Assembly (NCBI GenBank): GCA_963666985.2
Contig: CAXXIA010000001.1
Span: 1,120,001 to 1,184,000 of the forward strand
Origin: Spirochaetia bacterium
Lineage (GTDB): Bacteria > Spirochaetota > Spirochaetia > DSM-2461
Direction: 5' to 3'
Length of the DNA: 64,000 nt
Both the position numbers and the translations under genes were made by a program. The notes beneath the pieces were generated by a model, which saw only the letters and a program-made list of their open reading frames with translations, was not told the DNA's origin and did not search any database. Each line of letters opens with the position of its first letter. The stretch's first letter is position 1. This document shows positions 1 through 64,000 of this stretch, one piece after another.

Positions 1-288
1 GCAGGACCGGGAATCGGAACCTGCTGCTTCAACGTCGGCGAAGATGTCGCCGCGATGTTTCTCAAGAAACACGCCTTGGCTTCCGCCGTGTCGCAGGATA
101 CCTCGGGAATATTCAGAATCGATTTGGAACAAGCGAATCTAAATATGCTGAAAACGGCGGGACTGCGGGAAAATCAGCTGGGACGAGGCGGCTTCTGCAC
201 CGCCTGCAGGCCGGACGAATTCTTTTCCTACAGAAAAGAAAACGGAAAAACCGGCAGGCATGCGGCTTTGATGATGCTTAAAGGATGA
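1..288 (+). CDS. pgeF: Polyphenol oxidase/laccase-domain purine nucleoside phosphorylase (YfiH/PgeF family), 5'-truncated by window edge
   Basis: Frame is open from base 1: AGPGIGTCCFNVGEDV...IDL...GFCTACRPDEFFSYRKENGKTGR. These are the GPxIxxCC and CT.C...FFSYR...GR motifs of YfiH/PgeF. Confidence 0.85.
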   Translation, partial: AGPGIGTCCFNVGEDVAAMFLKKHALASAVSQDTSGIFRIDLEQANLNMLKTAGLRENQLGRGGFCTACRPDEFFSYRKENGKTGRHAALMMLKG

Positions 289-298
289 AACGAATCCG

Positions 299-2257
299 CT
301 ATTTGGAACCGAAAAGACGGGAGAAGAATCCCTTTTTCTCTTCCTTCAAAGGTTCCATTTTCTTCCCGGCGGGGGGCGGAGATGATTGCCTTCGGGCGTT
401 ATTTACGTCTTTGGGCTGATCGTTGCTCTTCCGTGTTTCTTTCTTCTTGCCGATTTTAGGGGCAGGGGCGACTTTTTTTCCGCCTTTTTTCCCGCCTGAT
501 TTTCCGGAGGAAGAAGCGGATGATTCGCTGAGCTTGAAATCCTCGCCATATTTTTTGCGGTAATATTCAAGCCGTTCGTCAATACTGCTGTCCGAACTTA
601 CCCGCTCGTCGCTGAAAGACCGGCTGTTTTTGCTTCCGGAGACCCGAGCCGCCGTGCTTTTTGCCGCATTCGGATATTTGCCTTCGGCTCCTTTCGGCTT
701 TTCCGGTCCGGAAACATCTTTTCGAGATTTATCGGTGCGCGTTTTGCGGTTTCCGGTTTTTCCTGTTTGGGGGGGCTGCCGCTTCTTCTTACCCTTGGCC
801 CCTTTAACCTCGTCTGCGAATCCGTCAAGATCGCCGCCGGCTATCGAGGAAACGACGGACTGAATATGAGCGGATCTCGGATCCAAAGGTTTCTTGCCGC
901 CCGAGGGACCGTTTCCGCTTTTATGAGCCTGCCCCCCCGGGACGGTGCTTCTTCGCGTGTTGGGATTCCGTTCGTCGCGTCTTGCCTTCCCTTTATCCCG
1001 GCCGTCATTGCGCCCTCCGCCGGAAGGATATCTTGAAGAGCCGGACCGGCCGTCCTTGCGGTCACTTCCGAGTTCTCGATAACGGTCCTGAGGAGGGAAT
1101 CGCATCCCATCGCTTTTATCCGCAATAAGAAGATTTTCATCGGCCCAGCTGACGGGGATTTTCTCGCCGAGCAGCTTCTCGATGGGCCCCAGTCCGTAAA
1201 CATATTCCTCGCAGGCGAGAGTAACGGTTTTGCCTTCCGCTCCGGCTCTGGCCGTCCTGCCGATTCGATGCACATAGCTTTCCGCTTCCAAAGGAACGTC
1301 ATAATTAATGACCATCTGCAAATCGTCGATATGCAGTCCTCGGGCGGCAACGTCGGTTGCGACCAGAAATTTATGATCCCCCTTCTTTACCTCATCGACA
1401 ATCTTCAGCCGTTTCGATTGAGGAAGATCGCCCATGAGGAATTCAACGGCGTATCCGTTAACCTCCATCCGCTTGGCGACTTCCCAAGCACTGTGCCGGG
1501 TATTGGTGAAAATGACGGCATTTTCGGGATTGTCCCTGTTTAGGATTCCGAGAAGAAGCTTCATCTTCTCATCTTTCCCGACGTGATAGAGTTCCTGGGT
1601 AACGGTATCCACGGTAACCTTTTCCGGTTCGATAATCACTTCACCGGGATCGTTCATGTATTCCCATGCAAGATTTCCCACGCGAGCGTTCATCGTCGCG
1701 CTGAAAAGCATGGTATGCCGTTCGTTGTAGGAACGCATGCCTTTAAGAATTTTACGAAGGTCGGGAAGGAATCCCATGTCGAACAGCCTGTCGGCTTCAT
1801 CGATGACAAGAAATCCGAAATCCTTAAAATTAAGCTTGCGCTGTTTGTTGAAGTCGATCAGCCGGCCCGGAGTACCGATGAGGACATCGATCCCCTGTTC
1901 GAGCATCCGCTCCTGTCCGCCGTAGCCGACACCGCCGAAAACCGAACCGATTTTAAAATCGAGGTATTTCCCCAATTTTTTTCCTTCCCGTTCGATCTGC
2001 ACCGCCAGCTCTCTGGTGGGGACAATAACAAGGGCTTTTTCGTTCTTGTATTTCTCTTCGGCGATTTTCAGCTGATAAATCCCCAAAAGAAAAGCCGCCG
2101 TTTTCCCCGTTCCCGTCTGTGATTGGGCGTAAATGTCTCGATGTTCCTTGATTAGAAGTTCGAAACACTGGGCCTGTACGGGCATAGGTGTTTCGAAACC
2201 GGCTTCGTCGATCCCTTTTCGAATTCTTTCATCGAATCCGAAGTCTTCGAAAGTCAT
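299..2257 (-). CDS. DEAD-box ATP-dependent RNA helicase (RhlB/RhlE-like) with long basic disordered C-terminal tail
   Basis: Q-motif GFETPMPVQ, QTGTGKT, PTRELA, TPGRL, DEAD, SAT, ARGLHI, HRIGRTAR; followed by about 270 aa of K/G/S/R-rich tail. Confidence 0.95.
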   Translation of the reverse strand: MTFEDFGFDERIRKGIDEAGFETPMPVQAQCFELLIKEHRDIYAQSQTGTGKTAAFLLGIYQLKIAEEKYKNEKALVIVPTRELAVQIEREGKKLGKYLDFKIGSVFGGVGYGGQERMLEQGIDVLIGTPGRLIDFNKQRKLNFKDFGFLVIDEADRLFDMGFLPDLRKILKGMRSYNERHTMLFSATMNARVGNLAWEYMNDPGEVIIEPEKVTVDTVTQELYHVGKDEKMKLLLGILNRDNPENAVIFTNTRHSAWEVAKRMEVNGYAVEFLMGDLPQSKRLKIVDEVKKGDHKFLVATDVAARGLHIDDLQMVINYDVPLEAESYVHRIGRTARAGAEGKTVTLACEEYVYGLGPIEKLLGEKIPVSWADENLLIADKSDGMRFPPQDRYRELGSDRKDGRSGSSRYPSGGGRNDGRDKGKARRDERNPNTRRSTVPGGQAHKSGNGPSGGKKPLDPRSAHIQSVVSSIAGGDLDGFADEVKGAKGKKKRQPPQTGKTGNRKTRTDKSRKDVSGPEKPKGAEGKYPNAAKSTAARVSGSKNSRSFSDERVSSDSSIDERLEYYRKKYGEDFKLSESSASSSGKSGGKKGGKKVAPAPKIGKKKETRKSNDQPKDVNNARRQSSPPPAGKKMEPLKEEKKGFFSRLFGSK

Positions 2258-2452
2258 TATGTGATATCTGTCCTTGGTCTTAGAAACCTTCTGCGGTTCC
2301 TGGAATATTTCTGCGCTTTCCGGGCATTCATCCTGCTGGAATCGGACGCGATGCTTAACCGGTTGACTCCGGGATGCCGATATTCAAGATCGGATTCCTG
2401 CACCGCGCGGACCGAATATGTCTCTTCAGGCCCGATAGTTCACTCTCTTTTA

Positions 2453-2481
2453 AGTATATACTTTTGATTAACTATTGTCGA
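2453..2481 (-). promoter_or_regulatory. Putative sigma70 promoter of the helicase gene
   Basis: Minus strand TCGACA-17 bp-TATACT, about 195 nt upstream of the ATG at 2257. Confidence 0.55.
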
Positions 2482-2503
2482 TAGATAGGAATAGAGAACT
2501 ATT

Positions 2504-4573
2504 GTGATCAAGGATTTCCCCGTGCGCCAAAATAAAGCTTTTTTACTCCTCATGCTCCTCTTTTCCTCCCTCCCCGCTTCCTGGGCTCTCGAATGGTCGG
2601 CGGCTCCCGCCGCTTCTTCGCAAACGCTTCAAACGGCACGGGATTCCGAATTCTTCCCGATTCAATCCGATACGGATCTGACCGATCTTCTTGTTGATGA
2701 TGACGGCTGGTTCTGGCTGAAAACCTCCGTGAAAACCGCAGAGACCGGTATGCTCTTAATCGAAGGTCCCAGACTTAAGTGGGAAGCATGGTGGAATGAA
2801 AGGAAAATTGCCGAGTCCGGCGCCGCTCCCCCATCGTGGCGCCCTTCCTCTCCGGTGCCGGTTCTTGCTGCGTTACCGAAGGACTCGCTCCCGAACGGGA
2901 CTCTTTTTATCAAAACTTATGTTCGTGAAGGATTTGATTCACCGCCCGGGAATGTTTTTATCGGGAGCGAAAAACAACTGAAGAGGATTCAGATGTTCCG
3001 AATCGCGGAGAAACTTTTCCTGCCGGGACTGCTCATTCTTCTCGGACTCATTCTTTTTATCAGCCGATTAATCGGATACGCATCAAACCGATCCGTTCGG
3101 GATCTTATCCATTCTTTTTTCGGTTTAGGCATGGTCCTTTTTTCACTGGAACCTGTTCTTGCCTTTTTTCCCACTCTTTCTTTATCCATCCCCTGGTTTG
3201 TCCTTATGGTTCTGGCAAAAGCTCTAAAACCGTTCCTTATCAGTCTCTGGAGACGCTGCATTTCCAATTCCGGAGGGAAAGGATCGGCCGTAATCGGTAT
3301 TCTCGATTTGATTATCGCGACTCTTCTGACGGCATGGACAGCCGTTATCATGATCGACAAAACCTTCATTCCCGAACCGCTGCGCTCTTGGACGAATTTC
3401 GACGTTCTCTTTCCGTATATCGCTCTCTCAATAGTCCTCGCCGTACTTTCGTGGATGGGGGGGGTGATACGAAAGAAATCGGGGCGCATCGGTGCACTGC
3501 TCATACTTCTTGCGGGAATCGCACCTCCGGCCGTGTTCTTTGCACTCGGTTCGGAAATCCCGAATGCGGCGGTCCGATTTATCGAATACGGCCTGCCTCT
3601 TTCGCTCATAATCTGTTTTCTTATCGGAGCCGATCGAACAGACAGAAAAAGAGCGGAAACGGACAGCAGCGCACCCGACGCCGTACCAGAATCGGAAAAT
3701 GAACTTTTTTTCAACAGCGAAGATGACGATGTCGGTGAACTGGAATCTTATGATGAATCGGAGATTGATCTTCCGAAGCTTGAACCGGATGAAAGGTCCG
3801 TTCCCCCGGAAGCGGCGCTTCAAGTTTTACAGAAAGATGAAAATCCTCTGATAAAAGGCTTAAGAGCGCATCTTTCTCCCGATTCCATTCCCTGGGATGC
3901 TTCGTGGGACTTGGCATCCACAAGGCGCGGGACCAAATATCCGGCAACGGGATTTTATGATGTTTATCCCATGGAAGGCGGACTGGAGGGATTTTCATTC
4001 ATGGATACCGGAACTTCCGATCTGGATGCGATGATGTACGCCCAAGTCGTTCGCAGCGAACTTCTCAGGAGATATCCCTCTTCACGCTCCCTTTCCGCTC
4101 TTGCCAGAACCGTTAATCGAAAAACTCTTGAACTGGCCGCGGCGAGCGGAAAACACATGTCCGGGATGATCGGATCTTTTGATAAAAACGGTATACGCAT
4201 CCTTCCTCTTTCCCTCCCTCCTCTTTTACTCAAAAAAGCGGCCGAGAATAAAATCATTACACTTCAGCCGGTTATGGGAAAAACGTCCAATGCTCCTTTG
4301 GGAGTTAAGGGTTTCGGAGAAAAGGGACTGAGAACCTTAAGGATTTCCATGAAAAAGGACGATGCGTTGGTTCTGTATTCACCGACACTCACGGATGTAC
4401 GTTCTCCTTCGAACGAACCGTGGGGAATGAAAAGACTTGCCGCCGTTCTCAAATCATCCGATTCCATGAAAGCCGACGGCATGATTGAAGATATCGTGGA
4501 ATCGGTTAAGGATTTTGCCGGATCCGATACAATCGGGGTTCCGCTCCAGATTTTGATAATCAAACGACGCTGA
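2504..4573 (+). CDS. Membrane protein: signal peptide, extracellular beta domain, about 7 TM helices, acidic linker and degenerate SpoIIE/PP2C-like domain
   Basis: Hydrophobic segments at about aa 170-375. The C-terminal part follows the SpoIIE layout (GFYDVY..., PLG, ...DALVLYS...SPSNEPWGMKRL...IVESVKDFAG) but lacks the metal-binding Asp motifs. Confidence 0.65.
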   Translation: MIKDFPVRQNKAFLLLMLLFSSLPASWALEWSAAPAASSQTLQTARDSEFFPIQSDTDLTDLLVDDDGWFWLKTSVKTAETGMLLIEGPRLKWEAWWNERKIAESGAAPPSWRPSSPVPVLAALPKDSLPNGTLFIKTYVREGFDSPPGNVFIGSEKQLKRIQMFRIAEKLFLPGLLILLGLILFISRLIGYASNRSVRDLIHSFFGLGMVLFSLEPVLAFFPTLSLSIPWFVLMVLAKALKPFLISLWRRCISNSGGKGSAVIGILDLIIATLLTAWTAVIMIDKTFIPEPLRSWTNFDVLFPYIALSIVLAVLSWMGGVIRKKSGRIGALLILLAGIAPPAVFFALGSEIPNAAVRFIEYGLPLSLIICFLIGADRTDRKRAETDSSAPDAVPESENELFFNSEDDDVGELESYDESEIDLPKLEPDERSVPPEAALQVLQKDENPLIKGLRAHLSPDSIPWDASWDLASTRRGTKYPATGFYDVYPMEGGLEGFSFMDTGTSDLDAMMYAQVVRSELLRRYPSSRSLSALARTVNRKTLELAAASGKHMSGMIGSFDKNGIRILPLSLPPLLLKKAAENKIITLQPVMGKTSNAPLGVKGFGEKGLRTLRISMKKDDALVLYSPTLTDVRSPSNEPWGMKRLAAVLKSSDSMKADGMIEDIVESVKDFAGSDTIGVPLQILIIKRR

Positions 4574-4754
4574 GGCGAATCATTTAGGAATCAGCACGGT
4601 TTAAAGTCTCTTTGAATGGAATTTTAAAAGAATCCCAACTGCTGAATATTGCCGTGACCGAGATGAAAAATGAAAGGTTCGGGGACTCTTAAAGAGGCGG
4701 AGGAATCGGCAGCCGCTGGGTTGGCGGTGCAAACCTGAAAAAAATCAGGGCATG

Positions 4755-4791
4755 AAAAAACGGTCCCGCCGTAACGGCAGACCGCTTTTTT
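4755..4791. terminator. Bidirectional intrinsic terminator between convergent genes
   Basis: AAAAAA-CGGTC.GCCG-taa-CGGC.GACCG-cTTTTTT: GC stem with A and T tracts on either side. Confidence 0.6.
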
Positions 4792-4832
4792 ACGCTACGT
4801 TCCAGCCTCCCGGAAAAAAATCAAGACACACA

Positions 4833-4900
4833 AGGCTCTTTTAAAAATGCCGCTTGCCGAATCGTATTCCGATTCCGCAAGCTTACTTCAAAAAGAGCCT
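4833..4900. repeat. 68-bp palindromic mini-element (MITE/REP-like)
   Basis: Perfect 10-bp terminal IR AGGCTCTTTT/AAAAGAGCCT, inner stem GCTTGCcGAATCG/CGATTCcGCAAGC, flanked by CACA on both sides (4829-4832, 4901-4904). Confidence 0.5.
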
Positions 4901-4907
4901 CACAGAA

Positions 4908-4997
4908 TTATTTATTCTTATGTCTGTTCTTTCTGAGCTTTTTCTTTCTTTTGTGGGTGGCGATCTTCTTTCTTTTACGCTTGCGTCCGCAGGGCAC
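4908..4997 (-). CDS. 30S ribosomal protein bS22-like (AURKAIP1/COX24 domain) 29-aa basic protein; absent from the supplied ORF track
   Basis: GTG start preceded by AGGAG; translates to MPCGRKRKRKKIATHKRKKKLRKNRHKNK*. This matches the MPxGxKRKRxKxATHKRKKxxRxNRHK pattern of the family. Confidence 0.9.
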   Translation of the reverse strand: MPCGRKRKRKKIATHKRKKKLRKNRHKNK

Positions 4998-5081
4998 TGG
5001 GAAGTCTCCTCATACAATATCTAATGCTGTTTCGTTGAATACTCCGTAATGGTCGAAGCCTTAGTCGAAAAGCGTCTATGG

Positions 5082-5110
5082 ATTATGACCATGTAGAACA
5101 CCTTGGTCAA
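5082..5110 (-). promoter_or_regulatory. Putative sigma70 promoter for the bS22-like gene
   Basis: Minus strand TTGACC-17 bp-CATAAT just downstream of the miaA stop. Confidence 0.6.
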
Positions 5111-5117
5111 GGGAGGT

Positions 5118-6071
5118 TCATGTTATTCCATTCTTAGTGAGGAATTCCGATACCGTCTCGGCGATTCCCTGCGGAGCATACGGATCGTCCGACGCATCAA
5201 ACCACCTGACGTTCGGAAGCGAGGCGAAAAAAGTCATCTGACGTTTTGCGTATCTGCGTGTGTTGCGAATAATGAGTTCTCGAACTTCCTTTACGGAAGG
5301 TTCGGACTCACCGTCGGAACAAAACCATTCTCTGTAGCCGATGGCCTTCATCCCCGGATAATCCGATCGGGCTCCATGGGCCCGAAGATCCGCGACCTCT
5401 TGGGCCAGCCCCAACTTCAGCATCTGATCCACCCGTTCTTCGATTCGTCGGTTGAGTTCTTCACGATCCCGCTTTAATCCGAGAAGCAAGACCGTGTAAT
5501 CGTTTCGGGGAACATCGGGTACGGGAAAGTCCGACAGAGGTCTGCCCGTCTGTTCATGGACTTCCAAAGCCCGAAGCAGCCTGTATCGGTCTTGAGCCCC
5601 TATTCTTCCGGCGGCGACAGGATCGATCGCCTCCAGGGCGAATCTGATTTCATCATTGCCCGAATCGCGCCATTTTCGTTCGACCGCTTCCCGTACGGCG
5701 GGATCGGCCGGCGGAGTGGCGGGCAGCCCCATGAGCCAGCCCTTTAAATAATAAGCGGTTCCACCGGAAATAATCGGAAGCTTTCCCCGTGATAAAACAT
5801 CCGAAACACACAAATCCGCCAAACGCCTGTATTCGCCGATATTGAACGGCTCGGTGTATTCGAGGATATCTATAAGATGGTGCGGAATTTCGGAAAGAAT
5901 TGAAGGTTCCGGTTTAGCGGTTCCTATATCCAGGCCTCGATAAACCTGAAGAGCGTCGGCGCTGATAACTTCCGCCGAACCCGCGAATAACGTGTTGAGC
6001 AATAAAGTTTTCCCAACGCCGGTCGGTCCGAAGAGAAGAATAACGCGGGGCTTGTCAGTCCTGCTTGATAT
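5118..6071 (-). CDS. miaA: tRNA (adenosine(37)-N6)-dimethylallyltransferase; start probably ATA at 6071
   Basis: GPTGVGKT P-loop (upstream of the track's TTG at 6002), ISADALQVYRGLDIGTAKP, PHHL, GGTAYY, RLLRALEV, AIGY, TRRYAKRQMTFF. Confidence 0.93.
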   Translation of the reverse strand: MSSRTDKPRVILLFGPTGVGKTLLLNTLFAGSAEVISADALQVYRGLDIGTAKPEPSILSEIPHHLIDILEYTEPFNIGEYRRLADLCVSDVLSRGKLPIISGGTAYYLKGWLMGLPATPPADPAVREAVERKWRDSGNDEIRFALEAIDPVAAGRIGAQDRYRLLRALEVHEQTGRPLSDFPVPDVPRNDYTVLLLGLKRDREELNRRIEERVDQMLKLGLAQEVADLRAHGARSDYPGMKAIGYREWFCSDGESEPSVKEVRELIIRNTRRYAKRQMTFFASLPNVRWFDASDDPYAPQGIAETVSEFLTKNGIT

Positions 6072-6264
6072 TGTACTGCACCTCTTCGGTTACGATTTCC
6101 TTAATGGCCATCGAAACGATTTTACCGCCGGACGACTCAAGATCCGTCGGACCGGCCATGCTGATCTGCTTCGCACGGTGAATGGCGGCATTGGTGAGTT
6201 CGTACATATTCTTATCTGTTGAAACCAATTCTCCCAAGGGGATATTGGATGGAATGTTTGTCAT
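6055..6264 (-). CDS. rpoZ: DNA-directed RNA polymerase subunit omega
   Basis: 69 aa from ATG 6264 (GAGGG RBS): ...NMYELTNAAIHRAKQI...KIVSMAIKEI, the omega Y-L...RA-Q...K-V--A--EI pattern. Lies directly upstream of miaA. Confidence 0.85.
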   Translation of the reverse strand: MTNIPSNIPLGELVSTDKNMYELTNAAIHRAKQISMAGPTDLESSGGKIVSMAIKEIVTEEVQYNIKQD

Positions 6265-6294
6265 TTGTTCCCTCAATTTCTTCTGAGTGAAAAC

Positions 6295-6323
6295 ATTATA
6301 GCAAAACGGCCTTGATGAGTCCA
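6295..6323 (-). promoter_or_regulatory. Putative promoter of rpoZ-miaA
   Basis: Minus strand TGGACT-17 bp-TATAAT with extended -10 (TGcTATAAT). Confidence 0.6.
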
Positions 6324-6494
6324 GAGATCTGTAATTTCGGACGTTGGGCCTTGTCCGGGCAAAGGCGCTTGCCGCTTTGATGAGTCCAAAAATCCGCACG
6401 TTCGGACGTACCGAGCGATAAGGTTCAATAAGCCGCTCGGCCGTCAAATCAGGCCGAACGGGAATAATCGATTTATTACTGTCTTTCTTGTTTC

Positions 6495-6604
6495 AAGGTG
6501 ATTCCAAAAATCGGCGATTTTTGAAACAAAGCCCTTCTCAAGCGAGTTCCGAGGGATTTCGGCCATCGGATTCAAGCAATTTCATGAATTTATGAACTTG
6601 CCTC
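6495..6604. mobile_element. About 110-bp MITE-like dispersed repeat, copy 1
   Basis: About 75% identical (manual alignment) to the reverse complement of 53538-53646; both ends carry internal palindromes. Confidence 0.65.
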
Positions 6605-7121
6605 ATTTCAGAACAGGAATTACGGGGACCCAAGTTTTCGGATTGCCGTAATTTAATCCTCCGGGAAGTTCGGAAGGACTTACGGGCAGCCAAACTTGAT
6701 TCCGGCCGAAAGGTCCGATTTTTCCACGAACTATAAGTTTGCCGTTCTCCAGCCATATCTCGCTGGCATATATTTTCCCTTCTTCAGGATCGCAGATATT
6801 GCCCTTTTTCCATTTGTCTCCCCGATCCTCCATTTCCCAGATGAAATCCATGCCGACGTATGAGGGGTTCCCGACCCATTTGTCCGCAATATCTCCTACC
6901 GTTCCCCCCATGTATTCTTTCATCACGCCGTCGTCGAACGTTACGACCAGCCGGCCGTAAAGCTCGCCGCGATACTCATAAATATAAACGAACATTGTTG
7001 TTTCGCCGGTATTCTCATCAATGCCTTTCCACAGTCCGGTAACATCATCCGCGGCCATGGCTCCGACGCATACGGTCAAAACAAGGACGGCGGCAATCGC
7101 GATTGTACGAATACTCTGCAT
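6603..7121 (-). CDS. DUF2147 domain-containing exported protein
   Basis: Signal peptide, then GLWK...GELYGRLV...VGMDFIW...WKKGNICDPEEGKIY...LIVRGKIGPFGRNQVW, the DUF2147 pattern. Confidence 0.85.
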   Translation of the reverse strand: MQSIRTIAIAAVLVLTVCVGAMAADDVTGLWKGIDENTGETTMFVYIYEYRGELYGRLVVTFDDGVMKEYMGGTVGDIADKWVGNPSYVGMDFIWEMEDRGDKWKKGNICDPEEGKIYASEIWLENGKLIVRGKIGPFGRNQVWLPVSPSELPGGLNYGNPKTWVPVIPVLK

Positions 7122-7345
7122 GCATATCTCCTTGAGAAATTATGAAGATCAGTATAAGACAAGAAAGATCATTCCCGCTACATTCGGAAATCAGCCGCTT
7201 TGATTTTTTTCTTTTCGCGAAGAGCGGACCGCTGATAAAAAAACCTTACGAACTAAAAAAACAAGCCGTTCGTTCTGTTGATCTGTTGAAGGCTTCGGGA
7301 TAAGCCACTGGCCTGATGGGAGGCTCCCGATTTATGCTTACGCTC

Positions 7346-8086
7346 ATGAACTTCAAAGGCAAGAAGGCGCTGGTTACCGGCGGAGGGCGGCGGATCGGGA
7401 AAGCCATTTCCCTGGCACTGGCTCACGCCGGCGCGGATGTCGCGATTCAATATTTCACCAGTGAAAAAGATGCCGAAGAAACGGCAAACGCGATCCGAGG
7501 CATGGGACGCCGATCCGAAACGACTCAAATGGATCTTTCCGATACTCCGTCCGTTGAGAAATGGTTCGATACTCTCGCGAAACGCTGGGAAGGCTTCGAC
7601 ATTCTCATAAACGGCGCTTCCGAATATTCCGAAGATAACTACGAGAATCTCACGGCGGAAGATCTGAATCGATCCATGGCCGTTCATGTGCTCTCGCCTC
7701 TGCGGATGATGAGGACCATGAAGGGGTTCGGCCGCGAGTCCTGTATCGTCAATATCCTTGATACGCGCGTGATCGACCGAGATCCCATCCATGCCTCCTA
7801 CCATCTTGGGAAGCGCGGTTTATTAACGCTGACAAAAGACATGGCGGCTCAATTGGCCCCCAAAATACGGGTGAACGCCGTGGCCCCCGGACTGATTCTC
7901 CCCCCCGAAGGGAAAAAGGAAGACTGGATTGAACGGCTGAAATCAACCAATCTCCTGGAAAGCCGCGGTACCCCGAACGAGGTTGCCGATGCCGTTCTCT
8001 ATCTGGCCGGAGCATCGTTCATTACCGGTCAGGTAATTTTCGTGGACGGCGGAAGACATTTGAAAGGAAGCCATTATGGAAATTGA
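7346..8086 (+). CDS. SDR family oxidoreductase, pteridine reductase/FolM-like
   Basis: ALVTGGGRRIG, LINGAS, YHLGK (YxxxK), RVNAVAPG, ITGQVIFVDGG; overlaps the downstream folB. Start taken at ATG 7346. Confidence 0.85.
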   Translation: MNFKGKKALVTGGGRRIGKAISLALAHAGADVAIQYFTSEKDAEETANAIRGMGRRSETTQMDLSDTPSVEKWFDTLAKRWEGFDILINGASEYSEDNYENLTAEDLNRSMAVHVLSPLRMMRTMKGFGRESCIVNILDTRVIDRDPIHASYHLGKRGLLTLTKDMAAQLAPKIRVNAVAPGLILPPEGKKEDWIERLKSTNLLESRGTPNEVADAVLYLAGASFITGQVIFVDGGRHLKGSHYGN

Positions 8087-8444
8087 AAAAAGAGACCGTA
8101 TCCGCATCAAGGATTTGCTGATAAGAACGGAAATCGGCGTTTATCCCGAAGAACGCGGAATCAAACAGGATCTCCTGCTGAACTTGACACTGTTCGCCGA
8201 CCAGCGTTCCGCTGCGGCCGCGGATGATTTTTCTCTGGCGGTAAATTACGAGGCCGTGAATCTCGCCGTTATTTCACTGGCGGAATCATCGTCTTTTTGG
8301 CTGATCGAATCCCTGGCGGCCGCCGTCGCGGACTTGCTGCTCTCGTTTCAAGGAGTTACGGCCTGCGAGGTTTCCGTGGACAAACCGGGAGTGCTGCGTT
8401 TCGCGCGAAGCGCGGCGGTGGAAATATACCGGGAAAAAGAATGA
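8076..8444 (+). CDS. folB: Dihydroneopterin aldolase/epimerase (FolB/FolX family)
   Basis: DRIRIKDL...IGVYPEER...Q...VNYE...LIESLA...VDKPG. Confidence 0.85.
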   Translation: MEIEKRDRIRIKDLLIRTEIGVYPEERGIKQDLLLNLTLFADQRSAAAADDFSLAVNYEAVNLAVISLAESSSFWLIESLAAAVADLLLSFQGVTACEVSVDKPGVLRFARSAAVEIYREKE

Positions 8445-8599
8445 TTTTTCCGTCTCGTTGATGCCGCCGGATTGGTGTCAATCGGCCGGGTGAGGTATCG
8501 GCGGGATCGGTGTCGGCGGCATTCCCGCATCGGCGTTATTGATGATCCGTCGGAGTATTCAAGCGGGTTTTCATTACTTCCGTCATGAAGTTCCGAGGT

Positions 8600-9658
8600 T
8601 CACTCCGAGCTCCGAGCCCCAAGCATTCCGCAGGCCGCCTCGATACCCTGCCCTTTGCTTTTACGCGTACGGCATTCCCTTCCCGAAGATCTGATAATCC
8701 GGTGAAACCGTTCAACGGACTTCGCATCCGGAGCCTTCCAGGGAGATTCTCTCCGCGGATGATACGGAATCAGATTTACCTTCGCTTCCATTCCGTCCAT
8801 CCAGGCTATAAGTTTCTCGGCGTGATGTTCTCCATCGTTCACGCCGGGAATAAGGACATACTCGAAATATAAAACATCTTTGTGATGTGACTGAGGAGCC
8901 TCAAGCAGGGCCGCTTTCAGATCCGCAAGAGGCCAAATTTTATTGATCGGCATTAACTTATTTCTCAGCACATCGTCGGGCGCGTTCACGCTGACCGAAA
9001 GATGAAGGGTTCTGTAGGCATTATCCGGCTTTGTGTTCTCCAGATGCGTCAATCGGCGGATTCCATCGACATGTCCGGAGGTTGAAATGGAAATCCGTCT
9101 TTTGGGAATATTCGGACCGCGCGGGTCGGAAAGAATATCCACAGCCTGCAAAACGGCGTCGAAATTGTCGAAGGGCTCCCCCATTCCCATAAACACAATA
9201 TTCCGGGGAGAGAGGTCCATGCGGAACTTCAAAACGGCCCATTGAGCGATAATCTCATCAACGGTCAGGCTGCGAACCAATCCCATCCTGGCGGTTTCAC
9301 AGAAGGCACAGGCGCGTTTGCATCCCACCTGGCTCGAAACGCAAAGCGTGCTCCAGTCGGCCATGGGTATATAAACGGACTCAACCCGATATCCGTCGGC
9401 AAGCTCCAAAGCTTGCTTAACGGTCCCTTCGTCCTCCAGACGTTCGGCGATTTTCGGCAGACCGACCGCGAAATCGGATAAAATCGATTCGGCCAGTTTC
9501 CCGGAAGAGCGAAACTCACGGTTTTCCGCGACATCCGCATTGCCGCGGGAATACAGATGACGAAAAAACGCGTCGGCATGGTAAGGCCCTTTTCCGTAAA
9601 GCGTACGAAATCGTTCTCTGAGATGTTCCAAGCTGAATCCGAAGGCCTCGATGGACAT
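8600..9658 (-). CDS. rlmN: 23S rRNA (adenine(2503)-C2)-methyltransferase, radical SAM
   Basis: CVSSQVGCKRACAFC (CxxxCxxC), MGMGEP, ISTSG, EYVLI, VNLIPY, IEAACG. Confidence 0.9.
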   Translation of the reverse strand: MSIEAFGFSLEHLRERFRTLYGKGPYHADAFFRHLYSRGNADVAENREFRSSGKLAESILSDFAVGLPKIAERLEDEGTVKQALELADGYRVESVYIPMADWSTLCVSSQVGCKRACAFCETARMGLVRSLTVDEIIAQWAVLKFRMDLSPRNIVFMGMGEPFDNFDAVLQAVDILSDPRGPNIPKRRISISTSGHVDGIRRLTHLENTKPDNAYRTLHLSVSVNAPDDVLRNKLMPINKIWPLADLKAALLEAPQSHHKDVLYFEYVLIPGVNDGEHHAEKLIAWMDGMEAKVNLIPYHPRRESPWKAPDAKSVERFHRIIRSSGRECRTRKSKGQGIEAACGMLGARSSE

Positions 9659-9884
9659 CGGAGGCAGGCTACAGTCTCAAGCCGCCTCTTGACAAGAGAT
9701 TTTCAATGCGGCTTCGGAAACAAAACTCAAGGATATCAGGATGTTCGAACGCTCACGGATCATCAGGACCGATGAAATCCGATACAATCACTCGGCACGG
9801 ACGTCTTCGGCGGCTCTCATGATGCGCGCACCGGCGGCAAGTCTCTCCTTGACGAATACTTTGATGCAATCATAGTGTAGGTTC

Positions 9885-11276
9885 ATGAATCGAATTCCCA
9901 TTAAGAAGCTCCTGAGAGAACCGGGAGACGGACGTTCCGTAACGGCCTACGGCTGGATAAGAACCAAAAGAGACGGAAAAAACGTTGTTTTTTTGGAAAT
10001 CAGCGACGGATCCTCATTTTCAGGAGTTCAGGCGGTTATCGATAAATCTTCCGGAATTATCGATGAAGAAATGAACCGCAGGCTGCTGACCGGCGCCAGC
10101 GTTGAAATTCGCGGGAACTTGGTGGAATCTCAAGGAAGCGAACAGGGCGTGGAGATTCAAGCGGAAAAGGTGGATCTGCTCGGCGATGCTCCGGCGGACT
10201 ATCCGCTCCAAAAAAAGCGCCATTCCTTTGAGTTCCTTCGTGAAATCGCCCATCTTCGTCCCAGAACCAATACGTTCGGAGCCGTCGCTCGGGTTCGCAA
10301 CGCCTTGGCTTCGGCGGTTCACGGATTTTTTCAGGAACGGGGATTTCTCTGGATTCACACGCCCATCATCACCGGAAGCGATGCGGAAGGCGCCGGAAAC
10401 ATGTTCCAGGTAACAACACTCGATCTTGAGGCGCCGCCGAAAACGGCTGAAGGCGGCGTGGACTACGGCCGTGATTTCTTCGGTAAAAAAGCTCACTTAA
10501 CCGTCAGCGGACAGCTTCAGGTGGAAAACTATGCCTGCGCCATGAGCAATGTGTATACGTTCGGTCCGACCTTCCGGGCGGAAAACTCGAATACATCCCG
10601 GCACTTGTCGGAATTCTGGATGGTTGAACCTGAAATGGCTTTTTGTGATTTGGACTGCGATCGAAAGATTGCGGAAGAATTCATCCGATATCTGCTTCGG
10701 TTCGTTTTGGAAAATTGCCGCGAGGATATGGAGTTTTTCGACAAATGGATCGCCAAGGGTCTTATCGCGGATTTGGAGAAAGTTTCGCAGTCGTCCTTTA
10801 CCCATATCAGCTACACCGATGCCGTCGCCGAACTGGAAAAGGCCTCCGTCGAGTGGGAATACAAGCCTTCCTGGGGATGCGATCTGCAGGCCGAACATGA
10901 AAAATACCTTACCGAGACGATTATCGGCGGACCCGTGGCGGTTACCGACTATCCCAAAGACATAAAAGCTTTCTATATGAAGCTCAACGACGATGAAAAA
11001 ACGGTTCGCGCCATGGATGTATTGGTTCCCAGACTCGGGGAAATCATCGGAGGGAGCCAGAGGGAAGATGATCTTTCAAAACTCGCCCGGCGCATGGCTG
11101 AGATGGGAATGGATTCGGAAGAATACTCCTGGTACCTTGATTTACGGAGATATGGAACGGTTCCTCACAGCGGATTCGGACTCGGATTTGAACGGCTGGT
11201 GCAATACGTTACCGGGATGCAGAACATCCGCGACGTTATTCCTTTTCCCCGGGCACCGAAAACCATCGCGTTCTAA
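9885..11276 (+). CDS. asnS: Asparagine--tRNA ligase
   Basis: [60 protein letters not shown]. Confidence 0.97.
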
Positions 11277-11362
11277 TCGGAACTTGGATTCGACCTTGAT
11301 TCGGCCTGCCGAAAGCGGAGTTCCATCTTCCCCGCCTTCGGCGTTCGGTCTACAATGTTTCC

Positions 11363-12310
11363 ATGCCCGATAAAAACATCATGATCTTTCCAGGCTCCGG
11401 GAGCCGTGAACTTACCGCTTCGATTTGCCGCCTGCTGAACGTTCCGGTACGCTCGGCCGTTACCCGAACCTTTTCCGACGGCAACACGTTCGTCCATGTG
11501 GGTGAAAATGTTCGCGGCCGAGATGTTTTTATCATCCAATCGACCATACACAGAACCAACGATATGTTCATGGAACTCCTCTTCTGGGTTGATGCGTTCA
11601 AACGCGCCAGCGCGGCGACGGTTACCGCAGTTATTCCTTATTTCAGCTACGGTAAAGGCGACAAAAAAGACGAACCGCGCGTATCCATCCGCGCGCGCGT
11701 CTGCGCCGACGCCCTGGAATCGGTCGGATGCGACCGAGTGGTGACCATGGATCTCCATTCTCCGCAGATTCAAGGTTTCTTCCGAATCCCGGTGGACAAT
11801 TTGGTCGGTTTTCAAGCCCTTTGCGATCAGGTTCGCGCCGACGGCGCGGAAAATCTCACCGTTGTTTCGGCCGATACGGGTTTTGCCGAGCAGGCGCGCC
11901 ATTTCGCTCATTACCTGGGCGTTCCCGTGGCAATCAGCGTTAAGCAGCGGACGGATCACAGTGAACAAGCCAAGGTTATCGACATTATGGGTGATGTCCG
12001 AGGACGGACGGCTCTGATTGTTGATGATTTTGTTATTTCGGGCGGAACACTGGCGGCCGATGCCGAAAATCTCAAAAAGAAAGGCGCCGCCAAAGTGATG
12101 GCCGCCGTAACCCACGGTGTGTTCTCAAAAGGTTCCATGACCAAACTCGCCGCTTCCGAAATCGAAACCATCTATGTAACCGACAGCGTTGAGAATCGTC
12201 CCGAACCTCTTATCGATAAGGTTCGAATCGTACCCGTGGCATCCTGCTTCGCCGAGGCCATCCGAAGAATTTCCCGCAAAGAATCAATCAGCGAAATGTT
12301 TCCCGACTAA
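11363..12310 (+). CDS. prs: Ribose-phosphate pyrophosphokinase
   Basis: FSDG...VRGRDVF, VIPYFSY, MDLHSPQIQGFF, VDDFVISGGTL, THGVFS. Confidence 0.95.
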   Translation: MPDKNIMIFPGSGSRELTASICRLLNVPVRSAVTRTFSDGNTFVHVGENVRGRDVFIIQSTIHRTNDMFMELLFWVDAFKRASAATVTAVIPYFSYGKGDKKDEPRVSIRARVCADALESVGCDRVVTMDLHSPQIQGFFRIPVDNLVGFQALCDQVRADGAENLTVVSADTGFAEQARHFAHYLGVPVAISVKQRTDHSEQAKVIDIMGDVRGRTALIVDDFVISGGTLAADAENLKKKGAAKVMAAVTHGVFSKGSMTKLAASEIETIYVTDSVENRPEPLIDKVRIVPVASCFAEAIRRISRKESISEMFPD

Positions 12311-12408
12311 CCGAACCGAATGCCTGGACGGAAGAAGCGGAACCGGCCTATTCTTGTATAAAAGACGCCGGCTTCACCGGCGCACCACCCCCTTTAAGGA
12401 GCATCATC

Positions 12409-13308
12409 GTGGATTCAACTCTCGTAATAATGGCCGCCGGAATGGGCAGCAGATACGGAGGAATCAAACAGATCGATCCCATGGGTCCGGGCGGCGAAAT
12501 CCTCCTGGATTACTCGGTACATGACGCGGCCGAAGCAGGCTTCAACAAAGTCGTCTTCATCATCAGAAAAGATATCGAAACCGCCTTTCGGGAATCTGTC
12601 GGAACCCGTTTTGAAGGTAAAATCGACGTCGACTATGCCTTTCAGGAACTCGACGCCCTTCCTCCGGGATTCTCCGTTCCCGAAGGCCGCGTCAAGCCCT
12701 GGGGAACCGGACAGGCCGTTCTCTCCTGCAAGGGAATCGTTACCAGTCCGTTCGTCGTTATCAACGCGGACGACTTCTACGGAGCCGGAGCCTTCCTCCA
12801 GGGAGCCAAGGGACTGGCGTCACTGAATCCCGAGACACTGCGGGGCTTTATCGTCGGCTACCGTCTTTCGAATACCCTCAGTCCTCACGGTTATGTGACA
12901 CGGGGAGTCTGCACATCGGAAAACGGAAAACTGAAAACCGTTACGGAACGGTTTAAAATCGGCCGCAACGCGGAAGGAACCGTAGAGTATCAGGACGGAG
13001 AGAGCAGCCATCCGCTTACCGGAGAGGAACTGGTATCCATGAATTTCTGGGGGTTCACTCCGGTATTGTTCGATGCTCTTGAGGAGCGCTTCGAAGAGTT
13101 TCTCAAAGAAAACGGAAAAGAGATGAAAAGCGAATACCTCATTCCTTCCGAAGTCGACGCCCTGATCAATTCCGGACGTATGAGTATTGATGTTCTCAGC
13201 ACGGATGCTTCGTGGTTCGGAGTCACCTATCCCGAGGATAAACCCGCCGTGAAAGCCGCCCTTGCCGAACTGGTGAAAAAAGGAGTCTACGACACGCCTC
13301 TTTGGTAA
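12409..13308 (+). CDS. Sugar-phosphate nucleotidyltransferase (NTP transferase family)
   Basis: MAAGMGSRYGGIKQ, KPWGTGQAV, VINADDFYG, VSMNFWGF, WFGVTY; GTG start with AAGGAG RBS. Confidence 0.85.
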   Translation: MDSTLVIMAAGMGSRYGGIKQIDPMGPGGEILLDYSVHDAAEAGFNKVVFIIRKDIETAFRESVGTRFEGKIDVDYAFQELDALPPGFSVPEGRVKPWGTGQAVLSCKGIVTSPFVVINADDFYGAGAFLQGAKGLASLNPETLRGFIVGYRLSNTLSPHGYVTRGVCTSENGKLKTVTERFKIGRNAEGTVEYQDGESSHPLTGEELVSMNFWGFTPVLFDALEERFEEFLKENGKEMKSEYLIPSEVDALINSGRMSIDVLSTDASWFGVTYPEDKPAVKAALAELVKKGVYDTPLW

Positions 13309-13564
13309 TTCGGAAAAAGACCGTTCGCCGAGAAGCCGTCCGCGCTTCAGGATCTTCTCGGCGGCGGAGGCGATGAAGAACCAAGCTTCTCCGTTACGGG
13401 CGTTCAAGCAAGATGCCGAATCGAAAGCGAAACAGCGCGGCTATTATCGCATCAGGCAGGAACCGCATGGAAATTCTGAGCACCGCCGAACGCCGCGGAG
13501 GGCGCCATAAGATCCTTTTTCAGCAATCTGCCGAAGCAACCTATCCGTAAAAAGAAGAAATTAA

Positions 13565-14062
13565 ATGACGACTATCGAAGATATAATTAAAAATCTCAAT
13601 CTTTCCCCGCATGCCGAAGGCGGCTGGTTCCGTCAAACATACGCATCCGGAGGTTCCATCCCCGGGACGGTTCTCCCCGCCCACCGTGCCGCACGTCCCT
13701 TCTCAACTTCCATCCTGTTTCTTCTGACCGCCGAAAATTTTTCCGCCTTTCACAGGATTGCTTCGGATGAAATCTGGTACCACCATGAAGGCGATCCGGT
13801 GGATATCCATATAATCGATGCTCAAGGATCTCTGGAATGCAGGACGCTCGGTCCGGCGTCTTTGGGCTACTCACCCCAAGCAGCGGTTGAAGCCGGTTCC
13901 TGGTTCGCCTCTTCGCTCGCTCCGGAAGGGAAATGGGCCTTAACCGGCTGCGCCGTCGCGCCGGGATTCGATTACAGTGATTTCGAATTAGCCGACAGAG
14001 CCGCGCTTACAGCGGAATTTCCTTCTCACGCACGGACCATCGCGGCTTATACGAGAGTCTGA
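13565..14062 (+). CDS. Cupin_5 (DUF985) family protein
   Basis: LSPHAEGGWFRQT, TSILFLL, FHRIASDEIWYHHEG, WFAS, CAVAPGFDYSDFEL. Confidence 0.9.
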   Translation: MTTIEDIIKNLNLSPHAEGGWFRQTYASGGSIPGTVLPAHRAARPFSTSILFLLTAENFSAFHRIASDEIWYHHEGDPVDIHIIDAQGSLECRTLGPASLGYSPQAAVEAGSWFASSLAPEGKWALTGCAVAPGFDYSDFELADRAALTAEFPSHARTIAAYTRV

Positions 14063-14147
14063 CGGCCTCGGGATACGGCGAGAGGTTGGTCTCAGAGGCG
14101 AATTTTCCTTAAGAAAGCGGCGAGGATTTCCGCATCGTCATGCCGCG

Positions 14148-15422
14148 TTACGGTGAAACTCTTCTTCTGTCTCTCGGGAAGAGCGTAGCTTCCTTGATGT
14201 TCTGCAATCCGAGGATTTTCTGAGTAATCCGCTCAAGCCCGATGGCGAAGCCTCCATGGGGAGGACAGCCGTACTTGAAGATATCCTCGTAAGCGCCGAG
14301 TTCGCCGGGCTTCATGCCGAATTTCGGGAGGGCTTCCATCAGCATGGCATATTCGTTGATTCGCCGGCCGCCCGTGGTGATTTCCAATCCGCGGAAAATA
14401 AGATCGAAGCTCATGGTTTTCTGCCCCAACGGATACGTATAGAAAGGTCGTTTGCGTCTCGGGAACTCATTCACGAAAACCATTGGAATACCGTACTCTT
14501 TCTCGGCCCAGTCGCAGAGAACTCTTTCGGCTTCCGGATTGATTTCAAGGGCGCGCTGCCCGGTGATGTCCTTGAATATTTTTTTCGCCTCTTCATGAGG
14601 AATAATAGGGGCTTTCCCGCAGGAAGAGGGGTCGGGAACCGTAGCGTTCCACGCATCCAGTTCCGCTTGATTCTCGCGGGCCACGGTCTCGAAAAGATAG
14701 GCCATGAATCTTCGCTCGATTTCCATCAAGGGCTTTTCGGATTCGATGAATCCCATCTCGATATCCAGGGAGACATATTCGTTGATATGGCGCGGCGTTT
14801 CGTGCTTTTCGGCACGGTAAGCGTGGCCGATTTCGAACACCCGTTCCAAACCGCTGGCGACCATGGTCTGCTTGTACAGCTGGGGGGATTGGGCCAAATA
14901 GGCCGTTTTTCCGAAATAATCCATGGTAAAAAGATTCGTTCCGCCTTCCGAACCCCCGCCGATAATCTTGCTGGTTTTTATCTGAGTAAAACCCTCGGAA
15001 CGAAAAAACTCCGCGAACGTCTTTACGATATTCGCCTGCAATTTAAAGATGGAAAGGATTTTGGGATTTCGAAGACTGATCATCCGGTTGTCCAAGATCG
15101 TTTCAAGTCCGATCTGATCCGGATCCTGGTTTACGGCCACCGGAAGATCCGGGGCGGCCGGAGCCAGAACTTTAAATTCTTCCATGGCGATTTCGGCGCC
15201 GCCGGGAGCCTTATCGTTTGATGTGACCTTGCCGGATGCCGATATTACGGATTCGGCGGTCACCGGAAAGTCATCGCCGGTAACCAGCTGGATCATACCA
15301 GAACGGTCCCGCAGGATAATGAACGTTACGCCGCCGAGATCGCGAATCCTGTGGACCCATCCGGAGACCTGAACGGTTTCTCCTGTTTTTTTAAGTGCTT
15401 CCGCGGCTAAAGTTCTGTCCAT
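14148..15422 (-). CDS. aspS: Aspartate--tRNA(Asp/Asn) ligase, short archaeal-type non-discriminating AspRS
   Basis: 424 aa with no GAD insert; WVHRIRDLGG, KAPGG, LAQSPQLYKQ, YRAEKHETPRH, PPHGGFAIGLER; lies directly after gatCAB. Confidence 0.92.
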   Translation of the reverse strand: MDRTLAAEALKKTGETVQVSGWVHRIRDLGGVTFIILRDRSGMIQLVTGDDFPVTAESVISASGKVTSNDKAPGGAEIAMEEFKVLAPAAPDLPVAVNQDPDQIGLETILDNRMISLRNPKILSIFKLQANIVKTFAEFFRSEGFTQIKTSKIIGGGSEGGTNLFTMDYFGKTAYLAQSPQLYKQTMVASGLERVFEIGHAYRAEKHETPRHINEYVSLDIEMGFIESEKPLMEIERRFMAYLFETVARENQAELDAWNATVPDPSSCGKAPIIPHEEAKKIFKDITGQRALEINPEAERVLCDWAEKEYGIPMVFVNEFPRRKRPFYTYPLGQKTMSFDLIFRGLEITTGGRRINEYAMLMEALPKFGMKPGELGAYEDIFKYGCPPHGGFAIGLERITQKILGLQNIKEATLFPRDRRRVSP

Positions 15423-15505
15423 TTCATCATTCCTTCATTACTAAATCGCTTGAGCCGGTCCTGTTTCCCCGGAAACATCCATCCGCCTCGGGCAAGCCGA
15501 CTCAA

Positions 15506-16939
15506 TCAGCCTTTAAGTTCTTCGTCGAGAATACGGCCCGCAATATCCGGTGAGGCCTTTCCGTCGGTCGCTTTCATGATTTGTCCCATGAGCCATCCGC
15601 GCTGTTTCGCCTCACCGTTTCTGACGGCTTCCACCACATCGGGATGTGACGCGAAAACGACACGAATCGCTTCGGTCAGAATTTTCGGATCGGTTATTTG
15701 CGACCATCCTTCGTCTTCGACGATTTTCTTGGGATCTTCGTTACGCGCAAAAACTTCATCAAGAACATTTTTCGCGATTTTTCCGCTGATAAGGCCCTCA
15801 TCGATAAGGCCGATCAGCTCGGCGAGACGCGCGGCGTTCAGCGGACTTTCGGTCAGTGCGATTCCCTGGCGATTGAGAACCTTGCGGATATCCGACGAAA
15901 GCCATGCCGCTATGGTTCGAGCCTTAGCCCCCAAGGAGACGGCCTCTTCAAAAAGGGCGGCCGTACCGGCTTCATCATGGATGAACTCGGCTTGCTCCGG
16001 CGTAATGTCGTACTCGGCCGTCAAACGCCGTTTTTTGGCCAGCGGCAGTTCGACCATTCTTTGTTCAACTCGTGAAAGAAAGGCCTCATCAGGCTCAAAC
16101 GGCGGGATATCGGGCTCCGGGAAATACCTATAGTCGTCGGCGGCTTCCTTGCGCCGCATGGTTTCGGTAATATCTCGGTTTTCGTTCCACAATCGGGTTT
16201 CCTGCACGAGCTCTCCGCCGGAATCAAGAACTCCGGCCTGCCTTTCGGCCTCGTAATTCATGGCAAGACGAACGAATCTCGGGGAGTTCATATTTTTTAT
16301 CTCCACTTTCGTTCCAAGACCCTTGCCGCGAAGGTTGATGGATATGTTGGCGTCGCATTTCATCGAACCTTCATCCATATTGCCGTCGCTGACGCCGAGG
16401 TATCGTACAAGCCTCTGAAAATCCCTTAAAAACGCTTCCGTTTCTTCCCCCGATTTCAAATCGGGCTCGGTAACGATTTCCAGCAAAGGGTATCCGGCGC
16501 GGTTGAAGTCCAAGAGTGTTACGTCGCCGGCATGAATCATCTTTCCGGCGTCCTCTTCAAGATGAACATCGTGAATCCGAATATCGCGGGTACCGGATTC
16601 ACCGAGGTCGGCTTTCATCAGACCTTCAACGCCTACGGGATTTTCAAACTGTGAAATCTGATAGTTCTTGGGCATGTCCGGATAAAAATAATTTTTTCGG
16701 GCGAAACCGGTCCGCATGGAAAGTCTGCACCCCAAGGCTCGGGCCACCAAATAGCCAAGTTCCATGGCCTTTTTATTAACCTGCGGCAGAGTTCCCGGAT
16801 ATCCCAAGCAGACGGGGCACACATTGGTGTTCGGATCGTCTCCGTACCGCGCCCGGCAGGAACAAAACATCTTTGATTCGGTCTTCAGATGAATATGGAT
16901 TTCCAGTCCGATGAAGACTTCGTATTTCTCAGTGTTCAT
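15506..16939 (-). CDS. gatB: Asp-tRNA(Asn)/Glu-tRNA(Gln) amidotransferase subunit B
   Basis: IGLEIH, RKNYFYPDMPKNYQISQ, HLEEDAGK, DFNRAGYPLLEIV, EIKNMNS, DYRYFPEPD. Confidence 0.97.
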   Translation of the reverse strand: MNTEKYEVFIGLEIHIHLKTESKMFCSCRARYGDDPNTNVCPVCLGYPGTLPQVNKKAMELGYLVARALGCRLSMRTGFARKNYFYPDMPKNYQISQFENPVGVEGLMKADLGESGTRDIRIHDVHLEEDAGKMIHAGDVTLLDFNRAGYPLLEIVTEPDLKSGEETEAFLRDFQRLVRYLGVSDGNMDEGSMKCDANISINLRGKGLGTKVEIKNMNSPRFVRLAMNYEAERQAGVLDSGGELVQETRLWNENRDITETMRRKEAADDYRYFPEPDIPPFEPDEAFLSRVEQRMVELPLAKKRRLTAEYDITPEQAEFIHDEAGTAALFEEAVSLGAKARTIAAWLSSDIRKVLNRQGIALTESPLNAARLAELIGLIDEGLISGKIAKNVLDEVFARNEDPKKIVEDEGWSQITDPKILTEAIRVVFASHPDVVEAVRNGEAKQRGWLMGQIMKATDGKASPDIAGRILDEELKG

Positions 16940-18333
16940 GAAAAACTCCGCGGATTCAGGGCACAGGGTGCAAGCTGCGGCATATAGATTTTCGAAAGAC
17001 TTCGGGCCGCGGCGAACAGTCGTTCTTCCGCGAATGCGGGCGCCATAAGCTGAATCCCCGTGGGCAGTCCCTTCGATAGGCCGGTCGGAACGGAAAGCGC
17101 GGGAAGTCCCGCGAGATTGGCCAGACAGGTAAAGACATCGGCAACCCGCTGTCTGTAGTCATCCATGCCGTCGTCGCCATAAAGAAAGGCTTGTGTGGGG
17201 AAAACCGGCATAAGAAGCAAATCGGCCGATTGAAACAGATCCGCCAATTGTTTTCGGATAAGCGTTCTGACTTTCTGTGCCCTGCCGTAATACTGATCCT
17301 GAAAACCGGATCGGAGCACATAGGTTCCCAGAAGAATGCGCAGCTTCACCTCATCGCCGAATCCCTCGTGCCGTGCCAGCTTCATGAGTTCCACGGGATT
17401 TTCCGCATAATCAGGAGCATATCCGTAACGGATGCCGTTGAACCTGGCGAGATTCGCGCTGGCCTCGGCCGTCGCGATGGTGTAATAAGCGGGAACGACA
17501 AGATCATAGGAAGGAAGCGCGAATGATTCCACCGTATATCCCGCTTCGGAAAGAGCCTTTGCCGCATCGGCGTAGGCTTCGGCCACCGCGCTGTCAAGAA
17601 CACCTTCGGGAATGTCGAGCACCTTAATCCTTTTTTCCCCGGAACCCGGCGGATCGGAATCAACGGAACTCTGGTCCCTTTCATCCTTGCCGGCCGACAT
17701 CACCGTAAAGGCCTTTTGAAGAAGATCGATATCCGCGCTCATCGCTCCGATCACTTCAAGCGACGACGCATAGGCGGTCAGTCCGTATCGGGAAACCGTT
17801 CCGTAGGTGGGTTTAAGTCCGTAGATTCCGCAAAAGGATGCCGGCTGGCGCACGGATCCCCCGGTATCGCTTCCGAGGGCCAGAGGAACAAGGCCTGCGG
17901 CGACCGCCGCGGCGCTTCCCCCGCTGGAACCTCCAGGAACCCTATCGAAGTCCCAGGGATTCACCGTTTTTCCAAGAGCGGAATGTTCGGTTGAGGAGCC
18001 CATGCCGAACTCGTCAAGATTCGTTTTCCCCACCACCGAGGCACCGGCGGCCTGAAGCCGTTCAACGGCGGTTGCCGTGTACGGCGCGATGAGATTTTCC
18101 AGAATCTTCGATCCGCAGGTCAGCGGTCTTCCCTTTACGGCGATATTATCCTTAACGGCAACGGGGATACCGTCGAGAGAACCTTTACCGCCGATCGCCG
18201 ATTCGGAATCCGCGGCATTAAAACTGAGGAAGGAACCGATACGTTCGTCGATTTTCTCAACGCCGTCGGCGTAAATTTTACATAAAGCGGGGTCGGCCAA
18301 GACCCCCCTCCAGTCTTCTGCATATACCGGCAT
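16936..18333 (-). CDS. gatA: Asp-tRNA(Asn)/Glu-tRNA(Gln) amidotransferase subunit A
   Basis: VKDNI, KTNLDEFGMGSS, GGSSGGS, GSDTGGSVRQPA, EASANLARF, RILLGTYVL. Confidence 0.96.
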   Translation of the reverse strand: MPVYAEDWRGVLADPALCKIYADGVEKIDERIGSFLSFNAADSESAIGGKGSLDGIPVAVKDNIAVKGRPLTCGSKILENLIAPYTATAVERLQAAGASVVGKTNLDEFGMGSSTEHSALGKTVNPWDFDRVPGGSSGGSAAAVAAGLVPLALGSDTGGSVRQPASFCGIYGLKPTYGTVSRYGLTAYASSLEVIGAMSADIDLLQKAFTVMSAGKDERDQSSVDSDPPGSGEKRIKVLDIPEGVLDSAVAEAYADAAKALSEAGYTVESFALPSYDLVVPAYYTIATAEASANLARFNGIRYGYAPDYAENPVELMKLARHEGFGDEVKLRILLGTYVLRSGFQDQYYGRAQKVRTLIRKQLADLFQSADLLLMPVFPTQAFLYGDDGMDDYRQRVADVFTCLANLAGLPALSVPTGLSKGLPTGIQLMAPAFAEERLFAAARSLSKIYMPQLAPCALNPRSFS

Positions 18334-18345
18334 GAAAAGCCTCTT

Positions 18346-18630
18346 CTAGAGTACGTTGGGGATGAGGAAGAACTCGTCTTCCGTCTCTGGGGATGCGTCC
18401 AGCAAATCGCCGACATGATCAAATCCGGAGACATCGTCTTCACGGATTCTGTTTTCCCTAACCAATGCATGAGTCGTTGGTTCCAATCCTTCAACATCCG
18501 CTCGGGACATCGTCTGGAAAAGTTCCCTCATTTTCTCGGCTTCATCCGCTAAACGGAGTGCCTCGGTTTCATCGAGTTTTAATCGTGCGAGTTCGGCCGT
18601 CAGCGACCATTCGTCTTGAGCGCGCGCCAT
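18346..18630 (-). CDS. gatC: Asp-tRNA(Asn)/Glu-tRNA(Gln) amidotransferase subunit C
   Basis: 94 aa, AELARLKL...DVEGLEPT...REDD...APE-like...FFLIPNVL; first gene of gatCAB. Confidence 0.9.
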   Translation of the reverse strand: MARAQDEWSLTAELARLKLDETEALRLADEAEKMRELFQTMSRADVEGLEPTTHALVRENRIREDDVSGFDHVGDLLDASPETEDEFFLIPNVL

Positions 18631-18635
18631 GAAGT

Positions 18636-18665
18636 TTTATACATGCCGCCGGGAGCGGGTGTCAA
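18636..18665 (-). promoter_or_regulatory. Putative leaderless-type promoter of gatCAB-aspS
   Basis: TTGACA-18 bp-(TG)TATAAA, 5 nt before the ATG; no SD. Confidence 0.55.
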
Positions 18666-18684
18666 TAACAGGCGTCCGTCGGAT

Positions 18685-20220
18685 TCAGTCGTCCGGGTAT
18701 CTTTTATTGATGGAAAGGATGTCCTCGAGGTGTTCCAGAAACAGATCCAGAAGCTGAGGATCGAATCTGCGGCCTCTCTGGTCTTTCATGTATTCAATAA
18801 CTTTATCGATGCTCCAGGAGTCCCTGTGGGTTCTTCCGTGACTTAAAGAATCGAAGACATCACAAATCCCGACAATGCGCGCGTCAATATGGATTTCTTC
18901 GCCTTTCAGTCCGTAAGGATATCCAGCCCCGTCAAAATGTTCATGATGCTGCAGACAGATAAGAGCGGCCTTGCGCAAAAGAGGCCGCATCGAGTTTTTA
19001 AGAAGATTATGACCGATTTCGGTATGCATTTTAATAATTTCATATTCTTCTTCACCCAGAGGTCCCGGCTTTAAAAGGATTTCGTCCGGTATTCCGATTT
19101 TTCCGACATCATGCAGAACACAGGCCAGCTTCAGATCGTGGATGGCATCCTCATTCATTCCGATTTCGCCGGCCAAGAGTTCACAGCATTCGGCCACACG
19201 GTTTACATGCTGCTCCGTATCGTGGGAACGCGTCTCGACAACACCGCCGAGGCGCGCCATTAAATCTTCCTGCGTTCCGATGATTTCCCTTTTGAGTCTG
19301 AGATTTTCAAAGGCCAGTGAAACGTTGGCCGCGAAGATATCCAGGATTTGTCTGTCTTGGAACTCTATATGTCCTGTTTCGGAGACATGAAGAAGCAGTC
19401 TGAATTTTCGGGCATCCTCGTAAAGGCTGACGGTCCCTTCCTGAATCAAGAGATTCCTCTTGTCGCGCATGAGCATTCTCATCATTTCCAGGGATGAGTC
19501 GCCGACAAGATCCTTCGGGCTTGCGTTTTCACATCCTTCAAATTTCCCTTTTCCCCGAATAACCTTAAAATCGGCTCCGTCCTGCAGCGCCACGAAAGAA
19601 GAAAGGTCGGCGGCGCCGTTCTCAAAAAGGGTCAGGAATTGATTATAGGCCTCAAGGGAAAAATCGCGCGTCGTATCGGCCCCGAAAAGCGCCGCCGATG
19701 CCCGGCTTATTCGGGAAAGACCGATTCGGTGTCTTGTCAGAATCGTCCTTTTGGCCTCAAGATTTGATAAATCGCGATAATTCCTGAGAGACGCGATAAC
19801 GGTTGTAAAAAGCTTTTGGGCCGTTAAGTCCGATTTTTCTTCGTAATCGTTAATGTCGTACTCGATAATAACCTTCTGAGAAGGCGCTTTTACCGGCTGA
19901 CCCGTTCGAAGAATAATCCGAACAAGAAAATTGCACTTTTTCTCTCTGATATAGCGAACCAGTTCCAATCCCGACTGTTCCTTCTCGATAACGACATCAA
20001 GAAGAATGACCGCTATATCATCTTCCTTATCAATTATTTCAACGGCTTCTTCGCTGCTGTATGCCGAGAAAAACTCCAAGGATCGGTTTTCATAAACAAC
20101 ATCTCGAAGAACGGTTCTTGTGATTGCATGGATTCCGGAATCATCGTCCACTATCAGGATTTTCCAGGATCCGTGCGGAAAGCTGTCTTCCGTTCGTTCG
20201 GCGAACACAAGATCGCTCAT
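18685..20220 (-). CDS. Response regulator receiver + DUF3369 + HD-GYP c-di-GMP phosphodiesterase
   Basis: ILIVDDD...ILLDVV...IILRTGQP receiver; HVNRV, HDVGKIGIPD, HHEHFDGAGYP, DVFD. Confidence 0.9.
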   Translation of the reverse strand: MSDLVFAERTEDSFPHGSWKILIVDDDSGIHAITRTVLRDVVYENRSLEFFSAYSSEEAVEIIDKEDDIAVILLDVVIEKEQSGLELVRYIREKKCNFLVRIILRTGQPVKAPSQKVIIEYDINDYEEKSDLTAQKLFTTVIASLRNYRDLSNLEAKRTILTRHRIGLSRISRASAALFGADTTRDFSLEAYNQFLTLFENGAADLSSFVALQDGADFKVIRGKGKFEGCENASPKDLVGDSSLEMMRMLMRDKRNLLIQEGTVSLYEDARKFRLLLHVSETGHIEFQDRQILDIFAANVSLAFENLRLKREIIGTQEDLMARLGGVVETRSHDTEQHVNRVAECCELLAGEIGMNEDAIHDLKLACVLHDVGKIGIPDEILLKPGPLGEEEYEIIKMHTEIGHNLLKNSMRPLLRKAALICLQHHEHFDGAGYPYGLKGEEIHIDARIVGICDVFDSLSHGRTHRDSWSIDKVIEYMKDQRGRRFDPQLLDLFLEHLEDILSINKRYPDD

Positions 20221-23200
20221 TGGGCGGGCTCCGGTTCCAGAATCATGGGTTCGATACCGTTATTCATGGTTTCGGGAAGGCACGGCAGGATTCCGGTAAA
20301 ACAGGTTCTGTTCCGTCCGCCGCCTTTCGCGGCGTAGAGAGCTTTGTCGGAGGTTTCAATTAAAGAACCTATGCCGATCTCTCCTTCCGCTTTGAGCGTC
20401 GCGGAACCGATGCTCAAAGTCAGTAATTCGGAAACGGAAGATTTTTCATGCCGGATACCGAGTTTTTCAACGGCCAGAATCAAATCGTTCGCCAGAGTAA
20501 CCGTAGCGTTGGGGTTGTCTCCGATAAATACCGCGGCGAATTCTTCTCCGCCGTAACGGGCGATAATATCCGTGGATCGCTCAAAAACCTCTCTGAGCGC
20601 TTTACCCATTCCCCGAAGAACCTCGTCTCCGCGTACATGGCCGTAATGATCGTTATAGGCCTTAAAGAAATCCACGTCCATCATGAAAAGGGTTATCATT
20701 AAATGATTCCGGTTTGCCGTCGTCAGCGCGTGATCGATGGCTTGATCGAATCCGCGGCGATTCAACAGTCCCGTCAAAGAATCGTTCATTGTTAAAAACT
20801 CAAGCTTACGGTTCGCGTCGAGCACTTTTTTCCGGGCCTCTTCAAGTTCTTTAACTTGCGTTTTAAGCAGTTGTCCTTCTCTAAGTTTAACGATTACCGC
20901 AATAAAAGTTCCAAGAATGATGATATAAATCCCGATGGCGAAGGGCGTTCTCCAAAACGTCGGCTCAACTTTGATGTCCAAAGAAATCTCTTCGCTGAAC
21001 AAACCGGAATCATTATAGGCCCGAAGAACAAAATCGTAGCGCCCGGGAGGCAATTTCGCGTACATCACCGAATCGTTTTTACCGCTGTCGATCCATTCGT
21101 CATGAAAGCCGACGAGCTTATACTGATATCCGACGCGGCTCAAATACCGCTGATCAACGGCTCCGAAACCGATACTGAACATATTCTCCGACGAAGAAAG
21201 GGAAAGAGATCCTCGTTCTTCAAGTTCCCGGCCGCCCGCCGCTTTCTTATCGAAAATCTTAAGAGCCTTAAGGTACACGCGAGGCCCCGGACAGATCGGC
21301 GGTTCGACAAAATCGTCGTATGACCAAATCTCCCCGTTTGATCCGAGCCGAACCGTTCCGGCATTTCCAATGGATATTGCGCTGATCAGCCCCGAAGGGG
21401 TAAGGCCGGAATCGCCGTCCATTGTCGCAAGGTATGTTCCGTCCGTGGAATAAAGGTGAATTTTTCGCCCGTCGACAACCCAAAGATTCCGAGATTCATC
21501 TTCAATGATACCCGTAACATTCATGGGTTGTCCGATAGGTTGTTCGACTTCGCAAAATCCTTCGTCGACTCCCTTGTATACGGCCAAACCCGTCGGTCCG
21601 CCGAACCACAGGTTATCCGAGGAATCCACAAAAAGAGCCGCGACGCCGCCTTCGGGGATGCCGTCGTTTTCGCATCCGATTGTCGGCCAGATTTTCACCA
21701 GAGCGCCTTCTTCGTTGTAAAGACGCAGCCCCTGACGCGAACCGGCCCAGACCGAGCCGTATCGATCGGCGATAAGAATCGACGGCACCGCCGAAGAGAG
21801 GGCAAAACCATAGGCTTTATACCCTCTGTTGATACAATTCAATCTGAAAAGCTCGCCGGTACGAAAGGAAATCCAGACGCATCCGTCGGCACTTTCCACC
21901 ATGGAGAGCACATACTTATCCTGAAGATCCGGCCATCCGCCCATCATCCTGTTCGGCGGTTCAAATCCGTCGACTTCAGGCAGATAAATTGCCGGACCTT
22001 TGTCGGTCCCCACCCAGATTCGGCCGGTACTGTCTTCCAGAATGGCCGTGATGCGGTCTCCGGGTATCGAAAAAATATCTCCTGAAAAATGATCGTAATG
22101 CCTTGTTTCTCCGAGCCTCGGATCAAATCGCGACAATCCTCCGATATCGCTTCCCGACCAGAGATACCCCAGACTGTCCTCCAAAAGAACTTCGACGGTT
22201 CCGCCCGAGAGTCCCGTCACACCCGATCTTCGAACGTACGTTAAATGATTTTTCTTCCTGACATCCACCGACAGAAGTCCGGCATCACCCGTGCCTATCC
22301 AGATATGCCCGTCGCTTCCGTTCAGCAATGTCGTTATCTTCGCGCTCGGAAGCTTGTATGAATGCTCCGGATCTATGTCGACCTTGGTGATGATTCCGGA
22401 TAAGGGATTAATCACGGTAATACCGTCGTAAGCCGATCCCACCCAGATATTGCCCTTCGGACCTAAGATTAAAGACGTTGCGGTTCCCGTGATTCGGTAT
22501 TCTTCAATTTTTTGGGAATCCATTCGGTATCGATAGACGCCGAATCCCGCCGTCCCGATCCAAACGGAATCGCCGAGTACCGCAAGAGAACTCGCGGCCG
22601 GAATATTCAAAACATGGGAGTATTGTTCCTCTTCGGGATTCCAAACCTTTAATCCGTCATTCGCAACCGCCCAAACCCGTCCGTCTTCGCCGATATTCAG
22701 GTCGCAGTATCCAATCGATCCTCTCATGGATACATCGACTTCGACTTCTTTGAGACGGTCCGTTCCCTCCGAAACGTAAAGGCCCTCTCGGGTCATGGCA
22801 AACACTTGCCCATCGGAATTCGATTCAATGCGGAGAAACTCGGAAACGATATTCCGCTCGTTTATGGAATGGATGGGAACAGGTCTTATCTTTTCGTCTT
22901 TTAAATCGTATCGGACGATTCCCGCAACCGTTCCGATCCAAATCTCATCGGATTTATCGACATATTCAAGAGATATAATATCATCCGCGGGAAGAGCCGG
23001 AAGAGACGATCTGTTGTAATTCTCAACATTTCGGCCGTTATAAACGATAATTCCGCTGGAGGTTCCTATCCAAAGTCTTCCGTTGTCATCTTCCGTGATA
23101 CAGGAAACGGAGGGAACCGAGAGGAAAGAAAGATTCCGCGACTCAAAATAGTAATCATCCCCATGGAGTTCCATGGAGATGCTGAAACTGAATATTACAA

Positions 23201-23240
23201 GAACGGCAATATATTTTACATGAAAGAAAATGAGTTTCAT
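20217..23240 (-). CDS. Diguanylate cyclase with periplasmic two-component beta-propeller/Y_Y_Y sensor
   Basis: Repeated EDxxGxxWxGT propeller units, YxYKL.G...W...YAKLPPGRY (Y_Y_Y), one TM, then DSLTGLLNRR, DVDFFKAYNDHYGH, RSTD I-site, GGEEF. Confidence 0.92.
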   Translation of the reverse strand: MKLIFFHVKYIAVLVIFSFSISMELHGDDYYFESRNLSFLSVPSVSCITEDDNGRLWIGTSSGIIVYNGRNVENYNRSSLPALPADDIISLEYVDKSDEIWIGTVAGIVRYDLKDEKIRPVPIHSINERNIVSEFLRIESNSDGQVFAMTREGLYVSEGTDRLKEVEVDVSMRGSIGYCDLNIGEDGRVWAVANDGLKVWNPEEEQYSHVLNIPAASSLAVLGDSVWIGTAGFGVYRYRMDSQKIEEYRITGTATSLILGPKGNIWVGSAYDGITVINPLSGIITKVDIDPEHSYKLPSAKITTLLNGSDGHIWIGTGDAGLLSVDVRKKNHLTYVRRSGVTGLSGGTVEVLLEDSLGYLWSGSDIGGLSRFDPRLGETRHYDHFSGDIFSIPGDRITAILEDSTGRIWVGTDKGPAIYLPEVDGFEPPNRMMGGWPDLQDKYVLSMVESADGCVWISFRTGELFRLNCINRGYKAYGFALSSAVPSILIADRYGSVWAGSRQGLRLYNEEGALVKIWPTIGCENDGIPEGGVAALFVDSSDNLWFGGPTGLAVYKGVDEGFCEVEQPIGQPMNVTGIIEDESRNLWVVDGRKIHLYSTDGTYLATMDGDSGLTPSGLISAISIGNAGTVRLGSNGEIWSYDDFVEPPICPGPRVYLKALKIFDKKAAGGRELEERGSLSLSSSENMFSIGFGAVDQRYLSRVGYQYKLVGFHDEWIDSGKNDSVMYAKLPPGRYDFVLRAYNDSGLFSEEISLDIKVEPTFWRTPFAIGIYIIILGTFIAVIVKLREGQLLKTQVKELEEARKKVLDANRKLEFLTMNDSLTGLLNRRGFDQAIDHALTTANRNHLMITLFMMDVDFFKAYNDHYGHVRGDEVLRGMGKALREVFERSTDIIARYGGEEFAAVFIGDNPNATVTLANDLILAVEKLGIRHEKSSVSELLTLSIGSATLKAEGEIGIGSLIETSDKALYAAKGGGRNRTCFTGILPCLPETMNNGIEPMILEPEPAQ

Positions 23241-23330
23241 CAGTTAACTTAAAACAATACCTGATAAACACCCATTCAGCCAGTCCCGGCCGAAAAGAAA
23301 GTTTCCTTTTCGGCGGCCGTCGATAATCTT

Positions 23331-24758
23331 CTATTTACTTCCGAGCCAAGTGTGTATCGCTTCGGCGGCATTCCTGCCGTGATTGATGGCCCTCACCACC
23401 AGAGAAGCTCCCGTTGCGGCATCTCCGGCGGCGAAGATTCCCTCGACATTGGTCCGATATCCGTTTGTTTTAATATTTCCGCGGGCATCCAGTTCCAAAC
23501 CGGGAGCCTCAACGGCCCGTCCGTGTTCGACATGAACGAATCCCATGGCAAGGAGTACCAAATCAACTTTAAGCGTAAACTCGCTGCCTTCCACGGGAGT
23601 CATCACCGGGCGGGCGCCCTTTTCCGCGGCGATCCATTCGATACGCTTAAAATTTCCCACGGAGACTTTCCCGTTTTTCCCTTCAAAGGAAACGGTATCG
23701 ATGTTCCAGTCGCGGTTGACTCCTTCTTTATGACTCGAAGAAGTGCGAAGAATCTGCGGCCACTCGGGCCAGACGGGATTCCACGGTTTTTCCCAAACCA
23801 GAGGTTTGGGCATGATTTCATATTGGGAAACTTCAAGAGCACCTTGTCTGCGCGCCGTTCCGACGCAGTCCGACCCGGTATCGCCCCCGCCGATAACCAG
23901 AACCCTTTTCCCTTTCGCCGAGATATCCCGTTCTTCACAGGGCTCTCCGCCGATCTTTCTATTCGACCGGCCCAAATATTCCAGAGCGAAATGAACTCCG
24001 TCCAATTCTCTTCCCGGAACCGTAAGATCACGGGGTTCTCCGGCGCCCATGGTAAAAAGCAGCGCGTCGAACTTATCGCGAAGATAACGGATCGAGATGT
24101 CCTCACCGACTGTTACGCCCGTTTCAAAGAGAACTCCCTCTTGAGCCATCTGCTCCAGCCGCCTGTCGATAACGCTCTTATCCAGTTTAAAATCGGGAAT
24201 GCCGTAGCGCAGAAGGCCTCCGATTTTTCGATTCTTTTCAAAAAGGGTTACGCGGTGGCCGAAACGGCGAAGCTGCTGCGCCGCGGCGAGTCCAGAAGGG
24301 CCCGAGCCGATGACGGCGACCGATTTCCCGCTTTCGGTTTTCGGCGGTCTGGGAATAACCCACCCCATCTCCCAAGCTTTCTCGATGATGGCCCTCTCAT
24401 TCTGCTTGATCGTTACAGGCGCATCGTTTATCGAGAGAGTACAGGAAGTTTCACAAGGCGCCGGGCAGACTCTTCCGGTGAACTCAGGAAAATTATTGGT
24501 AATTTCCAAACGTTCGTACGCCTCTTTCCACTGGCCGCGCCAAATGGAATCGTTCCATTCGGGGATAAGATTCATTACCGGACACCCGAGGTTGTGGCAG
24601 AACGGCGTTCCGCATTCCATGCAGCGCCCGCCCTGCTCGACAAGCTCCTCGATGCTTTTATCTATGGTGACTTCCTTAAAATCCTTAAGCCGTTCTTCCT
24701 TGGGCCTGTAAAGGACTTCGGTCCGCTGGTATTCCAGAAATCCGTTGGTCTTTCCCAT
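23331..24758 (-). CDS. gltD: Glutamate synthase [NADPH] small subunit
   Basis: RCMECGTPFCH..GCP, FPEFTGRVCPAPCE, IGSGPSGL, GGGDTGSDC, AAGDA..GASLVV. Confidence 0.96.
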   Translation of the reverse strand: MGKTNGFLEYQRTEVLYRPKEERLKDFKEVTIDKSIEELVEQGGRCMECGTPFCHNLGCPVMNLIPEWNDSIWRGQWKEAYERLEITNNFPEFTGRVCPAPCETSCTLSINDAPVTIKQNERAIIEKAWEMGWVIPRPPKTESGKSVAVIGSGPSGLAAAQQLRRFGHRVTLFEKNRKIGGLLRYGIPDFKLDKSVIDRRLEQMAQEGVLFETGVTVGEDISIRYLRDKFDALLFTMGAGEPRDLTVPGRELDGVHFALEYLGRSNRKIGGEPCEERDISAKGKRVLVIGGGDTGSDCVGTARRQGALEVSQYEIMPKPLVWEKPWNPVWPEWPQILRTSSSHKEGVNRDWNIDTVSFEGKNGKVSVGNFKRIEWIAAEKGARPVMTPVEGSEFTLKVDLVLLAMGFVHVEHGRAVEAPGLELDARGNIKTNGYRTNVEGIFAAGDAATGASLVVRAINHGRNAAEAIHTWLGSK

Positions 24759-27700
24759 CAGACGAAGACCTCCTCGGTAACAGATGCTGTATCCGTGTTC
24801 TGTGTTTCCTGATCACGGATTTTCTTTAAAGCCTGCTTGTACTCAATCGGCATAACCTTGACGAATCTGGGGAGGCTTTCCTCCCAGGAATCCAGGATTC
24901 GATGTCCCACGAGACTGTCGGTGTAAACGATATGCCGCTCGATAAGCGTTTTGAGAATCCGAATGTCCGCTTTTTCAATAAGAGGTTCGATATCAACCAT
25001 TTCAAGGTTGCACCGGGTGTCGAAAAGCTGATTCTCATCGTAAACGTAGGCCACCCCGCCGGACATGCCCGCCGCGAAATTCACTCCCGTAGGACCGAGC
25101 ACTACGGCGGTTCCGCCGGTCATGTACTCGCATCCGTGGTCGCCGACGCCTTCGACAACGGCCGTCGCGCCGGAATTCCGAACGCAGAAACGCTCTCCGG
25201 CCATACCGTTGATGAAGGCCTCGCCTCCGGTGGCCCCGAAAAGGTTCACGTTGCCCGTAATGATGTTCCGGAATCCTGAGAAGGTCGAACGTTCGGAAGG
25301 AAGAAGAATCAGCCGGCCGCCTGAGAGTCCTTTCCCGAAATAATCATTGGATTCCCCCATCAGACGGAAGGTGATTCCTTTCGTTAAGAAAGCGCCGAAA
25401 CTTTGACCCGCCGATCCCTCGAAATTCACCGTGATGGTATCGTCCGGCAGTCCCTTCGATCCGTGGGCTTTGGTTACATGATAGCTCAGCGTAGCGCCGA
25501 CGGTTCGGTTGCAGTTCCGTATTTTTCTCTCCAGAACGACTTTTTTCTTAGCCTCAATGGCGTCTTTGCACTCGTTCACAAGATCAGGATCCAAAGAAAG
25601 AGTGAAATCATGGTCCTGCTTTCCCGTACAGTGCAGCGGTTCTCCATCCACGCGATCGGGCGGCATCAGGATTTTGGAAAAATCCAGTCCCTTCGCCTTG
25701 TAATGATCCACCGCCGCGTCAACCTCGAGCATGTCCACGCGCCCGATCATTTCATCCATGGTGCGGAAACCCAGCTGGGCCATAATCTCCCGCACTTCCT
25801 CGGCGACATAGCGCATGAAGTTTCTCAGGTGCTCGGGCTTTCCGGAGAATCGTTTCCGTAATTCGGGATTCTGAGTGGCAACCCCAACCGGACAGGCGTT
25901 CGTATGACAAGCCCTCATCATTACGCATCCCAAGGTCACCAATGTCGTAGAACCGAAACCGTATTCTTCGGCCCCGAGAAGGGCCGCTATCGCCACATCC
26001 CTGCCGGTTTTAAGCTGACCGTCCGTTTGAACCCGGATACGGCTTCGAAGCTTATTCTGAACCAGCACCTGCTGTGTTTCGGCCAATCCGATTTCCCACC
26101 AGGAACCGGCGTATTTGATGGAACTCAAAGGACTGGCGCCGGTACCGCCGTCGCCGCCCGAAATAAGAACCATATCGGCCTTTCCCTTGGCAACTCCCGC
26201 CGCGACGGTTCCCACGCCGACTTCCGATACAAGCTTTACGGAAACACGGGCCTCGGGATTCGCGTTCTTCAGATCGAAAATCAGCTGAGAAAGGTCTTCG
26301 ATGGAATAGATATCGTGATGCGGCGGCGGACTGATGAGCATAACTCCCGGCGTGGTAAAGCGGACACGGGCGATGTCCTCGTCCACTTTATGCCCGGGAA
26401 GCTGACCGCCTTCTCCCGGCTTGGCTCCCTGCGCCATTTTGATCTGCAGTTCGTCGCAATTGGCCAAATAAGCGGCGTTCACGCCGAATCGTCCCGACGC
26501 GACCTGTTTGGTATGGCTTCTGCGATCCGATCCGTCGGCATCCGGAATATAGCGCGCCTCGTCTTCTCCGCCTTCACCCGAATTGCTCCGGGCGCCCAGG
26601 CCGTTCATGGCGATGGCGATGGTTTCATGGGCTTCTTTGCTGATGGAACCTAACGACATCGCTCCGGTTGTAAAGCGTTTGGTAATGTCCTCAACGCTTT
26701 CAACCTCTTCAATGGGAACGGATTTTCCCTTTTTGAAGCGGAAAAGGCCCCTGAGGGTGTTCAGTCCTCTGGCCCTGTCGTTAATAATCCCCGAATATTC
26801 CTTAAAGGCCGCATAATCGGCGTTGCGGACCGCTTTATGAATCGCCACGATGGCTTCGGCGCTGAACAGATGCCGATCGGCGTTCTTGCGGGATGAATAG
26901 GCTCCGCCGGAGGGGGAAACGGGCGCTGTAGACATCATCTTCGGCCCAGGCCGTGGCATGCCTGTCGCGAGCGTCTTTCTCCAGAGCCTCCAAACCCACG
27001 CCGCCGATTCGTGAGGATGTGCCCGTGAAATGGTCTTCCACGAGACGATCCGCAAGCCCCACGGCTTCGAAAATCTGTGCGCCTCTGTAGCTTCGGAGAG
27101 TCGAGATTCCCATCTTCGACATCACCTTTAAAAGTCCCTTTTTCACGGCGGTGATGTAATGTTCCATGGCATGCTGAAGACTGAGATCTTCAGGCAGATA
27201 GCCGCGGTCCCGAATTTCGGTGAGAGACTCGAAAACCAGATAGGGATTAACGCCGCTGCATCCGTAACCGATGAGTGTGGCGAAATGATGGACTTCCCGA
27301 ACCTCTCCCGATTCCAGGATTAATCCCACAAGATGACGTTTCCCGGCGCGAATAAGGTGATGATGCACGGAAGAAACGGCCAACAAAGCGGGAATGGCGA
27401 TATGGTCCTGATCCACGCCTCTGTCGGAAAGAATCACGAGAGAAGCGCCGTTGTCGATCTCGGTTTCTACGGACGCGGCCACTTCCTTTAAGGCCTTTTC
27501 CATGCTTCCTTCTTCGCTGTCCGAAGGAAAAAGGAGACTGACCGTTTGTACCGAGAAATCGTCCAGTTCGACTTCCCGGAGATATTTGATGTCGTCGTTC
27601 GTCAGCACAGGATGCGCGAGCTTCAATTGACGGCAATGCTCCGGCGTTTCTTTCAGGAGATTTCTCTCCCGTCCTATGAAGCTCATCAGGGACATCACGA

Positions 27701-29285
27701 GATTTTCCCTGTACGGATCGATAGGAGGATTGGTGACTTGCGCGAAATGCTGCCGGAAATAATCGTAAAGAAGCACGGGCCTTTCGGAGAGAACCGCCAA
27801 AGGGCTGTCGTTCCCCATGGAACCGATGGGTTCCTGACCGTTGGTGGCCATGGGAACAACGATTTTCCGGATATCCTCGAAAGAATAGCCGAAGGCTTTC
27901 ATCGTATGCCGGAGAGAATCAGGATCGTACTTGGCAACCCTGGGACTCTGAAGCAGACCCGCGAGTTCGATTTTCTCCTCGCTCAGCCATCGGCGGTAGG
28001 GCTGCCGGCGGCTGATATGGCTTTTGACTTCATTATCGCGAACGATTCTCTTTAAAAGCGTGTCGACGACAAAGATTTTTCCGGGGGCCAGGCGACCTTT
28101 TTCCAGAACATTCTCCGGTTCCACGTCGATAACGCCCGTTTCGGAAGCCATGATAACCAGCCCGTCTTTGGTAACGGTGTACCGGCCCGGCCTCAGTCCG
28201 TTGCGGTCCAAGGTGGCTCCGATTCGGGTACCGTCCGTGAAGGCCATGGCCGCCGGACCGTCCCAGGGCTCCATGATGGCCGCATGAAACTCATAGAAGG
28301 CCCGTTTATCTTCCGACATGTGATATTTCGCACCGAAGGCCTCGGGAATCATCATCATCGTGGTGTGTTCCATCTCCCGCCCGGAATGGATGAGGAGTTC
28401 GAACACATTGTCGAAAATCGCCGAATCGCTTCCTTTCGAGTCGACAATGGGAAAGAGCTTCTGCAGATCATCCCCGAACAGTTCGGAAGACAGACTGGTT
28501 TCTCGGGCGTGCATATTGTTCATGTTCCGCCGGAGAGTATTGATTTCACCGTTGTGCGCGATGTACCGGAAGGGCTGCGCCAGAGGCCAGGAAGGAAACG
28601 TATTCGTGCTGTAGCGCTGATGAACCAAAGCCAAAGCACTGACCACATCCTCATCCTGAAGATCCGGGAAAAAGGTGAGGAACTGAGGAGCCACGAACAT
28701 GCCTTTGTAGACGATAGTCCTCGAAGAGAGGGAGGTAATGTAGTATTCCTCCATCTCCAAATCGGCCGCTGAGGCGGCATTTTCCAGGCATTTGCGCAGA
28801 ACATAAAGAGACCGTTCAAGATCGGCCCCGCAAATACCCTTCTTTTTAACGAAGAACTGCCGGATGCGGGGCATGACTCTTCTGGCCAAATCACCCAGAC
28901 AATCGGGATCTACCGGAACTTCTCTCCAGCCTAAGAAATCCCATCCCTCATCCGCGCAAATCCGTTCGGTCAGAGCCACCGCTTCGGCGAGCTTGCCGCC
29001 GTCCATGGGAAGGAACGTCATCCCGACGCCGTACAAACCCTCATCGGGAAGATCGAAATCGGTAACCTTATTTAAAAAAACATGAGGAATCTGGAGCAGC
29101 ATTCCGGCACCGTCACCGGTTTTTAAATCGCCGCCTACGGCTCCGCGATGCTCCAAATTACAGAGAATTTCAACGCCCTTCTCAATGATGTCGTGCGTGG
29201 GATTCCCATTGATTCGTACGATGAAACCTATCCCGCAGGCATCATGTTCGAAGGCGGGGTCGTAGAGGCCGCGGGCCTTCCTCAT
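24758..29285 (-). pseudogene. gltB: Glutamate synthase large subunit split by a single +1 frameshift near 26912-26916 (pseudogene or sequencing error)
   Basis: The 5' ORF has EHDACG, HQRYSTNT, HNGEIN, EPWDGPA; the 3' ORF has [31 protein letters not shown]. Removing one C from TTTCCCCCT joins them into about 1508 aa. Confidence 0.9.
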
Positions 29286-29334
29286 AAGCTTTCTCCTTAC
29301 GTATCTTGAAGACGTGATCTGATTATCGTCTTTA

Positions 29335-29350
29335 CGGCAATTGGTTGCCG
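29335..29350. promoter_or_regulatory. Candidate NrpR operator at the gltB promoter
   Basis: Palindrome tttaCGGCA-attggt-TGCCGcaaa lying just downstream of the -10 box. Confidence 0.65.
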
Positions 29351-29353
29351 CAA

Positions 29354-29383
29354 AGAATAGGTGGAACCCGACATAATTGTCAA
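29354..29383 (-). promoter_or_regulatory. Putative sigma70 promoter of gltBD
   Basis: TTGACA-18 bp-TATTCT; AAGGAG RBS before the gltB ATG. Confidence 0.6.
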
Positions 29384-29413
29384 GAACCGGAGAATTAGTC
29401 TCTTCTTTGCCGT

Positions 29414-31024
29414 CTAGCAGGCCCTCATCCGCTCAACCGCCGCCGCAATGAAATCACGGAAAAGAGGGCCGGCCTTCAGCGGGCTGGAGGTGAATTCCGG
29501 ATGGAACTGCACTCCGACGCCCCAGGGATGATCCGGCCACTCGGTGGATTCCACAAGCTGTCCGTCGGGAGAAAACGCCGAAAAAACAAGTCCGCTCTCG
29601 GCAAGTTTTTCCCGGAACTTATTGTTCACCTCGTATCGATGCCTATGCCGCTCGCGGACCACGGTCGAACCATACGCGGCATGAATCAGCGTGCCTTCGA
29701 GAGCCTTTGATTCATATTGTCCCAAACGCATGGTTCCGCCGTACTGGGTAACGTCAACCTGTTCTTCCAAAAGCGCGATCACATTCGCGGGTCCTCCGGG
29801 GGTAAATTCACTGCTGTTGGCATTGGCGATCCCGGTTACGCCGCGCGCCCATTCGATAACCTGAATCTGCATGCCCAGGCAAATGCCGAGGTAGGGAATT
29901 TTGTTTTCCCTCGCCCAGCCCGCCGCTTTGATCATTCCGGGAATGCCTCTTTCACCGAATCCGCCCGGTATCAGAACGCCGTGAACCCCCTGCAGCGCCC
30001 GCTCGGCCGATTCGGCATCGACAAGCGATTCCGAATCGATTTTCCGAATTTTTATCCGTACGGCATTGGCGACCGCCCCGTGCACCAGCGATTCATCGAC
30101 GGATTTATAGGAATCTTCAAGCTCGATGTATTTACCGACCATCGCGATTTCGACCGTATCACCGGCGTTTTTCCACGTATCGGCGACGGTTCTCCAGGCA
30201 TCGAAACGATCTTCCCGGCAATCCAAATTGAGCCGCTCGCAGACAACCCGGTCCAATCCCTGCTCACGATAGACAACCGGAATTTCATAGATGGTGGTAT
30301 TGACGTCATGGGCGGAGAGGACGCATTCGTAATCGATATTCGTAAACGAAGATATCTTCTTCTTCATATCGTCGTCCATCTCGGTGGCGATCCGGCACAG
30401 AAGAACTTCCGGCTGGATTCCGATTTCCCGCAGTGTTTTTACGCTGTGCTGAGTCGGCTTGGTTTTAAATTCCCCGCCGCTGACCATGGGAATCAGCGAG
30501 ACATGCACGCTTATGGCATGTTTGCGGGTTTTTTCATGAATAATCTGCCTGACGGCTTCAAGGAACGGAATGGATTCGATGTCTCCTATCGTTCCGCCTA
30601 TTTCGACAATGGTAACGTCGACTCCCTCTTTTTCTCCGAGAGAATAGATTCGGCGTTTGATTTCATCGGTGATATGGGGCACCACCTGAACGCATTTCCC
30701 CAGATAATCACCCTTCCGTTCTTTCCGGATGACTTCCTGGTAGATCTGACCGGTTGTTATGGAATTCGCCGCGCTCAGCGGAGAACCCGTGAATCGCGCG
30801 TAATTGCCCAAATCCAGATCGGTTTCGGCACCGTCGGCGGTAACAAAGACTTCACCGTGCTGATACGGACTCATGGTTCCGGCATCAACATTCAAATAGG
30901 GATCGACTTTGATCATACAGACCGACAATCCACGACTTTCAAGAAGGCTCCCAAGGGAAGAGGCCGCGATGCCCTTGCCGAGACTCGAACATACGCCGCC
31001 CGTTACGAAAATGTAATTCCTCAT
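29414..31024 (-). CDS. pyrG: CTP synthase
   Basis: FVTGGVCSSLGKG, DPYLNVDAGTMSPYQHGEV, KTKPTQHSV, GICLGMQ, ERHRHRYE, QFHPEF. Confidence 0.97.
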   Translation of the reverse strand: MRNYIFVTGGVCSSLGKGIAASSLGSLLESRGLSVCMIKVDPYLNVDAGTMSPYQHGEVFVTADGAETDLDLGNYARFTGSPLSAANSITTGQIYQEVIRKERKGDYLGKCVQVVPHITDEIKRRIYSLGEKEGVDVTIVEIGGTIGDIESIPFLEAVRQIIHEKTRKHAISVHVSLIPMVSGGEFKTKPTQHSVKTLREIGIQPEVLLCRIATEMDDDMKKKISSFTNIDYECVLSAHDVNTTIYEIPVVYREQGLDRVVCERLNLDCREDRFDAWRTVADTWKNAGDTVEIAMVGKYIELEDSYKSVDESLVHGAVANAVRIKIRKIDSESLVDAESAERALQGVHGVLIPGGFGERGIPGMIKAAGWARENKIPYLGICLGMQIQVIEWARGVTGIANANSSEFTPGGPANVIALLEEQVDVTQYGGTMRLGQYESKALEGTLIHAAYGSTVVRERHRHRYEVNNKFREKLAESGLVFSAFSPDGQLVESTEWPDHPWGVGVQFHPEFTSSPLKAGPLFRDFIAAAVERMRAC

Positions 31025-31219
31025 GGGATTTCATTATCTCCGTTTCGCCGGGAGGGGGTCAACGGAACTCGGAAAGAATTCTCCGGGGATTGATCGATGT
31101 TCGAATCCGAATCCCCGACGCCGCTGTGTTCCATAACCCGATTTGAATCATTACGGCGGCAGGCTCACTCGGCCCTTTGGCTCAACAAGGTTTCCCGCGA
31201 CGGCCTCTTCGGAACGCTC

Positions 31220-32227
31220 TTATTTCAGCCGGGCAATTCTGGAAGGAAGATCTTCGTAAGAAAAAAGCCGTGAGTATTCGATTAATCCGGAGAGTGCTTT
31301 GGATTCAAGAGGTATGCCTTCTTCCACCAAAGGCGCGACGGCGTTCAATCCGCCGGCGACGATCATACCAACCCGGCCGTCTCCCACGGGAATATCCAAA
31401 AGAGACTGGCTCGGATACCCCAATTCAAGGAATCCTCCCAAACCGCGTTCTTTAATTTTCGCGTCGGTTTCGATAACCCTATCCCGCGCACTTGTGGGGA
31501 TTTCCCGAAAACTGGCGCCGATCTGACCGTTGCCCGCCGAGGCGGCCTCTCCGGTGCTGGTCATACCGCTGGTTATATAGATTTCCAAGGGATCGAGACT
31601 CGTTCCCTCATATTTGATAATGGCGGTGAATCTGTCGGGGGCCCTGTCATGGATTTCCAAAAGACCGCCGAATACACTTGTTACAGGAACGCCCGCATTA
31701 ATCAGCGCTCCGTTAAAGGCGATGGAACAGACCGTCCCGATTCCGACCATACCTTTCGGAATGGATTTCTCGCCTATCCATTCACCCTCATCAAAAAGCG
31801 CGATCATCGTTCCGTGAGCGAGTCCGGCCTTGAAGACCCTGGGAACTAAGGAGGCGACCGCGTCGCAATGAGATTTTCCCACCAAGGACAAATTAATGAG
31901 GACCGAACCTTCGGCCGTATCGGGATTGAAATTCATTTGATACGTCATCTCGTCGATCTTCGCCGAAAGGAATCCCACACGGTCGTAGACATGTGCTTTG
32001 GCGAGTTCCTGCATCCCTTTTTGAGTGAGATACCGTCCCTTTTTTTCTTTGTAGCCCGTGAATCCCTGACCGTCGAGGGCCTGAAGATGGAACCGGACGG
32101 TCCTTTCGCTGATATCCATGCCTCGGGAAACCAGCTGTTCCTGAATTTTATGGCTGGAAAGGGGTGATCCAGATTCTCGAAGTATCTTCATCAAGAGGAG
32201 CCGCTTACGCTCCACCCGGTCGCTCAT
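31220..32227 (-). CDS. nrpR: NrpR-family nitrogen regulatory repressor (wHTH + single NrpR regulatory domain, DUF128)
   Basis: N-terminal HTH SERTVRFHL..LD..GFT...GRYLT..G..EL; then GTVCSIAFNG, FGGLLEI, RFTAIIKYEGTSLDPLEI, ASFREIP, GGLN. Neighbours gltBD. Confidence 0.88.
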   Translation of the reverse strand: MSDRVERKRLLLMKILRESGSPLSSHKIQEQLVSRGMDISERTVRFHLQALDGQGFTGYKEKKGRYLTQKGMQELAKAHVYDRVGFLSAKIDEMTYQMNFNPDTAEGSVLINLSLVGKSHCDAVASLVPRVFKAGLAHGTMIALFDEGEWIGEKSIPKGMVGIGTVCSIAFNGALINAGVPVTSVFGGLLEIHDRAPDRFTAIIKYEGTSLDPLEIYITSGMTSTGEAASAGNGQIGASFREIPTSARDRVIETDAKIKERGLGGFLELGYPSQSLLDIPVGDGRVGMIVAGGLNAVAPLVEEGIPLESKALSGLIEYSRLFSYEDLPSRIARLK

Positions 32228-32267
32228 TAAGATAGACTAACCTACCCGGCGAAGATGTGTCAATTTA

Positions 32268-32285
32268 ACGGCATTTCATTGCCGT
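32268..32285. promoter_or_regulatory. Candidate NrpR operator at the nrpR promoter (autoregulation)
   Basis: Palindrome ACGGCA-tttcat-TGCCGT immediately upstream of the minus-strand -35 box TTGACA (32258-32263). Confidence 0.65.
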
Positions 32286-32307
32286 AATCATACTCAAAGT
32301 CAAAATA

Positions 32308-33090
32308 ATGGACGGAAAGGAAAAGCCCCGATATCTTATGAGCATGATCCGCCGCCGAGACCGCCGTGCTACTTCCGTTTTATTTTCAATGCCGCTTGTT
32401 CTTTTCGTGTTGATCCTCGGCGGATGCATGGTGAATCAGCATCTTGTACTCAGCGGCGACGGTTCGGGAACCTATAAGGCCGAAGGCGGAACACTGCCCT
32501 TCGCCGCTCTCGTCTTCGACGATTTGGCCTTTGCCGGAGGATATGAGAATGCCGACGCTCTCTACCAAACGGCTGTTGCTCAAACGAAAGAAGATCTTTC
32601 CCGCCGGTCCGATATTTCCGATTCTCAAGTGGAGATGACTTCTCCTTACGAATGGAAAGCCGTTATCCACTTTAGGGACATCGAATCGCTTCTGGGGGGA
32701 TCGGACGGCATTCCCATAGCGGAACTCTCGGAAGGAAACGGAACTTCAACGCTGACCTTGAACTTCGACAGAAAAAGAGCCGCGGTACTGGAGACCTTCA
32801 TTCCGCTCCTGGGCGAACCGGCCCTGACGGCATTCAATCCCGCCATGACTCAAGGTTTCGACGAAGAAAGCTACATCGCCGATGTTTTAAGCTTCACTTT
32901 CGGAGAAGAGAATATTCCGGCGGTTAAATCCGCGCGGATCGCAATGGACGTTACCGTTCCCGGTCCCATAACGGCGCTTGAAGGCGGAACAAAAATCGAT
33001 AATCACACGGTCCGTTTTGAAACGGCCTTCACACGCCTGATCGTTCCCGAGATTCCCATCCATTGGAGCGTTTCCTGGAAAACTCGGTAA
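32308..33090 (+). CDS. Hypothetical lipoprotein (start uncertain)
   Basis: Basic N-region, hydrophobic stretch and lipobox-like LILGGC; ends ...VTVPGPI...WSVSW. No family recognised with confidence. Confidence 0.65.
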   Translation: MDGKEKPRYLMSMIRRRDRRATSVLFSMPLVLFVLILGGCMVNQHLVLSGDGSGTYKAEGGTLPFAALVFDDLAFAGGYENADALYQTAVAQTKEDLSRRSDISDSQVEMTSPYEWKAVIHFRDIESLLGGSDGIPIAELSEGNGTSTLTLNFDRKRAAVLETFIPLLGEPALTAFNPAMTQGFDEESYIADVLSFTFGEENIPAVKSARIAMDVTVPGPITALEGGTKIDNHTVRFETAFTRLIVPEIPIHWSVSWKTR

Positions 33091-33227
33091 TGGACCGTAT
33101 ATTTGTATGCCGCAAATAAAACGCATATTTTTCAAAGCGATTTTTCCACATGCCGAATATCGGTCGCATTCCGCCGGCCCGTTTTAAACAACGGCGGCAT
33201 AACCGGATGAAACCCGACTTCCGATAT

Positions 33228-34286
33228 TCATCCGCCGCCGAACGTTAAAATCAGCGGCAGATGATCGCTGCAGCCCTCTTCTTTATCAGTCATCCACCTT
33301 ACGGGCCGCCCGTTATGATCCGCGGCGGCACCGGCCGCGGTCCGGCAGGAAAGAAATCGGGGCCCGGCATCATCCAGCATTCCGGCCGTCAGAAGAGCTC
33401 TGTCGGGTCTTTCCCAGCCGCCGCGAAACCAATACGTCCCCGGAGGTCCCGATGAGGGTTCCGGATCGAAAAGAATCAATTTTCCGCTTCGAAGACCCGC
33501 CTCCGCCGCCGCGGAAGTTCGGTAGAGGACGGCATCCGTACCTTCCGCGTCGGAAAACGACGGCCAGGGGGCCAAAGCCGCGGGGCGGATCTCTCCGTCT
33601 CCGTTCGTATTCAAATCGCCCAAGGCAATCACATCGGCCTGCGGGCGGCCTGAAAGACTCCCTCTGATAAGGGAATCAACCACTGAGGCCTCAATGCGGC
33701 GAGCCTCCTCTGTCTCTTTCTTTCCATCCCATGGCGACTTCCAATGAAGAGCGATAACTTCAACATCCCCCTGCGGAGTCTCGGCGGTAAAAGCCAAAAC
33801 AGTCCTTAAAGGCCTCTCCCGCCACGCGCCGCATTCGGCCGCCTTCGTCTTTAAAATCGGATAACGGCTGAGTACACCGCAGCGAATCGCCCCCTCACCC
33901 GGCGCCGCCAATCTCCATTCGTACCCGGCCCGCCGCAAAGGCCCCTCGGCGAGATCATCCAAGATTCCCTCATGCTCAATCTCTTGAAGAACCAGAAGAT
34001 CCGGCCCGCCGGGAACCGCCTCAAGAACCGCGCGGCCCACCCGTTCCAGTCTGCGGAGGTAAAGCCTTTCGTCCCACGCTCCCCGCAGCGGATCGAATTC
34101 GGGATATTCATTCCCGTCATGGGTGCCGTCGAAAAGGTTTTGGACATTCCAGCTCATCACCGTCCATTCCGTTTTCCGCTCCGGATTGGCGCAGCTTGTA
34201 ATCGGCACGGAGATGAGACATAGAGAAACCGCGAATCCCCCGATACAAAGTCTTTTCTTATGATTCTTCAAAGAACACGTCCTCAT
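33228..34286 (-). CDS. Endonuclease/exonuclease/phosphatase family lipoprotein
   Basis: SWNVQNLFD, DLLVLQEIE, LSRYPI, HWKS, GDLN, SDHLP; start reassigned to ATG 34286 (GAGGG RBS, lipobox-like ITSC). Confidence 0.88.
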   Translation of the reverse strand: MRTCSLKNHKKRLCIGGFAVSLCLISVPITSCANPERKTEWTVMSWNVQNLFDGTHDGNEYPEFDPLRGAWDERLYLRRLERVGRAVLEAVPGGPDLLVLQEIEHEGILDDLAEGPLRRAGYEWRLAAPGEGAIRCGVLSRYPILKTKAAECGAWRERPLRTVLAFTAETPQGDVEVIALHWKSPWDGKKETEEARRIEASVVDSLIRGSLSGRPQADVIALGDLNTNGDGEIRPAALAPWPSFSDAEGTDAVLYRTSAAAEAGLRSGKLILFDPEPSSGPPGTYWFRGGWERPDRALLTAGMLDDAGPRFLSCRTAAGAAADHNGRPVRWMTDKEEGCSDHLPLILTFGGG

Positions 34287-34500
34287 TTCGCCCTCTCTCT
34301 TACCCAAAACGCCCGTATCCCGCCGAGAGCACCCGCCGATAGGGCTTTGCATCCGCCGCTCTTCTCCCGCGGGCCCTGCCCCTGAAAAAAATCGCTCATG
34401 CCGCTTTCCGCAATCTTCCACGGCTTATAACCGCCGATTCCGCCCTCTCTCTTGAGGCGGCCTGCTGACGCAAGTCGCCGATTCGGGATACCTTTGCTCC

Positions 34501-35703
34501 ATGGAAAACCTGTGGCTCATCAAGATCGGTGAAATATCCTTGAAAAAAGGAAACCGCGCGTTCTTCGAGCGCCTTCTCAAACAGAACATCAAAGCGAAAC
34601 TCCGTGAAATCGAATCCGGCGGCACATCCTCCAAAATCAATATTCGTTCCGGCCGCTACTACCTTGAAACCGATACCGAAGACGAAACGATCGAACGAAT
34701 CCTCAAAACCACTCCCGGCATCGTCTCCTTCAGCCGGGCCCAAAGAACCGAAAAAACAATCGAGGCACTCGCGAAGGCTTCAAAAGCTTTTGCCGCCGAT
34801 TGCCTGGCCGAAGGCATCGGAAACCGGTTCAAATTTGAAATAAGACGCACCGATAAAAGCCTTCCCATGGACAGCTACGGCTATGCGCGGGAACTCGGCG
34901 GCATTCTCTTGGACGAGTTTTCCGAACTGACCGTCGACGTTCATACGCCCGATTTCATCATCAAGGTGGAACTTCGGGAATGGGGCTACGTTTACGGACG
35001 GGAACGGCGAGGCCCCGGAGGACTGCCGGTGGGCACTGGCGGCCGCGGGATTCTTCTGCTCTCGGGAGGAATCGACTCACCCGTGGCCGGCTACCTTATG
35101 GCCAAACGGGGCATCAGCCTCACGGCCGTCCATTTCCACACCCCGCCCTTTACCTCTGAGGAATCTCTCGACAAGGTGATGCGCCTCGCCGCCCAAATCG
35201 CGCCCTGGACCGGCGGACTGACCCTGCTCTCGGTTCCCTTCACCGAATGCCAGCTGAAAGTGAATCAAAGCGTCGATCCTTCGGGAACAACCCTGCACTC
35301 GCGCGCCTGCATGATGGGCATCGCCGAGATTCTTGCCTCGAAGTACCGATGCAAGGCGCTGATCACCGGTGAATCGCTGGGGCAGGTCGCCAGTCAAACC
35401 ATGGAGAGTCTGGCCTTTACCGACTCATCCACGGATCTTTCGGTTTTCCGTCCCCTTATCGGCCTGGATAAAGAGGAAATCATCACCCTTGCGAAGAATA
35501 TCGGAACCTTTGAAACCGCCATCGAACCCTTCGACGACTGCTGCTCGCTCTTCAGCCCCGAGAAACCCCTCACCCGGCCGGATCTCCTCGAAGAGCAGGT
35601 CGTACACGAGAGTATCGAAGGTTTGGATGAACTCATGGAAAAAGCGGCGGATGAGGTTCTCGTAACCCGATTCAATTCGCAAGGAAAACAAAAAGCCGAA
35701 TAG
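34501..35703 (+). CDS. thiI: tRNA 4-thiouridine(8) synthase
   Basis: GEISLKKGNR..FE..L, THUMP region, GGLPVG, LLSGGIDSPVA, TGESLGQVASQT, RPLIGLDKEEI, DCC. Confidence 0.95.
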   Translation: MENLWLIKIGEISLKKGNRAFFERLLKQNIKAKLREIESGGTSSKINIRSGRYYLETDTEDETIERILKTTPGIVSFSRAQRTEKTIEALAKASKAFAADCLAEGIGNRFKFEIRRTDKSLPMDSYGYARELGGILLDEFSELTVDVHTPDFIIKVELREWGYVYGRERRGPGGLPVGTGGRGILLLSGGIDSPVAGYLMAKRGISLTAVHFHTPPFTSEESLDKVMRLAAQIAPWTGGLTLLSVPFTECQLKVNQSVDPSGTTLHSRACMMGIAEILASKYRCKALITGESLGQVASQTMESLAFTDSSTDLSVFRPLIGLDKEEIITLAKNIGTFETAIEPFDDCCSLFSPEKPLTRPDLLEEQVVHESIEGLDELMEKAADEVLVTRFNSQGKQKAE

Positions 35704-35864
35704 CCGTCCGAATAATTTTCAGCAGGTGATCTCCGCTTCGCGCTTTTCAGAAGCTTCTTATGCATGAATGCTTCATTACCTGACCCCCCGCTTCGCGGAG
35801 TCCAAGCCTCTCAGGTTACCGGCACGAACAGATCCGGCGCTTTGCTTGAAGCCCTTTTCACACG

Positions 35865-35888
35865 AAAAAACCGCCGAAGGAACGGCGG
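35865..35888 (-). terminator. Intrinsic terminator after the FmdB-family gene
   Basis: Minus strand CCGCCG-ttcctt-CGGCGG-TTTTTT. Confidence 0.6.
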
Positions 35889-35950
35889 AAATAGCTAAGA
35901 AAATCTGATTCTTCGGTTATTTCCTCGCCGAAGAACATCATCAGGTCCGG

Positions 35951-36268
35951 CTAAGCGGTCGCCTTACTCTCCGATGCCGCGCTCTTTTTCGGCGACGAAT
36001 CCCCGGCGGACGAACCGGAAGAAGCGGATGAACCGGATGAGGCCGCGGAAGAAGAATTACCGGAAGAGACGGACGAGGAAGAGGATTTTCTTGAATCGTT
36101 CACGTAGAAACCCGATCCCTTGAATATAATCCCGGTTCCCCCGCCGATTAAGCGGCGAAGCTCATTAAGTCCGCAATCGGGACACTTGGTTAAGGGATCA
36201 TCCGACATGCTCTGGAAAGCCTCAAAACGATGCCCGCAGGAACGGCATTCATAATCATAAGTGGGCAT
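35951..36268 (-). CDS. FmdB family zinc-ribbon regulatory protein
   Basis: MPTYDYECRSCGHRFE...CPDCG...FKGSGFYVND followed by a Ser-rich tail; start at ATG 36268. Confidence 0.92.
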   Translation of the reverse strand: MPTYDYECRSCGHRFEAFQSMSDDPLTKCPDCGLNELRRLIGGGTGIIFKGSGFYVNDSRKSSSSSVSSGNSSSAASSGSSASSGSSAGDSSPKKSAASESKATA

Positions 36269-36445
36269 AAAAATCCTTGCCTCCGCAGATCTCGGCATAA
36301 GCGCGCTTACGCGAAATGCACTTGATGAACACCGGGAATATACTCATTAAACCGCCTCGGGGCAAGCTCCGAAGCGCAATTGTCGAAAATTGACCGCAAA
36401 TCCGCGGGCCGTCCCGCCGGAGAAGACCTTGCGCGAATCCCCGCA

Positions 36446-37213
36446 TTAATCCATGCGGACCGGTATGCCGGAAGAGGTCAATTCCTTCTTGATATCGGCG
36501 ACGGTGAAATCTCCGTAATGCACCATACTGGCAATCAGCGCGGCATCGGCCCGGCCTTCGGTGAGCACCTCGGCAAGATGCCTGGGCAGACCGGCTCCGC
36601 CGGAAGCCACAACGGGAATCCCCACGGCTTCGCTCACCAGCCGCGTCGCCGTAATTTCATAGCCGTCACGGGTACCGTCGGCATCAATGGAATTCAGAAC
36701 AATCTCTCCGGCGCCGCGGGATTCGGCTTCTCTGGCCCATTCGATCATATCCCGTCCGGTTCTAACCCGGCCGCCGTCGATCACCACGCCGTAACCGGAA
36801 GGCATGGACGGATCGGCTTCGGCATCCATCCCCAAAACGATGCACTGAGAACCGTAGCGCTCGGCGCCTCCGGTGATGATGGAAGGATTGCGTACGGCGG
36901 CCGAATTGACGCTCACTTTCTCGGCGCCGGCCATGATCACCGCGTTCATGTCCTCAACCGAACCGATGCCGCCGCCGACGCAGAAAGGAATGAAAATCTT
37001 CTCGGCGACCCGGCGGACCACATCGATCATAATGCCGCGCTTTTCGGCCGAGGCGGTGATGTCGTAAAAAACAAGTTCATCGACACCCTGATTGTAGTAT
37101 TCCTCGGCCATCTGAACAGGGTCGCCGATATCGACATTGCCTTTGAACTTAATGCCTTTCGTTGTTTTTCCGTCGCGAACATCAAGGCAGACGACGATGC
37201 GTTTCTGAAACAT
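36446..37213 (-). CDS. hisF: Imidazole glycerol phosphate synthase cyclase subunit
   Basis: [54 protein letters not shown]. Confidence 0.96.
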
Positions 37214-37214
37214 A

Positions 37215-37835
37215 TCAGCCTATCCTCCGGATGAAGTTCTCCAGAAGCCGCAAACCCTTGGGGCCGCTTTTTTCAGGGTGGAACTGGGTGGCCCAGACAT
37301 TCTCCTTATGAACGGCGGCCGCGAATTCCATTCCGTATTCGGCGCGGCCGCAAACCCAGGGAGAATCGCCGCCGCCGGGCAGCTGCGTCGAAAGATAGTA
37401 GGAATGTACGAAATAAAAAGAGCTCTCCTGGGGAATCCCCTCGAAAAGCCGTGAATGATCATGGATAACGGTATTCCAGCCGATTTGAGGAACTTTCACG
37501 CCCATATCGCCCGGAAAGAGTTTCACTTCGCCCGGAATAATCCCCAAAAGATCCGTATCCCTCTCCTCGGAATGATCCTGAAGAATCTGGCAGCCGAGGC
37601 AGATGCCCAAAAGCGGCTTTCCTGATTTGGCGAACGCGATAAGAGCCTCATCCAAACCGTCACGGGTGAGGATACCCATGGCGTGCTTCGCCTCGCCCAC
37701 GCCCGGAAAGATAACTTGATCCGAAGCGAGAACATCGTCCGGCCGGGAACTGATGCGAAATTCGGCCCCGAGATGCGTAAGAGCGGTTTGAACGCTTCTT
37801 AGGTTCCCCGCTTCATAATCAACGACCGTAATCAT
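37215..37835 (-). CDS. hisH: Imidazole glycerol phosphate synthase glutaminase subunit
   Basis: [43 protein letters not shown]. Confidence 0.96.
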
Positions 37836-38959
37836 GTTTCCGCTCCCGGAAGCAAGCCTGATTTTTCAATAAAACCTTTGATAAAACCCAGGGAGAGATC
37901 CGGTATGAACAGCCTCACTTCTCCCCATCCTTCTTCAACATTCATCTTTGAAAACAAATCCTTATCCGCCTGATCGGACGACATGGCGAATCTTGCCGAA
38001 AGTCCCAGCCGAAGAATCAGGGCCAGAGACCGTGAATTTTTTTCTTCGGCGGCACGTATATACATCGCCATATCGTAATTCCCGCTCTCGGTCCGCCGAA
38101 GCGCTAAAGCCGCCGAAGAAATAAGCGGATTTCCATTCCTGTCGGTCAGCGGAAGAGACGGCAGAGCCGTTTTAAATACGCTGGGCTTCAAAATCCAGGC
38201 GGCCAAATCGGCGTCCCGGACTTTCTCGTCCCAAAATTCAACTCCGCTCATCCTCATCCCGGAATCCTTGCGGGAGATCATCGCATCGATGCGTCCGCTG
38301 GAAACGAAAATTTCTTCTCGGGAAACCAGAGCCAGTTCGAGCCCTTCGGGACCTGTCCAGCGATACCGCTCAGTCGCCGATTTCTTCCACTTTTCTCCGA
38401 GGGCCCCGCTCATGACTCCGCGCGGCCAAAGGCCGACGGCCGCCGCATGAACGGCCGAACCTTCCGCTTCAAAGCCGAAAACGGCCAGAGCCGTCCGTTC
38501 CAGAACCTTGTCGGCCGAAGCCTCGCTTAATCCGGCCAAGCTCGTCAGCATCGCCGCAAGCTCTTCATTTCCGGGAACGAGAAGACGGGCCGCGAGGTCA
38601 ACCTCGCCGGGGAGCCAATCGACGATATTCACATCCGGCTGTTCGGGAAGAGTCCGGCAGGATGTAACAAGAGCCAAAACCGTCAGCGTCGCGACGGCGC
38701 CGAAGCTCCGCGGCCTGAAGCGGCATTGCGCCGGATGGTGTCGATGATGGCGACACAGAAGAGGCTGATGATGCGGCAAAATCCTTAAAGCGGATGGTGC
38801 GCCGACATTCCTCCGGCGATCCCGACAAATCGCCGGATTCCCCGATATCGAAGAAAGAGCGGCTTCCCGCCGGCGATCTCTGTGAGTCCCGCGGGACGCC
38901 GGATCTTTGAACAACGCTTGAACGCGGATCGAAAAACGCCCGGCTGCGCGAATATTCAT
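37832..38959 (-). CDS. Hypothetical lipoprotein (start uncertain)
   Basis: TGATG overlap with ileS and ATGA overlap with hisH; lipobox-like LALVTSC at about aa 101. Confidence 0.6.
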   Translation of the reverse strand: MNIRAAGRFSIRVQALFKDPASRGTHRDRRREAALSSISGNPAICRDRRRNVGAPSALRILPHHQPLLCRHHRHHPAQCRFRPRSFGAVATLTVLALVTSCRTLPEQPDVNIVDWLPGEVDLAARLLVPGNEELAAMLTSLAGLSEASADKVLERTALAVFGFEAEGSAVHAAAVGLWPRGVMSGALGEKWKKSATERYRWTGPEGLELALVSREEIFVSSGRIDAMISRKDSGMRMSGVEFWDEKVRDADLAAWILKPSVFKTALPSLPLTDRNGNPLISSAALALRRTESGNYDMAMYIRAAEEKNSRSLALILRLGLSARFAMSSDQADKDLFSKMNVEEGWGEVRLFIPDLSLGFIKGFIEKSGLLPGAET

Positions 38960-41900
38960 CAGGTTTTCTCTACGGAAATGAGAATCTCGAAATCACCGAC
39001 GGACACCGCTGCGGCCCCATGATGCTTCGAGAGATCCGTCCACTCAACGGAGGTTGCCAAAGTCTCGCCGGAGAAATACTCAAGGTTGTCCGTAACCGCG
39101 AGACGAACCTCTTCGTTCGCGTCCGCTCTGATGAGGATACGGTCGGTTACTTCCAGACCTGTCTCTTTTCTGAGGTTCTGCACTCCTCTGACCAAGTCGC
39201 GGACCAAGCCTTCGGCCAGCAGTTCGGGTGTTACTTCAGGATCCAGAGCCACCGTCAAAGTGCCTTCGTTCAGCACCTTAAGACCGGATTTTTCGCTTCT
39301 TCGGATTTCAACGGAATCGGCGGTGAGTTCCAAAACGGAACTCTCCGTTCCCTCGAATTCCACGGAAAGGACGGCTCCGTCCATCAAACTCCGGATTTCC
39401 CGCGGAGTCAGAGATTCAATTCTGGCGGCCGCCGCCTTCATGTCCTTACCGAGTTTCCTTCCGAGAACCTTGAAATTGGCTTTGGCCGAATATTCCACCA
39501 AATCTTCTTCGTTATCACGAAAAAGAACATCCTTAACGTTCAATTCTTCCGCCAAGAGATCGGCCATTTCAACCAGTACGGCTTTCTCATTCTTATCAAG
39601 GGTAACGATATGGAGACTTTTCAGCGGCTGACGGATTTTCAGTTCATGCGCATTCCTCAGCGCCCTTCCCAAGCTGACGGTTCGCCGAGTCACCTCCATT
39701 TTCCTCTCCAAAGCCTCGTCCCTCGGGAATGCGGAAGCTTGCGGCCAATCGCACAGATGAACCGATTCCGGATCGTTCGGCCCTTTAAGATTTCGATAGA
39801 TTTCCTCGGAAATGAACGGTGTAAACGGCGCCGAAACCATGGCGACGGCCAAAAGGGCCGCCCTCAGCGTTCCATAGGCTTCATCTTTGTCGGTATCAAC
39901 CGAACCGTCCTGACCGCTCTTCCAGAACCGGCGGCGCGACCGGCGGATATACCAATTGTTCAGCGCGTCGATGAACGCAAGAAGCGGTTCGATGGCTTTC
40001 TGAATATCATAATCTTCCAGAAACGACTCCACGGCGGAAACCATCTTTCCCGTTTCGGAAAGAATCCAGCGATCCAGGGGATTGGCCGGATCGGAGGGAA
40101 TGCCCTCCGGCTCGAAGCCGTCGATGTTGGCGTAGGTAACGAAGAAACTGTATGCGTTCCACAAGGGAAGCAGAACGCCTTTGAGAACATCGCGAACACC
40201 CTCGTCCGAATAGCGGAGACTTTCGGCCTTCACCACGGTTGAATTCATCAAAAAAAGCCGCAGCGCGTCGGCGCCGAACTGATTAATCACCTCTTCCGGA
40301 TCGGTGTAGTTCCGAAGGCTCTTGGACATTTTCTTGCCGTCTTCGGCCAGCACCAAACCGTTGGTAATAACATGACGGAACGCGGGCGTACCGAAGAGCG
40401 CCGCGCCGAGGATGGTCAGCGTATAAAACCAGCCGCGCGTCTGATCCAAACCCTCGGCGATGAAATCCGCCGGGAAATGCTCCTCGAACCATTCTTTATT
40501 CTCAAAGGGATAATGAACCTGAGCATAGGGCATGGAGCCGGATTCGAACCAGCAGTCCAGAACTTCCGGGATTTTTTTCATCCTGCCGCCGCAGGAACAG
40601 GCCCAGTCCAAATCATCAATGTGATGCTTGTGCAAATCCCCCCCCGCCTTCTTATGGGCGGCGGCGGCCTCTTCGCCGATCTTGGCATAGAGTTCTTCAC
40701 GGCTTCCCAGGCATTCCCGCTCTTTGCAGGAGTCACACTCCCAAATCGGCAGAGGATTTCCCCAGTAGCGGTTGCGGCTGATGGCCCAGTCGCGGGCGTT
40801 TTCCAGCCATTTTCCAAAGCGTCCGTTCTTGAGATGATCAGGAACCCAATGAACCTGATCGTTGGAGGAGAGCATCACCGCTTTAATCTTTTGAATGTCC
40901 ACGAACCAGGAACCCACCGCTTTGTAAATAAGAGGACTGTCGCACCTCCAGCAGTGGGGATAAGCATGAAGAATCTGATCTCTTTTAACCAGTTTGCCTT
41001 CGTCTTTCAGCCGCTTAATGATGTCCTTGTCGCAATCTTTAACAAAGCGTCCCGCATAGTCGGTCACTTCATGGGTATAAAGACCTTCCTGATCGACCGG
41101 ACAGACCACGGGGACTCCGGAACTCTTCATAACCTCGTAGTCATCCTCACCGAATCCGGGGGCCGTATGGACAATTCCCGTTCCGTCCTCGGTTGAAACA
41201 TGATCCCCGACGAAGGTTCTGAAAGCGCCTTTTTCCGCCAAATCGGCGAAATAGGGAAAAATCGGTTCATAGGAAAGTCCTTCAAGTTCGCTTCCCTTTT
41301 TCTTCCAAACGACCGAATATTCTTCTTCGCTCCTGAAATAGTCTCCCAAACGCGCCTCTGCCAGAATATAGGCCGCACCGTCGGAGGAATCGGCAACCTT
41401 CACGTAATCGATTTCAGATCCCAGAGAGAGGCCGAGGTTGCTCACAAGAGTCCAGGGCGTGGTGGTCCAGGCCAGAAACCAGGTATTCTCCTCGGTCAGG
41501 CTCTTGAACCGAATGGTGATGGCCGGGTCATGGACGTCTTTATAACCGCCGAGGTTCAGCTCATGGTTGGAAATGGGCGTGGAGCACCGGGGGCAGGTGG
41601 GCAGAATGTAATGCCCCTTATAAATCAGTCCCTTGTCCCAGAGAGACTTGAAAACCCACCAAATGGACTCCATGTATTCGCTTTCCATGGTTTTATAGTC
41701 ATGATCGAAATCCACCCAGCGGCCCGAACGGGTCATGATTTTCCGCCACTCGTCCGTATAGCGAAGCACGATGGAACGGCATGCTTCGTTGAAATTCGCC
41801 ACGCCGAATTTTTCAATTTCCGTTTTGCCCGAAATACCGAGTTCTTTCTCCATCTCGTATTCCACGGGAAGTCCGTGACAATCCCAGCCGAATCGGCGTT

Positions 41901-42138
41901 CGACTTTGTTTCCTTTCATCGTGCGGAAGCGCGGAATAATATCTTTTATCGTTCCCGGTACAAAATGACCGAAATGGGGAAGTCCCGTGGCAAACGGAGG
42001 ACCGTCATAGAAGACGAATTCATCCGCGTCGGAGCGGTTTTCAATCGACTTTTCGAATATGCGGTTCTCTTTCCAGAACGCGAGAATGCCTTCTTCCATC
42101 TTGGGGAAATCAACTTTGGGATCTACGGGCTCGTACAC
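38959..42138 (-). CDS. ileS: Isoleucine--tRNA ligase (type 2)
   Basis: DGPPFATGLPHFGH, GWDCHGLP, WTTTPWTL, WAISRNRYWG, KMSKS, WYIRRSRRRFW; start reassigned to GTG 42138 (GGAG RBS). Confidence 0.96.
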   Translation of the reverse strand: MYEPVDPKVDFPKMEEGILAFWKENRIFEKSIENRSDADEFVFYDGPPFATGLPHFGHFVPGTIKDIIPRFRTMKGNKVERRFGWDCHGLPVEYEMEKELGISGKTEIEKFGVANFNEACRSIVLRYTDEWRKIMTRSGRWVDFDHDYKTMESEYMESIWWVFKSLWDKGLIYKGHYILPTCPRCSTPISNHELNLGGYKDVHDPAITIRFKSLTEENTWFLAWTTTPWTLVSNLGLSLGSEIDYVKVADSSDGAAYILAEARLGDYFRSEEEYSVVWKKKGSELEGLSYEPIFPYFADLAEKGAFRTFVGDHVSTEDGTGIVHTAPGFGEDDYEVMKSSGVPVVCPVDQEGLYTHEVTDYAGRFVKDCDKDIIKRLKDEGKLVKRDQILHAYPHCWRCDSPLIYKAVGSWFVDIQKIKAVMLSSNDQVHWVPDHLKNGRFGKWLENARDWAISRNRYWGNPLPIWECDSCKERECLGSREELYAKIGEEAAAAHKKAGGDLHKHHIDDLDWACSCGGRMKKIPEVLDCWFESGSMPYAQVHYPFENKEWFEEHFPADFIAEGLDQTRGWFYTLTILGAALFGTPAFRHVITNGLVLAEDGKKMSKSLRNYTDPEEVINQFGADALRLFLMNSTVVKAESLRYSDEGVRDVLKGVLLPLWNAYSFFVTYANIDGFEPEGIPSDPANPLDRWILSETGKMVSAVESFLEDYDIQKAIEPLLAFIDALNNWYIRRSRRRFWKSGQDGSVDTDKDEAYGTLRAALLAVAMVSAPFTPFISEEIYRNLKGPNDPESVHLCDWPQASAFPRDEALERKMEVTRRTVSLGRALRNAHELKIRQPLKSLHIVTLDKNEKAVLVEMADLLAEELNVKDVLFRDNEEDLVEYSAKANFKVLGRKLGKDMKAAAARIESLTPREIRSLMDGAVLSVEFEGTESSVLELTADSVEIRRSEKSGLKVLNEGTLTVALDPEVTPELLAEGLVRDLVRGVQNLRKETGLEVTDRILIRADANEEVRLAVTDNLEYFSGETLATSVEWTDLSKHHGAAAVSVGDFEILISVEKT

Positions 42139-42296
42139 TTTGAAGTCACTCCAATTATTTTCAAGGAATCCGAAAGGTTCACGATCGGTTCCGTTTCGTG
42201 TGAAAAAAACGAGGATAAGATACCTCGGAGAAGCGGCCCTAAGCAAGGGACGATAACCTCTCGACCCGATATCCGTGATGAGATATCGTTGTCTCC

Positions 42297-43472
42297 ATGA
42301 GCATCTTGATGGTGAAAAAAATCCTTCTTAACGGTTCTCCCTGCGGCAAATGCGTTCAGGCGGAAGAAATTCTCCGGAAACGCGGCTTTTGGGAACGCAT
42401 CGACAGCGTTGTGTACGCCGAGGAAGGGAATCCCGATTCGGACGGAATGAAACTCGCGAAAGAATTCGATATTAAGCTGGCGCCTTTTTTCATCGTCGGC
42501 GATGACGATGAAAAAAACGGCCGCAGAGTTTATACCCGTGTGTTCGAATTCATCAAGAAAGAACTTGAAGGCCGAGAGACCCCTCCTTCCCAGAGCGGCG
42601 GCTCGCCGAACGGCGGTTTTTCGGCGGACGCCGAGAAATCCGCGGCGAAAAATAAAGCCGTTACAGGCCGCCGCGTTTCGATAGACGCCAGCTCTTCACA
42701 AAAAAACGCGGCAGAATCCAAGAGCGGCGCTTCCGTTCCCGCCGAAAAAACCGCGCCCGCTGATTTCGATATAAAAGAGGCGGAGAAACGATACTCAGGT
42801 CTCTCGCCCGCGGCCATTCTCGCCGACGCGCAGAAAGCCTTCGGTGCGGATCTGGTTATCGCGTTCAGCGGAGCCGAGGATGTTGTTCTTATCGACATGG
42901 CCTCAAAAAACGGCCTGCCGTTTTCCGTCTTCTGCCTGGATACCGGCCGTCTGCACGAGGAGACCTACCGATTCATCGATGAAGTCAGAAACCGTTACTC
43001 CATCGATATTGAAATCTTTTTTCCCGATCCGTCTCTGCTCGAACCGTTCGTAACGGAAAAAGGAATGACGAGCTTTTTCGAGGACGGACACGGTGAATGC
43101 TGTTCCATCCGCAAAGTGGAGCCTCTCAAACGCGCCCTTGCCGGCAGAAGGGCCTGGGCGACCGGTCTTCGCCGCGATCAAAGTCCGGCCACGCGCGGCG
43201 ATCTGGTTCATGCCGAATCGGATATGGCCCATCTGAATCCCGAAGACTCTCCGCTTGTCAAAATCAATCCGCTGCTCGACTGGAGTTCCGATAAAGTATG
43301 GGACTACATCAGGGCTTTTGACGTTCCGTACAACCGGCTGCACGATGACGGATACCGTTCCATCGGCTGCGCCCCCTGCACGCGCGCGTCGCGGCCGGGA
43401 GAACATGAACGCATGGCCCGCTGGTGGTGGGAAAATGAAACAAAAAGGGAATGCGGACTTCACGTGAAATAA
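42297..43472 (+). CDS. cysH: Adenylyl-sulfate (APS) reductase, CysH family, fused to an N-terminal CxxC thioredoxin-like domain
   Basis: AFSGAED, LDTGRLH, ECCSIRKVEPL, TGLRRDQS, SIGCAPCT, RWWWE, ECGLH (CC + CxxC Fe-S ligands); N-terminal about 90 aa with CGKC. Confidence 0.9.
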   Translation: MSILMVKKILLNGSPCGKCVQAEEILRKRGFWERIDSVVYAEEGNPDSDGMKLAKEFDIKLAPFFIVGDDDEKNGRRVYTRVFEFIKKELEGRETPPSQSGGSPNGGFSADAEKSAAKNKAVTGRRVSIDASSSQKNAAESKSGASVPAEKTAPADFDIKEAEKRYSGLSPAAILADAQKAFGADLVIAFSGAEDVVLIDMASKNGLPFSVFCLDTGRLHEETYRFIDEVRNRYSIDIEIFFPDPSLLEPFVTEKGMTSFFEDGHGECCSIRKVEPLKRALAGRRAWATGLRRDQSPATRGDLVHAESDMAHLNPEDSPLVKINPLLDWSSDKVWDYIRAFDVPYNRLHDDGYRSIGCAPCTRASRPGEHERMARWWWENETKRECGLHVK

Positions 43473-43563
43473 TCGGCGTGCAAGCCGTGATGAGGCTCGG
43501 AAGGCGGTGTTCCTGCGGGAATCCAATTCGCGCAGCCGCCGATTCCGGCCGCCTTCCGATTCT

Positions 43564-45360
43564 CTACACGCTTTCGGTTAAGGGCCGTGTCGCTTCATAC
43601 AGCCATTCGCTCTCGTCCTGATTCAGAAGAAACTTCAAGCGCATATAAACTTCATCATGGTAGGCGTCTATCCAGGAAATCTCATCCTCTTCGAGCATCC
43701 CGATATCGATCAGAGTCCTGTCGTAAGGAGCCAATGTCAGCGTCTTGAAGCCCAGAAAAGTTCCGAATGCCGTTTTTTCCATTTCTCCGCAGAGAACCAG
43801 ATTCTCAATCCGTATGCCGTACTCGCCTTCCCGGTACAATCCGGGCTCGTCGGAGACGATCATGCCGGGTACCAAAGCCACATCAATGGGATGAGGACTC
43901 AGTTTCTGGGGGCCTTCATGAACATTCAGCCGATACCCGATTCCATGCCCTGTTCCATGACCGTAGTCCAGGCCTCTCCGCCAAAGACCGCCGCGCGCCA
44001 GTGCATCGATTTGATACCCTCTGGTTCCTTGAGGAAACCGGGCCGCGGCAACGGTTATATGCGCTTTGAGCACCAGCGTGTAATCCTCTCTCTGCCTCGA
44101 TGAAGGAATCCCCAGAGAGACCGTTCGCGTAATATCCGTCGTCCCGTCGTCCCATTGACCGCCCGAATCGATCAGAAACAAATCCGATCCGGATTTTAAA
44201 ACGAACGCGCCCTCTTCTTTCGCTTCATAATGACAGATGGCCCCGTGTGATTGAAACGCGGGGATGTATGAAAAGCTGTCCCCCAAGTATCCCGGCATTT
44301 CCGCCCTGCACGATCGCAGTAAATCGGCGGCCTCGATTTCCGTAAGGCTCGCTCCATCGGCAATCTTACGCTTCAGCCGGATCAGGAAACGGACCATGGC
44401 CGCTCCGTCCTTCTCCATGGCGCCGGAGATCCGCCGGATTTCCACGGCGTTCTTAACGGCCTTCATGGAAACCACCGGATCCGCCCCCATCCTGAGGACG
44501 GCCCCTTTCGGAAGGGATTTCATGAGGGTTCGGGATAAAGACGCGGTATCGGCAAGAATTCTGAGTTCGGAAGGAATACGGGATAATTCTTCGTAAAAAC
44601 TCTCATACGGCTCAAGGCCGATCCCGTCCTTGAGCAGCGAATCGCGAACTTTATGGGGAATCCGTTCCAAAACGGTAAACCAGGTAAGACGTTCGGGAAG
44701 CAGAAGGAGATAACCGACAACAACCGGATTATAAGGAACATCGGCTCCCCTGACATTCAAAAGCCAGGCCGCCGAGTCCAATCCCGTACCGATCCACACA
44801 TCGGCTCCGGCCGATGTCAGGGCTTTTTTGAGTCTTGAAATCTTCTCTTTTCGGGATTCGCCGCTTATCTCCGCGTCCAACTCGGTAATTTGCGCCTCAG
44901 GCAGGCCGGGCCTGTCGTTCCAGAGACCGTCAATGAGATCGGCATCGTCCTTCAAAGCGATACCCGCCCTCTGAAAAAGAGCTTCCCATTCACAGGCGGT
45001 CTTTTCCGTTATGCTCCTGCCGTCTATCCCGACAACCGACCCCGCGGGTAAATTCGCCGCCAGATACTCCGGCAAAGTTTTCACGCCTTCGGCGCCTTCA
45101 CGAAACAACTCGATTCCGCTTCCGGAGAGTTCGTCCGCCGCCTGAATCCAATATCGAAAATCCGTCCAAAGGCCGGCCCGATCGGAAGTGAGCGCGACAG
45201 TACCGGCACTGCCGGTGAATCCGCTGATCCACCGCCGTGTCCGCCAGGATTCGGGCGGATATTCACTTCCATGAGGGTCCGCACCCGTGATGACGTATGC
45301 GTCGAGGCCGCATTCCTTCATTCGTGTTCTTAATGATTTCAATTTCAAGGTTATTTCCAC
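43564..45360 (-). CDS. Xaa-Pro aminopeptidase (aminopeptidase P, M24)
   Basis: DPHGSEY, SGFTGSAG, DSGGQ..DGTTDITRT, HGTGHGIG, VHEGP, EPGLY, GIRIEN; start reassigned to GTG 45360 (GGAGG RBS). Confidence 0.93.
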   Translation of the reverse strand: MEITLKLKSLRTRMKECGLDAYVITGADPHGSEYPPESWRTRRWISGFTGSAGTVALTSDRAGLWTDFRYWIQAADELSGSGIELFREGAEGVKTLPEYLAANLPAGSVVGIDGRSITEKTACEWEALFQRAGIALKDDADLIDGLWNDRPGLPEAQITELDAEISGESRKEKISRLKKALTSAGADVWIGTGLDSAAWLLNVRGADVPYNPVVVGYLLLLPERLTWFTVLERIPHKVRDSLLKDGIGLEPYESFYEELSRIPSELRILADTASLSRTLMKSLPKGAVLRMGADPVVSMKAVKNAVEIRRISGAMEKDGAAMVRFLIRLKRKIADGASLTEIEAADLLRSCRAEMPGYLGDSFSYIPAFQSHGAICHYEAKEEGAFVLKSGSDLFLIDSGGQWDDGTTDITRTVSLGIPSSRQREDYTLVLKAHITVAAARFPQGTRGYQIDALARGGLWRRGLDYGHGTGHGIGYRLNVHEGPQKLSPHPIDVALVPGMIVSDEPGLYREGEYGIRIENLVLCGEMEKTAFGTFLGFKTLTLAPYDRTLIDIGMLEEDEISWIDAYHDEVYMRLKFLLNQDESEWLYEATRPLTESV

Positions 45361-45558
45361 GGGGTTTCCTCCGCGAAATACGTTATCCCCGGTGTTTTTA
45401 TCTTTCAAGACCTTCGCGTTTTCACCTGCTTCGAAAGAAAACGACGACTGATGCATCGAAAAACGTCAAGGAAACTTGGAAGTTGCCGAACATAAGTGTG
45501 AGAGCTGACGGCGGTTTTTCAACTCACCCCTCCCATGATGACCGTCGGACCCTCGGAC

Positions 45559-45589
45559 GACCGTCCCTCCCCGGACGGTCATTTTTTTT
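45559..45589 (+). terminator. Intrinsic terminator-like hairpin upstream of the mevalonate operon
   Basis: GACCGTCC-ctcccc-GGACGGTC-aTTTTTTTT. Confidence 0.55.
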
Positions 45590-45755
45590 CTCCGCCGAGC
45601 GTCCTTTCGGGCAAACCTTCCCCAAAAACCTTCGAACGGGCGAAAACCCGGCGTCTTTCAGGCTTCTTCCTCCCTTAAGGTTCCTCATGGTAAATTATTA
45701 GGCGGCTTTTCGTGTATGATTGCCGACGAAACCGCCACTGCATCTAAGGACGAAT

Positions 45756-47030
45756 ATGAACTGTAAAAAAATCGGTATAGGTGATATCGGCGTCTATGTG
45801 CCCTCCCCGCGCATGGATCTGGACATTTTGATCAATGCCAGAAAAGCCGAAGATGATAAATGGGAACGGATTCTTCAGCGGGCCGTGGAGACAACCGGAC
45901 AATCTTCCTTCCGTTTCCCGGAAATATGGGAAGACACCTGTTCTCTGGCCGCGAATGCCGCCGCATTACCCCTGGACCGATTAGGACCCGACGGCTGTAA
46001 AGATATCAGACTGCTGGCCGTCGGAACGGAAACTTCCGTGGATCATTCCAAACCCGTTGCCTCTTATGTTCAGGGAATGCTTCAAGCTTCCGGATATCCC
46101 CTTCAAACGTCGATGACGACATTTGAAATAAAACACGCCTGCGCCGGAGAAACCGCGGCTCTTCTTTCGGCGGCATCATTGATCGGCTGTTCGGCAAACG
46201 AGAAAGAAAAAGCTCTGGTAATCGGAAGCGACATCGCCCGCTACGATACTCCGAGCACGGCCGAAATCACTCAAGGCGCCGGAGCCGCCGCACTTATCGT
46301 TGAAAAGAATCCGAGACTTCTGGAGATGGATCTGGGGGTTCAGGGCTACTATGCTTCGGATGTCGACGATTTCTTCCGCCCTCTCGGATCGGTTACGGCC
46401 AGAGTCAAAGGGCGGTATTCCATGGAATGCTATCAGGCGGCCATGGGAGCCGCTCTTGACGACTATGCGCGGCGGAAAGGAACCGATGTCACCGGTGTTT
46501 TCACTGAAACCGACTATTTGGCGCTCCATGTGCCCTTCGCCTCGATGCCCGTTACCGCCGTTACCGGATTTCTCACAGATCAATGCGGATGGGAACCGAA
46601 AGCCGTGGACGGCTTTCTGGAAAGAACCGGATTTGTCGATGCCTTGTCGATGAGCCGTACCTTCGGAAATCTTTATACCGGTTCCCTCTATGCTTACATC
46701 GCGTCTCTTCTGAATCAGGAGTTTCGGAAACACGGGGAAAATATCATCGGGAAAAAAATTCTTGTGGCTTCCTACGGTTCGGGAAACACCATGATCGTTT
46801 ACTCATTGACCATTGCTCCCGGAGCCCCCGGTATCGTCGCATCCTGGAATCTGAACAAGCTGATCGGCGATGCCCGGCCCGCGGATTTTTCCGAATACCT
46901 CCGATGGCTCGAACGGCCTTCCGATACCGATGCCTGGAACGCCCTCCTTTCAAAAGGCGCACCGCAAAAAGGACGATTTTATCTGAAAGGATTCGAAGAG
47001 TCGGGCTTAAGAATCTATGATAAGGCCTAA
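45756..47030 (+). CDS. mvaS: Hydroxymethylglutaryl-CoA synthase
   Basis: VGTET..D.SKP, EIKHACAG (catalytic Cys), SDIARY, E.TQGAGA, DFFRP, HVPF, GNLYTGSL, SYGSG; ATG 45756 with AAGGA RBS. Confidence 0.93.
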   Translation: MNCKKIGIGDIGVYVPSPRMDLDILINARKAEDDKWERILQRAVETTGQSSFRFPEIWEDTCSLAANAAALPLDRLGPDGCKDIRLLAVGTETSVDHSKPVASYVQGMLQASGYPLQTSMTTFEIKHACAGETAALLSAASLIGCSANEKEKALVIGSDIARYDTPSTAEITQGAGAAALIVEKNPRLLEMDLGVQGYYASDVDDFFRPLGSVTARVKGRYSMECYQAAMGAALDDYARRKGTDVTGVFTETDYLALHVPFASMPVTAVTGFLTDQCGWEPKAVDGFLERTGFVDALSMSRTFGNLYTGSLYAYIASLLNQEFRKHGENIIGKKILVASYGSGNTMIVYSLTIAPGAPGIVASWNLNKLIGDARPADFSEYLRWLERPSDTDAWNALLSKGAPQKGRFYLKGFEESGLRIYDKA

Positions 47031-47061
47031 GGTCCTTTTAGGGCCGCCGCGAGGATAGTCT

Positions 47062-48186
47062 GTGAAAGACGGATTACGCAGCAGAAAGAACGAACATCTC
47101 GATATCTGCCTGAACACATCCCTCGATATAGAAACAGGCGATACGGGACTGAACGCCGTCGGCTTTCACCACCGCTCTCTTCCGGAAACCGAGGCGGGCG
47201 GCATCGATCCGACGACCGAATTCTTAGGGTGCGTTCTTAAGATTCCGATTATGATTTCCTGCATGACCGGAGGTTCCGAAAAAGGCCGGCGCATTAATGA
47301 AATCCTGGCCGCGGCGGCCGGAGAAGAAAAAATCGCCATCGGAACGGGTTCCATCCGGGTGATGATGGAACATCCGGAAACACTTCCCGATTTTCTGCTG
47401 AAGCGTTTGGCTCCCGATTCTCCCGTTCTGGCCAATATCGGCGCGGCCCAGCTTTTGGAGTACGAACCGGAAAAGATCCTGGACGCCGTGGAATCCATCG
47501 CCGCAGACGGTCTTTATGTCCACTTAAATGCGGCCCAGGAATTTTTTCAGGCCGAAGGAGAAAAGACATTCATCGGCTGGAAGAGCGGAATCTTCAAACT
47601 TTTGGACGCGGCCGCCCGTCGAGACATTCCCATCCTCATCAAGGAAACAGGAGCGGGGATTCCGCCCGTCGAAGGACTTCCCCTTCTGAAATCCGGAGCC
47701 GCTTACCTGGACATCGCCGGGACGGGAGGAACGGACTGGATTGCCGTGGAATCCTTCCGCTCGGACGGATGGAGAAAAAAGAGTGCGCAATCCTTTATCG
47801 GATGGGGGTATTCCACCGGGGAACTTCTTTTGGCCTACAGGCAGATTTCCCGCGCGGGAGGAGAATCCGGCCGAACGGTTGCGGACCGAATCATCGCCTC
47901 CGGGGGCCTGAGAACCCCTCGGGATTTTGCCGTTTCGCTTTCATGCGGCGCCTATTTGGCCGCGGCGGCTCTACCGTTTGCCCGAATGGCGGCCTCAGGA
48001 GGTCCGAAGGCCGTAACCGCCTACATCAAATCCATAGCAGAAGGCATCAAAGCTGCCGCGGCGCTGACCGGCGCTTCATCCCTTGATGAATTCCGAAAAT
48101 CCGAACTGAGGATTCCCTCCGACGCCGCCGATCGGGCGGAAAAACTCGCCGAAGAAGCCCTTGCGGCCGAAGAAGGATCGAGATGA
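47062..48186 (+). CDS. fni: Type 2 (FMN-dependent) isopentenyl-diphosphate delta-isomerase
   Basis: RKNEHLDIC, H.SLPE, SCMTGGS, ANIGA, HLNAAQE, KETGAG, GTGGTDW, ASGGLR. Confidence 0.93.
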   Translation: MKDGLRSRKNEHLDICLNTSLDIETGDTGLNAVGFHHRSLPETEAGGIDPTTEFLGCVLKIPIMISCMTGGSEKGRRINEILAAAAGEEKIAIGTGSIRVMMEHPETLPDFLLKRLAPDSPVLANIGAAQLLEYEPEKILDAVESIAADGLYVHLNAAQEFFQAEGEKTFIGWKSGIFKLLDAAARRDIPILIKETGAGIPPVEGLPLLKSGAAYLDIAGTGGTDWIAVESFRSDGWRKKSAQSFIGWGYSTGELLLAYRQISRAGGESGRTVADRIIASGGLRTPRDFAVSLSCGAYLAAAALPFARMAASGGPKAVTAYIKSIAEGIKAAAALTGASSLDEFRKSELRIPSDAADRAEKLAEEALAAEEGSR

Positions 48187-49466
48187 AACCGGGAAACAAA
48201 AAATTCAGACACAGTTCGATACGCGAACGCCGCCGCTATTTTCGCGAAGCCGCTCTCGATGATATTCAGGCCGAAGACTTTGCGTTCACCGGCGCCGACG
48301 AAGGACTGCTCGATCTCTCCGAAGCCATGGTCGAACAGGCGGTCGGTTATGTCGGCGTTCCCCTCGGCATCGCCGGACCCTTTCTCATCGATAACCGAGA
48401 CGTCCTGATTCCTCTGGCCACAGAGGAGCCGTCCGTGATTGCCGCCGCCTCTTTCGCGGCTTCCATAACCAGAAAGCACGGCGGACTGATGACCAAAGCC
48501 GGCGAGCCTGTTATGACGGCGCAGATTTTTTTGGAAGATACCGGAGAGCGCGGAGCCGACGGCGTTGACGCCGTGCTTTCCTCGCAAGAGAGAATCCGTG
48601 AGCACCTGAAACCCGTCCTTGATTCCATGATGCGCCGCGGAGGCGGCTGGAGGGGGCTGGATGCCCGGTGGATCGCTCCCTCGCAGACGCTCTCGGTGAA
48701 CGTTCGAATCGACGTCAGAGACGCCATGGGCGCCAATCTGCTCAACAGCGCCGCAGAAAAGCTTCGCCCGCTTCTGGAAGAAATCACGGGAGGCCGCGTT
48801 CTCATGGCCATCCTCTCCAACCGTTCCTGGGACCGAACGGCCTCCGCCCGGCTGCAGATTCCCCTTTCGGCTTTGGGCCGTCCCGGCTTCAGCGGAGAAG
48901 AGACCGCCAGACGCATTGTCCGCGCTTCCAGAATCGCCCGGGAAGACCCCGACAGGGCCGTTACCCACAACAAAGGGATTATGAACGGAATCAGCGCTCT
49001 GGCGCTTGCCACGGCCAACGATACCCGGGCCATCGAAGCCGCCGCGCACGCCTACGCGGGACGCTACGGGCCCTACCACGGGCTCACCGAATACTGGATT
49101 GAAGAGGGCACTCTTCACGGCAGTCTTGAAATGCCTCTTCCGTTCGCCGTTACAGGCGGCGCGGTCGGGTTCCATCCCGCTTCCCGGTGGTCCCTGAATC
49201 TTTTGGGGAATCCGGATGCGCCGATGCTCAGCCGCATCGCTGCGGCTCTCGGGCTGGCTCAGAATCTCGCGGCTCTGCGCGCCCTTGTCTGCGAAGGAAT
49301 CCAAACCGGGCACATGGCCCTCCATGCCAGAAGACTTTCTTACGACGCGGGCGCCCGAGGCGATGATCTTTCCGAATTCGCCGATGAAATCCGTTCCCGC
49401 GAAATTCGAAGCCGAGAGGATGCCTTAACGCATTTTGAATCTTGGAAAGCAAAAAAGGACGGATGA
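48183..49466 (+). CDS. mvaA: HMG-CoA reductase, class II
   Basis: PLGIA, PLATEEPSVIAAAS, DAMGAN, AILSN, RAVTHNKGIMNG, NDTRAIEA, GLAQN..ALRAL..EGIQTGHMALH. Confidence 0.95.
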   Translation: MKPGNKKFRHSSIRERRRYFREAALDDIQAEDFAFTGADEGLLDLSEAMVEQAVGYVGVPLGIAGPFLIDNRDVLIPLATEEPSVIAAASFAASITRKHGGLMTKAGEPVMTAQIFLEDTGERGADGVDAVLSSQERIREHLKPVLDSMMRRGGGWRGLDARWIAPSQTLSVNVRIDVRDAMGANLLNSAAEKLRPLLEEITGGRVLMAILSNRSWDRTASARLQIPLSALGRPGFSGEETARRIVRASRIAREDPDRAVTHNKGIMNGISALALATANDTRAIEAAAHAYAGRYGPYHGLTEYWIEEGTLHGSLEMPLPFAVTGGAVGFHPASRWSLNLLGNPDAPMLSRIAAALGLAQNLAALRALVCEGIQTGHMALHARRLSYDAGARGDDLSEFADEIRSREIRSREDALTHFESWKAKKDG

Positions 49467-50485
49467 GAATGTCCGCTGATTCGCCTCTCTCCCAGGGGGA
49501 AGAAATCATCGGGGAAGCCGTTGCCTCGGCGCACCCCAGTTTGGCCCTGATTAAATATTGGGGGAAACAGGACGTTGCGGAAAACATTCCGGCCACGCCT
49601 TCGCTGGCGATCACCCTGGACTCTCTTACCACCGAAACGGCCGTGCTGCTTACATCGACACACGAAGTTCCCGAAGATCGGGTTTTTATCGGCGGGCAGC
49701 TTCAGCCTTCCGACAGATTCGCTCCTTTTTTTTCCGCTTTTCGCCGTTTTTTTCCTAATCATGAAAGCCCGTCCTTTTCGGTTACGGCGCGCAGCATGTC
49801 GAACTATCCCTCCGCCGCGGGGCTGGCGAGTTCCGCCGCCGGTTTCGCCGCGCTCGCCAAAGCCTGTACCGCCGCCGCCGATCTGAAAACCGGCGACGGC
49901 GAGCTGTCGGCCCTCGCCCGTATCGGATCGGCCTCCGCGGCCAGATCCCTCTTCGGCGGTTTCGTCCGGCTTGACGCCGGCGCGAAAAAAGCCGTCCCCG
50001 TTAAAGACGCCGATTGGTGGCCCGGCTTAAGAATTATCGTGGTGGAAGTGGCACAGGTTCCCAAAAGCATCTCCACCAGAGAAGCCATGGAATCGGTTCG
50101 CACCACATCGCCGTTCTACAGCGCCTGGATTGAGGACTCACCGAATCTGATGGACGGCGCCCTTGCGGCCCTGGAAGAAAGAAACCTTGATGAGCTGGGT
50201 CCGCTTATGCGGATGAGCTATCTTCGGATGTTCGGCACGATGTTCTCCGCGAATCCCCCCATTGTCTATTGGAAACCCAACAGTCTCGGCCTTATAGCCG
50301 CCTGTAACGAAATGCGGCGCAAGGGTTTAAGCGTCTGGGAAACCATGGACGCCGGACCTCAGGTAAAAATTCTCTGCAGTGAAGAACATCTTGAGGCCGT
50401 CGAACATTATCTTGCGGATGCGTTTGCCTCTCTTCCCAGACGTGTCTGCCGTATCGGCGAAGGCGCGGCGGTTATAAAAAGATGA
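49463..50485 (+). CDS. mvaD: Diphosphomevalonate decarboxylase
   Basis: ALIKYWGK, P.SAAGLASSAAGFAAL, ARIGSASAARS, TMDAGPQVK; ATGA overlap with mvaA. Confidence 0.93.
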   Translation: MRMSADSPLSQGEEIIGEAVASAHPSLALIKYWGKQDVAENIPATPSLAITLDSLTTETAVLLTSTHEVPEDRVFIGGQLQPSDRFAPFFSAFRRFFPNHESPSFSVTARSMSNYPSAAGLASSAAGFAALAKACTAAADLKTGDGELSALARIGSASAARSLFGGFVRLDAGAKKAVPVKDADWWPGLRIIVVEVAQVPKSISTREAMESVRTTSPFYSAWIEDSPNLMDGALAALEERNLDELGPLMRMSYLRMFGTMFSANPPIVYWKPNSLGLIAACNEMRRKGLSVWETMDAGPQVKILCSEEHLEAVEHYLADAFASLPRRVCRIGEGAAVIKR

Positions 50486-51534
50486 CAAACCGCACGATGC
50501 TTTGGACCTGCCCGGGCAGCCTCCTTATCGCCGGGGAATACCGTATAACGGAAGAAGGAGGAAGGGGGCTCGCCGTCGCGGCCGGTCCTGTCGGCAGAGC
50601 CTTCAGGGAACCCTCGGAAGAACCGTCGGTACGCTCGCTCTGGCCCGGCGGCGGATGGGAAGGGCAAATCATCACTCCGGAAATGTTACGGGGCGCCTCC
50701 CTCGCCGCCGCCGCTCTCCGGGAAATGCCGGCGGCCGATTCTTCCGAAATTCGCGCCTCATCCTCACTGAAGGCCCCCGGGCCCGTTTTTACCATTACGG
50801 TCGATACAACCGGCTTTTTTCGCGAAGACGGCTCCAAACTCGGCTACGGTTCCAGTGCGGCCGCCTGCATGCTGCTCTGCCGCTCTTTTGCTCCGACCAT
50901 GGAGACCGAAAAAGCCGCTCACGCGGCAATTCGGGCCCACCGCGCCTGGCAGGGCGGCCGCGGGAGCGGATACGATGTTTTGGCCTCCGCGTTCGGCGGC
51001 GCGGGACTGTTCATCGGCGGCAAAAAACCGATATGGGACCATCTGAGTTGGCCCGGAAACCTGAAAGCCTGGATTATCCATGCACCCGAAGCCGTCCGTA
51101 CTCCCCGTGCCGTTTCCCTTTATAAACAATGGCGGATGGAATGCCCCGACGAATCCGAGAAACTCCTTTCACGCTCCGATGAACTGGTAAACGGTTTAAC
51201 CCGGATTTTCAAAACCGAATCGGAATCCGCGGACACATCGGTTCCGGAGATTCTTCGCGAGCTTTCCGATATAGGCCGCATCCTTGGAGAAAAAATCGGA
51301 GTTCCGGCCGAACCCGTCCTTCCCGAAGGACTCACCGGGATTCTTCAAGATCAAACCCGTAAAAACATCGCCGCCAAATGTCTGGGCGCCGGAAACGAAA
51401 CAGTCCTTCTCGCCGCTTTGCCCGACAGCCTGACAAAAACCGAGCAGGCGGCCCTCGATTCGGCCATTGATGCGGGCACGGCAACTCCTCTTATCCTCAG
51501 AAAGGAAGGAATCCGGAGAGAATCCGGCCTATGA
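50482..51534 (+). CDS. mvaK2: Phosphomevalonate kinase (GHMP family)
   Basis: PGSLLIAGEY, KLGYGSSAA, AHRAWQGGRGSGYDV, KCLGAG; position within the MVA operon. Confidence 0.85.
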   Translation: MTNRTMLWTCPGSLLIAGEYRITEEGGRGLAVAAGPVGRAFREPSEEPSVRSLWPGGGWEGQIITPEMLRGASLAAAALREMPAADSSEIRASSSLKAPGPVFTITVDTTGFFREDGSKLGYGSSAAACMLLCRSFAPTMETEKAAHAAIRAHRAWQGGRGSGYDVLASAFGGAGLFIGGKKPIWDHLSWPGNLKAWIIHAPEAVRTPRAVSLYKQWRMECPDESEKLLSRSDELVNGLTRIFKTESESADTSVPEILRELSDIGRILGEKIGVPAEPVLPEGLTGILQDQTRKNIAAKCLGAGNETVLLAALPDSLTKTEQAALDSAIDAGTATPLILRKEGIRRESGL

Positions 51535-52544
51535 CGCTTCACGGTACGGGCAGAGGCAAGCTCATCCTTTTCGGCGAGCATGCGGCTGTTCACGGTCATC
51601 CGGCGGTCGGGATTCCTCTCGAATGCAGCCTCCTCATCACTTGGACCGATGAAATCGAACCATCGGATTTGCCCTTTTTATCCGGCGCGGATCAATCCGC
51701 CGACGGCACTCACGGTAATAATTCGGACGCTTTAACTCTTCAAGAGCTCCTGAAGGATCTGAAAGCCCTGAATCCCCCTTCTCTCCCCTCGGGAGGAACA
51801 TGGAGCGTAAGAGGGAATGTACCGAGAGCAGGCGGTTTCGGATCTTCGGCGGCCCTTTGCGTGGCTCTTGCCCGTATCGCGAGAAGAACACACGGCACCG
51901 GATATGAAAAGGAAGTCCACCGCCTGGCCAATCTCCTCGAACAACGTTTCCATATAACGCCCTCCGGCATCGACACGGGATTGGCATCCTCCGAGAGCCC
52001 CGTAATCTGGAGAAAAATAGAAAACGACGTTCCCGAACGCATTCCCCTTAAGATACCGGAGCTTCATCTTCTCTACGGAGCTCTTCCGCGTTCCGCGTCC
52101 ACGGCGGGAACGGTCGGCGCTTTGTCGGCCAGGGCGAATGCGGGCGACAAGCACGTTATGGACGTTATGGACGGACTCGGACGAATTACGGAAGAGTTCA
52201 TCCTCCTATGCGGTCGGGCCCGAAGAGGACGAAACGACTCCGCCCTCGCCCCGATACCCGGATTCGCTCAAGAAGCCGGGATACTTGCGGATAAAGCCCA
52301 ATCTCTGCTTGCGGAATTGAACCTCTCCACGCCCGCTCTTGATGAAATCCTGCACATATCAAAACATCTTGGCGCCGTCGGAGGGAAACTCAGCGGCGGC
52401 GGCTCGGGGGGAGCCTTTTTTCTTTGCGCTCCGAATATACCGACACGCGACCGCTTAGCCGAAGAATTACCGCCTCTTCTTGAGAAGAAAGGCATCACTC
52501 TGGCGTATCGGCTTACCCCGCTTGACGCCGGAAATGTTCGCTAA
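51531..52544 (+). CDS. mvk: Mevalonate kinase
   Basis: GKLILFGEHAAVHG.PA, P...GFGSSAA, E..FH.TPSGID, GGKLSGGGSGG. Confidence 0.9.
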   Translation: MTLHGTGRGKLILFGEHAAVHGHPAVGIPLECSLLITWTDEIEPSDLPFLSGADQSADGTHGNNSDALTLQELLKDLKALNPPSLPSGGTWSVRGNVPRAGGFGSSAALCVALARIARRTHGTGYEKEVHRLANLLEQRFHITPSGIDTGLASSESPVIWRKIENDVPERIPLKIPELHLLYGALPRSASTAGTVGALSARANAGDKHVMDVMDGLGRITEEFILLCGRARRGRNDSALAPIPGFAQEAGILADKAQSLLAELNLSTPALDEILHISKHLGAVGGKLSGGGSGGAFFLCAPNIPTRDRLAEELPPLLEKKGITLAYRLTPLDAGNVR

Positions 52545-52624
52545 AAGGCCCCAGGGGCCGACTTCGATGAGTCCGGCCTCCGCAAAAAACTCAAGGTGTG
52601 AATGTCGAATGGCGAATAGATCGA

Positions 52625-53482
52625 TTAAAAACCGCGGGCTTCCCTGATGGTCTCCCAAGCCTTTTGGATTTCCTGAAATTTTTTATTCGCGAAATCGGTA
52701 AATTCCTTGGGAAGTCCCTTTGCCGCGATTTTATCGGGATGATATTCCGACGCCTTTTTTCTATAGGCTTTGCGGATATCCGCTTCATTCGCGTTTTTAT
52801 CAACTCCCAAGGTCTCGTAAGCGGAGGCCAAAGGAGCGGATGTTTGCGATGCCGATCCGGACGAACCGGAACTCCCGCCGCCGGTATAGGCACCGTAGCG
52901 CATCTTAATCGATTCGTATGTGCCTTGAGGAAAGCCGAAAATGGATGCGGCCTCCTTCATCAGACGATCTTCCTCGGGATGAATCGCTCCGTCGGCTCCG
53001 GAAACCCGAACCATGATGATCAGCATCATTTCCAGAAGCTGAGGCCGGCGTGAAAATGCTTGGGCGGCCTTTCTCGCGTAGTCTCCCATAGGCACGCCGC
53101 CTGCGGCGGCCTGACGGAAAATCTTCATAGCCGTGGAAACGCTGGCCGGATCCGTTATGCGCAGTTCTCCGGTTACGACGGAACGGAAGGCGGCTTCTTC
53201 CGCGGCCGAAACCGTTCCATCGGCCGCCGCGAGACGGCCGAGCATGGAAAAGAGGGTTTCCATAAAAACCGGTCCGGCGGACATCCCTTCGGAGCCCCAG
53301 CCTGAAAACCAGCCGGAAGAACTCTCATGACTCCTTGAATCGCGAAAAACCCGAACTCCGATTCCCGAACCGATGGAACTGCCGAGGAGTGCGAAAATCA
53401 TTCCGAGCAGGGGGGAACCGAACAGAAATAAACCGGCAATGAATCCAAGTATGGCGCCGATCAGTGATGCTGGATTGATCAA
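52625..53482 (-). CDS. djlA: DjlA-like co-chaperone (N-terminal TM, TerB-like domain, C-terminal J domain)
   Basis: Gly-rich TM hairpin, AAADGTVS..EE, ADGAIHPEE, AYETLGV...IRKAYRK...YHPDK...KFQEIQKAW. Confidence 0.85.
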   Translation of the reverse strand: MINPASLIGAILGFIAGLFLFGSPLLGMIFALLGSSIGSGIGVRVFRDSRSHESSSGWFSGWGSEGMSAGPVFMETLFSMLGRLAAADGTVSAAEEAAFRSVVTGELRITDPASVSTAMKIFRQAAAGGVPMGDYARKAAQAFSRRPQLLEMMLIIMVRVSGADGAIHPEEDRLMKEAASIFGFPQGTYESIKMRYGAYTGGGSSGSSGSASQTSAPLASAYETLGVDKNANEADIRKAYRKKASEYHPDKIAAKGLPKEFTDFANKKFQEIQKAWETIREARGF

Positions 53483-53537
53483 TAAAAACTCCTCGAAGCC
53501 GGAATAAACAAAGAAGACCTAAAATCTTCGCATACCT

Positions 53538-53646
53538 GAGGCAATTTCATAATTCATGAAATTGCTTGGAACCGACGGCTGAAGCCCCTTTAGAATCAGT
53601 TATATAAGGCTTTATTTCAAAAATCGCTGATTTTTGAAACCGCCCC
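53538..53646. mobile_element. About 110-bp MITE-like dispersed repeat, copy 2
   Basis: Imperfect TIR GAGGCAATTTCA/TGAAACCGCCCC, flanked by the direct repeat ACCT (53534-53537, 53647-53650); about 75% identical to 6495-6604. Confidence 0.7.
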
Positions 53647-53732
53647 ACCTGATGAAAAGTACAGAAATACACCGGCGGGGACAAGTTACAAAAACGAAAC
53701 GGTTCCATCTATAAGAGTCTCGGACTTTTCAT

Positions 53733-54362
53733 TCAGCGCTCCTCGGCCGCGGCCGTCAGTACAATCGACGCTCCGTCGGTCAATATCACCGAATTCTTCT
53801 CATAGGGAATCTCTTCATTGCCTATGAGAAGTGTAAATTCTATATCGAAATTTAAGGCTCCCGGGGTTGTCTCCAGATTGATTTCCGCCGTTTCTCCGTC
53901 CCTGATCGAACGCCCGCCCAGAACATCGGAACCCCACCGCTCGTCGCTCGATGAACTGATTCTTAATGAAATAATCGTGGCGCCCGTTCTGTTGTTCAGT
54001 TTAAATCGTCTCTCGGAGCCCGCGAACTCGGACAAACGCGCCAGATGTTCAGGGCCTACCGTAACCTTCCCCGTCGGCGCCGGAAACACATCGTAAAGGA
54101 TATAAACCTCTCCGCTTGAATCAATCATTCGAAAAGCCCACGGCGAAGGTCCGATTAGATCCAAACGGACGGACTCTCCGTCAAGAACAATCCTCTCGGG
54201 AATAAGATCTTCTCCCCATTGGTCCGTTCCATGAGAAGCCGCTTGAATAATTTCAATGGAACATCCGGTTCGATTAACGATTAGAATCCCTTCCGAAAAT
54301 CCGGCTCCCGCCGCGAGCAAAAGAAATCCCAAAGCAATCGGAAGGCCGTATCGCGATATCAT
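53733..54362 (-). CDS. Exported hypothetical protein with two tandem about 95-aa repeats
   Basis: Signal peptide; NRTGCSIEIIQAAS..TDQWGEDLI and NRTGATIISLRISS..DERWGSDVL repeats; ATGA overlap with the cyclase gene. Confidence 0.75.
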   Translation of the reverse strand: MISRYGLPIALGFLLLAAGAGFSEGILIVNRTGCSIEIIQAASHGTDQWGEDLIPERIVLDGESVRLDLIGPSPWAFRMIDSSGEVYILYDVFPAPTGKVTVGPEHLARLSEFAGSERRFKLNNRTGATIISLRISSSSDERWGSDVLGGRSIRDGETAEINLETTPGALNFDIEFTLLIGNEEIPYEKNSVILTDGASIVLTAAAEER

Positions 54363-55801
54363 GCTTCTTCCAATTCCTCGGATTTATCCTGATACTCAAG
54401 AATGGCCGCTTTGATTTCGGAGAAAAACAGCGGGAAAATGACGTTGTGAAAATAATAGGCCTGATGTGTAACGCCTCTGTTCATATTGTAGGATCTGTTG
54501 ATCACGGCCCTTGTTTCGGCCATCCATTTGTCATAGCCGCCGAAATCCGAATCATCTTTTTGGGGGCTTTTTCTTTCCTTAACCGAATCCTGAAGTTTTC
54601 CGAGAAGCTCCAGAAGACTGAAAAGCGTATATCTTTCGTTTAAAGCGGCTCTGATTTTTCCGGAATCTCCCGAATCGCTTAAAATCATTTTCTTGTACTT
54701 ATCAGGAAACATGGTTCTGAACAGCGAATACTTCTTCAGCTCCACACCTTCTTTCCGAAAGAGATCTTCCAATTTATCGATGACAAAATGATTTCCCCGA
54801 TAATACTTGATGAAATTGACGATATCATCGGCTCCGGTTTCTCCGCGCCGCAAAAGCAGTTTCGTCTGATCCCTGATACTCTCGGGAAGCGCCGGATTAA
54901 CTTGAATGCTGTATGTCTCGAATTCCGCGTTCTTTTTATCCTTTAAATTCACGACGGCTTTCTGGAACAGCTCCTCAAACGAGATATCACGGTAAACGCT
55001 CCCCATGGCTTCGGCTTCTCTTTTCAGCCGCTTATGGTATTCGGCGGTGATTCCCGAACCTTCCAGAATATTAAAAAAATCGGAGGTAAGGCGAAGGCCG
55101 CCGATCGGCGCCGAAGATTCCATTCTCTTGGCCTCAATAACGGGCATGCCGATAACGTCCCACTGCTTCGCGCCGTCCGGTCCGAAATTACCGATAAGAA
55201 CCCGCCCCATGGAAGCACCGATACGAATACGGATTTGAAACAAAGCGTTAAACGAAGCCGAAGCATAACCGTTTCGAAGCTGCCCCAGAATCCCGTAGGC
55301 CTCATGTATGGCGTCGATTGTGGGCTCATCCCCGATTTTCCTTAAATAGTTCTCATTGGCCTGATTGAAAAGGCTGCTGATTCTCTGAAGCTCAACGCAT
55401 GTAAAAAAAAGCTCTCGGGCCACTTTCTTCGCGGCTTCATCTTCATCCAAATTTTTTATTTGCGGATCGATCGGACCGCCGTAGTGAAACATCAGGCTGT
55501 CGCCTTCAATCTTGTTCAGATACGCGCCGTGCTTCCTTAAAACCCAGTTGAACGCCGAATACAATCCGTTCAAGACGATTTGATTTTCCGGCGGGCTTAA
55601 AAACTGCGAGAGGAAGGTGTACCGGGCGATATCGAGAAAGGCAATCCCGATAAGCGTTTCATTGGATTTGGAATGAATCCCGCCGGCTTCAACAATGGCT
55701 TCGACAAGCTGTCTGGGTAAATAGAATTCCTCTATCTTCCTACGGAGAGTAAGTTCCTCGCTTAAGGTGCCTTGGCTTTCCGGACCGAGATAAGCATTCA
55801 T
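54359..55801 (-). CDS. Class III adenylate/guanylate cyclase domain protein, cytoplasmic
   Basis: AFLDIARYT (Asp1), KIEGDSLM (Lys + Asp2), IRIGASMG.VLIGNFG, WDVIG.PV..AKRMES; no TM segment. Confidence 0.85.
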   Translation of the reverse strand: MNAYLGPESQGTLSEELTLRRKIEEFYLPRQLVEAIVEAGGIHSKSNETLIGIAFLDIARYTFLSQFLSPPENQIVLNGLYSAFNWVLRKHGAYLNKIEGDSLMFHYGGPIDPQIKNLDEDEAAKKVARELFFTCVELQRISSLFNQANENYLRKIGDEPTIDAIHEAYGILGQLRNGYASASFNALFQIRIRIGASMGRVLIGNFGPDGAKQWDVIGMPVIEAKRMESSAPIGGLRLTSDFFNILEGSGITAEYHKRLKREAEAMGSVYRDISFEELFQKAVVNLKDKKNAEFETYSIQVNPALPESIRDQTKLLLRRGETGADDIVNFIKYYRGNHFVIDKLEDLFRKEGVELKKYSLFRTMFPDKYKKMILSDSGDSGKIRAALNERYTLFSLLELLGKLQDSVKERKSPQKDDSDFGGYDKWMAETRAVINRSYNMNRGVTHQAYYFHNVIFPLFFSEIKAAILEYQDKSEELEEA

Positions 55802-55879
55802 TTATTACTTATAATATCGATTGTATTGCTTCTTGTCACATCATTTACATAAAGGTCTTTTAAGAAGGATAATCACAGC

Positions 55880-57013
55880 ATGATTCTGAATGAAAACGTC
55901 GATCGAAAAATCATTCCCATCGCGGGAGGCAAAGGAGGCGTCGGGAAAAGCATTCTGGCGGCGAATATTGCTCTCAGCATGGCGCTCTATGGCAAGAAAA
56001 CCGTTCTTGTCGATCTTGATCTCGGCGGTTCCAACCTTCATACACTGCTCGGAATGAAAAACATTCATCCCGGAGTGGGTAATTTTCTATCGGGGAAAAA
56101 ATGTTCCCTTCAGGATTTGGCGGTTCCCACGGAATGGGAAAACCTCTTCTTCATACCCGGCGATGTTCTGGTCTGCGGAATCGGAGAACTCACCAAATCG
56201 ATAAAAGCTCGTGTGGTGAAGGGACTGCTGGAAATTGACGCCGACTACATTATTATCGACCTCGGCGGCGGGACGAATTTTACGGTTATCGACTTTTTTC
56301 TTATATCGAATTCGGGTTTCATCGTTACCACTCCTCAGAGTACGGCGATTATGAACGCATATTCTTTTTTGAAGAATTATGTTTTTCGTTTTCTTCAGCG
56401 GGCCTTTTTCCAGGATAAAACCATCACGGCCTATCTTAAAAATATCCTGAAGGAACAGCAGCCGGGCGGATCATCCTCCGTTCCAAGCATTATCGGCGGT
56501 ATCTACGAAATAAGCTCGGAAGCGGGAGAAAAAGCCGAGGCTTTTCTTGAGGTTCTGCAGCCCAAACTCATACTGAACAAACTCAATGAAATGGAAGACG
56601 TTCTCATCGCGCAAGGACTGCGCGATCTGTGCGCAAAGAACCTCTCTCTCGATCTCGAGTGTCTCGGGACCATCATGAACGACACGTCCGTCGACGAGTC
56701 CATCGATGTGCAAAGGCCGTTCATTCTCGATCATTCCGAAGAAGTCGTGACTCAGGAGATTCATAGGATTTCCCAGAAAATCATCCAAAGCGGACAATTT
56801 CCCAGGATGCCTCTGGAACTCGATTATTATGCCGACACATTTGAACTGGCTCTGATGGAAACGGAAAACGATATGGCGGCAAACCGTAAAAACACCGAAA
56901 GCGCGGAGAAAGAACGATACGATATCGACAAACTTCTGGAACTGGTCCGTATTCAGCAAAGTAAAATCATGGAACTCCAGAGTACCGTGAAAATACTATC
57001 GATGAATCACTGA
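55880..57013 (+). CDS. MinD/ParA-family P-loop ATPase (FlhG/FleN-like)
   Basis: Deviant Walker A GGKGGVGKS, DLDLGGSNLH, IIIDLGGG, VTTP, ILNK; C-terminal coiled-coil extension. Confidence 0.88.
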   Translation: MILNENVDRKIIPIAGGKGGVGKSILAANIALSMALYGKKTVLVDLDLGGSNLHTLLGMKNIHPGVGNFLSGKKCSLQDLAVPTEWENLFFIPGDVLVCGIGELTKSIKARVVKGLLEIDADYIIIDLGGGTNFTVIDFFLISNSGFIVTTPQSTAIMNAYSFLKNYVFRFLQRAFFQDKTITAYLKNILKEQQPGGSSSVPSIIGGIYEISSEAGEKAEAFLEVLQPKLILNKLNEMEDVLIAQGLRDLCAKNLSLDLECLGTIMNDTSVDESIDVQRPFILDHSEEVVTQEIHRISQKIIQSGQFPRMPLELDYYADTFELALMETENDMAANRKNTESAEKERYDIDKLLELVRIQQSKIMELQSTVKILSMNH

Positions 57014-57103
57014 AACCTTTATGAAATACCCGATGCCGCAGGGGCTTATCGAGTCCGTTTCAACAATTCACCGATAAAAGGACGTTCTTTCCGCCCATCG
57101 CCC

Positions 57104-57658
57104 TTAACCCAGGCCGAAAGGAACCATCAGTTTCGCAAGAGGTGCATCAATAACGTCACAGGCTTTCTTGGCATCAGTTCTCGGAACGCTTAAGGTCTTC
57201 CAGAATGACTGTTCAAAAAAGCCGAGAATCGTTCTCTGAGTCGATTCTTCTTTGTAGACGATATAGGAGGTGTTCAGTCCCGTTTCATTGGAGATTGTAA
57301 AGGATGTGTAGGTTTCAACCGGTTCCTTCGCAATCATGATTTTTTCCTGACGCTTCGTCGTATAGATATCCAGCTCTTTGATACGATAGGGAATACGGTG
57401 AGCGTCGTCCCGGTAGGCCGGCTCCACATGCTTCGCGCTGTAATTCAGGGGTTCAAAGAGGACGAAGAGCTTTTTTCCGTCGGCCTGAAACATAATCCCC
57501 TCTTCCATCATGTAGATGTCTTTCACATTTCCGTAAGAAATAACTTCATATCGCGCGTACCTGGAAGAATCATTCAGTAATTCCGTGATAATGAATCCCC
57601 CTTCGCGGGGCAACTCATTACTGCTATAAGCTTCGAAGAGATCCATGATCTTGGCCAT
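57104..57658 (-). CDS. Hypothetical protein (184 aa)
   Basis: ATG 57658 with AGGAG RBS and a near-consensus promoter; globular composition; no family recognised. Confidence 0.75.
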   Translation of the reverse strand: MAKIMDLFEAYSSNELPREGGFIITELLNDSSRYARYEVISYGNVKDIYMMEEGIMFQADGKKLFVLFEPLNYSAKHVEPAYRDDAHRIPYRIKELDIYTTKRQEKIMIAKEPVETYTSFTISNETGLNTSYIVYKEESTQRTILGFFEQSFWKTLSVPRTDAKKACDVIDAPLAKLMVPFGLG

Positions 57659-57677
57659 ATTCGCTCCTTCTAGCCTG

Positions 57678-57729
57678 AGTATAGAAAGGGTGTATAAGGT
57701 TGTCAATTTTCATTTATCGGCCCTAAGAT
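57678..57729. promoter_or_regulatory. Back-to-back sigma70 promoters with overlapping -35 boxes
   Basis: Minus: TTGACA(57701-57706)-17-TATACT(57678-57683). Plus: TTGTCA(57700-57705)-18-TAAGAT(57724-57729), 6 nt before ATG 57736. Confidence 0.6.
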
Positions 57730-57735
57730 GCAACC

Positions 57736-58572
57736 ATGGAAGTTCGCCGCGCCCTGGCCCTCTTTAAAATAGAGGGCCGTATACCCATTGATGAACTGAA
57801 CGCCGCTTTCAGGTCTCTGGTAAAAAAATATCATCCGGATAAAGTTCGCGACTATCCGGAATGGGCTCATGAACGAATGGCCGAGATAAACGACGCATAT
57901 GAGACTCTGGCCTCATGGATTGCAAAGTCCCGGGAACAAACGCCGGAGCAAAATGACGTTTATAACGAAACCGAGACGGAAGAGCCTGCGGATTTCAAAA
58001 AAAGCGAAGACATTCCGGAAATGGAGGGCCGGCTCGGGAAGGAATTCGAGAACGCCTATGCAATTTTTCTCGACGGTCTCGGACTCTACTACCAGTACGG
58101 CCTTGAAAATCCCTCTTATCGCACCGAAGGGGTTCGACGCTTCCGGTATCGGGAGTCTCTCAGAACCGCGAAAAGGGGACGGGATATACTGGAAGACTGC
58201 GCATCGGAAACCCGCCATCCGGTTATCCGCGCCGTCGCTAGATTTTCCCGCCTTTCGATAGCTGATATGGATCTCGGCTTTCTCGTATTTTCGGAAACGC
58301 AAAAGAGCGCAAAGAAAATGGACGAGCGCTTCAAGGCGGCGAAAAAAATGTTCGACGAAGCCGTAAAGGTCTACCTTTTTCCGGAACTTGTACCGAATCA
58401 CCTCCATGCGAAGGTCCGTGCCGGTTTGTATTCCTGCTACACCGAATTCGTAATCTACCTGACGATGTTCCCGAAAGGAGAACGCCGAAAAGCGGCGATA
58501 CTTGCCGCCGCCCGATATGATGCGTTCATGGATTTGATTGAATTAAGAAATGCCGGCCGGCTGGATTTTTAA
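57736..58572 (+). CDS. J-domain protein (N-terminal DnaJ domain plus unknown helical C-terminal region)
   Basis: AFRSLVKKYHPDKV...MAEINDAYETL. Confidence 0.85.
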   Translation: MEVRRALALFKIEGRIPIDELNAAFRSLVKKYHPDKVRDYPEWAHERMAEINDAYETLASWIAKSREQTPEQNDVYNETETEEPADFKKSEDIPEMEGRLGKEFENAYAIFLDGLGLYYQYGLENPSYRTEGVRRFRYRESLRTAKRGRDILEDCASETRHPVIRAVARFSRLSIADMDLGFLVFSETQKSAKKMDERFKAAKKMFDEAVKVYLFPELVPNHLHAKVRAGLYSCYTEFVIYLTMFPKGERRKAAILAAARYDAFMDLIELRNAGRLDF

Positions 58573-58573
58573 G

Positions 58574-60302
58574 AAAGGGGCTGTCTCATAAGAGGCGGCC
58601 CTTTTTCATGTCTGGAAGAATTCCCTTCTGAATTCAAGGGTGGTAGAATTCTTCATGGACACTAAAAAGAAGGCTACATTCAAAGATTACGAAATCAGCC
58701 AACAGATGCTCCTGCCTCCAAGTCTCGATGAACTGCTTCCCGCAAACCATATATCCCGCACAATCAACAACTTCATCGACACGATGGATACCAGTGAGCT
58801 CTTCAACGCCTATCCGGGAGGCGGTGCCAGCAGCTACCACCCGGTGATGATGCTGAAGGTTCTGGTGTTGGCCTACTCGAAACAGCTGTATTCCTGTCGT
58901 CAAATCGCAGACGCTCTTCGTGAGCAGATATGCTTCATGTGGATCAGTGGTAATAACCGTCCTGATTTCCACACGATAAACAGATTTCGTAACGGTCCAT
59001 TGAAGAAGAGCATCGAGAAAATCTTTGCCTCAATGGCCAACAGCCTCATCGAGAGCGGACATGTCCAGATGGAGAACTACTTTCTCGACGGCACAAAAAT
59101 CGAATCAGCAGCTAACAAATACACATGGGTATGGGGCCGGGCGACAGACAAGTTCCAGAAGCGCCTGGCCGGCAATATGGATGAGCTTTTCGAATACATC
59201 GACCGCATCAATGAAGAAGAGGATGAGAAGTACGGCGACCATGACCTTCCCCATGTGGATCCTCAAGGCAGGCCGATGTCGGAGATTCTCGAAGATGCGG
59301 TATCCAAGCTCAATGAAGAGCTGCGCAAGGATCGGGAGGAGCGAGAAAAGAAGGAGATTCAACGGAGATTGAATACCGCTAGCAAGGACTATCTCCCTCG
59401 TGCCAAAAAGTATGAGCAGCAGAAGAGAATCCTCGGCGACCGAAATAGTTACTCGAAAACAGACTATGATGCGACTTTCATGCGGATGAAAGAAGACTAT
59501 ATGAAAAATGGTCAGCTCAAGCCCGGGTACAACATCCAAATGGGTACTGAGAACCAGTTCATCCTCGGATATAGCATCCACCAGAGTCCCGGTGACTCCC
59601 TGACATTGCCGCTACATATGGAGAAACTGAAAAAGAATCTGAAACGCTATCCGAAAAGAATCATTGCTGATTCAGGATATGGTAGTGAAGAGAACTACCA
59701 GTGGTGTGAGGATCATGGTGTCGAGAAGTACATCAAGTTCAGCTACTTCCACAGGGAGCGGAAACGGAAGTTCAAGAAGCAGATTCATATGAAAGAGAAC
59801 TGGGACTATCGTGCCTCTGATGATACATACCGGTGCCCCAAGGGTCGCCGATTCAAACACGAGGAGACCAGAATCTCGAAAACAGGTTCAGGATTTCCGA
59901 CCACTGAAAAAAGGTATACAGGCCCTGGATGCCAAAGGTGTTCTCTCCGAATCCGGTGCTGCAAATACGGAGGCAAAGAGCGCATCCTGACGGTTCGTCC
60001 AAACCTGGAACGGCATAAGTCTGAAGTGCGCAAGTTGCTGACTTCAGAGGAAGGACTGAGAATGCGCTCTCTCAGGCCGATTGAAGTCGAATCTGTATTC
60101 GGAGATATCAAGACGAATATGGGATTTCGGAGATTCCGAACCAGGGGATTGAAGATGGTCAGTACTGAATGGGGACTGTTGAGTATGGCTCATAACATGA
60201 GGAAGCTACAGAAACGATAAGGGGATGGGAGGGAACCTCCCGTCTTCGGAGGTCAACCAAATTTTAAAAGGGGCTGTCTCAAACTAATGAGACAGCCCCT
60301 TT
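58574..60302 (+). mobile_element. IS1182-family insertion sequence
   Basis: Perfect 16-bp terminal IR AAAGGGGCTGTCTCAT (58574-58589)/ATGAGACAGCCCCTTT (60287-60302) enclosing a single transposase. Confidence 0.88.
58655..60220 (+). CDS. IS1182-family DDE transposase
   Basis: LLPPSLDEL, YHPVMMLK, PDFHTINRFR, DGTKIESAANKYT, SKTDYDATFMRMKED, GYNIQ, ADSGYGSEEN, VESVFGDIK...GFRRF, AHN. Confidence 0.93.
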   Translation: MDTKKKATFKDYEISQQMLLPPSLDELLPANHISRTINNFIDTMDTSELFNAYPGGGASSYHPVMMLKVLVLAYSKQLYSCRQIADALREQICFMWISGNNRPDFHTINRFRNGPLKKSIEKIFASMANSLIESGHVQMENYFLDGTKIESAANKYTWVWGRATDKFQKRLAGNMDELFEYIDRINEEEDEKYGDHDLPHVDPQGRPMSEILEDAVSKLNEELRKDREEREKKEIQRRLNTASKDYLPRAKKYEQQKRILGDRNSYSKTDYDATFMRMKEDYMKNGQLKPGYNIQMGTENQFILGYSIHQSPGDSLTLPLHMEKLKKNLKRYPKRIIADSGYGSEENYQWCEDHGVEKYIKFSYFHRERKRKFKKQIHMKENWDYRASDDTYRCPKGRRFKHEETRISKTGSGFPTTEKRYTGPGCQRCSLRIRCCKYGGKERILTVRPNLERHKSEVRKLLTSEEGLRMRSLRPIEVESVFGDIKTNMGFRRFRTRGLKMVSTEWGLLSMAHNMRKLQKR

Positions 60303-60331
60303 ACGAGTTTCTTCGCAACTGAGATTTACAA

Positions 60332-62953
60332 CTAAGATGCGGCCTCTTTGTTCTTCAGATTAATCTGCGCTATGGTAAGCTTCGCCACGGGGATGCCGTA
60401 GGGAGAACAGCTGACGTAATTTAAACCGGCTTCCATGCAGAAGGCGATATTCTCCGGCTCGGCGCCGTGTTCGCCGCAGAGGCCGCACGTAAGATCCGGT
60501 CTGACGAAGCGTCCTCTTTCCGTGGCCATGCCGACGAGCTCTTTTACCGGCTCCTGAAGATACTGGAACGGATTTTTGTCCAGAAGGTCATACTCGTTGT
60601 AATCGGTGAAGAATGAGTTGAAATCGTCGCGGCTCAGTCCGAGACAAGTCTGAGTCAAATCGTTCGTTCCGAAACTGAAAAAGTCCGCATAGTTGGCGAT
60701 TTTATCCGCAAGGAGGGCCGCCGCCGGCAGCTCGATCATGGTTCCCACGTGATATTCAATCTTTTCCTCGCCGTTCTTTTCGCGGAGTTCTTCTTCTATC
60801 TGCCTGATTCCGACAATTTCAAATCCTTCGATTTTCTTTCCGAAACGAACCGTTTTAACTTCCCTGGGGCTCATGATGATGGGAATCATGATTTCAGGCT
60901 TACAGACGATCCCTTTATCTTTGCGGAGCTTAAAAGCCGCCTCAAAGATGGCTTCAACCTGCATACGATAAATCTCAGGGTATGTGATGGCCACACGAAC
61001 ACCGCGATGACCGAGCATGGGATTCACTTCGCTGGTCATGTCGCAGCGCAGTCTGATTTCGGCTTCGGGTGTTTTCGGATGATCTTTTTTGTAAAACGCG
61101 ATGAAATCATCCATCGTTTCCTTACTGTGCGGAAGGAATTCATGGAGCGGAGCATCAAGCAGACGGATGGTAACGGCTTTATCCTCCATCACCTCGAACA
61201 GTCCGTAGAAATCGCTTGCCTGCATCTTCTTGAGCTTCGTCAGAATCTTTTCGCGCTCATTCCTGTCGGAAGCAATAATGAGAGAACGGAAGGTCTGAAT
61301 ACGCTTTTCGTTGAAGAACATATGCTCGGTTCGGCACAGACCGATTCCGTCGGCAAGAAACTGCTTGGCGAGCTTGGCGTCTTTCGGCTGATCGGCGTTG
61401 GCATGAACATCAAAATCGAAGATCTGATGCTGCACTACTTCCAAGAATTCCAAAAGTCCGCTCTTTTCAATGTCGGGTTCGATCAAATCCAGCTTGCCGA
61501 AATAAATCGTGGGATCTTCATAGGAAGGAACATCCAGGCAGATATAATCACCTTCCGTAATCACCTTGTCACCGATTTTCAAACCTGCCTTGGAGAACAT
61601 GATATTCGGGTTCACCATGGCGACTTTACCCAATGATCGGGCGACAACCGGCGCATGAGAGGCATAACCGCCTTCACGGGTTAAAACGCCTTTGGCAGCC
61701 TCGATGGCCTTCACGTCCTCGGCATACGTTGAGTTCATCGCCAGAATGAAATTCGTCTCCAGTCCTCTTTGACTTGCGATCCGGAACTCCTTCATCAAGC
61801 TTTCGGTATTGAAGAAGACTCGGCCGACGGCGGCGCCCATGGCGCCGGAGATGCCGCCGGTAACGGAAGGAACTTTCGTGGCGGATCGTTTATCGATAAT
61901 GGGATGCAGAATCTCGGAAAGACGTCCGGACTGAACGGTATTGATGACATACGCATCATCAACGACTTTTTTCGAAAGCAAATCCAATAAGGTTCTGATT
62001 TCGGCCTGCGCCGATTTACCGGGAACACTCGATTGATCGATAATCCAGAGCTTTCCGTTCTCGACGTTAAATTTGATATTTCGAATTTCTTTGTAGGATG
62101 TTTCCAGCTGCTTGCCGATTTTCTCCAGTTTTTCCAAATAGGTCTTGCTGATCTTGCGAATCGGCTGCCCCGCGGCTTCCGTGGCATCAAAAGCATTCAG
62201 GAAGAAATCACCCGTTATAACATCTTCACCCGTTATGGAATCGCGCGTGGAATAACTGCCGAAGAAGCAGTCTTTGCCGTAATTCCCGAACGTCATCGCC
62301 TGAACGAGGATGGCCGAATCACTTAAGGTTTCACTGTCGGCAAACAGTTTGCGGAACAGTCCTTTGACGAATTGGAACTGTTCGGTCGCATGAGCAAAAA
62401 TCTCTTCCGGATAGATGGCTTTCACCTTCTCAAGGATTTTCTTGATGGCCGCTGTGGTCTTGGCTTTCTTAATTTCTACAATTGTTTTTTCAAGAAGTCC
62501 CCGCCGCTCTTCGTCGCCGGTCGTTAAGAGCTCCAGTTCCATAATTCGTTGCAGAACTCCGCGATACTCGTGGTAGGCGAAATCCTCGCCGACGAAACCG
62601 GCAAAGCCGTCGATTGTCGTATCGCATAATCCGACATTATGAATGCTGGAGAATGTATGAACCATATTCAGCATGGGACTGACGACCAGCTTAATCAAAA
62701 GCGGATTATCCTTATCCCACATCTTTTCCAGGATTCCGCCCATTTTGTTAAAAGCGTTCTGATAAATTGAATCGTGGGCCTCGGGATCTTCTTCATCCTC
62801 AGCCAGGAATGCTTCGGTTAAAATGAATCCGGGCAGAATGGGGATTCCCAAAGACGCCAGATCCATAAGGTTCCTGCCGCGCATTCCAAAATGCTGGATG
62901 ATATCCTCATCTTTCGTGAATTCGCTGCTGCTAAATGAAAATATTTCTTTCAT
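60332..62953 (-). CDS. ppdK: Pyruvate phosphate dikinase-like PEP-utilising protein with a degenerate nucleotide-binding domain
   Basis: Full PPDK architecture with SHAPVVAR, GIGLCRTEHMFF, TIRLLD, NPMLGHRG, MIELP, GTNDL, CGEHG intact, but N-domain ATP/Pi motifs altered. Start reassigned to ATG 62953. Confidence 0.85.
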   Translation of the reverse strand: MKEIFSFSSSEFTKDEDIIQHFGMRGRNLMDLASLGIPILPGFILTEAFLAEDEEDPEAHDSIYQNAFNKMGGILEKMWDKDNPLLIKLVVSPMLNMVHTFSSIHNVGLCDTTIDGFAGFVGEDFAYHEYRGVLQRIMELELLTTGDEERRGLLEKTIVEIKKAKTTAAIKKILEKVKAIYPEEIFAHATEQFQFVKGLFRKLFADSETLSDSAILVQAMTFGNYGKDCFFGSYSTRDSITGEDVITGDFFLNAFDATEAAGQPIRKISKTYLEKLEKIGKQLETSYKEIRNIKFNVENGKLWIIDQSSVPGKSAQAEIRTLLDLLSKKVVDDAYVINTVQSGRLSEILHPIIDKRSATKVPSVTGGISGAMGAAVGRVFFNTESLMKEFRIASQRGLETNFILAMNSTYAEDVKAIEAAKGVLTREGGYASHAPVVARSLGKVAMVNPNIMFSKAGLKIGDKVITEGDYICLDVPSYEDPTIYFGKLDLIEPDIEKSGLLEFLEVVQHQIFDFDVHANADQPKDAKLAKQFLADGIGLCRTEHMFFNEKRIQTFRSLIIASDRNEREKILTKLKKMQASDFYGLFEVMEDKAVTIRLLDAPLHEFLPHSKETMDDFIAFYKKDHPKTPEAEIRLRCDMTSEVNPMLGHRGVRVAITYPEIYRMQVEAIFEAAFKLRKDKGIVCKPEIMIPIIMSPREVKTVRFGKKIEGFEIVGIRQIEEELREKNGEEKIEYHVGTMIELPAAALLADKIANYADFFSFGTNDLTQTCLGLSRDDFNSFFTDYNEYDLLDKNPFQYLQEPVKELVGMATERGRFVRPDLTCGLCGEHGAEPENIAFCMEAGLNYVSCSPYGIPVAKLTIAQINLKNKEAAS

Positions 62954-63025
62954 GGCTCTCTCCCATGTGGTTACACAGAAAGCGCCCCGACTCAAAGCCG
63001 GGGTTCGGAATAGGCCGCTAGGCCG

Positions 63026-64000
63026 TTAAAAGAGTTGAAGTATCGTACCCGGTGCTCCATGGAGGAACGCCTCAAATCGCTGGCTGGCGCCTTCAAAAAG
63101 ATATTTTCTTAATTTTGAAAGATCCGTTGGGTTATCTCCGGCGACACTGAACATAATCGGGGTACCGTGCTTTACCTTACCCCATTTGAAAAGGGCATTT
63201 ATATCGTTAATCCGTTCACCATCATACCAGATAAGAACATCAAGATGAGGATACTTGAATCGATAGCTTTCAATAATCCTTTTCCAGGCCTCAACATTCC
63301 CGTTATGAAACAATTCGTTCGTAACATTGACGCCGATCTTGGCCGTAAGTTTCTTCGATCCGCCCGTCTGCGGAGGCGGAACGACGCTTTGAGAGGCCGG
63401 AGATTCTTCCGATACGGAAGCACTCTTGACAGGAGGGGCCTGCGGTGCCGGCTTCTCTTCTTCCAAATACCGCTTAAGACGGTCGGATCCCTTGTAGCCG
63501 GCCTTTCCTTTTGTTTTACCGCCGTAGAGCAGCGAAAAAACATCGGCAACGGCGCTTTCCAAAAGATCGGCTTTTACCTCGCCCGGCGATCCGACATAGC
63601 ACACGATGTGCTCATCTTTCGCCAAAGGAAGCGCCGCTTCCCAGGGACCGGGATCTTCCGGATTTAAAAGATGAATTCCGTTATTGGCATCGGTATAAAC
63701 CAATACCACCTGCAGTTTGTTCCAGCCCTCGGCGACCTTGGAGAGTCCGTCCATGGTTTCAACATTCTGTTTCAGATTTTCCGAAGCAAACGCATAGCCG
63801 AATTTTTCGGCCAAGAGAATGTTCACAACCGGACGGATTTGGAATTCCTCAATCTTTTCTTCGTCAAGAGCGGCATTGAGGATGTCGGCCAGATTATATC
63901 CCTCGCCGACATCCCCTGAAAATTCCTGCGCCGTCCGGAAGTGGCGCAAGGCTAAGTTGTATCCGGCCCTGCGGGCCAGTAAATTCAGCTGGTTATTCCG
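63026..64000 (-). CDS. Hypothetical protein with C-terminal HPr-like domain; 5' end lies outside the window
   Basis: Frame is open to base 64000; unknown N-domain, Pro/Ser-rich linker, then VNVTNELFH...DVLIWYDGERIN...VKHGTPIMFSVAGDN. Confidence 0.75.
   Translation of the reverse strand, partial: RNNQLNLLARRAGYNLALRHFRTAQEFSGDVGEGYNLADILNAALDEEKIEEFQIRPVVNILLAEKFGYAFASENLKQNVETMDGLSKVAEGWNKLQVVLVYTDANNGIHLLNPEDPGPWEAALPLAKDEHIVCYVGSPGEVKADLLESAVADVFSLLYGGKTKGKAGYKGSDRLKRYLEEEKPAPQAPPVKSASVSEESPASQSVVPPPQTGGSKKLTAKIGVNVTNELFHNGNVEAWKRIIESYRFKYPHLDVLIWYDGERINDINALFKWGKVKHGTPIMFSVAGDNPTDLSKLRKYLFEGASQRFEAFLHGAPGTILQLF

Follow-up and report, generated by a model that had tools for sequence, protein, structure and literature searches.

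We report that two adjacent genes at the end of the window (by which we mean the whole 64,000-nucleotide stretch of DNA analysed here) probably encode an undescribed histidine-to-histidine phosphate relay, predicted to consist of a paralogue of pyruvate phosphate dikinase (PPDK) and a TP_0747-family partner protein. We infer that this relay is of an Enzyme I/HPr-like kind, that it serves the spirochaete cytoplasmic filament encoded by cfpA and is fed by PEP in spirochaetes, and that both genes belong with cfpA to a single module; to this reading taken as a whole we assign a probability of about one half. The features concerned are as follows:

60332..62953, minus strand: cfpA-linked PPDK paralogue (P0001), 873 aa from the ATG at 62953, with a remodelled ATP-grasp N-domain, a His-carrier domain and a PEP barrel
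60359..61435, minus strand: PEP-binding barrel (PF02896), with R541, R597, R650, E741, N764, D765 and C826 intact
61655..61657, minus strand: His433, equivalent of the PPDK phospho-His His455 by alignment to C. symbiosum PPDK, within GGYASHAPVVAR
61919..62953, minus strand: N-domain, residues 1-345, without equivalents of Arg92, Glu323 and Asp321 and with a new near-invariant residue set
62954..63025, minus strand: 72-bp intergenic gap between the two genes, containing a hairpin rich in GC (62985-63003) with only a weak T tail
63026..64000, minus strand: TP_0747-family protein (P0003) as far as it lies in the window; ORF 63026-64015, 329 aa, start codon at about 64015, the first codons lying past the window edge
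63077..63346, minus strand: C-terminal HPr-like fold, residues about 224-313, from the model and structure searches
63305..63307, minus strand: His237, the candidate phospho-acceptor by conservation and model, where helix A begins, flanked by invariant Glu234 and Glu242
63350..63478, minus strand: Pro/Ser/Ala-rich linker, of low model confidence
63518..63796, minus strand: second, N-terminal HPr-like fold, residues 74-166, from VIA and conservation columns, without a conserved His at the matching place

The first-pass annotation had rightly described two co-oriented genes separated by 72 bp, and the peptide it quoted, with the codon of His237, is present in the partner ORF. The hairpin between the genes carries no evidence of function, since 8 terminator-like sites were found where 8.3 are expected by chance, and no RNA holder was listed there. 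The cfpA gene that had been suspected past the window edge is indeed there: a match to NF040882 (948 bits, cut-off 500) lies directly upstream of the TP_0747-family gene and wholly outside the window, at about 1184025-1186002 of contig C1 in genome coordinates, its end being 6 bp further upstream, and a perfect sigma-70-type consensus stands ahead of it.

Among 63 distinct loci of other genomes, the paralogue directly follows the partner gene in 60; two further counts give 77/77 and 64/66. In the corresponding counts cfpA lies directly upstream of the partner gene in 56/60, 73/73 and 54/56, the sets in both cases possibly overlapping. A sample of 301 genomes contained 106 with the partner gene, all of which have the paralogue (106/106) and 105 of which have cfpA, so that all three genes occur together in 105/106. 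In three genomes of one family (f44) partner and paralogue are unlinked, with cfpA also present. The corresponding genes of T. denticola, TDE0842-0844, shift expression together according to a table in PMC3914990.

Over its full length the paralogue is homologous to PPDK (E 3e-142 against the C. symbiosum enzyme); it falls below the TIGR01828 cut-off (644.3 against 843.45 bits) and is 35% identical, over the part compared, to the canonical PPDK of the same genome. It matches PF02896 (249 bits) and PF00391, the PEP barrel and phospho-His domain, misses the TIGR01417 cut-off for Enzyme I (123.5 against 341.7 bits) and gave no match at E <= 1 to PF05524, the HPr-docking helical domain of Enzyme I. 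The earlier observation that it keeps the PEP site and phospho-His extends to the spirochaete-type copies at large: Arg561, Arg617, Glu745, Asn768, Asp769 and Cys831 (PPDK numbering) are retained in 165 of 165, and the carrier His, by column counts, in 164 of 164. The Thr two residues ahead of this His is replaced by Ala or Ser (Thr in 0/164, and in 0/61 of the clade that follows).

A clade of 61 SAR324-labelled proteins is eroded at the PEP site, with Arg561 in 0/61 and Asp769 in 0/58, and keeps the carrier His in 61/61 together with the rebuilt N-domain pocket described below; the partner His is present in six of six SAR324-labelled loci. FastTree places this group on one side of a branch with support 100, the family being unrooted. 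Given a clade without PEP-site residues but with the carrier His, sensing of PEP/pyruvate is not the universal function of the family. The proposal of a PEP-fed reporter of the PEP/pyruvate ratio thus fits the spirochaete copies, in which PEP site and His are intact, but does not extend to the PEP-eroded clade.

The partner protein matches PF27497 (TP_0747_N) in precomputed results. An AlphaFold model of its C-terminal 110 aa (pLDDT 92.7) has the strand and helix order of HPr, and His237 directly precedes helix A, one residue off HPr His15 by the ungapped VIA ranges. In Foldseek searches with this model HPr chains came first and fill the list (best E 0.011, none <= 0.001); in VIA they rank 1-4 (Z 6.8-7.0, rmsd 2.2-2.7, 77-81 aligned), with unrelated folds next at Z 6.0, a Z of about 7 being middling and within the range of common arrangements. 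At the sequence level the partner protein did not match PF00381, was not picked up by a genome-wide PF00381 search, and PF00381 was absent among the 25/26 families listed for 98 partner members (0/98). When profiles of the C-terminal domain were run on Pfam and on the sequences of the PDB, only weak, unrelated matches came back, and its ESM Atlas matches were all under 0.9. With hhalign, neither partner domain against 31 HPr sequences nor one domain against the other was significant, local mode giving E 0.03-0.07 (HPr E 0.066) and reversed controls 0.17-0.56. The HPr likeness first noted by eye is upheld by the predicted fold and the ranking of HPr in structure searches, but not by a sequence-level PF00381 match. 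In the remainder of the protein, previously set down as an unknown N-terminal domain, the predicted model shows another HPr-like fold (against E. coli HPr: VIA Z 7.4, rmsd 2.2, 80 aligned).

The partner His is conserved in 364 of 368 homologues of at least 250 aa; four long homologues lack it, as do several stand-alone homologues of 110-150 aa. Since the motif surrounding His237 is almost wholly invariant, the conservation of the His itself is not specific. The motif H-N-G-N after the His leaves no equivalents of Arg17 and Pro18, and the aligned AKS motif offers no Ser in place of Ser46; the absence of Arg17 and Ser46 equivalents had been recognized at the outset.

Several of these features would also suit a scaffold or conformational sensor without transfer, which we regard as unlikely. 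In such an arrangement the paralogue would use its His domain together with the rebuilt N-domain to bind the partner, and its conformation alone would respond to PEP or to self-phosphorylation; the partner would be a CfpA adaptor with HPr-like binding modules. HPr and Crh, which bind CcpA, Rsd or glycogen phosphorylase in known structures, may offer a precedent by analogy, and the invariance of the whole His237 motif, the His-less second fold, the His-less stand-alone homologues and the persistence of the module in a clade that has lost PEP-site residues are in keeping with it. It sits less well, however, with the location of both histidines at the phospho-acceptor places of their parent folds, with the retention of His433 throughout the PEP-eroded proteins, and with a full PEP catalytic set, including Cys826, in every spirochaete-type copy.

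The N-domain of the paralogue scores 17.5 bits against PPDK_N, below the cut-off of 27, and its ESM Atlas matches are PPDK_N clusters. In plant PPDK, Arg95 and Glu324 contact ATP directly, according to the part of PMC5507339 that bears on the site. Among the spirochaete-type copies Arg92 and Glu323 are found in 0/165 each, Asp321 in 7/165 and Arg337 in 59/165 or 1/165, depending on register; the position of Lys22 is Arg in 164/165. We take positions 92 and 323 to be equivalent to the plant Arg95 and Glu324, and the ATP-site roles of Arg92, Glu323, Asp321, Arg337 and Lys22 in PPDK are in part our assumption. Canonical PPDK controls have Lys22, Arg92, Asp321 and Glu323 in four of four. Gln240 is kept in the paralogue, possibly Gln335 as well, and the S-x-R motif has become K-x-V, with a basic residue staying on the same strand. 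A new near-invariant set has arisen, comprising R25, K88, S92, Q218, N224, R291, K/R294, E298, D/E306 and Q307, which are near-invariant in both clades, together with F255, D256 and W303. The label "ATP-blind" is unproven, because the site is remodelled around these residues and has not just been lost, with Lys22 turned into a conserved Arg; nor does the label explain why the pocket is as well conserved as the His.

In a rival reading, which we regard as unlikely, the rebuilt N-domain would have remained a site of catalysis or ligand binding (for nucleotide, pyrophosphate or another anion). The paralogue would then be a kinase with a changed donor or acceptor, and His433, whether or not it feeds His237, would ancestrally have had the N-domain rather than PEP as its input or output. 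The new residue set, the basic residue retained in K-x-V and the higher mean identity of the N-domain than of the barrel in the PEP-eroded clade (0.67 against 0.60) speak for it; against it, Glu323 is found in 0 of 224 rows (mostly Lys/Arg) and Arg92 in 0 of 220, and a first sampling of the family showed, overall, less conservation in the N-domain than in any other part (0.41 against 0.63). A complete 1.14-Mb genome (G102) bears on the same question, having the paralogue as its sole PPDK-type gene, with no pyruvate kinase match and no canonical PPDK, which would allow for a metabolic role and makes the end of glycolysis in this organism a testable question; against this, its GTP-PEPCK and oxaloacetate-decarboxylase-type subunit provide a possible bypass. 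That the annotation is correct, the paralogue being a divergent but ordinary PPDK tied to its neighbours by co-expression only, is very improbable: its full-length PPDK architecture, its place as sole PPDK-type gene in G102 and in a second genome (G159), and the treatment of T. pallidum TP0746 as a glycolytic PPDK making ATP from PEP, AMP and PPi (in the pertinent part of PMC10013896) are outweighed by the missed TIGR01828 and PPDK_N cut-offs, the loss in all paralogues of ATP-site residues that the canonical controls keep, a second PPDK-type gene (C-domain) in 93 of the 106 partner-bearing genomes, and a three-way co-occurrence that holds even where the genes are unlinked.

Under the relay that we favour, the paralogue would have given up the dikinase reaction, and its barrel, intact in spirochaetes, would there move the PEP phosphate onto His433, as the chemistry of PPDK and Enzyme I suggests, the two sharing PEP domain and His geometry (sections of PMC5371819). 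The His domain would then swivel to the N-domain, whose former ATP cleft may form a basic site docking the C-terminal HPr-like domain of the partner, and His433 would hand its phosphate to His237. More speculatively, the His-less N-terminal fold and the N-terminal helices might hold the partner on CfpA, and the phosphorylation state might tune filament assembly or anchoring. The conserved core would be the His-His pair and the rebuilt pocket, with PEP as input in spirochaetes only; in the SAR324-labelled clade the phosphate may come from elsewhere or the relay may run in reverse, PTS transfer steps being reversible (as stated in a portion of PMC8100219). Tentatively, we extend this to a PPDK duplicate that independently became a protein-histidine kinase, whose ATP cleft would now dock an adaptor of two HPr folds in tandem, in a phosphorelay belonging to a bacterial cytoskeletal filament and drawing on PEP in spirochaetes and on another donor in SAR324-type bacteria. 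The Enzyme-I-like repurposing originally proposed agrees with the PEP site and carrier His intact in 165/165 copies, but taken alone does not account for the rebuilt, conserved pocket or the PEP-eroded sister clade. Of the checks that the first-pass annotation had set for it, those on the (predicted) HPr-like fold, on His conservation, on co-occurrence and on synteny with cfpA came out in its favour. Complex prediction with the full paralogue and the partner C-terminal domain scored 0.23, against a mark of 0.32, and speaks neither for nor against the pairing. Inter-protein covariation over 165 paired loci placed partner residues 307-308 with 432-441 around His433 near the top; this was dropped as evidence because the signal amounts to 2-3 changes on the tree and one independent pair. 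HPr is present in 120 of 121 genomes, and Enzyme I-like genes are present too, which would make this relay an additional one, without a known acceptor downstream.

Compared with PPDK (EC 2.7.9.1; TIGR01828; C. symbiosum 1dik/1kbl, Flaveria 5jvj/5jvl), the paralogue shares the full-length three-domain layout, carrier His and PEP barrel residues, but lacks Arg92/Glu323, rarely has Asp321, has Arg for Lys22 and Ala/Ser for the Thr before the carrier His, lines its cleft with new invariant residues, and is constantly linked with cfpA and the partner gene; most genomes encode a canonical PPDK as well. Its likeness to PTS Enzyme I/HPr (PtsI/PtsH, with the regulatory EI-Ntr/NPr branch) lies in a PEP barrel and His carrier domain adjoining a predicted HPr-like fold with a His starting helix A. 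Unlike Enzyme I, it has an ATP-grasp-derived domain in place of the PF05524 domain; unlike HPr, the partner is predicted to combine a pair of HPr-like folds with N-terminal helices, and has no PF00381 match or Arg17/Pro18/Ser46 equivalents; and the canonical HPr and Enzyme I genes lie elsewhere in the genome. A third parallel is the Treponema cfpA locus (TP0748 cfpA, TP0747, TP0746 'ppdK'; TDE0842-0844), with the gene order that the first-pass annotation had given and the families (PF27497, NF040882) found here, going by part of PMC3914990. A literature search, with most subscription papers outside its scope, found neither TP0747 as HPr-like nor TP0746 without an ATP site. In T. denticola both cell division and the condensation of chromosomes are tied to CfpA filaments, and the portion of PMC3398590 concerned names no regulators of them. 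Every aligned cfpA-linked copy lacks both the ATP-site Arg and Glu, and T. pallidum TP0746 would by family membership lack them too, which calls its standing annotation (ATP from PEP, AMP and PPi) into question. In the Treponema literature, as far as its relevant parts go, the third gene is a glycolytic PPDK and the middle one hypothetical, whereas we see a retooled paralogue and a partner with predicted HPr-like folds; if this is true, a gene annotated as the treponeme glycolytic PPDK would be a signalling protein, and CfpA filament biology would gain two specific partners, two histidines and one pocket to mutate.

The first-pass annotation proposed two adjacent co-oriented genes, and both are real open reading frames (ORFs) on the minus strand. 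They are listed here with the canonical PPDK of the source genome (G000):

60332-62953, minus strand: ORF of 873 aa, the cfpA-linked PPDK homologue (paralogue; carrier His433)
63026 to about 64015, minus strand: ORF of 329 aa, a TP_0747-family protein (partner; candidate acceptor His237), 72 bp from the paralogue ORF
C1:1283301-1285916 (contig C1): canonical PPDK of G000

The end of cfpA (NF040882, 948 bits, above the cut-off of 500) lies 6 bases upstream of the partner, outside the window, and the gene is preceded by a 12/12 sigma-70-type sequence, which is a consensus match only. Since PF27497 (TP_0747_N) is found on the middle protein, the treponemal order of ppdK, a hypothetical gene and cfpA given in the first-pass annotation holds here. 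In this assembly the reading frame of cfpA shifts close to its 5' end (L001, 9855-9856, beyond the window). At that place two runs of one related sample yielded contigs that differ by a one-base indel, so the cause may be either a strain difference or an error of assembly. An IS1182-family transposase (58640-60220, plus strand; 416 bits against a cut-off of 270) stands tail to tail with the paralogue. The region 54359-58572 holds an adenylate/guanylate cyclase-domain gene, a MinD/ParA-like ATPase, a DnaJ-domain protein and a 184-aa ORF without a family match, and at 49442-52544 (plus strand) there are three adjacent GHMP-kinase-like ORFs, resembling mevalonate-pathway genes by eye.

The paralogue lies directly downstream of the partner in 60/63 distinct loci from other genomes, 77/77 named genome loci with room and 64/66 metagenome loci, and cfpA directly upstream in 56/60, 73/73 and 54/56 of these sets, which may overlap. 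Natural rearrangements include L048, L056 and L058 (family f44), where neither neighbour is linked to the partner, and L047, L257 and L259, where cfpA is elsewhere than directly upstream. Among 301 sampled genomes of the phylum, the partner was detected in 106, cfpA in 107 and an N-domain match at 1e-30 in 108, three of which were set aside as 27-29% matches, taken as canonical PPDK; in two partner-bearing genomes under this threshold the paralogue is adjacent. The paralogue accompanies the partner in 106/106 genomes and cfpA does so in 105/106, bearing out the expected co-occurrence and synteny; in three f44 genomes the partner is apart from the others, yet both are present. One 82%-complete genome has the paralogue and cfpA only, another cfpA only, and in 190 none of the three gave a match. 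Because kin are not independent, this pattern is one of shared inheritance and co-loss and does not amount to a statistical test. An expression table for T. denticola has TDE0842, TDE0843 and TDE0844 changing in concert (PMC3914990).

The paralogue aligns with C. symbiosum PPDK along its length and scores below the TIGR01828 and PPDK_N cut-offs. We take Arg95 and Glu324 of the plant enzyme to be Arg92 and Glu323 of the reference numbering, and the other active-site residues are taken in their customary PPDK roles and numbering. The spirochaete-type set comprised 165 rows, 110 drawn from loci and 55 from a search of proteins, so that a sequence may be present in both sources. In it the equivalents of Arg561, Arg617, Arg665, Glu745, Asn768, Asp769 and Cys831 are each present in 165/165, and the carrier His in 164/164, the Thr before it never being Thr. 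The equivalents of Arg92 and Glu323 are found in 0/165 and Asp321 in 7/165, while that of Arg337 is found in 59/165 or 1/165 according to a one-residue register shift, on which the retention of Gln335 as Gln307 likewise depends. In plant PPDK, Arg95 and Glu324 contact ATP directly (PMC5507339). Four canonical PPDK controls keep Lys22, Arg92, Asp321 and Glu323. The initial description, of retained PEP site and phospho-His with lost ATP-site residues, stands for the residues themselves, but the cleft has been rebuilt: R25, K88, S92, Q218, N224, F255, R291, E298, W303, D/E306 and Q307 (the paralogue's own numbering) are each conserved in at least 163/165 rows, K/R294 in 156/165 and D256 in 150/165. 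Judged from this alignment, the N-domain cleft is not a decayed relic, because the new residue set is near-invariant.

For the last 110 residues of the partner, an AlphaFold model (pLDDT 92.7, pTM 0.88) predicts the HPr order of strands and helices, with His237 immediately preceding helix A. Foldseek placed HPr and Crh chains on top (best E 0.011, none below 0.001); in VIA over 48,161 chains the top four were HPr chains (Z 6.8-7.0, rmsd 2.2-2.9, 77-81 aligned), followed by unrelated folds at Z 6.0, and Z below 8 may reflect a common arrangement. In the full-length model, residues 74-166 are predicted to form a second fold of the HPr kind (Z 7.4, rmsd 2.2, 80 aligned), with no conserved His in the corresponding loop in the wider homologue alignment. 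For 98 partner-family members, PF00381 is absent from the listed families (25 of 26), and a comparison with 31 HPr sequences by hhalign reached E 0.066, with the register as expected across 40 columns. The HPr likeness claimed from the sequence survives as a predicted fold, without sequence-level support. The expected conservation of His237 was recovered in 64/64 locus-derived rows (although all twelve residues 233-244 are equally constant there), 510/521 distinct rows covering the column in the wider pool and 364/368 rows from proteins of at least 250 aa. Rows that depart from this come from four long, divergent proteins and from short homologues in which the C-terminal domain stands alone, including one cluster named SAR324; P0335, P0339, P0341, P0342, P0345-P0348, P0355 and P0357 are such homologues (110-150 aa) without the aligned His. 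His25 (about 63941-63943), in an N-terminal helix motif, is a second conserved His (60/64).

In PPDK the His domain swivels between barrel and N-domain carrying phosphate, and on the PEP side the enzyme corresponds to Enzyme I (PMC5371819). As the metal ligand of the paralogue N-domain is replaced by Lys/Arg and the cleft is rebuilt, the simplest use of the intact PEP site would be to load His433, which would then hand its phosphate, on the N-domain side, to a protein docked there. The obvious acceptor would be the co-inherited HPr-like domain, whose His stands where the helix begins and is flanked by two invariant Glu. We put this relay at about even odds; it is a plausible, directly testable and unproven proposal, and we infer any effect on CfpA from linkage alone. 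The near-invariant pocket could instead serve a new N-domain chemistry, which we consider rather improbable.

Relatives that their sources, where they give a name, label Deltaproteobacteria, SAR324 or Lambdaproteobacteria carry cfpA, partner and paralogue, frequently with a second cfpA. In L215, L220, L234 and L240 (SAR324/Deltaproteobacteria-type contigs) this directly follows the paralogue, and in L215 and L234 the genes beyond it resemble type II secretion GspL/M-type genes by eye. Their PEP-eroded paralogues (n=61) have Arg561 in 0/61, Asp769 in 0/58, Cys831 in 23/58, Arg617 in 31/60 and Asn768 in 29/58. Arg665 (59/60) and Glu745 (57/58) persist in them, as does the carrier His in 61/61, and most positions of the rebuilt pocket are kept (54/54 to 59/59); the partner His is kept in 6/6 such loci. 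FastTree, run on 55 rows, put the 15 members sampled together on one side of a branch with support 100, adjoined by four PEP-intact relatives, excluded from both residue counts (165 and 61); the loss would accordingly seem to be a single, derived one. Since this clade keeps both histidines, the pocket and cfpA, these are the universal parts and PEP is not among them; the suggested reporting of PEP/pyruvate cannot be the universal function. PTS-type transfers being reversible (PMC8100219), the clade could run the relay backwards or from another donor. A scaffold or sensor working without phosphate transfer, which would fit the eroded sites, is an unlikely reading. A second complication for the PEP model is G102, a complete 1.14-Mb genome that lacks a canonical PPDK and any match to pyruvate kinase, although it does encode GTP-PEPCK, an OadA-type subunit and HPr, along with an Enzyme I frame that retains its His motif.

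At least two PPDK-type C-domains occur in 93/106 partner genomes, and contigs C1 and C2 of G000 encode six PEP-utiliser barrels, namely the paralogue, the canonical PPDK and four genes resembling Enzyme I, of which one lies within a frame of 912 aa, besides two HPr genes. TP0746 has been treated as a glycolytic PPDK (PMC10013896). For the cfpA-linked paralogue, with Arg92 and Glu323 replaced throughout, a plain PPDK is very improbable. The module is real and conserved, and is undescribed in the literature searched. On the features tested it falls outside PPDK, Enzyme I and HPr alike; should the proposed relay hold, its working likeness would be to Enzyme I with HPr.
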